Positions 1 to 64,000 of a DNA stretch of 64,000 nt are shown here, piece after piece. The notes below the pieces were generated by a model, which saw nothing but the letters and a program-made list of their open reading frames with translations, made no database searches and was not told the origin of the DNA. The stretch is from NCBI GenBank assembly GCA_030141605.1, contig JAQGDQ010000869.1, positions 1 through 64,000 of the forward strand. Reading direction: 5' to 3'. Position numbers and translations under genes: made by a program. The DNA is from Tubiluchus corallicola. Taxonomy: Eukaryota; Animalia; Priapulida. The stretch's first letter is position 1, and each line of letters opens with the position of its first letter.

Positions 1-163
1 TCAGCTGCAATGTTTAATGGGATAACTATTTTAACCTTTAAATAAAATACCTTTAAATGTTTTTCGGACTTCTAGAAATTTTTAGTTCGTGTCTCTAATT
101 TTAGTCTTTAGCTTTTATTATGAGAAATGCAGCACGGAAATAAAGATGTTACTGTGGTAATAC

Positions 164-300
164 CTCTAAATAAGACATGGTGACTTTGTATCTGTGTTCG
201 TTCTCATCATCGTCCATTGCTCTAAATAAATCCTCTAATGTGCGCACCATAATTCCAGGATCATTATCATTTCCTGACATGGTGTGCGTCTTTCCAGATC
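164..300 (-). CDS. KIF19: KIF19 exon 5 (SGKTHTM...VTMSYLE)
   Basis: ttccag acceptor, gtatta donor, 137 nt; completes the P-loop and ends at SYLE. Confidence 0.94.
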
Positions 301-3300
301 CTGGAAGTAATTAGGGAACATTTATACGTCTGCCGAGTAATTTTGTGTTCTAGTTTTGAAGCCAGACTGACCTACACATATAAATCACAACCAGACTGAC
401 CTACACATATAAATCACAACCAGACTGACATATACATATAAATCACAACCAGACTGACATATACATATAAATCACAACCAGACTGACATATACATATAAA
501 TCACAACCAGACTGACATATACATATAAATCACAACCAGACTGACATATACATATAAATCACAACCAGACTGACATATACATATAAATCACAACCAGACT
601 GACATATACATATAAATCACAACCAGACTGACATATACATATAAATCACAACCAGACTGACATATACATATAAATCACAACCAGACTGACATATACATAT
701 AAATCACAACCAGACTGACATATACATATAAATCACAACCAGACTGACATATACATATAAATCACAACCAGACTGACATATACATATAAATCACAACCAG
801 ACTGACATATACATATAAATCACAACCAGACTGACATATACATATAAATCACAACCAGACTGACATATACATATAAATCACAACCAGACTGACATATACA
901 TATAAATCACAACCAGACTGACATATACATATAAATCACAACCAGACTGACATATACATATAAATCACAACCAGACTGACATATACATATAAATCACAAC
1001 CAGACTGACATATACATATAAATCACAACCAGACTGACATATACATATAAATCACAACCAGACTGACATATACATATAAATCACAACCAGACTGACATAT
1101 ACATATAAATCACAACCAGACTGACATATACATATAAATCACAACCAGACTGACATATACATATAAATCACAACCAGACTGACATATACATATAAATCAC
1201 AACCAGACTGACATATACATATAAATCACAACCAGACTGACATATACATATAAATCACAAGCAGACTGACATATACATATAAATCACAACCAGACTGACA
1301 TATACATATAAATCACAACCAGACCTTTTGAAAAGGCACAGTTTTTGTGCTGATAAACAATCGTAAGTTATAAGTATTGAATTTTGAAGTTACATTTGCC
1401 CAGACCTGTCATTTTCACAGGGACTGTGTAGTCTAGTGGTCTTGTCGTTGAACTTGTCGTTAAAAAGTCCCCAGTTCAAATCCAGAGCCAGTCCAAATTT
1501 TTCACATAATCTTCAATTCGGATAAGTTTAGTTTAAAAATTCTAAATCCGCGGATTCATTCCAGCATTAATAAATGTCAAAAGTTAAAGCTAGTTGACAA
1601 TGTATTTCTGACGTGGTCAGACAAACAATAGTATTTGCAAATAATAGTTGTAAAATTCAGCCTTAAAATGAAGAGACGACAGCCTTTATTGAAAGTGCTT
1701 ATTTTCTTTCATCGAATTGCTCGAATACGTGGAAAGTGCATTTCACAATGAAACCTCAGCATTTAACTGTTCAGTCCATCACCCACGGGTCAAAGGTCAA
1801 CAATCTCGCATAACTTATATCATTGAGTTCGTCTCATTGAGACCTTTCATTTCATATACAACAACCTACTTTTGGTAGACCCTGGAAGGCATTTGTCTCC
1901 TCGACCCCTATTTTGCCCTTTTAACTGGGTCATAGGTAACAATTCACACTGTAACCTATGCCATTCAATTCGCCTCATCAAGAGCTTTCATTTGTTATGT
2001 TACATGGTACTATTCGTAGACACGTGATTTCTGTTCACCCCATTTTGGTTTTTGTTTGTTGGCTCAGTGCACTTCTGTTTCTGACCCCCATTTTTCGGTT
2101 TTTGCCCCCTAGCGGAAAATTTTACTGCACACACACGTCCCATATTTTGTGACGTGCAAGGCCATGACACCACCTAGCAACATGACAAATATTGTGGCCC
2201 TAGCTCAAAAACTGTGGGAGTAGATGGATCCTAAAGAAAAACAAATGAAGACCCGACCGCTCCGTGACCTTTGACCCGGCAAATCGGGTCACGTGTATAC
2301 GTATATAACTTTGGCCAGAGAGTGCACACTGTGAGTTTTGTATCCCTAGCACTCAGTGTGTAAAAGGTCACAAATTGGGGGGCCCAAATTTTGCATTTTG
2401 GCCCCTCCCTCAGGCGTTTTAAACTGCTTTTTAAAACTGCATGTGCACATCTACCCCACAGTACGCAAATACTTGTGAAAAAATGGAGAAAATGAAAGCC
2501 CTAGGAGATGCGACCTAAAGGAAAAACTGACCCGATGCCCACTGCCCTTCCCCCTTGACCAGTGGTGACTAGTTGTTATACTGGTGTATGTCCCCTGCCC
2601 AGTGCTACCAACCTTGTGAGTTTGGTGACCCTAGCTTCAATGTGGGCATGCGCAGTTGCTGTAGGTCAAAGATTAAGTGTACCACAGCAGCGCGCCTTCA
2701 CGCGTGGGTAAAGCAATGCCGTCTACCGCATGAGTTCAGTAACTTCACTTGTTTTACCTGGAATTTACTTAATTATGCATCAGTCGGAGCGTAGAGTGAT
2801 TTACTAGCAGGATCTTGCTTGGGAACAAGAAAAATGAACTGTGTAAGGTTATATGCTACCTGTTAAAACTGTTACTATTACAACAGCACAGGCTGAGAGG
2901 CGTTGTCCCCTCCTGTCCTGCCCTGTCCTGCTTCTCCTGTCTTGCCAGGTTACATTCTGTTCAATCCTGTCCTATTCTCTTCTACCCTGTCTTGTTCTCT
3001 TCTGCTCTGTCCTGTCCTGTCCTGTCCTGTCCTGTCCTGTCCTGTCCTGTCCTGTCCTGTCCTGTCCTGTCCTGTCCTGTCCTGTCCTATTCTCTTCTAC
3101 CGTGTCTTGTTCTCTTCTGCTCTGCCCTGTCCTCCTTTGTCCTGTCCAGTATTGTTTGATACCCGAGTTAGTTAGTTTAAACATCATTTATTACAGGATT
3201 GGATCACACAGTTTGAACAACATGATTTAGGATCCTCACCACAACAGACTTTATACACTATTTACAAAAACATTTACAGCAAGAATAGACTATAACTACA

Positions 3301-4241
3301 CAAGCTGACAAGTTTTACTACAAGATTACATTAGACATTAGTAGAAAATGACGGTTAGAAAATATTGATGTACGAATATTTAAGACGGGTGCATTTCATA
3401 TCAGATAGTAACTACTGGAAGCGTTTAGTACGTAATATAAAGTCATGTATACATTGGAATATTTTACAGTTAGCAACATAGTTAAATACATCTTTTCCGA
3501 ATAATAACAACTTCGACAGATCATTAGATACCCGAATTGTTCTCGTTACAATTCTGTTCCACTTCATCACGTCTTGAAATGATCTAAAATATTCCACCAC
3601 CTCTTATTCGCCTCTCAACACTCAACACGTACGGTTCTCGACACTTAAATCTCCTCTGTCAAAACGACTCAATCCTTTCTTGTGAATTTTCTTATCGTTC
3701 TGTTCCACGACAAGGCATCATTCTGTTCCGTTCCTAAGGCTTTGTCTCATTTACCTCTTTGATTAGCTGATTTTCAAACTCACCTGTAGCACCATAAGCA
3801 AAAACTGTAGCGTTGTATCCATTGATTACAGACGGTATTAAGCCCTTGGTGGTTTTCACGTAAACATCTTCCTATAACAAGGCAGGTAAACCTAATTAGA
3901 CATCAGATTGGCAAAGAGGAAGTATAAAGTCGAATGCTATGAAAAGGACTGTAGCCTTAGGGCATCTCTTCATTACAGCCTACAAGAACAGAAAACGGTT
4001 TTCTTTATCAGTCTTTAGATTAGATTTTATTTTAATTCAGGGCACATAGTAAACCGGAAGTGGTGCTGACATAGCAGTGTCTAGTTTTATTGCTGGATTA
4101 CTGCTGTGTTTACCTGTCCTGAGAGCAGATTTCTTTCACTGTAGAATTCTGCCTGCCCAATGTCTACAACAGACGTAATAGGCATACGAAGATGATGACG
4201 ATGATGATGATGATTGATGATGATGACGATGACGATGACGA

Positions 4242-4274
<33 letters not shown>

Positions 4275-7200
4275 TGATGATGATGATGATGATGATGATG
4301 ACGGGAAGAGAGCCGGGCACCAGCTGCTTAGGGCACCAAAACACCCTAATCAGACCATGCATGTCCAATAGTAAAGGCAGGGCGCACTCAACCAGACATA
4401 ACCAGATTGACTCAGGCACAATTGATGATGATATAAGTCTTTATTAATCTCTTTTTGCAGGCACAAGTATCTGTACTAACATTATACAATTTTCATAGAC
4501 ACTATACAGAGTGAATTCTACAATATTACATTTACGGATTCTGTAATTAGCTTTTCTAATTTGTACGTATAACATTTCTTACAGTGATATTAAACAAGAA
4601 GAATTGAAGTGCGTGCTAAAATCAAGGTTATTAATGCAGCAAGTTTCATGTCTAGTAACATAAAAATGCAGATAAATTGATATACCAAATTATTAAATTC
4701 CAATTCGATGTTTAAATCCACAAGAGTTACAATCAGTAATCTCAAGAACTACACAAATTTAATCCGTATTTTATTAGAAATTGCCAGCAGGATCTTAAAA
4801 TAAAAGTGTCCTTCACAAAGTAGGTTAGTGCCGATATAAAATTTTCATTTTTCGTCCAACACACGAGATTTAAATTCTCATTTCCCAATTCGTTTAGTAG
4901 TACATTTCGCCTATCGAGTCGAGGCAAAAGACTCGAGTAAATTTATCGTTGTTAAATTTTAACCTAATTAGTACCACGGTCACATAATTAGACCTGCAGA
5001 GACCTCACATAGAGTCTTATCATGCAGTAGGTTCATGCTGTTTCCCACTGTGGTGTTTTTGCCATACTAAATGAAAGACGTAACGACACGCATGAGAGCG
5101 ACTTTTCAGTTTTTTTTTACAAATTAAGAATTCTCTATTCATTTGTACGAAATAAAATATAGAAACAGTTCGCTATAGAAGCTGTTCAATAGCTGAAACC
5201 TTTTTTTTAATTCGCGAAGAGAAGAAAAGACTATTTGTGTGCTAGAAGCAGTAAGGAAGTGGAAATTCCATGGAATAAATCCGTTTTCTATAATCGCGAA
5301 TTTTCACTGTGAATTGAAAATAGTAAATTTAGATATCTGACGAAGAATTGCGTCTTAGGGCAATAGGAAGAGACAAGAAATTCGTATCAAATGGTTGAAA
5401 TATCTATAATAATTTTAAAATTTATGAAAATTATGTTAATTAATGCATGGCCAGTCTGATCTCATTAGAGGTGTTTAATTATCAGAAACACTACGGTATT
5501 ATTCTGGGTTTCACGCATTCATAAACTGCTTTCCTAAGTTTTCGTTTTACTAAATTTTTACTAAAATTAAAATTAAAATTACAACCATACTTCAAAGCGG
5601 AGTAGGATACGAAAATGCATCCTGTTTCTGTTTAAGAGAAGATAGGATGATTTTTCACGTACTACCTCATTTTCAAGTCGGATAAAAAGTATACATTTTA
5701 ACACAATTAATACTGGAAAACGTTTCTGATAATTAAATAATAGATTAAAAACTTAATTAACGGCGGGCGAGGACAACTAATGATGACATCACAAACTAAC
5801 ATAATTTTCAACAGCACAAATATTCCACGAGCGTGTTGCACGTGTTTGTGAAAGCAAAAATTGAAGTATAGTGCTACTGTAAGATATTCAGTGTGTTGAA
5901 CTAAAATTAGGCAAGTTTTAAGATAAAACTTCTAATTTCAAATTTACCACTGTGCTCATGCATGAGTTGTGGAACGCACGTAGTTTGTCACAAAATAATA
6001 CATCTGTTCCCGAGAGGTACAGCACCTGTTTTTTTGTGCAATAAGTTTTGGAAATGCAGGCGCTAATGCCCGTCTAACTAGTGAATGGCGAAATGCATGT
6101 AACAGCGAAGTACAAGAGGCGCGAACGTGAAATTGTGTTTGTGTGGTAATAATTCTTTCATGTAAGTCATTTTTTGGAAAAAAATAGTATGTCTCTTTTC
6201 AATATTTTAAAGAGTAGATTGTTTTAACCTGCAGTTTAAGATTTGGTCTGGTTTTGCTTTAACAATTTGAACTTTGAGTTACTGCGTTTTGCGGAAATCG
6301 CTTTAATAGGATACAGCATATGATCTGAGCTAATGTTGTTCTGCAGTTTAGTATCTCTTTGTGTTGTTCCAAAACAGTAAGAACTAACAAGACGCTGCCA
6401 GCACAAAGCACGATTCTAAAACTAAATGTCATTGAATTTAAACAATGCATAGTATGAAAAACTTAATATAGCTACAATGTCATTGTCTAGGAGAATTTTG
6501 AATAATTCCAGAATTCGATCTCAGCTGCTGACTTAACGGAAGGTTTCAGAAATTTATTTAAAAAGTACAGCAAGTATAAATGAGTCAAAACTTAGCAACA
6601 AGTATCATTTTATTTTACATCGTCGTGTCCTGGTTTCTTAAATGTCCGTCGACAAGCAAAGCTGCAACACGTTTAAATAATCTTGCAGCTCGAAATCCAA
6701 GAAAAAGAGGAGCACCTGGTCACTTATTTGTCAGGAACTCTTCAGAGCCACCTGAATTTTTACCAGAACCCAGAATTGTTGGCGGTGAAACTGTTGTCAA
6801 TAGAGAATTCCCCTATATTGTGGGGCTTCATTGGAAACAATTAAAGCGTTTAGGAAATAATGTGATCTCTGTCCAGGGAGCGTGTGCAGGAATCCTCCTC
6901 AACAACAAATGGGTTTTAACTGCAGCACACTGTGTTAATGATACAACAACTAGGAGTGATTTCAAGATATACCTAGGAAGCAACGTATTCGAGAAACCGA
7001 AGGCTGTACGTTTGGTTTACTATTACAAGATACATCCTGATTACAGATCCATCATTAAGAATAGAGGCATTGAGTATTTTCACGAAGCTGATGTGGCTCT
7101 GCTGCGAATGGATAACAAAGTTGCATTTGATGACGACATTCAGCCTGCTGAACTACCACTTTGTCGAAGCCCTAATTACATGAATGAGACAGTCGTTGTA

Positions 7201-10200
7201 CCAGGGTGGGGGAGGTTACGGGCGGAAGACAAAATAGTGTTATACCGTCCTAATTTACAAAAGATAACAACAAAAGTTGTCGACACTGGAATTTGTGCAG
7301 ATGTTAACCAAACAGTTGCCATCTGCTCATACTCTACAGGCAAAAGCGTTTGCAAGGGAGACTCTGGAGGGCCACTGATACTGCCATCTACAGGAGAAGT
7401 AATCGGAGTTATGTCACAGGGTGAATTCTGCAAAGGTGCTGCCCTCTTCACAAAGATTGGACCGGTTCTTAATTGGATTGAAGATGTACAATTTTATGCT
7501 ACAGCAACAAATTACCAATATGTCCGCTATAACACAGCTTCTGAAAATGGCATGTCAATAATAGGGAATATAAACAAAATATTAATGCTGGTGTATTTAG
7601 CACGATTATACTTCTGTGCATAACAAGTTAATGTGAAACATTATAAGTGTGGTTACTTCACATAGAAATACACAAATTTAATGGAGTTGTACTTACAGCG
7701 TAGGCTCTAGATTTTTGCCAGTCATTTTGAAGTCATTTTGTCTGTATTGTTTAACATAGAAGTTACAATAGAAAAGAAAATGTATTCCTGACACTGGCTA
7801 TGGCTTAACTCCAGATATTCTTACTTGCTGTAAAGCAATTGGCCTCTGAGCATATGAAGTTGGGAAATTTTTGGGCATAGGGGATAAGCTGATTCCTGGT
7901 GTTCGCTTAATAAGATAAGCAAAGATAAGCAACACCAAGTTTGATCAAAATTAGATAGGTGACCATTTTGAAACGGCCTCCTCGAGCTTTTGTCTGCTAC
8001 ACTACCCTTGCAGTTTAGCTCATAAAGAAGGACATTTACACATCCAAAGCTAACTAAAACACCAATTACACCACATCGATCCAATCAAACCTACTGTAGC
8101 CTATAGACAGTAAGGACATTTAGACAAGCAAACTAGAGTAACTTATAACACTTGACAAGGAGCATATTTTAGTGAGTGGTTCAAACAAGACATTTTCAGG
8201 AAAACACTAATGTAAGGCAAACGGATATACGACTGGGTAAGACTTAAAGATCTACTGTTTTTTGGTTCAAAAAGTCAAAGGACTAAGCCACAATGTAAAA
8301 AAATGCTGAAATAATTCGTGTGATAAAAAAAGCGCCGTTGCCAACCTTAGTAGATTCACTGAGCTGCGCATAGCTTTGATTGTTTATAGAAATTTGAGCA
8401 TCCGAGGTAATTATTATTTAATGTAAGCTTTGATATAAAAAAAGTTATTGTAGTTTTCAATATTTTAGAGTATACTTTATTCTGAAGTAAGATTTTGAAC
8501 ATCAAAAATGTTCCACGAACGTGCTACACGTGTTTGTGAAAGAGAAAATTGAAGTACAATGCTACTTTAAGAAATTCAAGGTGTTGTACTAAAACTATGC
8601 ATGTTTCAAGATAAAAATTTCAATTTCAAATTTGCCGATGTGCTCACGCACGAGCTGTTGAACGTGTGCAGCTCGTCACAAACTAACGCAACTAAACTCA
8701 GAGGTAGAGCACCTGTTTTTTGTGCGACGCATTTCCGAAATGCAGGCGCTAGTGCCCATCTAACTATTGAACGGCGAAATGCATGTAACAGCGAAGTACA
8801 AGTGGCGCGAACGTGAAATTACGTTTGTGTGGTAATAATTCTTTCACGTAAGTCATTTTTGAAAAAATAGTATGTTTGCTTTCAATATTTTAAAGAGTAG
8901 ATTGTTTTTACCTACAGTTTAACATTGGGTCTAGTTTTGCTTTACATTTTTTCTAACTAAAACCACAGCATAAAGAGTTTCTAAAATCAACCACAATGTT
9001 TGCTAAGTAAGATCGCTGGTCCGGTAAAATAGCTTAAAAAAACCAAAAGTTAGTCCTTGTAAATATGATCAAAATATCAAGTCCTGGGATGGGTGGCCGA
9101 ATGGCAGACTTCGGCCTGCAACCACGCAGTCTTGAGTTCGAATCTACAGGCTGACAATGCCTTGGCATATACCGTACATGTTATTCGTGGTTTGTTTCTA
9201 CCTGTACTGTTGTAAGTCCCTAATTTTTGTTATTAACAATGATACATACAGTAAAATAGTATAAAAAAGAAATCAACAGACGCATGCGCTCTTACACTGA
9301 TCCTATAAAACATAAAATTTTAGACGGTAGATTGTTTTGACCTACAGTTTGAGATACTGTCTGGTTTTTCTTTACATGTGCTTATATGTAGTAATAAATT
9401 AGTATCATAGTTACACGGTCTATGTCAAGAATTCTGACAAATCTATCATTTTCAGGTTAATAAGATGCCAGCAAATACCTGTTCTTCTAAACAAGAACTA
9501 ATTTGCCGCCAGGTTAGCCGTAAAGTTTTACGTAACGTAAATTTTTCGCACAAACATTTCACATCGTCTCGACGTTGTTGGGTCACCCCGTGACCCCCAA
9601 ACCTTTGTCAGTTTACGTAAGAATTACGTCTTACGGCAATAGGAAGGGACAAGAAATTCGTATCAAATGGTTGAAATCGCTATAATAATTTTAAAATTTA
9701 TGAAAATTATGTTAATTAATGCATAGCCAGTCTGATCTCATTAGAGGTGTTTAATTATCAGAAGCACTACGGTATTATTCTGGGTTTCACGCATTCATAA
9801 ACTGCTTTCCTAAGTTTTCGTTTTACTAAATTTTTACTAAAATTAAAATTAAAATTACAACCATGCTTCATCCATAAAATGTGTACTTTTTATCGTACTT
9901 CAAAATGGAGTAGAATATGAAAATCCGTCCTGTTTCTGTTTAAGAGAAGATAGGATGATTTCTCATATACTACCCCATTTTCAAGTCCCATAGAAAGTAT
10001 ACATTTTAACACAATTAATACTGGAAAACGTTTCTGATAATTAAATAATAGATTAAAAACTTAATTAACGGCGGGCGAGCCCAACTAATGATGACATCAC
10101 AAACTAACATAATTTTCAACAGCACAAATATTCCACGAGCGTGTTGCACGTGTTTGTGAAAGCAAAAATTGAAGTATAGTGCTACTGTAAGATATTTAGT

Positions 10201-13200
10201 GTGTTGTACTAAATTTAGGCAAGTTTTAAGATAAAACTTCTAATTTCAAATTTACCACTGTGCTCACGCATGAGCTGTAAAACGCGTGTAGTTTGTCACA
10301 AAATAATACAGGTTTGGCGAAAAATTAATGATAGATTTAGCTTTTACACATGGTAGGTCCCTCATCGCGCACGTGTTACGGTGACTGGTTTCTGATTGTC
10401 CATAATACTCCACGGTGCGTAATACTTACACCATTTGCTGCTTCGAGGTTTCTCACCCAGAACGCGCCTGATGTATGCTGGCACGAGTCAATCTCGAGGA
10501 TCGATAATCAATCAATACTCCTTTACCACGCCGCTACAAGCAGTTTCATTCATGAACGCGCGGTGATGCGATCGTTTCTTGATTGAAAACCTTGCTAAGG
10601 ATGAATGCTGTTTTGAGTTGAGTAAGTGCCCGGACAAAATTTCCCAGAGTTTCAAATGTCAAGAAATTCTTGGTGCTTGGTACTGAGAAATTGCTTGTTG
10701 CATTTCAGTGACTAGTGGAGTAGAATTGTAACCTAGCCACTGGGGGGGGGGGAAGCCAGCCCAACACAGTGCCGGTCCCAAGCCCGGATAAATAGGGAGG
10801 GTTAGGGTCAGGAAGGGCATCCGCCTGTAAAAACTGCGCCAAAACCTTCTATGAATGAGTCGATGAGACTTAAAGGTAAAGTCCACAAAGAAGTGGTCAG
10901 ACCCGCTCTAATCTATGAGCTGGAAGCAGCTTCTCTAAAGAAGACCGAAGAGACGAAAATGGGTGTGGTGGAGATGAGGATGTTGAGATGAATGGTGGGA
11001 GTAACAAGAAGAGATAAAATTAGAAATAATAATATCAGAGGAACAGTAAAAGTAGTGGAAGCCTCGCAAGATTGCGATGGTATGGACACCTGATAAGAAG
11101 AGGCGGTGAGACTTAAAGGGAACGTCCACAAAGAAGTGGTCAGACCCGCTCTAATCTATGGAGTCGGTGAAGATCTTGTGGGAATTGAAGACATAAATGA
11201 AGAGATGGTCAACAACAGTAATGCGTGGAGAAGACTCATTCACAACGGCGACCCCGAATAGGGAAAAGCTGGGAAGAAGAAGTGGAGTAGAATTGTACGG
11301 GGGAATAGTAAGTGAATAACCATTTGTGGGCTGCAGTGAAGATGGCAATATTTAGTGAAACTGGTTTCGTTGAGCTGAATTAGGCTGATGCAACTGATGC
11401 ACGTATTTATACCAACAGAGAAACAAGCCGTAGCCGTAGACTCAACAACAACAACAGCACCGCCACGGCCACCACTAGCAGCAGCCATAACCACAACAAC
11501 AACATAGTAGCAATAGCAGCAGCAACAGTAGCAACAACAACAACAACAGTACTGACTACAACAGCATCAACAACAACAACAGCAGCAGCACCGCCACCGC
11601 CACCACTAGCAGCAGCCATAACCACAACAACAACACAGTAGCAATAGCAACAACAACAGTAACAACGACAGCAAAAACACCAGCATCACCAACAACACCA
11701 ATAACAACAGTAACTGCAACAACAACAACAGCAGCAGCAGCAGCAGTAGCAACATTAATAACGGCAACAACAGTAACAGCAGCAGGTAAAACAACAGCAT
11801 CAGCAACAACAGCAGCATAGTGTAGTAATTGACTGTATTCGATTGTTTGTTGGAAAATCTCAATAAGATCAGAAATTGCAAAGCCCAAACTCCCACGCAT
11901 AACAATGAGATAAATTCAGCGTACTACGACTGTGTGGCAGCTTTGACTTTGTTGTGTCTAGAATCTAGTCCAGTGGTTCCCAAACTTTCTCGGACCGTTA
12001 CCCAAATTGGGAAACCCGGTCGTGTCCATTACCCCCCACCTAGTACTACTTCTCCAACTCAAAGAAGAAAACTACGTAAAATGCATTCCGAGCGAAGTTT
12101 TAAAAATTTTCAGAGGGGTGCCCGTTATCCTCCCCCCAAAAAAACATATTACCCCGGGGGGTAATTTACCCCTACTTTGGGAACCACTGATCTAGTCTGT
12201 GGCTTACTGTTTTGATTTGTATAATTTTTTAATTTGTTTTTGTTTATTTTGTAGTTCAGAAGAACAGTCCTTTTTCTGCCTTATAAGCTTGCCTTGTTAG
12301 TTTGTGCCTTGAAACTTATTTTGGTAGTGTTTATAATAAACTTCTGGGTAGAGTGAACATTTTAAATGTCACATCTATACTCTTATATTAATATTCTTGG
12401 TATATTTATATATATACATACATATATATATATAAGATTCGAGGCTACAGCCCGGACGAGGGCACCATTTGCGGCGATCTATATATCAAACGAAAGGTCT
12501 CGATCTAGTGTCGTGCCATTGATGGTTTATTTTTCGAATCGGGCCCACCGGGAGGAACGGAGGGCGAAAAACCTCCAAAAATGGCCCTTTTTCGGCCGTT
12601 TTTTGCAAAAAATTGCAAAGTTGTACGGCTGAGATGTAGAGAACGGGAACGGGCCGAGGGGGGTACTGGGTATGGATAGATAGCCCGTTCAGCGGTGGGT
12701 GTAGTAGGCATATTTAGAATTCCCGAGAGGGCCAGGGCGCCCCGCAACGGGCGTTTTCCCGGACCCAACTCGCGATTTTTTCGAAATTTAGACCAAACAG
12801 CATGCGGGAAAAACGTTCTAGCGGCGCCTGGTGGGACTCTAGGAATAATAATTATTGTACGGTGGTTCATCGATACGTAGTATCATGTATCATGTACATT
12901 AGAGGTAATTACTGCAGTATGTTTTACATTAATGATGAGATACATTCCACTAGCCTACTGATCATTACGTAACCGGAATTCCAGTGGGGGACTTTTACCT
13001 TTTGCTGTAAACGCGACCACTTACACGGCTTAATTGCTTTGGCAGTAATTTGACAACAGCAACAGCAGCAATAGCAACAGCAACAGCAACAACAACAACA
13101 GCAGCATCGACAACAATAGCAACAACAACAACAGCAGCTTCGACAACAAACAATAGCAACAACAACGACAATAGCAACAACAACAGCAACAGCAACGACA

Positions 13201-14274
13201 ACAACAACAACAACAACAGTAATACCAACAACAATAACAACATTATCAACAACAACAATAGCAACATCAACAAAAATAGCAACAACAACAACAGCAGCAT
13301 CAACAACAATAGCAACAACAACAACAACAGCATCAACAATAATAGCAACGACAACAACAGCAGCATCAACAACAATAGCATCAACAACAACAACAACAAC
13401 AACAACAACACAAACAACTACTAGCTTGATCATGTAAAACTGCTGAAACACTGTACAACGCATACAGCAGCTAGAGAACTGTCGTCCAATCATAATCGTT
13501 TGATTGATATTCGCATGGCGTGTCTCGTGTTGGACTTTGATTGGTCGTTTACGACGTCATAAACCATCAGCAACGTTTCAAAATCCCATTTACTTTATGG
13601 CTTCTCATAGTAAGGCTAATTACGTCGCAATAATTTTCAAATCATTCTGCAATCAGTGCCTTCACTTATTCAAACGGCGTTACGCTTAGCTGCAGCGTGT
13701 TTTGTCGGCTTAGTTATTCGAAAGCTGTCAAAATCTAACATGTAATTACGCTGCAATAATTTTCAAATCATTCTGCAATCAGTGCCTTCACTTATTCAAA
13801 CTGCGTTACGCTTAGCTGCAGCGTGTTTTGTCGGCTTAGTTATATGAAAGCTGTCCAAATCTAACATGTAAACAGCCTAAAAAGTAAACGGAAATAGCAA
13901 GCTCGTAAATTCTCTGATATTATTTTACTGTTGTATGATGGTTCTCTCGGTCCGTTTCATTTGAAATTTTTTGTGGTACGCGCACATTTTCCAGTCTGAG
14001 AATTCTGTTATATAAAACACGTTGGCAAAACGGTAGAGCATTACAGATGGGCCGTTCTGAGACTAACTTATCCTTGTTTGCTTTGAGTTTGACAAAATGG
14101 AATTTCGAGTGTGAATAATCTCTGGTTGATTTTGTAAATTCTGGGCTCAGAATGCGAGCTTTGTTAAGGTGTTAACCCTTTATTCCCGCTTTTTCATGGT
14201 CCCCCCTCTCACTCTCTCTCTCATTCTCTCACTCTCTCCCTCACCCTCTCCATAACTCCCCCCTCCCCCTCCCC

Positions 14275-14315
<41 letters not shown>

Positions 14316-14346
14316 TTTCTTTCTCCCACCCTCTCTCTCCCTCTCC

Positions 14347-14406
<60 letters not shown>

Positions 14407-17400
14407 TCTTTCTCTCTCTCTCTCTCTCTCTCACTCTCACTCTCACTCTCTCTTTCTCTGTCCCTTTCTCTCTCTCACACACACACACACACACTCTCTC
14501 TCTCTCGCTCTAACATTTTTTATTTAATTATCAACTTTCCAGGTGTATTGTGGGCCTGTCATTTAGTGATCCATTCTTTGAGTTTTCGTGCTTTGGCAAG
14601 GAAAACATGGAGAGATCTAATTAGCTTACCTGTGTATTTGTTGCATCAAATGCAGCATCAAACACGTACTGCTTCTCTCTGGATCTGTTGGCACGTAAAA
14701 TATCATCTGGATCCTCCATCGGATCCATAAGTACAACCATCTGTAAAAATGCAACACAAAAATTACATAGACTTTCTGGAAAAGCCCTGATGCACGAGTC
14801 CCTCGAATACTGGCTCACTCAGTTACGCCAAATTCATACATATGAAGTCCACGTGAAATTACTTGTGGTGTATTAGCAGCACTATTACTTATACAGTCAT
14901 TGTTAATCGCATATATCCGTATAGAACTTATATTAAAACAGGTAGTGCAACTGCTTACGGTATAGTAACTTTCATGTACTAATTACACTTGTTTGTTATG
15001 TGGCTTGTATGTAAAATCTGACCGAGTAACTGCTTGTGGTGTGTTATAAAATACGCACTTTCCGAAGAGGATAAGAATTTTTTAACACTGGATCCCTAAA
15101 ATCTGCTATCCTCAAAATTTGGCGGCCTAGTTAGGCAAATGGTAAACAAACCCCTGTCAGGGCCTACTTAATATGGGTGATTGTGGTGAGACCAGAGCCT
15201 AGCTATTTATCCAAATTCTAAACTCATTCAGCCCTCGTATTCTGTTCATATCATGGCTCATTTTTCTTTTTAAATTGCATCTCGAAATTGATGGTGTCGG
15301 AGTCTTTGTTAGTTTGCCAATTACATTATATTATACATGTGGTAACATTACTCTTATGACATCCCACCCCCACGCTGTGATGGTTCGATCCATCATGAAG
15401 CCATTGCATTTCAGGTATAAAAGCGCTGATCGTCGACTCAGCAGGTAAACAGACATTATTGTGCATTTTTACCATCACAGCACCTGTTCCGCAAACACAG
15501 ACCAGAATGAGGCACACAGTATATATTTTATTTCTACAAGTCTCTGCCTATCCTTAGCTAGCTGATATACAAAACACAACAGAGGAAAGATTCCATCACC
15601 CTGGCGTTGAACCCGGACCACTTGGCATCCGAAATACAAGGTACCAGGGTAGCGGCCAATCAGACCCCCTATCGGCGAGGACCCAGCGTCGTTGCAATAT
15701 AACTAATATCAATTCAGACCGATTTCTTCCTTTTTTCACAGATTTATTTTTATCGTTTTGTAAATAAAGTAAATTCGATATAGCCTATAATTTCTTCATT
15801 TTTTCATAAGTTTATCTTTATAGTTCATGTCCTATACTAAAAAGAGTTTTGGATTTGACTATCAAAAGTAATTAGTTTAAACATAATTTATTTAGGATTG
15901 GATCAGACAGTTTGAACAACATGATTTAGGATCCTCACCACAACAGACTTTATACACTATTTACAAAAACATTTACAGTAAGAATAGACTATAACTACAC
16001 AAGCTGACAAGTTTTACTACAAGAATACATTAGACATTAGTAGAAAATGACGGTTAGAAAATATTAATGTACGAATATTTAAGACTGCTGCATTTTATAT
16101 CAGATAGAAACTACTGGAAGCGTTTAGTACGTAATATAAAGTCATGTACACATTGGAATATTTTACAGTTAGCAACATAGTTAAATTCATCTTTTCCGAA
16201 TAATAACAACTTCAACAGATCATTATTTCCTAAGGCAGCTATATTAAGGTTTTCGTGCAGAAGTATTTCATTTAATTTATCAAACATAACAACCCTAGTT
16301 TGTTGATACAATGGGCAGTGCAAGTAACTGTAGGCATTGCATGTGTAATGAATGCTTGCAGTTGAGATAATCAAGGTGGCAGGTGTCAGGAATTTTCCAC
16401 TCTCGCTTCAATGCACAAAATGCCACAGATGTTTGATTTGCAATAAGTTACGCGAATGTCACGTAATAATGTAAGGTAACCCATTAATATTTAATGCAGT
16501 TGAATAATTACTCGTCTCATAGCACAGAAAGCGAGCGTCCTCAGGTGAACTACATTTCGTTTTTGGTGTGTATTCATCCGCCGAATAAATACACTGTTCA
16601 CTGTAAATGGTAATTTTTTATGATTTATAATATTCATTATATTTAATATTTAATTATAAAATAATATTATAATAGTTTAATAATATTAAAATAATTTTAA
16701 TAATATAAAATAAAAATAAAATAATTTAATAATAAAATTAATATTTTTAACGTATTTTTATACATTTTGTGATTTTTTTATGCAAAATTCATCAAATGTA
16801 TACATTACTGTACAATACGTACTACGCATGCGCAAAAATACTTTAGACGGAGTACCGCAAAAACCCGCGAAACAGCGAAAATACCGCGATAAATATTTTA
16901 CATTAATATTTTTGAAAACCCGCGAAACAGCGAGTCCGCGATAAACGAACCGCGAAGTAGCGAGGGAACACTGTCTAGCGATGTGTGAACGAAATCCGAG
17001 CAATTATACCATTCAAACCTGAAGCCAGAACAAATCGGTTTTGTCTATATAATTGATATGGGTTTCATGAATTTAAAGGAAAAGAGAAGTCAGTTTAGGT
17101 TTATTTTACTGTCATCGCTTAAAGGAAGACGGGATGATTTTTTTCGTATACTACGCAATTTTCAAATCCGATAAAAGTATGCATTTTAACACAATTAATA
17201 CTGCAAAAGCGTTTCTGATAATTAAATAATTGGTTAAAATTTTAATTAACGGCGGGCGAGCCTAACTACGTATGACATCACAAACTAACATAATTATCAA
17301 CAGCAAAAATATTCCATGAGCGTGTTGCACGTGTTTGCGATAGCGAAAATTGAAGTACAGTGCTACTGTAAGATATTCAGTGTGTTGTACTAAAACTCGG

Positions 17401-20400
17401 CAAGTTTTAAGATAAAAAATTAAATTTCAAATTTACCGCTGTACTCATGCATAATAGTTTCTGACGTCATATGACATAGAGCCCATTTTCGTGACATCAC
17501 GTGTTTAAGCAGTAACACTTACGCAAATGTGCTTGACGCGCAAGGGAAGACGCCTGCCATTGCGCAAACTGAGGTTAGTTTCTGACGTAAGCAATACCTG
17601 TGTTTGGTTGCCGTTAATTAACTTTCTAAGCTAATTATTCAAATACAAGAAAGAAATGTTAACTTTTACAGGCGAGAAAATGTACATTTTGGACAGTAAA
17701 TTAAACGAGATTGAGTCCAAACAATCGTCCGGTTTTCCTTTAAGCTGTAACTTTTCATATCACTGGCTTCTATAACAGCAGTTACTCTCCCTGGGTAAAA
17801 TGATGAAAAATAAATCAGGAATTAGTCACCAGCCATTTTAATTATTAATTTTCAATTGGCTGATGGAAGGTATTTATCAGTGGTTAGGTGAGAAAGCGCC
17901 GGCTAGCATACCTGTCGGTTGCCAGGATACCAGACTCACCTATGAATCGATAACCATTAACTGATAATTAAACAAGTTCTAGAAGCAACTGAGACGCCTA
18001 GGTCTGGCATAACTTACAGATCAGGTAAACACTGCCGTCTTATTGCATACAGGGCTTGCGTTAGTAGCAACTCTGTGTAAAACTAGTAAATTTAAACTCC
18101 AGCGGCAACAGATGGGTGCGTCATTTTAATTATAATGCCTTTCAAACAAGTTTCGATAACAAATTTGAAAAAACAAAGTATTCGTAGCACGTTTCATGCT
18201 AAGGAAAAGTTTGAATTACTTTAACCTCGTAAAGAAAATCAATAATGGGCTTTTCAAACAGTGTCGTTTTACCAGTTGGCTGAATATTTCAAATTATTAA
18301 GTATTTTTTCTAGTTACTTAAGCATTTCAAGCAGGAATGTCTATTGCTTTATCATTGTATAAAATAAATCACGTTGAAAACACCGGTTCTCGTCTGATCA
18401 CCGAAGTTAGGCAACGTAGAGCCTGGTTAGTACTTGGATGGTGATCGCCTAGGAATACCAGATGCTGTAGGCTTGCGGGATGCCCACATTGTATCTCGAC
18501 ACTAGGCGGAGGAGCTGCACAAGCAGCCAACGGCTAGAGGGCGGAGGAGGTCAAGTGACCCAGCGGCCATGTGTACAGGAGTAAACCTTCCAAATCAGGA
18601 GTGGAGCCCCGAAGGCGGACCAGTGCAGCATGCTCACTGACTCCGGCAGCTCCTGCAGCCAACCTGGTGCCAAACGTATCGCTCCGCTTTCCTTTGGACT
18701 ACACCAGGGAGGAAGAGAGGGGGTTCCTGTTGTATGGGCAACTCACGCTCTCCATACACCTTGCCCAGGCGTGTGCCCTCGAGACGTCCAAGGGTCGCAC
18801 TGCTCAGCCATAGTCGACGCTGCAGCTCCATCAATGTGATCAATAACTGACTCTCTTGGCGCACTCGGACGTCCCGAGACAGAAGGATGCTAACCACACC
18901 AGCGAGGAAGAGAGGGGGTTCCTGTTGTCTGGGCAACTCAGGATCTCCATACACCTTGCCCAGGCGTGCGCCCTGGAGACCTTCAAGGATCGCACTGCTC
19001 AGCCACAGTCGACGCTGCAGCTCCATTAATGTGATCAATGACTCTCTTGGCGCACACTCGGACGTCCCGAGACAGAAGGATACCAACCAACCACATAAAA
19101 AATTCTTGGCGATATATTTTAAAATTCTTTTTACTTTCCCTCCAATACGCAAAACAAATGAAATTTCAATGTTTAGTTTGTTATACAATACGGCTCACCA
19201 CAATCTGGAATCAAGTATTCAATAGCTTAATCAACGTTGATAGTTGTGGCAAGACCGAACATTAAATCTATCCCCTCTAAGATGAGTTACAGAAACTGCT
19301 CCATTTACGAAGGGAACAACCAATGGCAAGTAAAACTACCCTCAGAAAGAATCAAACATACTCACTCCATCCATCTACAGGCCAGTACCGGCAGTGCTTA
19401 ACTTCGGCCGCAAATCGGCCGTGACCTCGCAGCTGTTCACCTCGCCTCTGAGATGGGCTTCTTAAACCGAGAATGTTTATTATTTTTACTGAACATGCAA
19501 TAATCAATAGTCACCATCACGCTAAGAAATTAAAGAATGAAAAATTTAACACAAAAAAGTCTAAAAGTGAATTAGATCCGTTCCGTCAATTTCATGCACT
19601 GACACACCGGACAAGTCACTAAATTAGGTGTAACATGGCGTTACTAAATTGCTGACCAACTGAATTGTTGACCAAATGCTGCAGAATTCTGTCTTTAGTA
19701 ACTTGGGTCTTCTGTCATACCCTAAACACGATGAGAATTAACACTTTTGCAACGAATGAAAGGGGGACCATATTACCGTTTGGTCAACGTGATTATTATT
19801 CAGGTGACATTGGTGAGTTTTTCGTCTTTTGTCACCCTTTAATACGTGATATCAATTTTTTTCATTACCATTTTTAAAGCACAAGAAAACCGTTCGCTTA
19901 CATAAAGCTTAAAAATTCGTCTTGAAACCTTATATCACTGACATACTGCCTTTTTGCTCACACGGCTCGCGTCGGCAGTAACGCTGTACGAAACTTGTAA
20001 ATTTAAACTCCCGCGATGACCGTTAGGCGCAGCCATTTTAATGGTAGGTCGTTCGAAACAAGTTTAGATAACATTGCGCGAAGTTTGAAAAAATAATTAG
20101 AGCATTTGTAGCACACATCTTGCTAAATTTTAAATTACTGTATCTTGTCAAAAAGATTAAAAATGCGTTTTTGGTTAGTGAGTGGCGCACCCTGGAGGGT
20201 GAGTCAACGACATTTTACCAATGTCGAACATTTTAATTATTATGTCTAGTTACATAAGTTTTTCCAGCAGGTAAGTGAAATGCTAGGTAAAATAACTTTG
20301 CATTTAAAGTTTTTTTTGGAACATAATTCAACATTTCTTTTTCTTCCCCTGATTTTTATGTTGTGCGTATATGACATCATGCAATGGCGCAGTCGAAACA

Positions 20401-23400
20401 ATATTACGGGAGATTTAAATGAAAACAAACAAAAATTCGTTTCAACACAAATATGATAAACGCATAAAAATGCTGTAAAGTAATATAATTGGTTAAGCCG
20501 ATTTTTCGGAAACCTACATCAGGTACCCCTTTTTTGTCCTTTAATGTACGTGGCTTAATTGAGAATTGAGCTTATGAATAAGATGTGAATAAATTGTCGT
20601 AACTAAGGCAATTACTGGTGCTCTAATTTGCGTGATGGAGACTTGGACCTGTCTGTGTTAAATGCACTGCCTCGGCTTCTTTAGCAAAGAATTGAGCCCT
20701 GCAGTGGCAACACTAATTGAAGTAGATATTTGTCCACTAACCAAGATTGTTTACTGTGTTGCACGTGTCAGCGGTGTCACGTGATCGTAATGTAAACCAG
20801 GACAAAAGATTTCTCATCGTACTGGTGACAGAGACATCGCCAGTAACAGATGTTGAATTGTAAATTTGGAAAGGAATAATTTTTCAGCGAAGAGGAAGGT
20901 CGGTGTCTTTCTCTCCTGTCCCCGCGAGACACGCACGACGTCTTACGGATTAATTAAGCTGTTATGGGTAATTATTTATTTATCATATTTTTAATTATCA
21001 AAGCTTATGAACGACGAGTTACTAGTACGAAGATGATTCATAACTCTGTTATTATTAGGCTCTATCATAGGTAAAGTGTATACTATATCCAGGGGCGTAG
21101 CTAGATTCTAAATTTGAGGGGAGCAAGCGCATAAAAAGGGCGCCGTGACAGGGGCGTAGCCAAGTTCTAAAGTTAGGGGGAATCAAGCACATAAAAAAAG
21201 AGCCGTGACAGGGGCGTAGCAAAGTTTTAAAGTTAGGGGGAACAAGCACATAAAAAAGGGGCCGTGACAGGGGCGTAGCCAAGTTCTAAAGTTAGGGGGA
21301 ACAAGCACATAAGATAGGCACCGTGACAGGGGCATAGCTAGATTCTAAATTTGGGGGGAGGAGCAAGCACATAAAAAGGGCGCCGTGACACGTACCAAAC
21401 AGTTTTTAACGTGCTGATTATACATTTTAATTTTGCGTTTAAAATCAAAACACGAGGAAGACACAGGTTTAAAGGAAGCACATAATTCTTATTTTGCATT
21501 TAAAATTAAAACGTAATAAAAACGTTTGTGTTACTTAATTATTTTAATTTTAAACGTCGCACAAGTGAAGTAAAGAGTTAAAAATTGTTGAAAAGGTGAC
21601 TATTTTGAAAAATGTCATTAAGGGGAGCGCTCCCCCTGCTTCCCTTCTTAGCTACGCCATTGGCTATACGTTTTACTATTAGAAGACAATTATGTACGGA
21701 AAGACATTTGTCATAACATCACGGTTAATAATAATGATCATGATGGTGAGGAGGAAACCGACGATGACGGCGACGACATTGATGATAACAATAATAACAA
21801 CAACAACAATAGCAACAACAACAACAGCAACTGCAGCAACAACAACAACTGCAATAGCAGCAGCAACAACAACAACAACAGCAGCAGCAACACCAACAAC
21901 AACAGCAACAACAACAACAGCGACAATAACAACAACAGCAACAACAGCAACAACAGCGACAATAACAACAACAGCAACAACAACAACAGCAACAACAGCG
22001 ACAATAACAACAACAACAACAGTGACAGCAACAACAACAGCAACAACAACAACAACAATAGCTAGTAACAATAATTAAAGAAACAAAACTAGTCACCCTT
22101 TCCAAATTTCTCTAATACACGAAAGAAAACATTTTCACAAATGTATAAGTTGCTTACAATCACTTAAATAAATGTATTGTTACTGCGTGAGCTACAAAGT
22201 CCATGGTACTGAAAACACGTTGCACAAAACGCGTTCTGACACGTCAAAAAAGGCTCATTTTACAGCCCGAATGACGAATTCGGGTTTTACATTGGTGCAT
22301 TAAACTATTAACATTATTATATTTTCATATTTACTTTCTGCTTGCGCGAATGAAACAGAAAAAATTTTGTTGTTTCTAACCGCATTTAGATTCCATATTA
22401 GGAGATTTAGGCTCCCCATAGTTTCTCTACGAAAACAGTGACGTCACTGACGTGAGTTAGTTAAAGTAAAGATCAACTCACTGAATCGTCCACCTTGTGA
22501 GCAATGGGAATTGAACCAGCTATGATCTCCTCTTCGCTCAGCGGTCTGATTCGAACAGCAACCTGCAAATAGCAGCATTATTGTATACAATACAAAGACC
22601 CAAGAAAGATTTTGTGCAAGTTTCCCTACTCAATTGCGGGTCGCCATGTTGCCGCTAACAGCACCTCGCAATATCGCTTTTCATTTGTGCCGTGCAATGA
22701 AATAAAATTTATTTTAAAGAGAAAATTATATACTGCATTGCACGTGAATGACTAGAAACAGTGTAGCATGGTGCTCCCTGGACGACACAGTGGTCCAGGC
22801 TTCAAAAGGGAGACTTGCACTATAACGTTATAGTCAATAATCTGTTTTTGCATTGACATAGATTGGAAAGGGCTTGTCTCTGTAATTTTCTACATAAGTT
22901 GCAGGCAAAACTACAAATCAGAATAAAATGTATTGAGATTAATTTACACTAGTACACAATCAATTTTTTGTTGTCAATGTCAAGTTAATTCAATGTGATT
23001 TTATTATTGTCTTGCTGAAACTACTGTTCTGCTGTCGGATTCTCACCGCCAGGGTAGTTAGAATGACCTCTGGACGGTTCGGACCAGAACTTTCGGTGGG
23101 GGAGAGGCCCCTGTTCGAATACCACATTCTAAAACGAGATTAGTAAACCGAACGACTGGGACACATTCACCATCTTTGAAAAAGGGGCATAAGACTCGAC
23201 CAAAATGCTTCACTGATTTTTGTTGATGATTAAATGAGAAAAACTTGAAATTAGCAAACTGCTATTTTTATAGTGAGTGAAACTTTACGATGAATCTTGA
23301 GTAACTGACTAAACACAGAAAAACACAAAGAGTAAACTGCTATTTTTATAGTGAGTGAAACTTTACGATGAATCTTGAGTAACTGACTAAACACAAAAAA

Positions 23401-24476
23401 AACACAAAGAGTAAACTGTTATTTTTATAGTGAGCGAAACTTTACGATGAATCTTGAGTAACTGACTAAACACAAAAAAAACACAAAGAGTAAACTATTA
23501 TTTTTATAGTGAGTGAAACTTTACGATGAATCTTGAGTAACTGACTAAACACAGAAAAACACAAAAAGTAAACTGTTATTTTTATAGTGAGTGAAACTTT
23601 ACGATGAATCTTGAGTAACTGACTAAACACAGAAAAACACAAAGAGTAAACTGCTATTTTTATAGTGAGTGAAACTTTACGATGAATCTTGAGTAACTGA
23701 CTAAACACAAAAAAAACACAAAGAGTAAACTGTTATTTTTATAGTGAGCGAAACTTTACGATGAATCTTGAGTAACTGACTAAACACAAAAAAAACACAA
23801 AGAGTAAACTATTATTTTTATAGTGAGTGAAACTTTACGATGAATCTTGAGTAACTGACTAAACACAGAAAAACACAAAAAGTAAACTGTTATTTTTATA
23901 GTGAGTGAAACTTTACGATGAATCTTGAGTAACTGACTAAACACAGAAAAACACAAAGAGTAAACTGCTATTTTTATAGTGAGTGAAACTTTACGATGAA
24001 TCTTGAGTAACTGACTAAACACAAAAAAAACAAAAGAGCAAACTGTTATTTTTATACTGAGTGAAACTTTACGATGAATCTTGAGTAACTGACTAAACAC
24101 AAAAAAACAAAAGAGCAAACTGTTATTTTTATACTGAGTGAAACTTTACGATGAATCTTGAGTAACTGACTAAACACAAAAAAACAAAAGAGCAAACTGC
24201 CCTCGAGGGGTTACCAAACTCTCACATTTGCACCGAAACAGTTGGGAAGTCCTGAGAGGGCGGATGCAGGCTTGTCCTGTTCGGGGCTCAAATCACGCAA
24301 CCTCTGAACTCAAGTAAACAGAATGTGGCAATTATATTTATAGACTTTGCGCAAGTGAAATAGGTAAGTACTTGAATTTGAGCCAATCAGAAGGTAGGAT
24401 TTGTGAATTGATGCAGGTAAGGCATCTTACATATTGATATGCAGGAGTGTTTTACTTTAATGTGACTTTGTAGTGG

Positions 24477-24507
<31 letters not shown>

Positions 24508-27500
24508 GGTGGTGGTATTGGTAGTGGTAGTAGTAGCAGCAGCAGCAGTAGCGTAGTGCTGTTGCTGTTGTTGTTGTTGATGTTGTTTTTGCTGTTGCTT
24601 TTGCTGTTGTTATTGCTGCAGCTGCTACTGTAACTGTTGCTACTGCTGCTGCTGTTGCAGCTGCTGTTACTGTTGTTGTTGTTGCTGCTGTTGCTGTTGT
24701 GGTTGCTGTTGCTCTTGATCGTTCTCCTGCTGCGGACATGCATCACTATGCCGTTAAAGGGGAAGAAAAGGGCATGGAGCCTGCGTGTCTGTGTCCCTGA
24801 GCGAGTGAAAATTTGAACGCAAAACAGGGCGAAGTTCGGCTGCAACGATAAAGGGGCGCACCAACTTTTAATTCAAAATCTATTTTACCGACAGATGTTA
24901 CCACTTTATTACTAGCAGTGCTTACAATTTGGTGTCGCCATCTACCTACTGAAATTTCCGTTGAACTAACATACATACATACTAACATTTGATTCATTTC
25001 ACGCAGTTTTTTTAACTAAATCCCAAATTAATTTAAGTTGTATCAATAAAGGATAAATACATCTCACGACCGCTTACGTATTCAGGGCCGGATCAGTACC
25101 CCCAGGGGCCCCTGGGCACTGTTAGCCCAGAGGGCCCCCTCCCCAAAATCCACACCCTTAAGGAGGCCTCATTTACACCCGGACAACTGGAGCCACCACC
25201 AGACACGCAGACTACATACACACCCACCCACAACCCCCCCCCCCCCCCACACACACACACACAGGAAAAAATATATACCCAATCGCAAAGTGTCCCTGGG
25301 CAAAAATGCCCAGGTTGCCCTTATGGTAAATCCGGGCATGTACGTATGCACTGAAAATTAAATGAGTCCAACAAATTCACTCCCCAAAACTTACTTAACA
25401 AATTAGGTACATTTATAGAGAGTGTAAACACGTTAACGGAAGTAGTAATGAAAGAAGCCAATTTGTAATGATGAAACTCTAAGCTTACAGGTGCATATCT
25501 GAGCAAAGTTCAATCTTTGTCAAATATTTGCATTCGTGTTTCCTAAAATCTCCGCGTGGGTTAATATATGAGCTTGTACTGTTAGAGCAAATACCTAAGA
25601 GTTGTTGTATTCCAATTCTGTCAGCCCCAAATAAGCTACTGGTGTGATGGTTTCTGGAAGGAATCGAAGCATCCAAGAGGCCTCTAGTTTTGGAGGCACC
25701 TAACGGCGCTTCAAAGCAGTTTTTTGTGTTCTACAATAACTTATTTTGCTTGGAACAAATAAGTTTTTACGGTGTTTATATTATTGCGGCGGCAGCCAAG
25801 AGGTCCAAGGTTGAAATCAGGATCAGTCAAAGCATGTCTCTGTTGTCAATGACTATGGTCAATAGTTAGCTACAGCTAACAAAGCTTCATAGCCAAACTT
25901 TGGAATTACTGCTATTTTCTGATTTTAAAACTTCAAATATTACTTTGATTAAGTGTATTAGAGGACAAGAAACTGGCCAACCAAAGTAAGCCTCAGAAAA
26001 TTCGCAATAAAAAATTATATCACCTACGTATAATCTTTAGCGAATAAAGTACTCATGTTTTCGCATTTACTCCAATCTTTGTAAAATATTTCAACCGCTG
26101 TAGTAAACGTTGGTGCAGACATGTTTCATTTGGTCCGCCAATTGAAAAGCCAGCACGTGACTGATCACGTGGCATGACATCACTAGAACACAGTCGCAGT
26201 GAGTTCTGAGCACGTGTACTATAAAGATTTGTGTCGTGGTTCTGTGGCGCCAAAACAAACAGGAATTTTTTTAACGTGAGTATGATAAACGCTTAAGATT
26301 GCCTCTAACCGTTATAATTCTTTAGCGAAAATTTTCTGAAACTTGCTTTAACTAGGCATTTTCTTGTCCTTTAACCCTTTCATACCCATTGTATCCCGTG
26401 GGATACAAGAATATTTTCTGTCTTTAAAATTAATAAAATTTTAAAACTGACAGTTATTTGATTTGTTAATAGTTATTTTGATTTAAGCCAATAACAGTAG
26501 ACTAAAAATGGTGATAAAATGGCAAAATAGAAAATCTAGCACATTTTTTGCTTTTCTTGTGTTTTTAAAAAAGTCGGACTTTGTTTTTTTGCACATAACA
26601 AAGAATGTTGTGTATCCCACAGGATACATTGGGAACAAACGGTTGTAATTCACTTTCATAATAATAGACACAGGAATGCAATGATGTGCAAAAACTGTCT
26701 TGTTGTTACACTCAATAAGGCAATGATGTGCAAAAATCTCTTTGCAAGTCCAGTAATTAGATAGTATTGATACAGGCCTATAGCTAGTTATATAAAATGT
26801 CTATGATAACAGTTCGGGATGATCTATATGACGACCATTCATGCTGGAAAGTTATGGTGCTCCAAAAATATATTCCTACGACAAAGAATAACTATTGATG
26901 GCGACAATCACGATGATAGTGATGCCGATGACGACAACGATGATAATGACGAGAATGATGATAAAATCGACAATGATGATGAAGATGTTGATGATGAACG
27001 TGATTATAAAGATGATGACGATGGCTATGATGATGATGATGACGATGGCTATGATGATGATAGCTATAATAATGATGACGATGACGATGGTTATGATGAT
27101 GATGATGATGACGATGGCTATGATGATGGCTATAATGATGATGATGATTACTTATACGCAGAGAAAACCCGGGTTGTGGTGTTGATAATGGTAGGAAATA
27201 AGTTGAGAATGTGAAGCACTGCAGAGTATTAACGAGCTGAAACACAAACCGGGTCACGTGGATGAACCTGAATGGCTTCATCTGTGATTCAAACTGTAAT
27301 TGATCAGTCGGTATTCGTGCTCATTTAGATCACTTTATAGTCCAACTCTTTCTCTTTGTCAAAGTGGTATATAAAGCTCTCTTAAATTTTCCTATGAAAC
27401 TCCGCAAATTTGCGAGTTTCTTATTTTTCAACTTCTCGTTTTTTTTCTGCATCAGTATATTACTTAATTTTATTATTTTACTAGGACATTTTATAAGATG

Positions 27501-27783
27501 AAACTGGCAGGCTATATTAGCTTGTACGCCAGCCATAATATAGTAGTCTCCGTTATGTAAGTTGTAGTATTGCTATTTACAGTTAAGTTGTAGTATTGCT
27601 ATTTACAGTCGGCAGAAAGCTTTTTCAGCCTTAATTGTTCATCCAAAAGCCGATTTTAAATAAAGATTATTATTATCATTGTTGTTGTTGTTGTTGGTGG
27701 TGGTGCTGTTGTTGTTGTTGTTGTTGTTGTTGCTATTACTACTAGTACTATTACCATTATTATTATTATTATTGTTATTATCA

Positions 27784-27866
<83 letters not shown>

Positions 27867-28418
27867 CTTGTTGTTATTGCTACTAGTACCATTACCATTA
27901 CCATTGTTATTATTACTACTACTGCTACTGCTACTATTACTACTACTACTACAACCACTACCGCTACCGCCGCTGCCACTGCTGTTATTATTAGTATTAC
28001 TATTATTCGTCATCATCATCACTTATTATCATCAAATGACAAACGCAATTGAATGTGTAAGATCACATTGGATTAATCTCGCATAATAATGGGAAATGGG
28101 AAACCGCTCCGGTATTTAAACAAAAGACAGCTCAAACTAATACCATCTGATGCCTAATGAAGCCATACTCAAAGTATAGTGAAGCCATACTCAAAGCATA
28201 GTGAAGCCATACTCAAAGTATAATGAAGCCATACTCAAAGCATAGTGAAGCCATACTCAAAATATAATGAAACCATACCCAAAGTATAATGAAGCCATAC
28301 TCACCACTAGCGCATTATCATCCCTTCCCATACTATTAACAATCATTTCTCGATCCCTCTTCGGTTTCCCAGGTTTTCCCATCATATCTAAACTGGAACT
28401 GGAATCCGTCGAAGCCAT
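164..28418 (-). CDS. KIF19: Kinesin-8 family motor KIF19-like, 5' part (exons 28418-28305, 22562-22482, 14740-14630, 3871-3784, 300-164; continues beyond window start)
   Basis: The spliced translation reads ...DDNALV|[27 protein letters not shown]|[37 protein letters not shown]|[30 protein letters not shown]|SGKTHTMSG...YKVTMSYLE. All introns are GT-AG with phases 0,0,0,1. The P-loop is GATGSGKT, and [17 protein letters not shown] matches vertebrate KIF19 as I recall it. Confidence 0.93.
362..1324. repeat. 29-bp minisatellite, about 33 near-identical copies
   Basis: Unit ccagactgacatatacatataaatcacaa. Confidence 0.97.
1420..1600 (+). mobile_element. Degenerate tRNA-derived SINE
   Basis: A-box-like tagtctagtgg and B-box-like agttcaaatcc at tRNA spacing. 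Confidence 0.45.
1790..2645. mobile_element. Putative non-autonomous Helentron/DINE-1-like repeat
   Basis: Recurrent motifs gagctttcattt, ccctagctcaaaaactgtgggag and tgacctttgacc resemble such elements; no termini defined. Confidence 0.35.
2903..3150. repeat. (CTGTC)n microsatellite
   Basis: Pentanucleotide run, directly visible. Confidence 0.9.
3172..3524 (-). mobile_element. Non-LTR retrotransposon 3' fragment (ORF end ...LLLFG...[10 protein letters not shown] plus 3' UTR)
   Basis: Nearly identical to 15872-16326; has a LINE-type C-terminus and 3' tail. Confidence 0.75.
3784..3871 (-). CDS. KIF19: KIF19 exon 4 (EDVY...[13 protein letters not shown])
   Basis: ttatag acceptor, gtgagt donor, 88 nt; carries the GYNxTVFAYG motif. 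Confidence 0.94.
4054..4302 (+). mobile_element. Short (~140 bp) structured retroposon with (GAT)n tail, copy 1; the tail has expanded into a microsatellite
   Basis: The same sequence occurs at 33840-33989, 35262-35411 and 58140-58293. It starts ggaagtggtgctgac and ends cccaatgtctacaa...gacg followed by (gat)n. Confidence 0.7.
5636..6258 (+). mobile_element. Kolobok/T2-like MITE (TTAA TSD), upstream of the protease gene
   Basis: Flanked by TTAA; homologous to 58632-59175, 8480-8943, 9940-10310 and the left half of 17123-17740. Confidence 0.7.
6580..7623 (+). CDS. Intronless S1A (trypsin-fold) serine protease, chymotrypsin-like pocket, with signal peptide and C-terminal hydrophobic tail; nested antisense in KIF19 intron 3
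   Basis: 347-aa ORF with a hydrophobic N-terminus and an R|IVGG activation site. Catalytic triad: TAAHC (His), DVALL (Asp), GDSGGP (Ser). The three canonical Cys pairs are present, and the C-terminus is hydrophobic ([14 protein letters not shown]). Confidence 0.95.
   Translation: MSQNLATSIILFYIVVSWFLKCPSTSKAATRLNNLAARNPRKRGAPGHLFVRNSSEPPEFLPEPRIVGGETVVNREFPYIVGLHWKQLKRLGNNVISVQGACAGILLNNKWVLTAAHCVNDTTTRSDFKIYLGSNVFEKPKAVRLVYYYKIHPDYRSIIKNRGIEYFHEADVALLRMDNKVAFDDDIQPAELPLCRSPNYMNETVVVPGWGRLRAEDKIVLYRPNLQKITTKVVDTGICADVNQTVAICSYSTGKSVCKGDSGGPLILPSTGEVIGVMSQGEFCKGAALFTKIGPVLNWIEDVQFYATATNYQYVRYNTASENGMSIIGNINKILMLVYLARLYFCA
8480..8943 (+). mobile_element. Partial copy of the same Kolobok-like MITE, downstream of the protease gene
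   Basis: Collinear with 5800-6258. Confidence 0.7.
9086..9200 (+). mobile_element. Degenerate tRNA-derived SINE head
   Basis: A box tggccgaatgg and B box gagttcgaatct. Confidence 0.45.
9616..10310 (+). repeat. Direct-repeat copy of 5341-6002 (composite of an AT-rich repeat, an inverted MITE end and a Kolobok-like MITE left half)
   Basis: Near-identical sequence, including the same composite junction cctgtttctg-TTAA-gagaagatagg. Confidence 0.8.
10729..10806 (+). ncRNA. Twister self-cleaving ribozyme (type P1) forming the 5' end of the RTE element
   Basis: The sequence is U|AA-CCUA-GC-[P3 CACUG...CAGUG]-CCGG-UCCCAAGC-CCGG-AUAAA-UAGG-GAGGG. P2 (CCUA/UAGG), P4 (CCGG/CCGG) and the loop UCCCAAGC are present, and GCCGGUCCCAAGCCCGGAUAAA is identical to the core of the rice twister as I recall it. 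Confidence 0.85.
10730..11280 (+). mobile_element. Non-autonomous, internally deleted RTE-clade (Rex3/Expander-like) non-LTR element with 16-17 bp TSD
   Basis: The TSD agtggagtagaattgt(a) sits at 10714-10729 and 11281-11296. The element has an RTE-type 5' UTR and a degenerate C-terminal ORF ([16 protein letters not shown]...[18 protein letters not shown]...RLRWYGH). Its 3' end is ggcgacccc...gggaaaagc with a (gaa)n tail. Confidence 0.88.
11410..11820. repeat. (CAA/CAG)n low-complexity repeat (similar tracts at 13050-13420, 21760-22075, 24470-24715)
   Basis: Trinucleotide tracts; these produce the poly-V/L/T/N/C ORFs in the track. Confidence 0.9.
11971..12189. mobile_element. hAT (Charlie/Buster-type) MITE
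   Basis: TIRs cagtggttcccaaa / tttgggaaccactg; perfect 8-bp TSD atctagtc. Confidence 0.9.
13615..13870. repeat. Local tandem duplication (2 x ~128 bp)
   Basis: taattacg...caataattttcaaatcattctgc...aatctaacatg occurs twice. Confidence 0.9.
14200..14510. repeat. (CT)n/(CA)n microsatellite (others at 29070-29365, 39533-39594 and (GT)n at 43965-44120)
   Basis: Dinucleotide runs, directly visible. Confidence 0.9.
14630..14740 (-). CDS. KIF19: KIF19 exon 3 (MVVLMDP...[11 protein letters not shown])
   Basis: ttttacag acceptor, gtaagc donor, 111 nt; carries the kinesin FDxxF motif. Confidence 0.94.
15872..16326 (-). mobile_element. Non-LTR retrotransposon 3' fragment (LHCPLY...LLLFG...TKRFQ*)
   Basis: Remnant of the C-terminal zinc-knuckle (HCPLY), plus a 3' UTR shared with 3172-3524. 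Confidence 0.78.
17123..17740 (+). mobile_element. Kolobok/T2-like MITE
   Basis: Ends TTAA|aggaagacgggatgatt and aatcgtccggttttcct|TTAA. Confidence 0.75.
18366..19095 (+). mobile_element. 5S rRNA-derived SINE (SINE3) with RTE-derived body; slightly 5'-truncated, with its 3' ~200 bp duplicated
   Basis: 18366-18474 is a near-complete 5S rRNA (ccgaagttaggcaacg...ttagtacttggatgg...gctgtaggctt). It is followed by a GC-rich body shared with the copy at 60851-61411. Confidence 0.88.
21090..21662. mobile_element. MITE with its left end tandemly amplified (5 x ~59 bp)
   Basis: TIRs caggggcgtagct / agctacgccattg; the left TIR recurs at 21090, 21149, 21209, 21268 and 21327. Confidence 0.72.
22482..22562 (-). 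CDS. KIF19: KIF19 exon 2 (VAVRIRP...HKVDDS)
   Basis: tttgcag acceptor, gtgagt donor, 81 nt; carries the kinesin N-terminal VxVRxRP motif. Confidence 0.93.
23255..24200. repeat. 78-79-bp minisatellite, about 12 copies, with a 4-mer higher-order period
   Basis: Unit ...gtgagtgaaactttacgatgaatcttgagtaactgactaaacac...; variants recur at 314 bp. Confidence 0.95.
25083..25340. mobile_element. hAT-like MITE
   Basis: TIRs cagggccggat / atccgggcatg; 8-bp TSD tacgtatt / tacgtatg. Confidence 0.75.
25958..26373. mobile_element. Second Kolobok-like MITE family (a related end lies at about 20400-20544)
   Basis: TIRs aggacaagaaa / tttcttgtcct followed by TTAA. Confidence 0.6.
26893..28030. repeat. (GAT)n tract at 26893-27150 and (ATT/GTT)n tract at 27665-28030
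   Basis: Trinucleotide runs, directly visible. Confidence 0.88.
28156..28303. repeat. 22-bp minisatellite abutting the KIF19 exon 1 donor
   Basis: Unit gaagccatactcaaagtataat, about 6.5 copies. Confidence 0.9.
28305..28418 (-). CDS. KIF19: KIF19 putative first coding exon ([38 protein letters not shown])
   Basis: ATG followed by 38 codons, ending at a strong phase-0 gtgagt donor. NALV|VAVR parallels QQLM|VALR of KIF19. The start codon is inferred. Confidence 0.7.
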
Positions 28419-28724
28419 TCTTACAATGCTAATTTCTCCAAACTGTTCGCCTCTGCAATTGCCTTGCTGTACCGCAATTTGCCCGACTTTGTAACATTTT
28501 AGATTCTGGTGAATGGAGATTGTTACATCCAAGCATGAATGCCACAGCAAGAGTTCATTTAAACGATTTTTCTATTCCGCAACATCAACAAATTTTCTGC
28601 TCTTTTCGATGACTTTTGCACTTCATTCCTTGCGTGTACCTTTACAGCTCAGTGGGTGGTAATATAAACAATAGTTCGAAGTTTACTGGTAGAGTTGATA
28701 CAGTCAATCACAGCGCACTGGAAG

Positions 28725-28860
28725 CTCAATCAATGACGTGCTGTTCGCGCATGCGTAATCGTTCGCCAGGTGAGATTCACTTGGCTTCACTGTGTGACTT
28801 GTACCTGCGGCCGAATTGCCTGATCTTGATGTCGTCACAATGACGTCTTTACGCTACGTT
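28725..28860. promoter_or_regulatory. Candidate KIF19 proximal promoter
   Basis: Locally CpG-enriched patch about 300-440 bp upstream of the inferred ATG, with an NRF1-like cgcgcatgcg and CRE-like tgacgt sites. Motif evidence only. Confidence 0.3.
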
Positions 28861-30659
28861 TATACGTTTTATGTGTAATGCCAAGTGCACACGGTCCTTC
28901 AAAAGTTATACATTCAAAAGAATAACATTCAAAACACTGAACTCTGTCCACATGAGCAGTCTTCACTGACAGATACTTCAGATACTTTGCACATAACTAT
29001 TTGTTGAAAGAGTGTTCTCTAGCATCTCTTCATTTTTGGAATCGTGCCAAAACTGTTTGTATGAAAACCACCTCTCTCTCTCTCTCTCTCCCTCCCTCTC
29101 TATCTCTCTCTCTCTCTTTGTCTCTCTCTCTCTCTCTCTCTGTGTCTGTCTGTCTCTCTCTCTCTCTCTGTGTCTGTCTCTCTCTCTCTGTGTCTGTCTC
29201 TCTCTCTCCCTCCCTCTCTATCTCTCTCTCTTTGTCTCTCTCTCTCAGTCTCTCTCTCTCTCTGTGTGTGTCTGTCTGTCTCTCTCTCTCTCTCTGTGTC
29301 TGTCTCTCTCTCTCCCTCCCTCTCTATCTCTCTCTCTTTGTCTCTCCCTCCCTCTCTCTCTCTCTATTACCAATTAGTGGTGATTTACAAAATTAACATG
29401 CCATTTTATGCTTCAATCATCCATTCATGAATTGAAACTTGCAGCAAATCTTTGCACAAGAATAAACATTGAACATAAAATTGTAAATGATACAGAATAA
29501 GGATGAATAAAAACAAAACAATAAACGCACAAACATGTAAAGGCTTTGGAATGACATAAATGATGAATTAAAAACTGTTCTGCCAATTCAAAAATTACAA
29601 CACTTCCTAATATCCCACACCTACTGCAGCAGTCATACCGCAATCCTGGTACAGATTATGCAAAACAAGGCATCATTGATAAATCTTTAGAGCTGATGTC
29701 AACATAGCACAATCTATTATCTTTCTTCCTACCGTTTCCCCTAACACATCCTTCTACCCTTCCTGCGTGATCTAACCTTTCTCCCTGTTCTTTTTTTCAC
29801 TCATCCATTCTTTTTTTCGGGTTCACATGACAGTGGGCTTATACAAGCCTTTGCTTCTCTAGCCCACAGCAGTACAATTATTCATTTATGATAACGATAG
29901 TCTACGAAACATAATAATTTAATACAGTATGACGTAATAATTTTGATGTCACTGTGTGCTTAATGTCATTATATTGTACTGAATGTGATAATAATAAAAC
30001 TAAAAAAAACTGCAAAATTTTGGTCCCATTTAATTTTATTAGAAATTCATATTGATGCAAATAACAATAAATAAAAATACGATAACATATTACACGATTA
30101 CAATAATTTCAAGTAATTAATTAATAAAGACTAATTATAATCTACAGTCATAAAAAGTACGAGTCGGTTCGACAAAATTCTATAAATATGTAACAAATTA
30201 CAAAATCCTATGAGCATGTTTCAAATAAACAACAAACAAATTGCTATAATTTGGATAACAATCAAAACGTTCTGTCGCTGGTTAATCTAAAATGAAATGA
30301 ATGTGTTGATGTACAATTGCATAAAATACGTGCAGGACATGGATACTTGTCTGAAATTAAGCACGCAAATGGAAACACCACGTGCCCCCCCCCCGATCTC
30401 TAGATGAAATATCAAACAGAGCATCTTTTTTACAAGCTAAAGAGGCTAAATATCTTTGTCAAGATAAAGATAAAGTTACATAAGGCGTATGGCACTTTCT
30501 AATTTCGCACGACAATTTTTACGCACTTTTTAACTGGTTCTGCATAGGACAAAACCGCAGACCTAATAAATACAAAAATTAAAGATCAACAGTAACAGAT
30601 ATCAAATTTCTGTATACAAGAAGCTTTTTCACAGTTTCATAGTGCACACGCACAGTTGC

Positions 30660-30967
30660 TGTAAGTCAAAGGTTAAGTGTACGAGAGCAACGTGTCTTAA
30701 CTACAACTACGTAACGTGTGGGTAAAGCAAAACTGTCGGCTACATCAGTTTAGTAACTTGAGTTGTTTTACGTTTACTTTACTTAACTATGCATTAGTCT
30801 GGGCATAGAGTGATTTATTAGCAGGACCTTGCTTGGCAACAGGAAAAAAATGAACTAAGTAAGGTTCTAGCTAGCTGTTAAAATTGTTGCTTTTACAATA
30901 GCATGGGCTGTGAGGTGTTGTCAAGTGTACACAAATACGTTGTCTGGTACACTTAACCTTTGACCTT
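30660..30967. mobile_element. MITE/foldback element (partial copy at 2650-2907)
   Basis: Inverted repeat gtcaaaggttaagtgtac / gtacacttaacctttgac; the interior is shared with 2650-2907. Confidence 0.65.
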
Positions 30968-31265
30968 TTCACGATCATCATCAATTGTTAGAACTGTGAA
31001 AATGTTTATTTCCATACCAATTATTCAACCCGATTTATTTTTACAAACACGGGTTCCAGACAAGCTGCCTAAATAATACTGTATGTACTGACAGACATTA
31101 AAATCCTAGGCCCGAGTACTAGAACGGAGCAAAAGAAGTAATCGTAGACAATCTACAGACGTGACGTGGTTAACAGATGACAACAGAACCATTTTTTAGA
31201 ACATCAGAATTAGGCAGCCTGGAATATCATGAACAAATTGCTTCGAACAAATTCCATCTGAACAG

Positions 31266-31615
31266 TAGGGGGCAGCACCGAAAGTTTGAATTTGATTCAA
31301 AACCAGCTTTTTAGAACCTAAAATTACGAATTCAAATAATTCCGCAATTCAACTACAAACAATCATTAAAACGCTTGAAACATCAATGCAATCGGCACGG
31401 GTTTACCTGGGATTTGTACGCAAAATGTTTAAACAATTACTGCATTTTTACTGCAGAATAAAATCTAGAAATTTGGATGATCTTAGAAAGACCTTTGCTT
31501 TTTTAATGAATTTAAAATCTTTAAAATTTAATTCCAATTTGATTCTCATTCGAAATTCGCTTTGGTTCGAGTTCCAAAGTCACAAATTCGATTCGATAAA
31601 CAATAGTCACCCCTA
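31266..31615. mobile_element. Related hAT-Ac-like MITE (diverged)
   Basis: Termini tagggg...cacccta, with ttcgaa-rich subtermini. Confidence 0.6.
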
Positions 31616-32026
31616 CTCGACTGCTAAGTATTCAAGCATGCCTAACTGTTACAGCAAACTCGCAATTAGCTGTGGATCTGTAATTGTGATTCGACACTTA
31701 AGTGACCAATGTCCTTGCTTGAAAGATCATATTAACTATTTAAGCATAACTCTAGTAACACACTTTACGCAACAAAAATTTAATACTTTTTTTAACATTA
31801 TGCATGGTACAGAGCAAGAAGTGCATCTAATTTCTTCATCTTTAACTCTTTATGCAGAAAATACCAGAACGATAATTACAAATTAAACTGATTAAATTTA
31901 AATTAAGTTCATATATTTACAGCAATTCATAACATTAAACTTTCAAGAGTATCTATAAAACATGTCTGACATTCTCCTAGACAGCAGTGTTATGATCGCT
32001 ATTTCTGTTAACGTCACTTATTAATA

Positions 32027-33288
32027 CAGTCAAACCTCTTAAATGGTCCCTCTGAAATGCCGACCTCGCTTAACACCAGGGGTAGCATCGAACGCTCGAA
32101 TCCAGTTCGCTTTGTGGTAGGGCATGCTCACCCCTAACACCAGGGCGAGCATCGAACGTTCGAATCGAGTTCGCTTTGCGGTAGGGAATGCTCACCCCTA
32201 ACACCAGGGCGAGCATCGAACGCTCGAATCGAGTTCGCTTTGCGGTAGGGCATGCTCACCCCTAACACCAGGGGGAGCATCGAACGCTCGAATCGAGTTC
32301 GCTTTGCGGTAGGGAATGCTCACCCCTAACACCAGGGGTAGCATCGAACGTTCGAATCGAGTTCGCTTTGTGGTAGGGAGTGCTCACCCCTAACACCAGG
32401 GGTAGCATCGAACGCTCGAATCCAGTTCGCTTTGCGGTAGGGCATGCTCACCCCTAACACCAGGGCGAGCATCGAACGTTCGAATCGAGTTCGCTTTGCG
32501 GTAGGGAATGCTCACCCCTAACACCAGGGCGAGCATCGAACGTTCGAATCCAGTTCGCTTTGCGGTAGGGAATGCTCACCCCTAACACCAGGGGTAGCAT
32601 CGAACGTTCGAATCGAGTTCGCTTTGCGGTAGGGAATGCTCACCCCTAACACCAGGGGTAGCATCGAACGTTCGAATCCAGTTCGCTTTGCGGTAGGGCA
32701 TGCTCACCCCTAACACCAGGGGTAGCATCGAACGTTCGAATCGAGTTCGCTTTGTGGTAGGGAGTGCTCACCCCTAACACCAGGGGTAGCATCGAACGTT
32801 CGAATCGAGTTCGCTTTGCGGTAGGGAATGCTCACCCCTAACACCAGGGGTAGCATCGAACGTTCGAATCGAGTTCGCTTTGTGGTAGGGAGTGCTCACC
32901 CCTAACACCAGGGGTAGCATCGAACGCTCGAATCCAGTTCGCTTTGTGGTAGGGAGTGCTCACCCCTAACACCAGGGGTAGCATCGAACGCTCGAATCCA
33001 GTTCGCTTTGTGGTAGGGAGTGCTCACCCCTAACACCAGGGGTAGCATCGAACGCTCGAATCCAGTTCGCTTTGCGGTAGGGAATGCTCACCCCTAACAC
33101 CAGGGGGAGCATCGAACGCTCGAATCGAGTTCGCTTTGCGGTAGGGAATGATCACCCCCTACTCAACATTCAAACTTTTGGCAAAACTAAAGTGTTTATT
33201 TGCATAGACATGTATGTATTAATGCACCGTGTTATAATGCCAAATTTTACAGGAGTCCTAAAGTAGGTGAAATAAAGAGGGATAACTG
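32027..33288. mobile_element. Tc1/pogo-type MITE hosting a satellite array
   Basis: Ends TA|cagtcaaacctctt and aagagggataactg|TA. Confidence 0.6.
32071..33162. repeat. 64-bp satellite, about 17 copies; each monomer is a mini-MITE
   Basis: Unit taacaccaggggtagcatcgaacgttcgaatcgagttcgctttgcggtagggaatgctcacccc. Confidence 0.95.
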
Positions 33289-33307
33289 TATGTTGAAGTC
33301 ACATGTA

Positions 33308-33647
33308 CAGTCGACCCTCGTTAAACCGGACCCCGTTAGCCCGGATATCGGATAAGACGGACGTCATCCGTGGTAAAGGAAACTGACCCGATTTCCGTCC
33401 GAGCCGGAGCGCTAAACACAACACGACCTACCAACTGTACAATAATTTCTTTATCCTCACAGGTTAACTATTTTCAAGTAATATACAGTATAGTATATAG
33501 TGCAATGTATATAGGCCTTATTAAGGTGATTATTCCTGTATAATATAGACCATATATAGGCACATCGGATAAATCAGACAATCGGCTAAAACGGACACCC
33601 CCCCCCCCCCCCCCCCCCAATTAGTCCGGTTTAACGAGGGTTGACTG
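33308..33647. mobile_element. Tc1/mariner-pogo (Tigger-like) MITE
   Basis: 24-bp TIR cagtcgaccctcgttaaaccggac with one mismatch; TA TSD. Confidence 0.88.
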
Positions 33648-33839
33648 TATTATGTTTAACTGTAACAACACAAAATGATGGAAACGGTGCAAGAATCGAT
33701 TCGAAATCCTCAACTTTTATCAGTATGACCGAAAAACGTCAAAACTATGTCTGATCATTGTTGAAAACTATGTTATCTCACTCTGTAATAAGAAAATCAC
33801 TTTTTCGTTCAAGAACTACTTTTCAATTCATTTTTAATA

Positions 33840-33989
33840 ATCATCACTGTCGTCATCATATGATTGTTTCCATTGTAGATAATGGGCAGGCAGAATTCTA
33901 AAATAAAGAACCCGAGACAGATAAACACAGAAGTAATCCAGCAAAAAACTAGATGCTGCAATGCCAGTGTCTTGTCAGCAGCACTTCCC
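33840..33989 (-). mobile_element. Short structured retroposon, copy 2 (diverged)
   Basis: Homologous to 4054-4190, with a degenerate (gat) tail. Confidence 0.65.
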
Positions 33990-34136
33990 AGCAAATGTCA
34001 AAAGAGGAAAGGAGGGAAATCATCTGAGTAAGACAGAGCTTCTTCAAACATGCATGTTTTTTGCAGGACAGGTCTCCTGTATACTAAAGTTTCCAGAAAA
34101 ACTCCTTAGCACTGGAAATAGCTAAAAACGTTAATA

Positions 34137-34888
34137 CAGTAGGCACAGCATAATAGACTCAGTTTGGGATGGAAATGTTTTGAACCAATTAACCCGATAA
34201 ATCTATTAATCGCCGGGTGAAGAAGTACCAGGATAGAAGTATGAGTCATCACTTCTCGGCTTCGTACGCACTGCAAAGGCCATGAGTACTTTAAATGTTA
34301 GATTATTAGGCTCATGTTGTATTACTAAAAATTAATTCAATGCTCTTAGTTGCTCGATGATATTTATGTTTGTAAAGTTACAAAGAATACTGACAGATTA
34401 CTGCCGCTGCATCGGCGGCATAACAGCAACGGTTAAGTGATTAAACCTTCTGTGAAAAACAGCAAGAGTTTCAAAAGGAAACTCCTAGGCAAACGAGTAA
34501 AAGTTTAACTTCTATAAATTCTTGTGCACGAAGTTAATTTGGGACAGACAAGAAGGTGACAGATTCAAAGAAAACAGCTGCGCCAGCACATTAGGGTGTG
34601 ATAAATGTACCTGCTTATCACGGTACTTAAAATGTTGTTTCTACACGTATTATACTGCATAAAACCAAAGTAAACATGACGTAAAAAAAGTAAAAATTCT
34701 TTGATCAAACATACAAATGTCTTACTCTAACTACCTCAAGCAAAAATATTGAGTCAATTAAGCGGAGTTATACGAGTCAACTGCCGAAAGTTTTTACATA
34801 CATTTGAATAGGAGCCCGTAACAGATGTTTCTGAGTCAATTAAGCGACTGATTCTATTAACCGCGAGTCTAATAAATGGCTGCTACTG
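34137..34888. mobile_element. Degenerate Tigger/pogo-like MITE just downstream of the BRI3 stop
   Basis: Ends TA|cagtagg and ctactg|TA, with paired subterminal caattaa/ctattaa motifs. Confidence 0.5.
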
Positions 34889-34965
34889 TAATTAAAAAAC
34901 TGATAGCGTTCATATCACTCGTACAGGTATAAGGCAAGGTATAAAATTAATGCGATGCTTTTTCA

Positions 34966-35097
34966 TCACCCGAAGACTGCGCCGCAGTTTGTACACCGTC
35001 GTTGTCTCATGGCTAAACAACACAGGATTCCTATGGGAAAGAAAAGAATGGCACAGCAAATTCCTAAGCAGGTAAAATCGTCTTCAAGGACACCAAC
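34966..35097 (-). CDS. BRI3: BRI3 last coding exon
   Basis: cttgtag acceptor; VGVLEDDF...[11 protein letters not shown] followed by TGA. Confidence 0.93.
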
Positions 35098-37229
35098 CTA
35101 CAAGGGAGAAAGATCTGTGACTAACAAATACATTATGGAAAAGTAAATCAGCATCACTGAAGACATTCAAGTTATTCTGCAAGGCAATTTTTGCGATCTC
35201 TAATCATGAACATTCATGCGCATTGATTATTTATCATTTATAATTAATAATTATAATTTATTCATCATCATCATATATGTCACGTCTATTGTAGACATTG
35301 GACAGACAGAATTCTAAAATAAAAGAAATCCGCCTTAGACAGGTAAACGCAGCAGTAATCCAGCAAGAATCTCGACACTGCTACGCCAGTGGCTTGTCAG
35401 CACCACTTCCGATTGTATAATTTATAATTTAATTTATGCTTCATAAATTATTGATCTTTTGATTTAATAATAATTTATTGATTTTTTTATAATTATTTGA
35501 TTTGTTAAAATCAAAAGAAGATTAACATGGATATGACATGTGACAACCAGATTTCAACCAGCCCTACAAAGTTGACTTTCAAAGAGGCAGTGTAGAAAGG
35601 AAAGAAACCACAAGAACGACTGCTGCAAACTTACATCAGTTTAATCCAAAAACATCTTATCAACACACCATTAGACATCAAAAATACAGAGACATGGAAA
35701 GCATGATTGCAAGAGTGATGCCAGAGGACATGTGATTCTAGAAATGAATGAATGAATGGCGACGATGATGATGATGATGATTTTTTTTAAGATTTTTCGT
35801 TTATAAATTTCTTCTCAATGTTTAAAAGGGAACCAAATATACAAATTCTTGACCACGATAATATTTCAAATTCAAAAGAGGACGTGTTGGATTATAAATT
35901 AGCATGATAAGTCAGCGTACCCGACACTCGGGACAACCGCCTACATAGACGACTTGTTGGTAATTCGGTTGAATGATCACGGTGCTTCCAGGCTGTTGTG
36001 AATAGGGAATTTGCGGGAGAGCTTGGTATCCGCCCGCTGTTCCTTGTTGATAGCCTGTTAAAATTTAAAACTAGACACACTTACAATACTTACAGATATA
36101 CGATACATAATATATACATTAATACTTTAATAAGGAAGTTAAGTAATTTTTCTACTACTGTAAAATCTTTTCTCAGATTCAAAAATTACTATTCTACCTT
36201 ATGGGTAGTTGCACAGGCAGCAAGAAAGACCCTGCTAAAAATACAGTCCGTACTGTAAAAATGTACTATAATAACTAATAGAAATGTGTATCAGTTTATC
36301 GGTTTTACCTTGTGGATATCCGTAGTCAGGAAAGGCATAGGCAGGCGGCTGTTGTTGCGTGGTACCGTACGCCTGAGGGGCTCCTTGGCCTTGAAAACTC
36401 TCTCCCTCTATCTAAAACGTGAAATTTAGTACTTTGGTAAGAACTAACTATGTACGAATCATATAGGTGGATTATTCTTGCATGCAAAAATAACATGTCT
36501 TTTAAGAGTTGCTTTCCTAGATACTTATATCAAGAAGTAGTCTTCTGTATCAGTAAAAATCAGAACTTATGACATTGTTAAAAAAGAAAAATAACCTAGA
36601 GCATTCTCTACTAGAAAAAGTAATTACTGGCTAAATGCAGTTTTCGTATTTGAGGTATTGTTTGAGGCACGCGCAAGCATGAAACGCATTGATGCGCTTA
36701 CAAATTTTACTGAATTACTAATAAATTTCGTTCTAGTAAACCTTAAATTATAAACGAAGAGAGATTCTCTGCAGCTTTGAAGTTTACTTAACACGCTCAA
36801 TCGTATTATAATCAACACCTTTTATCATCGATGGAAAACTGAAAAAATTAAAGTTCAGTTAAGGAAAACGAATTTGAAACTGCCCGCAATGCAGAAAGAT
36901 CCTATTGACAAGGTGGCACAAAATCATACCTCAGGCATTCATGATTTTCCAGTATTAAACAGACAGCTGTATAAATAATATGCTAATTAATAAAACCAAT
37001 TAACAATTAATTAATAGCGCTTATAACCAATCAGGTAATCCGAATGCAAAACCAACCAAATTGAAGAAATCACGGTTTCTTAAAATTTTTAACACTAACA
37101 GCCACAGAACATCATACGATAACTTGGCATGTGGAAACTTGCTGTTGACAACACAATGTTATAAACTGGATCTACCTTTGTGGGATCATACGGAGAATAC
37201 GGAGGCGGATTTCCTTCATTCTGCGCCAT
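34966..37229 (-). CDS. BRI3: Brain protein I3 (BRI3), 140 aa; exons 37229-37176, 36411-36309, 36054-35921, 35097-34966
   Basis: The spliced translation reads [18 protein letters not shown]|IEGES...GYPQG|YQQG...[11 protein letters not shown]|[43 protein letters not shown]. The GGCPxCRVGVLED...RRCxNCGAxF pattern is the BRI3 signature. Introns are GT-AG with phases 0,1,0. The ORF track misses this gene. Confidence 0.92.
35262..35411 (-). mobile_element. Short structured retroposon, copy 3 (BRI3 intron)
   Basis: Homologous to 4054-4190, with a short (gat)n tail. Confidence 0.7.
35921..36054 (-). CDS. BRI3: BRI3 coding exon 3
   Basis: taacag acceptor, gtacgc donor; ends [11 protein letters not shown]. 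Confidence 0.9.
36309..36411 (-). CDS. BRI3: BRI3 coding exon 2
   Basis: ttttag acceptor, gtaaaa donor; P/Q/Y/G-rich with a PPAY motif. Confidence 0.82.
37176..37229 (-). CDS. BRI3: BRI3 coding exon 1
   Basis: accATGG context, PPPY motif, gtagat donor. Confidence 0.8.
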
Positions 37230-39532
37230 GGTTGTGGGAGGTCACATCAATGACTGCCAATGTATGTAGCTTTTAGCAGTACTTAACAAACAATATATAT
37301 CCCAGACTATCACTTGTTAATTCTAAAAATAACAAACAGATCAATGATCACGATACACACTAATTTTGCAAGCAGCACAATAACTAATTCTGCTGGTTTT
37401 CAAATCTGTAGGCACCACAGTCTTAGAAATCATAAAATGTGTGCTTGCATAGCAAAATCGTCCATAAGTCGGCAATTAAGCTTTTCTAGTTATTCACATA
37501 TCCTGAATCTCCATTTCATGAGGATCATTTTGATACCAAGTTCATCACTCTATGTTATTTCTAAGCTGAGACAATTCATCTTGAAGTTGAGGTTCAGGCT
37601 GTGCATTGAAAATCATAACCTTGAGAAAATTACTGTTACAGTTAGCCTTTTTTGTCGTATTTCTACTAAACACTAAGCAACTGCACAAATATTGGCTGCT
37701 GTGGACTTACTAGCTTCTAAACAGAAAAGTGGGTAAGGAGTTATAAAATAAAATTTTTAGTGTTTTTTAAACACATTCTTGAAAATTTGATGATAGAACA
37801 TAAAAGTCCAATATATTTCGCATTTGTTTTTCTAAAAAAACAAAAAATTGGCATTTGACCCAATTTTTGGCACATTCTACTTTGAAGCATCATAATGTAG
37901 TTTTAACTAGGCTGACTTATGGAATGTTTTGGTTTGCAAGCTCACAAATGCAGCTACAAATGAACTTTTTTTTGGATAAAAAATAAATCAAAAGCATGCA
38001 AATTTTCCAATTTCTCAACCGATTTAAAGTCAATGTAAATCGAATAAAATTAGTAGTTGCGCTAGACAGCAATTGCTCTAGCATTCAGTAAACTCTTGCA
38101 GACTTGCAATGCTCTTTTTTCTTATCTCACTCTCAGTGCCATAAATAGAACGAGCTGCTCAGTGTAATGGGTGTGTAGGATTGTGTACACAGCCTACATG
38201 AGACAACAGAGAACACAATACGCTTATGTATCACGCTTTTCTGAAAAAAAAAACGAAGTGTAGTCGAAGTAAAACAAAATGTAAAAGCACATTACTCATG
38301 ACATTAATTAGTCATTACAATTATATAATCGAAAGGGAAAGACAGAACTATGCGAAAACTCACATGCGAAGGCGAACAATAAGCTATCATTTTCCTGCCT
38401 CCGGTAATCAACGATACAAATAAGAAGTAATTATATTATATCAAACTCAGCCAGATTAATTTACAATTTTACTCAATGAATTACCACCAAGTATCAACAA
38501 CACCGATGACATTTATCATGTGATGCCTGAGGTTAGAAGTTGAAATTATAGCCTGAAAGGGTTATCGTCAGTTTTACGAGCTTTATTTCTTGTCGGCGAC
38601 TCGCACAACTCGTTGAACAGACTTTTAGCGAAGAATGTCTATAATTAACATTGATTTTTATTAGCACTTATACTTCTTACTCTGTCTGCAATAATGGGGT
38701 AGCGTAAGGAGTAGCTAAGAGTTGGAACTTTTAGTTGTAGAGTTCAAGAGGTATAGGGTGTCGTGGCTTGGAAGAATGATAATCTGGAGAAAAACGGTTA
38801 AAGTTAATGCCGATTGTATTATTGTGAAAACCTTTAGTGTTCTCATATTTATGTATGTTTCATTAGCTTCGCTTGTGTTAAAGTTGGAGCTGAATGTTTA
38901 AAGACTGGCCTATTATGCACAACTAATGCATAAAGTAGAGTTATTCTGCTGCAGTACTGCAAATCAAACTCATGGCGATTCTTGGAAAAATTTCGTTTAT
39001 CCCATCATGTCGAAAGGAAAGTCTGTCTCAGGGATGCAAAAAACGCACACAATTTGTGGCTTCAACGATGAAGCAAATGATTAAAACATTAAAAGAGTAG
39101 GGCGCCAAAAGTTCTTCGTCCTCGGGTGATACAAACACTTGTTATGCCACTGCAAAGGACTTATAATTGTCATCAAAGGGTTCATCTTGTAGGTGAAATT
39201 CTGTTGCAGAAAGTAAAAAAAAGTTGTCATGTTATGTCTCAAAGAAAAGATTCGCCTCTTTCGCTTTCAATAATACAAACTATTGGCTTGTTCACAAGAC
39301 GTGACAAGACCAAGTAACTATAATTATCCTGTTGGCTGGTGTATCTGAGCATTCCTCTAACAGTCAGATATGCAAGGTTAATATTAACTGTCATACTATT
39401 TTACTCATAGAGCTACTGGTAACTTTCATCATCGAGTCATACATACCAGTTACAGCTACCAAAATCCTTCATATATTGCTATCCAACAATATTAAAACCT
39501 ATGTATTTGATTGGTTACTAACGTGCCAATTT

Positions 39533-39596
<64 letters not shown>

Positions 39597-42579
39597 CAAT
39601 AAAGTCATTCAAAACCTAATTCCGTCTTTTCTGTCGCATGGTTCCGACCCATGCTAAGTGTATGGTGTTTGGTTACTGTGGATAAGCATTGTCTTATAAC
39701 AAATTTCAGTCCCAGCTCTTGGCTTATTGTAGAAGACGTTCATTTTTGCTGTCTGGGTTTGGTTGATCCTGAGCTATAAGGTTCGCTTGCTTTTTATTTG
39801 TTTGGAATTTTGCTTTTCTTCATGAGCTAATATGAGCTAATAGTTGTGCAATATGCATCTTTATTTGTAGTCAGTTTCATTACAAGGCGACGTTTATTAA
39901 ATCCTTGTTCAGTGCAGAAGAAAAGTAAAAAACTTTAAAAGCATAAATTTTCAAGTTTAAAAGAGGCAAAGAAGTAAGTTAAATTTAGTTATTACATTAA
40001 CATGGCTTTCAAATCAGGTAAAGGACAAGTTACAAATTAGCATGTGATCATTAACATGCAGACTGAGCGAAGTTAGCATCAGAGATTAACATCAATATTC
40101 AATCATCAAAGAATCAGCATTCTTAGTCCATTCTTCATTAACTAAGCAAAAGTTTAAATTGCTTTATTTTGTGAATAAGATAACAAAAGTAAGAGCTGAC
40201 CTTATGAAACATTTGATAGGTTATCATGGCCCTGTTTTACAAAAAGCAAATCACGCTCGCGTTTTAAAACGAAAATGAAAATCATATTAATTGTAATATT
40301 TTATATGCTACATAACTTTTATTGCACAATTTTTTACTTTCATTATTGGAATATTTTTTTATTTATTTTAGTAAATTTGACTTTTATGGCCAGCCATATC
40401 GTGAAAATGATGTAAAGTATCTTTTACAAAAATTTCATCATTTACTAACACATTCGTTTTCTATTTTATTTTTATTTATATTTGCTAAAGTATATTCTGT
40501 ATTATATGTATGAATGTAATATTTTTATTGCAGTAGAGTTTAATTGCACTGTCGTTTTATCAGATGGACCAAATATTTTAAATTAATAAGAATTTTCCAT
40601 ATCAATAACATAAGTCTTTCTAACAGGTAAGCGTAGTACTAAGCAGTATGACTTTGTTCGGGAAGATCTTTGGGATATAATTATATTTAAAATTCATTTT
40701 TCTTCCCCTTAGAAATGTATCCACACTCTCGAAAATGAACGATCCACTAGTACAACCTAATTTGATAAGCATGTGCCTTAACGATGGTGATGTATTGATA
40801 ATGAGAATGATGATGACAATGATAGTGAAGGTGATCTGAGCAGTGGTGTGTGTGAAAAAAAAACTGTTGCACTGACAAGGCAGCGAGTCCTTGGCAAAAA
40901 GAAGCGGATGTACAAAATTGCAATGCGGGGGAAAGGCTCCCGTCTTGAAACTTTGCATACCGCAGCAAGCGAAAATTAGAAACCGCTGAGGCATTTTTTG
41001 AAGTCTTAATTTTGTTATTACACTGCGCAAGGCGACGTATATTTTACTTGTTGAATTTGGGTAATCTTTTCAAACTCAATCTTAGTCGGTCACTTTGCCT
41101 GGATTCATTTAGTTAAGTCTGTGCTCGCTACACTCACCAACTCATGATATAATAATTATTAATATACTGTTCGAATGTCTCGAAGACTAGACTGATTGCC
41201 GTCAATCATAGAGAGTGACTAGGTCAAAAGATGATTAATATTTTCATTAACTTTCACGTCACCCCAACAGTGTCTCTGAAATTTGCATTTTTGGAGATAT
41301 TGTGGCACCGTAGGATGCAGACTATGCAAATGCAATTTTTGCAAACACGTAGAGTCGCAAACGCGTAACAATATGAATTTTTGTATAAAATGAGAACAGT
41401 TGTGACTTATAATTTGATTTAAATGACTGTGAGACTGTAACAAAGCTGTCAGACTGCGTCTGAGTTTTGTCCAGCATTCTGTGATGTAATTTTTTGGTAT
41501 TTAGGCTTACCCGAAGTAAAACTGTTAGTCTTAGAACCTTGCACGTATCTTATGTAAGATTTTCAGTAAAGTCTCATTTATAGCAGGGTACAAATTTTTA
41601 TTGCCGGCTCTCCGGAAAAATTACTCAAGAACAGCCATAAGTTGTGTACACCGGCCCCAGTGGCCAGTAAACCAAGCTTGCCATGTTTCAGCTCACTTTA
41701 TTTATGCTTGAATATTACAAGATTCAGTATAGCACAATAAATCAATTCACCAGGCCTCACTAAACAATAATAATAGACAATAGCAACAGAACAATGTGAG
41801 AGGCCTGGACGAAATGTACAGTTTTAATGATAAAAATGGAATTGCACAAAATAAATTTTTGTTGTAGCAAATCCTCCTGCTTTTATGAATCGTGTTTCAT
41901 TAATAGTTCAGAAAATATCTACTTGACATCTACAGAATAGCCAGTGATTGAAATTTTGGCACAAATATTTCACATTACTGTACCATAGGCTGCACAATGG
42001 TCTGTAACACAACAAATAACAACAAAAATGAATTCATCTTTGCAACACTACACGTTTACTACGAATTAATGAAAGCTTGTATCTTTTCCAAGTCAATGTA
42101 CACGTAGTTAGCAGTGTACCACTTACTCAAAATTGCAATGTCTCCAGCACAGTTTAAATTGATCTGGTTGTATAAGTGGCATCTAAATATGAAATCACAA
42201 AAGTTTTCACTCGTACACGAGTGTACTGATAGCATGACAGCCGAAAAATAAAAAGATCTTGTTTGGGAGTTTTTATGATAATGACTTGAATGAGGAATTT
42301 ACTGTTAAGTATAGGTTAGGCAGAAGTAGGCGTATAAGGAAAAATGTGCTATGTAATGTTATCAGATTGCTACACAAACTTATTTTTGTATAGATTGTCT
42401 CTGCACATTGGAAAAAATGGGGACAATCGATTTTTGTGAGAACAGGCAGATTTTTTTTAGCTGCCTATCCCCAATTCAGGCAGAAAAAATGGTAAATTAG
42501 CTCCCTGCATAATGAAGATGTGAATGTATATTGACTTAGCTTTTGTGTAACATTTTGTGATTCTTTTAGAAACCTGATC

Positions 42580-50536
<7,957 letters not shown>

Positions 50537-50964
50537 AGTGCGGCGTGGAAGCAACGCCGTCTTTACTTTTTCTTTTTGTGGTGTTATCTTAAGAGCTTTT
50601 CTTAACGTGGTCAAGATTGCCTTCTTTAGTTATGTGAGTAACTTGTAAAGATTATACGTGTATGTTATTCATCCTGTTACAATTATCTGATCTTATTCTA
50701 TGTTTGCTATAAAATGCCTGAATGCATGAACACAAATTCCGAATTCGTACAGATAAAGTTATAATGTCGGAGTAATGTGAATCGGTTGTGGATCTGTCGT
50801 TCCGTGTTGTTTCGCTAATATATCAGTGGAGAAATTGAAGAAATGACACTTGGTGGCGGAAATTGTTTCGGTGGGGAAAACTGTGAAATGATGTGGCTTT
50901 AGGAAAACTGTAAAATGTTGTGGCTTTAGGAAAACTGTGAAATGATGTGACAGTAGAAAAATTG

Positions 50965-51775
50965 CTTTACTTGTTCTAATGAAGCACATGTCCTGGTGAC
51001 TCAGCTATTCCATGTAACTAAAAATGGTGGCAATAAATCACCTATCCATCCCATCCATTTGGTGTTGCTTAACTTGTTCCAGTCAAGCTCATACCTTGAT
51101 CACTCAGCTACTCCACGTGACCCACATCATGGGCCATGGCAATAAATCACCCATCCATCCTATCCGTTTGGTGTTGCTTTACTTGCGCAGTCAAACACGT
51201 GTCCTGATAACTCAGCTATTCCACGTGACCCAAATCATGGAAATAAATCACCTATCCATCCTATCCACTTGGTGTTGCTTTACTTGTCCTAGTCAAGCAC
51301 ATACCTTCATCACTAAGCTATTTCATGTGACAAAAATCATGGCAATAAATCACTCATCCATGCTATCCATTTGCTGATGCTTAACTTGTGCATTCAGGCA
51401 CATGCTTTGATCACACAGCGATACCCGGGACATGGTCTAAATCATGGCAATAAATTACCCATCCATCCTACCCATGTGGTGTTGCTTAACTTATGCAGTC
51501 AACCACGTACCTTGATCACTCAGCTATTTCATGCAACACAAAGCATGGCAATAAATAACCCATCCATTCTATCCGTTTGATGTTGCTTAACTTGTACAGT
51601 CAGGCACATCCCCTGACCACACAGCTATACCCGGGACATGGTCCAAATCATGGCAATAAATCACCCATCCATTCTATCCATTTGGTGTTGCTTAACTTGT
51701 ACAGTCAGGCACATGTCCTGACCACCCAGCTGTCCCACGGACGTGGCAATTAATCACTGAGGCACTAAAATTTCC
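50965..51775. repeat. Diverged ~101-109-bp tandem repeat, about 8 copies, seven with AATAAA
   Basis: Unit ...cagctattccatgtgacccaaatcatggcaataaatcacccatccatcctatccatttggtgttgcttaacttg... Confidence 0.88.
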
Positions 51776-52311
51776 TCGTGTTACTTTCATAAAAGATAGA
51801 TAGCCTAGAGCAGCTAAGATTAAAACTCGTTTTTTTTTCGTGAATCAATGGTGCACACTGGGAAGGTGAGTCAGTGAAATTTTACCAGTTGTCGTGAACA
51901 TTTTAAATTACTAAGAATGTCTTTTTCCCTTACATAAGTCTTTCAGGCAGGTAAGGGTGATGCAAAGTAATGTGACTTTGTGTGGAAAGCTTGTTCGCAT
52001 GTACCGTAAAATTTCCTTTTATTAACCTTTAATTTGTATTTTTGGGGACCAAGAAATGTGTCACGAGTTTCGCGAAATGCGGGTTAGATTATTGCATAAC
52101 TTTTATGAGTATATAAGTACGCAACAAGTGTTTGAGATATGATGCATGATAACTCAAAATCTAAATTACTCAGTTTCAACCTGAGTAGAAGTAACTGCGT
52201 CACATGATTAACTCTTCAAATCATTTTTATAGTGTGAACGTTTCAGTGTGAACGTATGTCTAGTCTAGATTTCAGTGTTCACTAATCTTGTAGCGTAACA
52301 GCAGCTCTAAG

Positions 52312-53047
52312 TAAGGGTGAGCATTCTCTAGCAGAAAGCGAATTCGAATCGAATCAAATTCGAGTTGAGCTGGAAAGATTTTCGAACAAGTTTTCGAACC
52401 AGCAGTAAAAGTTAGCGTATGTGTTTGAAGTGCTGAATTATCCATAATCTATAGTTTTAGGTTCGAATCGAATTCGAACTGAAAAAACTCGTTTGAATTC
52501 AAGAATTCGATTAGAATGTTCGAACTTGAACGTTCAATACTCACTGCGAATCAAATTTGAGTTGAGATTGAAAGATTTTCGAACAAGTTTTCGAACCAGC
52601 AGTAAAAGTTAGCGTATGTGTTTGAAGTGCTGAATTATCCAGAATCTATAGTTTTAGGTTTGACTCGAATTCAAACTGAAAAAACTTGTTCAAATTCGAT
52701 TCAAATGTTCGAAGTTCGATACTCACTGCGAATCAAATTCGAGTTGAGATTGAAAGATTTTCGAACCACCAGTAAGAATTAGTCTTGCAAAAGTCATACA
52801 TATTAAAAGACTTTGCATTAAAACTGCCGTAATTCTGCAGTAAAACCACGAATAATTTGTTTAAAAATTGTGCACAGAAATCACAGCTAAATTACGCTAA
52901 TTGCATAATGTCTCAATTATTTTGTTGATAAAGAACGCATGTGATTGAAATGCTGAATTATTCGAACCTATAGTTTTAGGTTCGAATCAAATTCAAACTG
53001 AAAAAACTTGTTCAAATTCGATTCGAACGTTCGATACTCAGCCCCTG
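52312..53047. mobile_element. hAT-Ac-like MITE with TTCGAA-rich subterminal repeats and internal duplications
   Basis: Ends taagggtgagcat / atactcagcccct; degenerate 8-bp TSD gctctaag / gtcctaag. Confidence 0.7.
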
Positions 53048-53789
53048 TCCTAAGTCATTATGTCAATGTGAAGTGTTAATAAGTTGTTTCAGTTGTATCA
53101 ACTCTTTAGCTATATGAGTTCTGACTACTAACTTCACCTTGCTGTATCTGGTTAAACTTTCTATATAGTTCATAACTATTATCAACCTTTTGCCATGCTT
53201 ATCGTTATTATCATTATCTAGAATGAGCAAGCGGTGCAAGTTAGTACAACTATAGTAGAATTCTTGTGTCTGCCGGTAATACGTGTGCCAGTTAATATAA
53301 TTGTAACAGTGTGTTACGATACATAGTATATGACGCCATGATCATGTGACTCGACTACAGCGGTTGGATTACAATGATGAAAGCTGATTTACTTTGTAAG
53401 CATTTCTTTAGATTATGTTTGAGCACCATCCATAATTGCAACACAGTGGAATTGATCCAGTTGTAATCAATCGAAACGAGCCTTACGATAGTTTAAATGC
53501 ACTTAAAACTTTGAAATACAGGGATATTGTTGAGTGGGAAATGATCGTAGAATAATATATAATAATGTCGTCAGTTATGAATGAATGTTTAATGTTGATT
53601 GAACCGCTTCTGTAGTGAGTCTAGTCTTTGTAAGGTTGCATTAAGATGTTAAATATTGAGTATATTCAATTATTTATGTGTAGCTATTTGTGTAGCTTAT
53701 TGCCAGCGAAGTTTTTATGTATTTACTATCTAAACCTCACTGTGGAAAATTTTCATTCTGAAGTACATATGACGTCTGAATAGTAAAAG

Positions 53790-54138
53790 AGATTCTGTTA
53801 GAATGAGCACAAATTGTGCGTGTTTGAACAAAAGCTGTGATTCTATTAGAATGAGCACAAATTGTGCGTGTTTGAACAAAAGCTGTGATTCTATTAGAAT
53901 GAGCACAAATTGTGCATGTTTGATCAAAAGCTGTGATTCTATTAGAATGAGCACAAATTGTGCGTGTTTGAACAAAAACTGTGATTCTATTAGTTGATTC
54001 TATTAGTACGAGCACAAATTGTGCGTGTTTAAACAAAAACTGTGATTCTATTAGTACGAGCACAAATTGTGCGTGTTTAAACAAAAACTGTGATTCTATT
54101 AGAATGAGCACAAATTGTGCATGTTTGAACAAAAACTA
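53790..54138. repeat. 48-bp minisatellite, about 7 copies
   Basis: Unit gtgattctattagaatgagcacaaattgtgcgtgtttgaacaaaagct. Confidence 0.93.
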
Positions 54139-54945
54139 TGTCCAGGTGTTGAAAGTGTAACAGCACGTGCACACTAGCAAGCTTTCTCTGCGATAGCAAA
54201 TTCGCAAGTGTGAACCGCTTTGCGAGTTACTTTCGGTAATTTATTGCGAACTCTTCAACAGTTACTGGGTGTTGATTTACTGTCTAGTGTGAACATCTTG
54301 GAGAGTTACTCTCTACACTTCTCCCGGTGAATTGAGAAGTGAGTGTCAGCTCACAGTTACTGACGGAGAGTAACTCACAACAATTTTTTTTGCTCTAGTC
54401 TGAACACGCTTGCAAGTTACTTGACGAGAAAACTCACTAGTTTGAATGTGTCATTATTGACTAAAATTGTCTTTACAAATTCTGTCTTTGAACAATTGTA
54501 TATTATCTTCACTGAACTGCTTTGATAATATCATTTTTGTTGAATTTGTTGAGATTACAATGCACTGCAAAACCGTAAGGGAACGATTATTGTTATTATT
54601 TATGTGATTATTTAATAATATTGTTGTTGTTGATGTAAGTACAGTGCTTGGTGGTTTGCTTTGGTTATTGAACAACTGTGTAATGCAGCACTTTACCTGA
54701 ACATCCATAATTTTAACTACGGTCAAGCTTGGGTATTAAAGACACTCACTTATAAGGGACCCCCAACACCAGTCCCGATTTTTCATCGCGTTTTTCCTAA
54801 GTAAAAATCTTGGTATATAAGGTACTCGGATATAAGGGACTTTCGGTTATAAGGGACGATATCTTCAGGGTATTAGAAACCCAGGTAATTGTGTGGTATC
54901 ACATGGTGTATGATATCGTACAGAAATTCGTCGTTTTTATCGTTC

Positions 54946-55063
54946 AAGCCTACAGCACCTGGTATTCCTAGGCGGTCACACATCCAAGCACTAACGAGGC
55001 TCTATATTGCTTAACTTCGGTGATGCGACAAGAACCGGTGTTTTCAACGTGATTACGGTGTGC
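54946..55063 (-). pseudogene. 5S rRNA pseudogene or solo SINE3 head
   Basis: About 118-bp diverged 5S sequence with no SINE body and no clean oligo-T terminator. Confidence 0.75.
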
Positions 55064-55169
55064 TATAATGTGTCTGATAACAGAGGAAGTCAAAGGTGAG
55101 GCACAAAATAGACTGTTATCATTCAAAGTTTTATTTCGCATAAGGTGTTACACTAAACTGCTGTGCCGT

Positions 55170-55605
55170 ACTGAACTGTACTGCATTGTATTGTATTGTA
55201 CAGTATGGTATTTCATTGTGTCAGTCTATACTGTTGTGTTATGCACTGTACTGTACTGCATTGTATTGTATTGTATTATATTGTATTGTATTGTATTGTA
55301 TTGTATTGTATTGTATTGTCTCGTAGGGCACAGTATGGTATTTCGATGCATCATTCTATACTGTTGTGTCATGCACTGTACTGTACTGCATTGTATTGTA
55401 TAGTATTGCATTGTATTGTATTGCATTGCATTGTATCCTATTGTACAGTATGGTATTTCATTGTATTATTGTATATTGTTGTGTTATGCACTGTACTGTA
55501 TTGTATTGTATTGCATTGCATTGCATTGTATTGTATTGTATTGTATTGCATTGTATTGTAATGCACTGTACTGTAATGTAGTGTATCATCTTGTATTGTA
55601 TTGAT
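55170..55605. repeat. (ATTGT)n microsatellite with a longer-period duplication
   Basis: Pentanucleotide run, directly visible. Confidence 0.9.
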
Positions 55606-56911
55606 TTGTTTTATTCATAATCTTATGATTGCTAAGTATACACAATTTTTAGTTTAAAAGCAAAAATGAACTTTGTGGTTTGCACAGTTTTTTATCAGAT
55701 TTAGAAACTTGCGAAATAAATGGGCTGTTACTCATTTTGATGCGCGGACATTTTTGCATTAAACGAGGTGAAGTTTTGTATTAATTATAATAATAATGCA
55801 TTCAATTTTTGATAATTTAATGAACCTGTTGTGTCATGTGTTAGGGGTAGAACAGTATTGTGTGTGTTCCATCCAGCCAGTCGGTCAAAAACCCCAGCCA
55901 AGCCATGCTGTTCTGCGGTAGCATGTCTTGGTCCCAAAACTAATTTGGGTTGCTGGATGTTTTAGTTATTGATTTTTTGTGCGCAGTGATTTGCAGCTGT
56001 GAAAATTGTCTTTCTGTAGGAGAGATTTTACCAATTGTAGTTAAGTCCCTGGCGAGGGTAGATGATTATGCTACTTCGGGAACATTGTGAGGGTGGTTTT
56101 TAAAACTTTGCACGCATAAATTGCAGTGGGTGGTTTCGAGAAAAGTTGACACCTTGTATGTTCTTATTGTAGTCTTAAGAATATAGTAAATAAACTTATT
56201 TATACGCTGTTTATTATATGTTCTGAGTGAGGTGCAGTATCATTTTACTCATATAAACAATGACGTCTATCTTTTTGTAATTGTTATGAATCATGGCATC
56301 CGTCAGACCATGCTTAAAACGTTGTTGATAGTAATACCTTGTGGAAGTTGGAATTGTACATTGTAGTTAGGTGCTGCCATCTATGTACTAATCTTGTTAC
56401 ATACTACCAGCTGACTTACCTTCAGTATAATTGTATGGTCCAGTGAATACATATGCACTGGTCCTCTCCCTATCTAACATCAATGGTTGTAGTGAAGCCT
56501 GTGCAACTCTGCATAGGTCAAGTTCTACACCTGTATACTGACTGTGAAACAGGTTTCGCTGACTGTTTTTGCTTTCTAGTTTACTCAATGTTCAGTGCAG
56601 CAGTTTTGCTACTCATGTTTTCTGTAGTTCAATAAACACTTTTTCGTTGTGTGCAGTGCTAATATTTATTATAGATAGTTCATATTCATACTTCTCTGTG
56701 CCTAAACTCAGTCATAACAAAGTGACTAGACAACAACTTTCACATACCTATTATCTTTCCTGTTCACTATAGGTAATCTGTTTTACTGCTTGCCCATCAT
56801 CCCTCAAAATCAAATACTGCCTGTGGGAAAAATTAAACCCTTAGATTGTAATTGTACTCCTTTGCTGCGAAAGTGCTTCATTCCTCGAGTCAGCTACCTC
56901 TGCTGTGCATT

Positions 56912-57392
56912 ATACAACTGCAAGTAGTGCAATTACACTCTTGCATAGTTTTCTTAACTCGCCCCTAGATGGCAGTCAAGTACGACTGCAAGTAGTGCAA
57001 TTACACACACACTTGCATTGTTTTCTTAACTTGCCCCTAGATGGCAGTCAAGTACAACTGCAAGAAGTGCAATTACACACTTGCATTGTTTTCTTAACTC
57101 GCCCCTAGATGGCAGTCAAGTACAACTGCAAGAAGTGCAATTACACACTTGCATTGTTTTCTTAACTCGCCCCTAGATGGCTGTCAAGTACGACTGCAAG
57201 TAGTGCAATTACACACACACTTGCATTGTTTTCTTAACTCGCCCCTAGATGGCAGTCAAGTACGACTGCAAGTAGTCAATTACTCACTTGCATTGTTTTT
57301 TTAACTCGCCTCTAGATGGCAGTCTAGTACGACTGCAAGTAGTGCAATTACACACTTGCATTATTTTTTAACTCGCCCCTAGATGGCAGTCA
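56912..57392. repeat. ~68-72-bp minisatellite, 7 copies, each with a CTCF-like motif
   Basis: Unit ...cttgcattgttttcttaactcgcccctagatggcagtcaagtac... Confidence 0.92.
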
Positions 57393-58139
57393 AAAAGTTG
57401 CTCAGTCACCGTAGCATTGCCCATTCTAGAAGCTACAGTAGGACAAAGAACATAGCAGCTGCGTGTCACAAGCACCATGACAACCTATTGTTCCAGCTAA
57501 GCTGTGGCTTGCTGTTGTGTGAAATTTTACACAATTTATTTACAAAAATTATTAGCGCACAAAAAGTTTACATCTAGCATTTTCATAAAGAACATATTCT
57601 GGTTGGATATTTCCTTAGCTACTTGAAGATTCTGGCTATTTTTGTTTAACTAGGCAAATAATTTAACTACTTGAGAAAAATCTGCTGGTACCCCATGAAA
57701 AATGCTTCATTTACTCAACAAAACAGCATAAAACAGTTAATAAATTTACTGAAAATGCACAAAACCCAAAAATGATCTTGACACAAAAATGTGATCATTG
57801 CAGAACTTAAGAACCCCTAGAACTCCTCGTAATAAATCCGTTGACAGTTTTTACCTGCATATACTCATTGTAACAAAATTAACGAATGTTGTGTAAAAAG
57901 TGAAATTTCTCAATGGCCATTGCTGGCATAACAATGAAACTCGTAATTGCACCATTTGCAGTCACATGATCAACTTTATTTGTTTCTTTTCCACCTTTAA
58001 TAGGGAAATCTGGCATCTTATGTACTCACGATTATTACATAAGCAATTAAGCATCTGCTTCTGTTCTGAATAGAATAAATTTAGGTTGCATAGCTTCGTC
58101 CAGACAGGTTTGCAGAAAAATTGAACGCAATACCGGTTT

Positions 58140-58293
58140 CCGAATTGCCCGTCACGTCTATTGTAGACATTTGGGCAGGCAGAATTCTAAAATAAAAGAA
58201 ATCTGCCTTCAGACAGGTAAACGCAGCAGTAATCCAGCAAAAAACAATAGACACTGCTATGCCAGTGGCTTGTCAGCACCACTTCTGTTTTAG
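58140..58293 (-). mobile_element. Short structured retroposon, copy 4, with 13-bp TSD
   Basis: Direct repeat gcaataccggttt at 58127-58139 and 58294-58306. Confidence 0.72.
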
Positions 58294-58515
58294 GCAATAC
58301 CGGTTTGAATATTTGTGATTCAAAACATGAACATGACCGTGTTTTGGTCGAAACATTGCAGAGGAGTTGTTTATGTCTGAGTTAAATGGGTGTTGACTGC
58401 TATTTTCAGTTTAAGATTGCATTTGTCCATCAGCCATCTACTTTCTTTAAATTACAGATTTAGTGTTTCTTCAATTGAAGATTTTCTGTCCACCCCAGAG
58501 TAGTGAGAACAAGAA

Positions 58516-58572
58516 ATGGAAGAGACAAGCAGAAAGAGAAAGCTCCCTGCATGGTTATTAGCAGCCAAGGAG
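58516..58572 (+). CDS. WRN: WRN coding exon 1 with Ku-binding motif (MEETSRKRKLPAWLLAAKE)
   Basis: Upstream ttacag acceptor ending at 58457, gtaaat donor; RxxPxW motif. Confidence 0.85.
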
Positions 58573-61500
58573 GTAAATTTTCAATTTTTTGCTGGAAGAA
58601 GTCTGGCGCCTCTTCTTACCTGTAACCTTAAAGGAAGACAGGATGATTTTTCATATACTATCCCATTTTCAAGTCGGATAAAAAGTATACATTTTAACAC
58701 GATTAATACTGTAAAAGCGTTTCTGATAATTAAATAATAGATTGAAAACTTAACTAACGGCAGGCGAGCCCAGCTATTGATGACATCACAAACTAACATA
58801 ATTTTCAACAGCAAAAATATTCCATGAGCGTGTTGCACGTGTTTGCGGAAGCGAAAATTGAAGTACAGTGCTACTGTAAGATATTCAGCGTGTTGTACTA
58901 AAACTAGGCAAATTTTAAGATAAAAAGTTCAATTTTCAAATTTACTGCTGTAATCATTTGTCATAAACTAACACATCTGAACTGGAAGGTATGGCAGCCA
59001 TTTTTTATGCAGGCGCTAGTGCCCGTCTAACTAGCAAATGGCGAAATGCATGTAACAGCGAAGAATTAGTGGCGCGAACATGAAATTGTGTTTGTGTGGT
59101 AATAATTCTTTCCTTTCAATGTTTTAAAGAGTAGATTGTTTTGACCTGCAGTTTAAGATTGGATCCGGCCTTGCTTTAAAACCATTCTGTAGATAATTGA
59201 AATCGTCAATGCGGTTTCCATTACAGGAAAAGGAGGATGGAAAACAGCTCAGCCTGCAGCAGGAAGAAGAGAAGAAACTCCCAGAGTTGATCTTTCCCGG
59301 AAAGTTCGAATACGTCCATCAGTCGAGCGAGTGCAACTTCATTTGCTATGAGATTTTGTGGTAAGTGTTCGTGACATAGCAGTCCCTGTTTTCCATGGTA
59401 GAGCTATTGTATTCATTACAAAATCCATTATTAATAGTAATTTATTAGTATTATTATTGCAGAATTGTATTATTGCTTGAAAGTTTGCACACTACTCATT
59501 TAAAGGGGAAGAAAAGGAATCTTAAAGTACAGTGTGTCCCAAAAAACTTACGAAATTAAGAAGTTACGACGAACTGTCTTATACGAAGTTATATTGCTTA
59601 ACATTATGCTTACCCCAGTTTGAAAAACTTGTGATTGGAAAAGAAAATTCTTAGTCATTTGAAATGTTCGCAACATCGGGTTAAATGGCAGTGAATTACC
59701 ATCCCAGTGTGCACCACTGGCTCACCAAAAAACACATTATTGATTTTATTGACAAAATAAAGTACTTTAAACTTTTGCTTTATTGTGTGCTACGAATGCT
59801 CTGATTATTTTTTCCAACAAAATACAATGTGATCTAATGCTATTTCAATTAACTTACCATTAAAATGGTAATTAATGTCATTTAAACTTCAATTTTCAAT
59901 TGTACTAAATGCAGTTACGTCGGAACAATTTAATTAATTGTTCCTTAATTTGTTTTGGGTTTAGCAAACTTTTTGACTATCGATAAAAATTGATTAGCAT
60001 GGTATAGTTTCTTAACTCTACAGCATAACATAGTTAATGTTTGTTTACGACAGGGGTGTGCAAATTATCTGACTAGCCGGGCCACATTAAACATTCCCGC
60101 AATTCCTGTGGGCCACATGCAGTTTGGTCAAGGAGCCAAGTACAGTAGGACCTAATAACGATTTTTTTGCATGTGATTTGCGCACATCATTACTACTGCA
60201 CTACTACACTCAAGAAACTATTTTAGAAGTTATTAAAACTTATATTAAAAACCATATATTTCGTCATGTCCGACAGTGACATTAAGTGACAATGGTCTTG
60301 TAAGGGTTAATGCCATCCGATCTAGAGGAAAAAACTACCCGCACTGTCTTTGCGATATTGGCGCAGACTTCAGCTGGATCGCGTGGGCCGCACAAGATCT
60401 CTCGGCGTGCCGCAAGTGGCCCGCGGGCCGCAGTTTGCACACCCCTGGTTTACGATATTCCTGCAGTGCTGCAGCTGCTGATTAAGTGTGAACTGATAGT
60501 TACAATGTTTTCGTTACACAGGGATCGTCCGGAAGCGAACCCCAGCAAGGTGACTCATGTAGGCCTCGATATCGAATGGGCCGTGACGTACGAAGCCAGC
60601 CGTGAAAGTCCGACGGCCGTCCTTCAGTTGTGCATCGACAGACCTCTTACTTGTTATGTCTTTCACTTGTCGTGTATGAAAGGTGAGCGGATCGTGTGAT
60701 TTGATCATCACATAAATTAAACAATTTTAGCATCGTGATGTGACTTTGTTCTATAAATTTGCTTAACGTATTTTAATTGGTCGACATTTATACTAAATTG
60801 GCCAATCAGAATAAAGAGCAATTTTGTATGACGTGCGTGCTAATGATAGTGGTTGGCGTCCTTCTGTCTCGGAAGACAATGGAGTGTGCGCCAAGAGAGT
60901 CAGTTATTGATCACATTGATGGAGCTGCAGCGTCGACTGTGGCTGAGCAGTGCGATCCTTGAACCACTGGAGTGGCCTCTCCAGGGCGCACGCCTGGGCA
61001 AGGTGTATGGAGATCCTGAGTTGCCCAAACAACAGGAACCTCCTCTCTTCCTCCCTGGTGTAGTCCAAAGGAAAGCGGAGCGATACGTTTGGCACCACGT
61101 TGGCTGCAGGAGCTGCCAGAGTCAGTGAGCATGCTGCACTGATCCGCCTTCGGGGCTCCACTCCTGATTTGGAAGGTTTACTCCTCTACACATGGCCATT
61201 GGGTCGCTTGACCTCCTCCGCCCCCTAGCCGTTGACTGCTTGTGCAGTTCCTCCACCTAGTGTCGCGATACAGTGTGGGCACCCGCAAGCCTACAGCATC
61301 TGGCATTCCTAGGCGGTCACCCATCCAAGTACTAACCAGGCTCTACGTTACTCAACTTCGGTGATCAGACGAGAACCAGTGTTTTCAACGTGATTTGGCT
61401 ATAGTCTTGGTATGATAGTATTGACACTATAACTTGTTTGAAGAATGTACACACATTTTCAATTTAGATTAATTTTAAAATGACTAATTTGCGAATGTGA

Positions 61501-63911
61501 GCTGCTGTGACTTGAAAATTTTTTGCTTTTGTTGCCGAAACATTTTTAAAGTCCTCGTACAACGTTTGCATGTCAACTTTCTTTAGCTGGGAGGTGAGTG
61601 TCTAATTTCACTGTTTAATATTTTCAGGTTTCCCTTCGGAACTAAAAACTTTACTCGAATGTGAAAGAATAATTAAAGTTGGAGTCGGAATTCAGGGGTA
61701 AGCGGGCTTATATCGGCTTAATATCATAAAAATCTGATTATTAGCAGCCACTTTGTGGTGCTAGTGTCCTAAAATTCCTTGACAAAAGTGCAAATTACAA
61801 AGCAAAATTAATCCAAACTTGTGAAGCGTCTAAAGATGTTTCTTTCCAAGATGTTTAGTTTTTCCAAGATGGACAAATTGTTTCGGAAATCCATTTTTTC
61901 TAGAAGGTATTTGTGCTATTTTTGGGAAATTAGGGTGAAGGAGGTTCACAAAAATGCTCATAGTCCTTCCAAGAAACCAAACTGTGTACCTTGTGCTGAA
62001 TGCCTCATGTAGCATCTCTTGCAATCTTATTCTCAAAATCTTAGTTGTATAAGTTTTGAAAAAATGGGCAAGAATGGCAATTTTTAGAGGTTATAGTTCC
62101 TCCCAGAAGTCCCGAATTGAAAAATAAACCTCATATGGGACTGGAGGAGACCGAGATGGTTCGATCGATGTGCCATTTGTGACAAATGATTCAGTAGTTA
62201 TTGCAAAAATGGTGTATTGTACAAATATACATACATCCACAAATAAAATATACCTGGAGCATAAAGTTGCAATTGTGAATGTATTACGTATGTTATACGA
62301 GTGCTCGTGTAAAACAATGCTATCATGTTTTGATTGTCTGCAAGCTGTGCAGTACATTGTACAATCACAATAATATTATTGTCAATGTGTGTATATGTAT
62401 ATATGTGTATGTACACACATTGACAATAGTATTATTGTGATTGTACATTGCACTGCACAGCATTACTAATATATAAATATATATATATATTGGTAATATT
62501 GTTATTATATGTACACACGCATGCATGCAACACACACACACACATATATATTTAGTGAAGCAGCAGACCTACAGCTTATTATGTAAACAAAACATTTCTA
62601 ATAAAGATGATTGATTTTGAGTGAGCTTTTAATTCAGAAATGATTGACTTAATAATTTTCTTTTAATAATGAACATTTAGAGTGAAATTTGAGGACCCTA
62701 ATCTGTCTACACTTGTTTGACTGTTTTGTGATTCATCTCTGGCACAATTTAACACACCTCATTATAACGCTGAACTCGCTGTAACGCCAACTATTTTCTG
62801 GCTACAAAGTGGGCAGTATAAAAAGATTTGACTGAGTGTAGATTGGTGGTATTCGTAACAGTGGATGAAAATTCATGTCATTCATGCTGCAGGTATAAAA
62901 AGATTTGACTGTGTGTGTGTAGATTGGTGGTATTTGTAACAGTGGATGAAAATTCATGTCATTCATGCTGCAGGGATAAAAAGATTTGACTGTGTGTGTG
63001 TAGATTGGTGGTATTTGTAACAGTGGATGAAAATTCATGTCATTCATGCTGCAGGTATAAAAAGATTTGACTGTGTGTGTGTAGATTGGTGGTATTTGTA
63101 ACAGTGGATGAAAATTCATGTCATTCATGCTGCAGGGATAAAAAGATTTGACTGTGTGTGTGTAGATTGGTGGTATTTGTAACAGTGGATGAAAATTCAT
63201 GTCATTCATGCTGCAGGTATAAAAAGATTTGACTGTGTGTGTGTAGATTGGTGGTATTTGTAACAGTGGATGAAAATTCATGTCATTCATGCTGCAGGGA
63301 TAAAAAGATTTGACTGTGTGTGTAGATTGGTGGTATTTGTAACAGTGGATGAAAATTCGTGTCATTCATGCTGCAGGTATAAAAAGATTTGACTGTGTGT
63401 GTAGATTGGTGGTATTTGTAACAGTGGATGAAAATTCATGTGATTTATGCTGCAGGTATAAAAAGATTTGACTGTGTGTGTAGATTGGTGGTATTTGTAA
63501 CAGTGGATGAAAATTCGTGTCATTTATGCTGCAGGTATAAAAAGATTTGACTGTGTGTGTAGATTGGTGGTATTTGTAACAGTGGATGAAAATTCATGTC
63601 ATTTATGCTGCAGGTATAAAAAGATTTGACTGTGTGTGTAGATTGGTGGTATTTGTAACAGTGGATGAAAATTCGTGTCATTCATGCTGCAGGTATAAAA
63701 AGATTTGACTGTGTGTAGATTGGTGGTATTTGTAACAGTGGATGAAAATTCAGGTCATTTATGCTGCAGGGACTTGCAGAAGCTTGAAAGGGATTATGGG
63801 ATATCGTCTACAAGTATAATCGACAAAAGCGTGGTAGATCTAAGCAAGTTTGCCAATTCCATACTCCACTGCTGCGAAACGTGGAGCTTAGATGGACTCT
63901 GCAAACACGTG
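58516..63911 (+). CDS. WRN: Werner syndrome protein WRN (or WRN-exonuclease), 5' part; exons 58516-58572, 59227-59360, 60522-60682, 61628-61697, 63770-63911; continues beyond window end
   Basis: The spliced translation reads RKRKLPAW...LPELIFPG...VGLDIEW...AVLQLC...CYVFHL...FPSELKTLLE...KVGVGIQG|DLQKLERDY...ETWSLDGLCKHV. DEDD exonuclease motifs ExoI (DxE) and ExoII (D) are intact. Introns are GT-AG with phases 0,2,1,2. Whether a helicase domain follows cannot be seen in this window. Confidence 0.9.
58632..59175 (+). mobile_element. Kolobok/T2-like MITE in the first WRN coding intron
   Basis: Ends TTAA|aggaagacaggat and atccggccttgct|TTAA. Confidence 0.78.
59227..59360 (+). CDS. WRN: WRN coding exon 2
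   Basis: KLPELIFPGKFEYVHQSSECNFICYEIL; ttacag acceptor, gtaagt donor. Confidence 0.88.
60051..60447. mobile_element. hAT (Charlie/Buster-type) MITE in a WRN intron
   Basis: TIRs caggggtgtgcaaa / tttgcacacccctg; perfect 8-bp TSD gtttacga. Confidence 0.9.
60522..60682 (+). CDS. WRN: WRN coding exon 3 (ExoI motif)
   Basis: VGLDIEW...AVLQLC...CYVFHLSCMK; acacag acceptor, gtgagc donor. Confidence 0.92.
60851..61411 (-). mobile_element. Full-length copy of the same 5S-derived SINE, in a WRN intron
   Basis: 5S head at about 61287-61406, the same body and a (ccaa) tail. Flanked by the direct repeat atgatagt (60843-60850 and 61412-61419). Confidence 0.88.
61628..61697 (+). CDS. WRN: WRN coding exon 4
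   Basis: FPSELKTLLECERIIKVGVGIQG; ttttcag acceptor, gtaagc donor. Confidence 0.92.
62812..63769. repeat. 77-81-bp minisatellite, about 12 copies, ending at the WRN exon acceptor
   Basis: Unit gcaggtataaaaagatttgactgtgtgtgtgtagattggtggtatttgtaacagtggatgaaaattcatgtcattcatgct. Confidence 0.96.
63770..63911 (+). CDS. WRN: WRN coding exon 5
   Basis: DLQKLERDYG...ETWSLDGLCKHV; ctgcag acceptor, gtaaca donor. Confidence 0.9.
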
Positions 63912-64000
63912 GTAACAAATATTATCATATATTAGATACAGTTGTTTGCGTTTACGATCCATATTTTCACGGACGTTAGTCACGATGACAAGTTGATTTT

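What the first reader, a model, noticed from the sequence alone, without database searches (positions are those of the whole stretch)
10714..10806. Retroelement 5' end falls exactly on a twister ribozyme cleavage site
Seen: immediately after the left TSD the element starts AACCUAGCC and folds as a type-P1 twister. P2 is CCUA(10732-35)/UAGG(10793-96), P3 is CACUG/CAGUG, P4 is CCGG/CCGG with loop UCCCAAGC, followed by AUAAA and GAGGG for the pseudoknot. Established: twister cleaves U|A in the UAA of L1, and twisters are reported to process 5' ends of RTE-clade elements in Schistosoma. The inserted sequence is thus precisely the 3' cleavage product, and the target site resupplies the U (tgt|aa). 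The flanking aauug pairs poorly with the P1 3' strand (uuagg), so this copy may be weak or inactive. Inference: in this invertebrate, ribozyme activity of each new copy depends on whether the target site rebuilds P1.
Basis: partly seen in the sequence, partly recalled or inferred. Interest (0 to 1): 0.82.

Follow-up and report, generated by a model that had tools for sequence, protein, structure and literature searches.

The report
Twister-headed mini RTE retrotransposon copy
A 551-base, many-copy jumping element made of the two ends of a longer retrotransposon begins, within one base, at the predicted cut site of a self-cutting "twister" RNA that likely frees it from host transcripts; this arrangement is already published for a blood-fluke element.

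Summary
Rfam twister-P1 matches 10725-10805 (58.1 bits, E 6.9e-13, below the 67.2 gathering score). P2, P3, P4, both pseudoknots and both catalytic bases are intact, but P1 has one Watson-Crick pair. The duplication is 17 bp and includes A+1, so the junction lies at the cut site or one base inside it. Contigs of this family join unrelated flanks at 10730. The element (10730-11280) is a non-coding, bipartite RTE-like derivative.

It is also doubtful: P1 is reported dispensable, and P1 flaws did not lower cleavage in a screen of 1948 natural twisters (PMC5408937, PMC11662667). If this copy is weak, a predicted 9-pair flank invasion of the core is a likelier cause.

One lead I did not find in print: a downstream hairpin may take P1's 3' strand; covariation was not significant. 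The scan noted three such elements on other genomes. Verdict: new member of a known kind.

The parts
10714..10729 (+). Left target-site duplication (16 bp; the exact repeat runs on to A10730, 17 bp)
10730..11280 (+). Bipartite non-autonomous RTE-like element, 551 bp, stops in all three + frames
10729..10731 (+). Predicted cleavage site U|AA; A10730 is the predicted general acid
   Evidence: alignment; chemistry from PMC8501958 section 19
10730..10801 (+). Twister core: P2 10732-35/10793-96, P3 10738-42/10767-71, P4 10772-75/10784-87, pseudoknots 10736-37/10782-83 and 10777-79/10799-10801, G10797 the predicted general base
   Evidence: the 3-bp pseudoknot register and G10797 are read from the sequence against the Rfam consensus (the register printed was off by one)
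10802..10806 (+). Would-be P1 3' strand (TTAGG); poor match to flank 10724-28; also part of a predicted 7-bp misfold with 10732-38
10802..10830 (+). Candidate downstream hairpin that would take the P1 3' strand (8-base arms around GGA-AGGGCA-TCC); weak in this copy
10704..10715 (+). Upstream flank complementary to 10733-10744 (9 Watson-Crick pairs in 10 positions, plus 2 G.U): predicted copy-specific trap
10866..11101 (+). Broken fragments of the C-terminal end of an APE-RT ORF (36.5% over 63 aa to residues 865-927 of the L005 ORF, E 5e-10; a further 11-aa piece at residues 938-948)
11088..11160 (+). Internal duplication of 10844-10917 (74 bp, 89%); several family contigs skip this stretch
11245..11280 (+). 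RTE-like 3' end ending in GAA repeats; the same kind of end in L003 and L007
11281..11297 (+). Right target-site duplication (17-bp exact match)

Best explanation
This is one copy of a high-copy, non-coding element built from the 5' and 3' ends of an RTE-like LINE, and its 5' end coincides with the predicted cut site of a twister ribozyme that likely cleaves the element out of read-through host transcripts. Shown: the twister sequence, the TSD, the family-wide junction at 10730, the bipartite make-up, and traces of a longer partner whose ORF continues upstream of 10865. Inferred: upstream host transcription; cleavage at N|AA during transcription; the 5'-OH product is copied by the partner's APE-RT from the GAA tail, so new copies start at AA. 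Also inferred, about 65%: the ribozyme works as a near-P1-less twister. The new flank would then tune activity mostly by occasional misfolding of the core, not by having to rebuild P1.
For: Twister match at E 6.9e-13. P2 is fully paired in four different sequence versions among 7 tabulated copies (window, L003, L004, L008), and has one mismatch in the other three. Loose ends before 10730 in 14 contigs of X1 and 12 of X3 have low agreement (0.49, 0.53), meaning different flanks. Depth steps up at 10730 in all 4 runs laid: X1 1239 to 7227, X3 29.5 to 134, X4 1383 to 2449, X6 2.7 to 16. L002, an unrelated 284-bp element, has a 13-bp TSD ending exactly at T|AA. The same head precedes APE(-RT) ORFs in L003 and L005. 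Loose ends before 10865 in X2 and X4; the X4 one reads as the preceding ORF residues (translated by eye). Cleavage at the same site, in vitro and in yeast, is shown for Perere-3 variants. P1 tolerance. None of 7 tabulated copies has more than 2 Watson-Crick pairs of 5 in flank P1. Random flanks form P1 with probability over 0.5 in only 27-30 of 400 trials.
Against: No cleavage or RNA evidence for this family. The score is below Rfam's gathering cut-off. Of the two related loci with a convincing TSD, L007 starts 30 bases upstream of its degenerate twister; the other 5 of 7 metagenome loci gave no convincing TSD. X1-X3 are one sample and may be the window's own source; the loose-end tables were cut (305 rows hidden), and contig depth is no copy number. 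T stands at -1 in 5 of 5 copies with intact AA, which hints at some target-site bias. Without pseudoknot energies the active-like fold lies 8.3 kcal/mol above the ensemble and 5.6 above the 7-bp misfold. RTE-clade placement was not tested by tree.
Confidence: 0.85

Rival explanations
1. First reader's and Liu et al.'s model: same element and ribozyme, but each copy is active only if the target site rebuilds P1, so this copy is weak for lack of P1.
For: Proposed in PMC8501958 sections 21-22. That paper calls P1-less cleavage inefficient, and its variants differ in rate. P1 here is 1 Watson-Crick pair plus 1 wobble.
Against: P1-less twisters cleave at almost wild-type rate (PMC5408937 passages). 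No relation was found between cleaved fraction and P1 length, stability or flaws (PMC11662667 section 32). In PMC8501958 itself, five genomic variants with different flanks gave reporter output comparable to variant 3A, whose flank pairs poorly with P1 by eye.
Confidence: 0.3
2. The element supplies its own P1 substitute: the strand after GAGGG pairs with a downstream arm ending GTAA. This helix would stack where P1 stacks and block the P2 slip-misfold.
For: Left and right arm lengths are equal in 8 of 10 matches (permutation p 0.005, not corrected for kinship). The arms were not fixed by the pattern. 93% of cells pair in six 7/7 sequences, against 23-42% when partners are slid. Perere-3 shows a hairpin of the same layout with a different inner sequence (supplementary table 4, by eye). 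Its in vitro enzyme strands stop 8 bases after GAGGG and lack the arm.
Against: No pair changes on both sides; 500 of 500 shuffles reach the paired percentage. Folding z-scores run from -1.64 to +0.84. RNAalifold on 10 sequences did not predict it. In this copy TTA pairs downstream with probability about 0.03. L009's hairpin leaves the P1 strand free. The hairpin may instead serve translation or protein binding after the cut.
Confidence: 0.25
3. The 5' end is a transcription start from an internal promoter, and the twister is a passenger or inactive relic.
For: No activity data here. L007 carries 30 bases upstream of its twister inside its TSD.
Against: The catalytic core is intact and P2 changes are compensatory across families. 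The junction coincides with the cut site here and in L002. L007's twister is degenerate (32 bits, insertion in L4), as expected if loss of cleavage lengthens the 5' end.
Confidence: 0.1

Closest known systems
T-variant twister ribozymes at the 5' end of Perere-3 (RTE clade), Schistosoma mansoni; Liu et al. 2021, PMC8501958 (abstract, sections 17, 18 part 1, 19-22 and supplement parts 1, 99, 104 read)
   Same: Type-P1 twister core with a poor, TSD-derived P1; TSD abuts the AA; non-specific insertion; P1 3' strand begins TT.
   Different: Here the carrier is a 551-bp non-coding internal-deletion family, not the full LINE; different P2 and P3 and downstream sequence; GAA rather than GTAA tail; another organism; no activity tested.
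Bipartite non-autonomous RTE LINEs (Bov-A, RTESINE, WALLSI3); Kojima 2018, PMC5786205 (passages read)
   Same: Only the 5' and 3' parts of an RTE LINE are kept; the paper says such elements usually keep the LINE's 5' end and suggests 5' ribozymes as a cause.
   Different: That paper cites HDV-like ribozymes and holds no occurrence of 'twister'. This element also keeps about 240 bp of broken ORF end.
Canonical type-P1 twister (Rfam RF03160) and the P1-less 'mini-twister' (Kosutic 2015; seen only as described in PMC5408937 passages)
   Same: All core stems, both pseudoknots and both catalytic bases.
   Different: P1 is essentially missing; L3 is long and G-rich; the score is below the gathering cut-off.

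Membership tests
Canonical type-P1 twister (RF03160) | Covariance-model match at the gathering score (67.2 bits) | tested here: not met
   58.1 bits, E 6.9e-13, full model length
Canonical type-P1 twister (RF03160) | P1 stem | tested here: not met
   1 Watson-Crick pair and 1 G.U of 5
T-variant twister (Liu 2021: core kept, up to four P1 mismatches) | P2, P4, L4 and both pseudoknots intact | tested here: met
   3-bp pseudoknot read from the sequence
T-variant twister (Liu 2021: core kept, up to four P1 mismatches) | AA at the cut site and G of GAGGG present; at most four P1 mismatches | tested here: met
   A10730, A10731, G10797; 3 mismatches of 5
T-variant twister (Liu 2021: core kept, up to four P1 mismatches) | TSD directly next to the AA | tested here: met
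   within one base; family junction at 10730
T-variant twister (Liu 2021: core kept, up to four P1 mismatches) | Site-specific self-cleavage | not testable with these tools
   needs a cleavage assay
Bipartite non-autonomous RTE LINE | 5' part matches the 5' UTR of a single-ORF APE-RT LINE | tested here: met
   89.7% over 78 bases to L003; endonuclease domain in L003, endonuclease plus RT in L005
Bipartite non-autonomous RTE LINE | 3' part is the LINE's ORF end, 3' UTR and short-repeat tail; no intact ORF; TSD | tested here: met
Bipartite non-autonomous RTE LINE | The internal deletion is shared by many copies | tested here: met
   diverged contigs cross the 10864/10865 junction in X1-X4 (table 8); no count available
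Bipartite non-autonomous RTE LINE | Partner RT falls in the RTE clade by phylogeny | not tested
   no named RTE reference among the 120 listed homologues; clade assigned from layout and tail, by recall
Pol III SINE (tRNA, 5S or 7SL head) | Small-RNA-derived head | tested here: not met
   no tRNA in the window; no such Rfam match at 10650-10900

The most novel reading that the evidence does not exclude
RTE-borne twisters are natural P1-less ribozymes that build their own P1 substitute. A conserved downstream hairpin captures the P1 3' strand and stacks under the pseudoknot, so cleavage is independent of the insertion site. This would overturn the published idea that the target site licenses each copy; the Perere-3 test-tube constructs were cut short of this hairpin.
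Probability: 0.25. Interest if true: 0.55.

Novelty: new member of a known kind. Interest (0 to 1): 0.22.

Why it matters
As it stands, it extends a published arrangement (twister-made 5' ends of RTE elements) from Schistosoma to a non-coding family in another eukaryote. It helps explain why bipartite RTE derivatives keep the exact LINE 5' end and need no promoter of their own. A high-copy family with many different flanks is a ready panel for an open point on which papers disagree: whether the target site must rebuild P1. If the downstream hairpin replaces P1, it would show how a ribozyme cut at its own 5' edge stays usable wherever it lands.

Tried and rejected
No genome is held, so copies could not be tabulated from an assembly. 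No second copy lies in the window. No RNA holder was listed, which is no evidence on expression. Viral contigs gave nothing: 0 matches for two patterns, and 0 of 12 candidate stretches confirmed for the L005 protein. MFE and alifold folding neither recover nor test the pseudoknotted fold. A circularly permuted (P3-type) reading using the downstream TAA was rejected by eye, because no P2 partner follows it. The T fraction at -1 could not be computed from contig depth (overlapping contigs, cut tables). Hairpin covariation was not significant. The CHiTA supplement, which may hold measured cleavage for close relatives, could not be read. The Liu supplement holds no occurrence of the downstream motif; its figures and tables 1, 5 and 7 are pictures. 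A look-up of earlier findings by sequence gave nothing. Paper searches for a downstream hairpin or P1 substitute in RTE twisters (and finds) showed none. McKinley et al. 2024 on flanking sequence (Biochemistry) was seen only as a citation and may bear on it.

Full report
Observation. Rfam's type-P1 twister model matches 10725-10805 over all 68 positions at 58.1 bits, E 6.9e-13. This is below the family's gathering score of 67.2, which is why the whole-window scan listed only three 5S matches. P2 (4 of 4), P3 (5 of 5) and P4 (4 of 4) are Watson-Crick throughout. L4, the AUAAA strand and GAGGG match the consensus, so both pseudoknots, the acid A10730 and the base G10797 are present. P1 is nearly absent: G.U, U-U, U-A, A-G, A-G. 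The flanking direct repeat is 17 bp, not 16, and includes A10730. For this copy the junction is therefore fixed only to the cut site or one base inside it.

The element. 10730-11280 is 551 bp with stops in all three + frames. After a 5' UTR piece it carries broken fragments of the C-terminal end of an APE-RT protein (36.5% over 63 aa to the 1019-aa ORF of L005, E 5e-10; domains). It also has a 74-bp internal duplication and a GAA tail. It is highly repeated: 3546 contigs of run X1 were laid on the 901-base stretch, with depth near 190 on the flanks and mostly above 100,000 inside (depth is no copy number). Diverged contigs cross the junction between UTR and ORF fragment in all four runs, so the deletion is a family trait. 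Loose ends before 10865 in X2 and X4 show longer relatives; the X4 one reads, by eye, as the preceding ORF residues. I file it as a bipartite non-autonomous RTE-like LINE of the sort reviewed in PMC5786205 (passages). The clade was not tested by tree (one search gave no named reference). The organism was not determined.

Is the junction general? In one search the listed loose ends at the 5' edge lie before 10730 (14 contigs in X1, 12 in X3; agreement 0.49 and 0.53, so many different flanks); 305 rows were not shown. In one search depth steps up at 10730 in 4 of 4 runs. Loose ends there lie at 10729 (5 contigs in X1), 10730 (1 each in X3 and X4), 10728 (4 over three runs), 10724 (1) and 10719 (2). 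I read the upstream ones as chance likeness to this flank. Copies cut short at the 5' end would not have been laid. X1-X3 are one sample and possibly the window's source; X4 is a second sample and study and holds the same insertion. Both T and other bases thus precede the AA, but the share cannot be counted.

Related elements elsewhere. Seven metagenome loci, three contigs in bacterial assemblies and one more carry the same head. All 10 loci searched match twister-P1, in 11 places, all below the gathering score (L010 was left out as a near-duplicate of L008). Two of the seven metagenome loci have a convincing TSD. L002 (284 bp, 13-bp TSD) starts exactly at T|AA. L007 (19-bp TSD) starts 30 bases upstream of a degenerate twister. 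P2 is fully paired in four different versions among 7 tabulated copies, with changes on both sides, and has one mismatch in the other three. No flank gives more than 2 Watson-Crick pairs of 5 in P1, and T stands at -1 in 5 of the 5 with intact AA. In L006 and L007 the base before AA is C.

Mechanism. The likely cycle is read-through transcription from host DNA, cleavage at N|AA, and copying of the 3' product by the partner's endonuclease-RT, which leaves a TSD abutting AA. PMC8501958 shows this for Perere-3 in vitro and in yeast. It states outright that the TSD forms the 5' strand of P1 and that activity depends on the insertion site (sections 19-22).

Whether P1 is needed. That inference is also contested. 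The same paper shows C, G and A*AA cleave, and five genomic variants with different flanks gave comparable reporter output. PMC5408937 reports near wild-type rates without P1 (passages). PMC11662667, which characterised 1948 natural twisters, found no relation between cleaved fraction and P1 length, stability or flaws, and tolerance of all bases at -1 (sections 32, 33, 38). On the other side, PMC8501958 calls P1-less cleavage inefficient and found variants 3A, 4A and 7A slower. In my folding controls only 27-30 of 400 random flanks formed P1 with probability over 0.5, so a strict requirement would leave few competent copies. That is possible, but it is not shown.

This copy. It may still be weak, for another reason. 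Flank 10706-10715 is complementary in 9 of 10 positions to 10733-10742, which holds the P2, pseudoknot and P3 5' strands. Predicted invasion is 0.59-0.74, reached by 14-21 of 400 random flanks at three transcript lengths. The overall energy gap to the active-like fold is less unusual (76-93 of 400 as large). A 7-bp slip helix, 10732-38 with 10800-06, also competes. These models omit pseudoknots and Mg2+. Upstream hairpins lowered cleavage in the CHiTA screen, so flank effects of this kind have precedent.

A lead I did not find in print. The strand after GAGGG begins with TT in all 11 matches, and an arm ending GTAA follows the inner GGA-AGGGCA-TCC hairpin. Arm lengths are equal in 8 of 10 matches (L010 dropped as a duplicate; p 0.005 uncorrected for kinship). 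Six 7/7 sequences pair in 93% of cells, against 23-42% for slid partners. Perere-3 shows the same layout with a different inner stem (ATGGGG/CCCCAT, by eye), and the paper's in vitro strands end before that arm. But no pair changes on both sides and shuffles do as well. Z-scores are unremarkable, alifold did not predict it, it is weak in this copy, and L009's hairpin leaves the strand free. I give the P1-substitute role 0.25. The searches behind 'not found in print' were made; the library lacks most subscription papers, and the CHiTA supplement was unreadable.

Verdict. This is a real T-variant twister at the head of a bipartite RTE-like family: a new member of a known kind. Three earlier notes of this scan describe the same arrangement on other genomes (unchecked AI notes, not evidence). 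Interest 0.22.

Noticed in passing
window 18357-18897 (+), 61406-60849 (-), 55063-54947 (-): Three 5S rRNA-like heads. The first two continue into about 550 bp shared at 90%, as a 5S-headed SINE3-like repeat would; the third shares only the head.
   Followed up: partly
window 6580-7623 (+): Uninterrupted 347-aa ORF with a full trypsin domain (PF00089, E 1.3e-40), 3.1 kb upstream of the element on the same strand.
   Followed up: partly
L007 24-53: A full-length APE-RT element whose 19-bp TSD lies 30 bases upstream of a degenerate twister; the extra 30 bases include a GACGTAAAA motif like the downstream arm and could pair with the P1 3' strand.
   Followed up: no
L003 1-797: The 3' end of one RTE-like copy lies about 20 bases before the twister head of the next: a tandem pair or a collapsed assembly.
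   Followed up: no
L008, L009, L010, L015: Twister-headed RTE-like DNA on short contigs inside three bacterial genome assemblies, most likely eukaryotic contamination.
   Followed up: partly
L004 (reverse strand, near position 690 of the turned sequence): A second copy of the downstream RTE 5' motif without a twister in front, behind a different head, like SINEs with an RTE-derived middle.
   Followed up: no
window 362-1324, 23237-24200, 32071-33158, 46213-46929, 47260-48950, 62816-63772: Several tandem arrays with 90-99% alike units, and other dispersed repeats such as 5343-6002 / 9619-10310.
   Followed up: no
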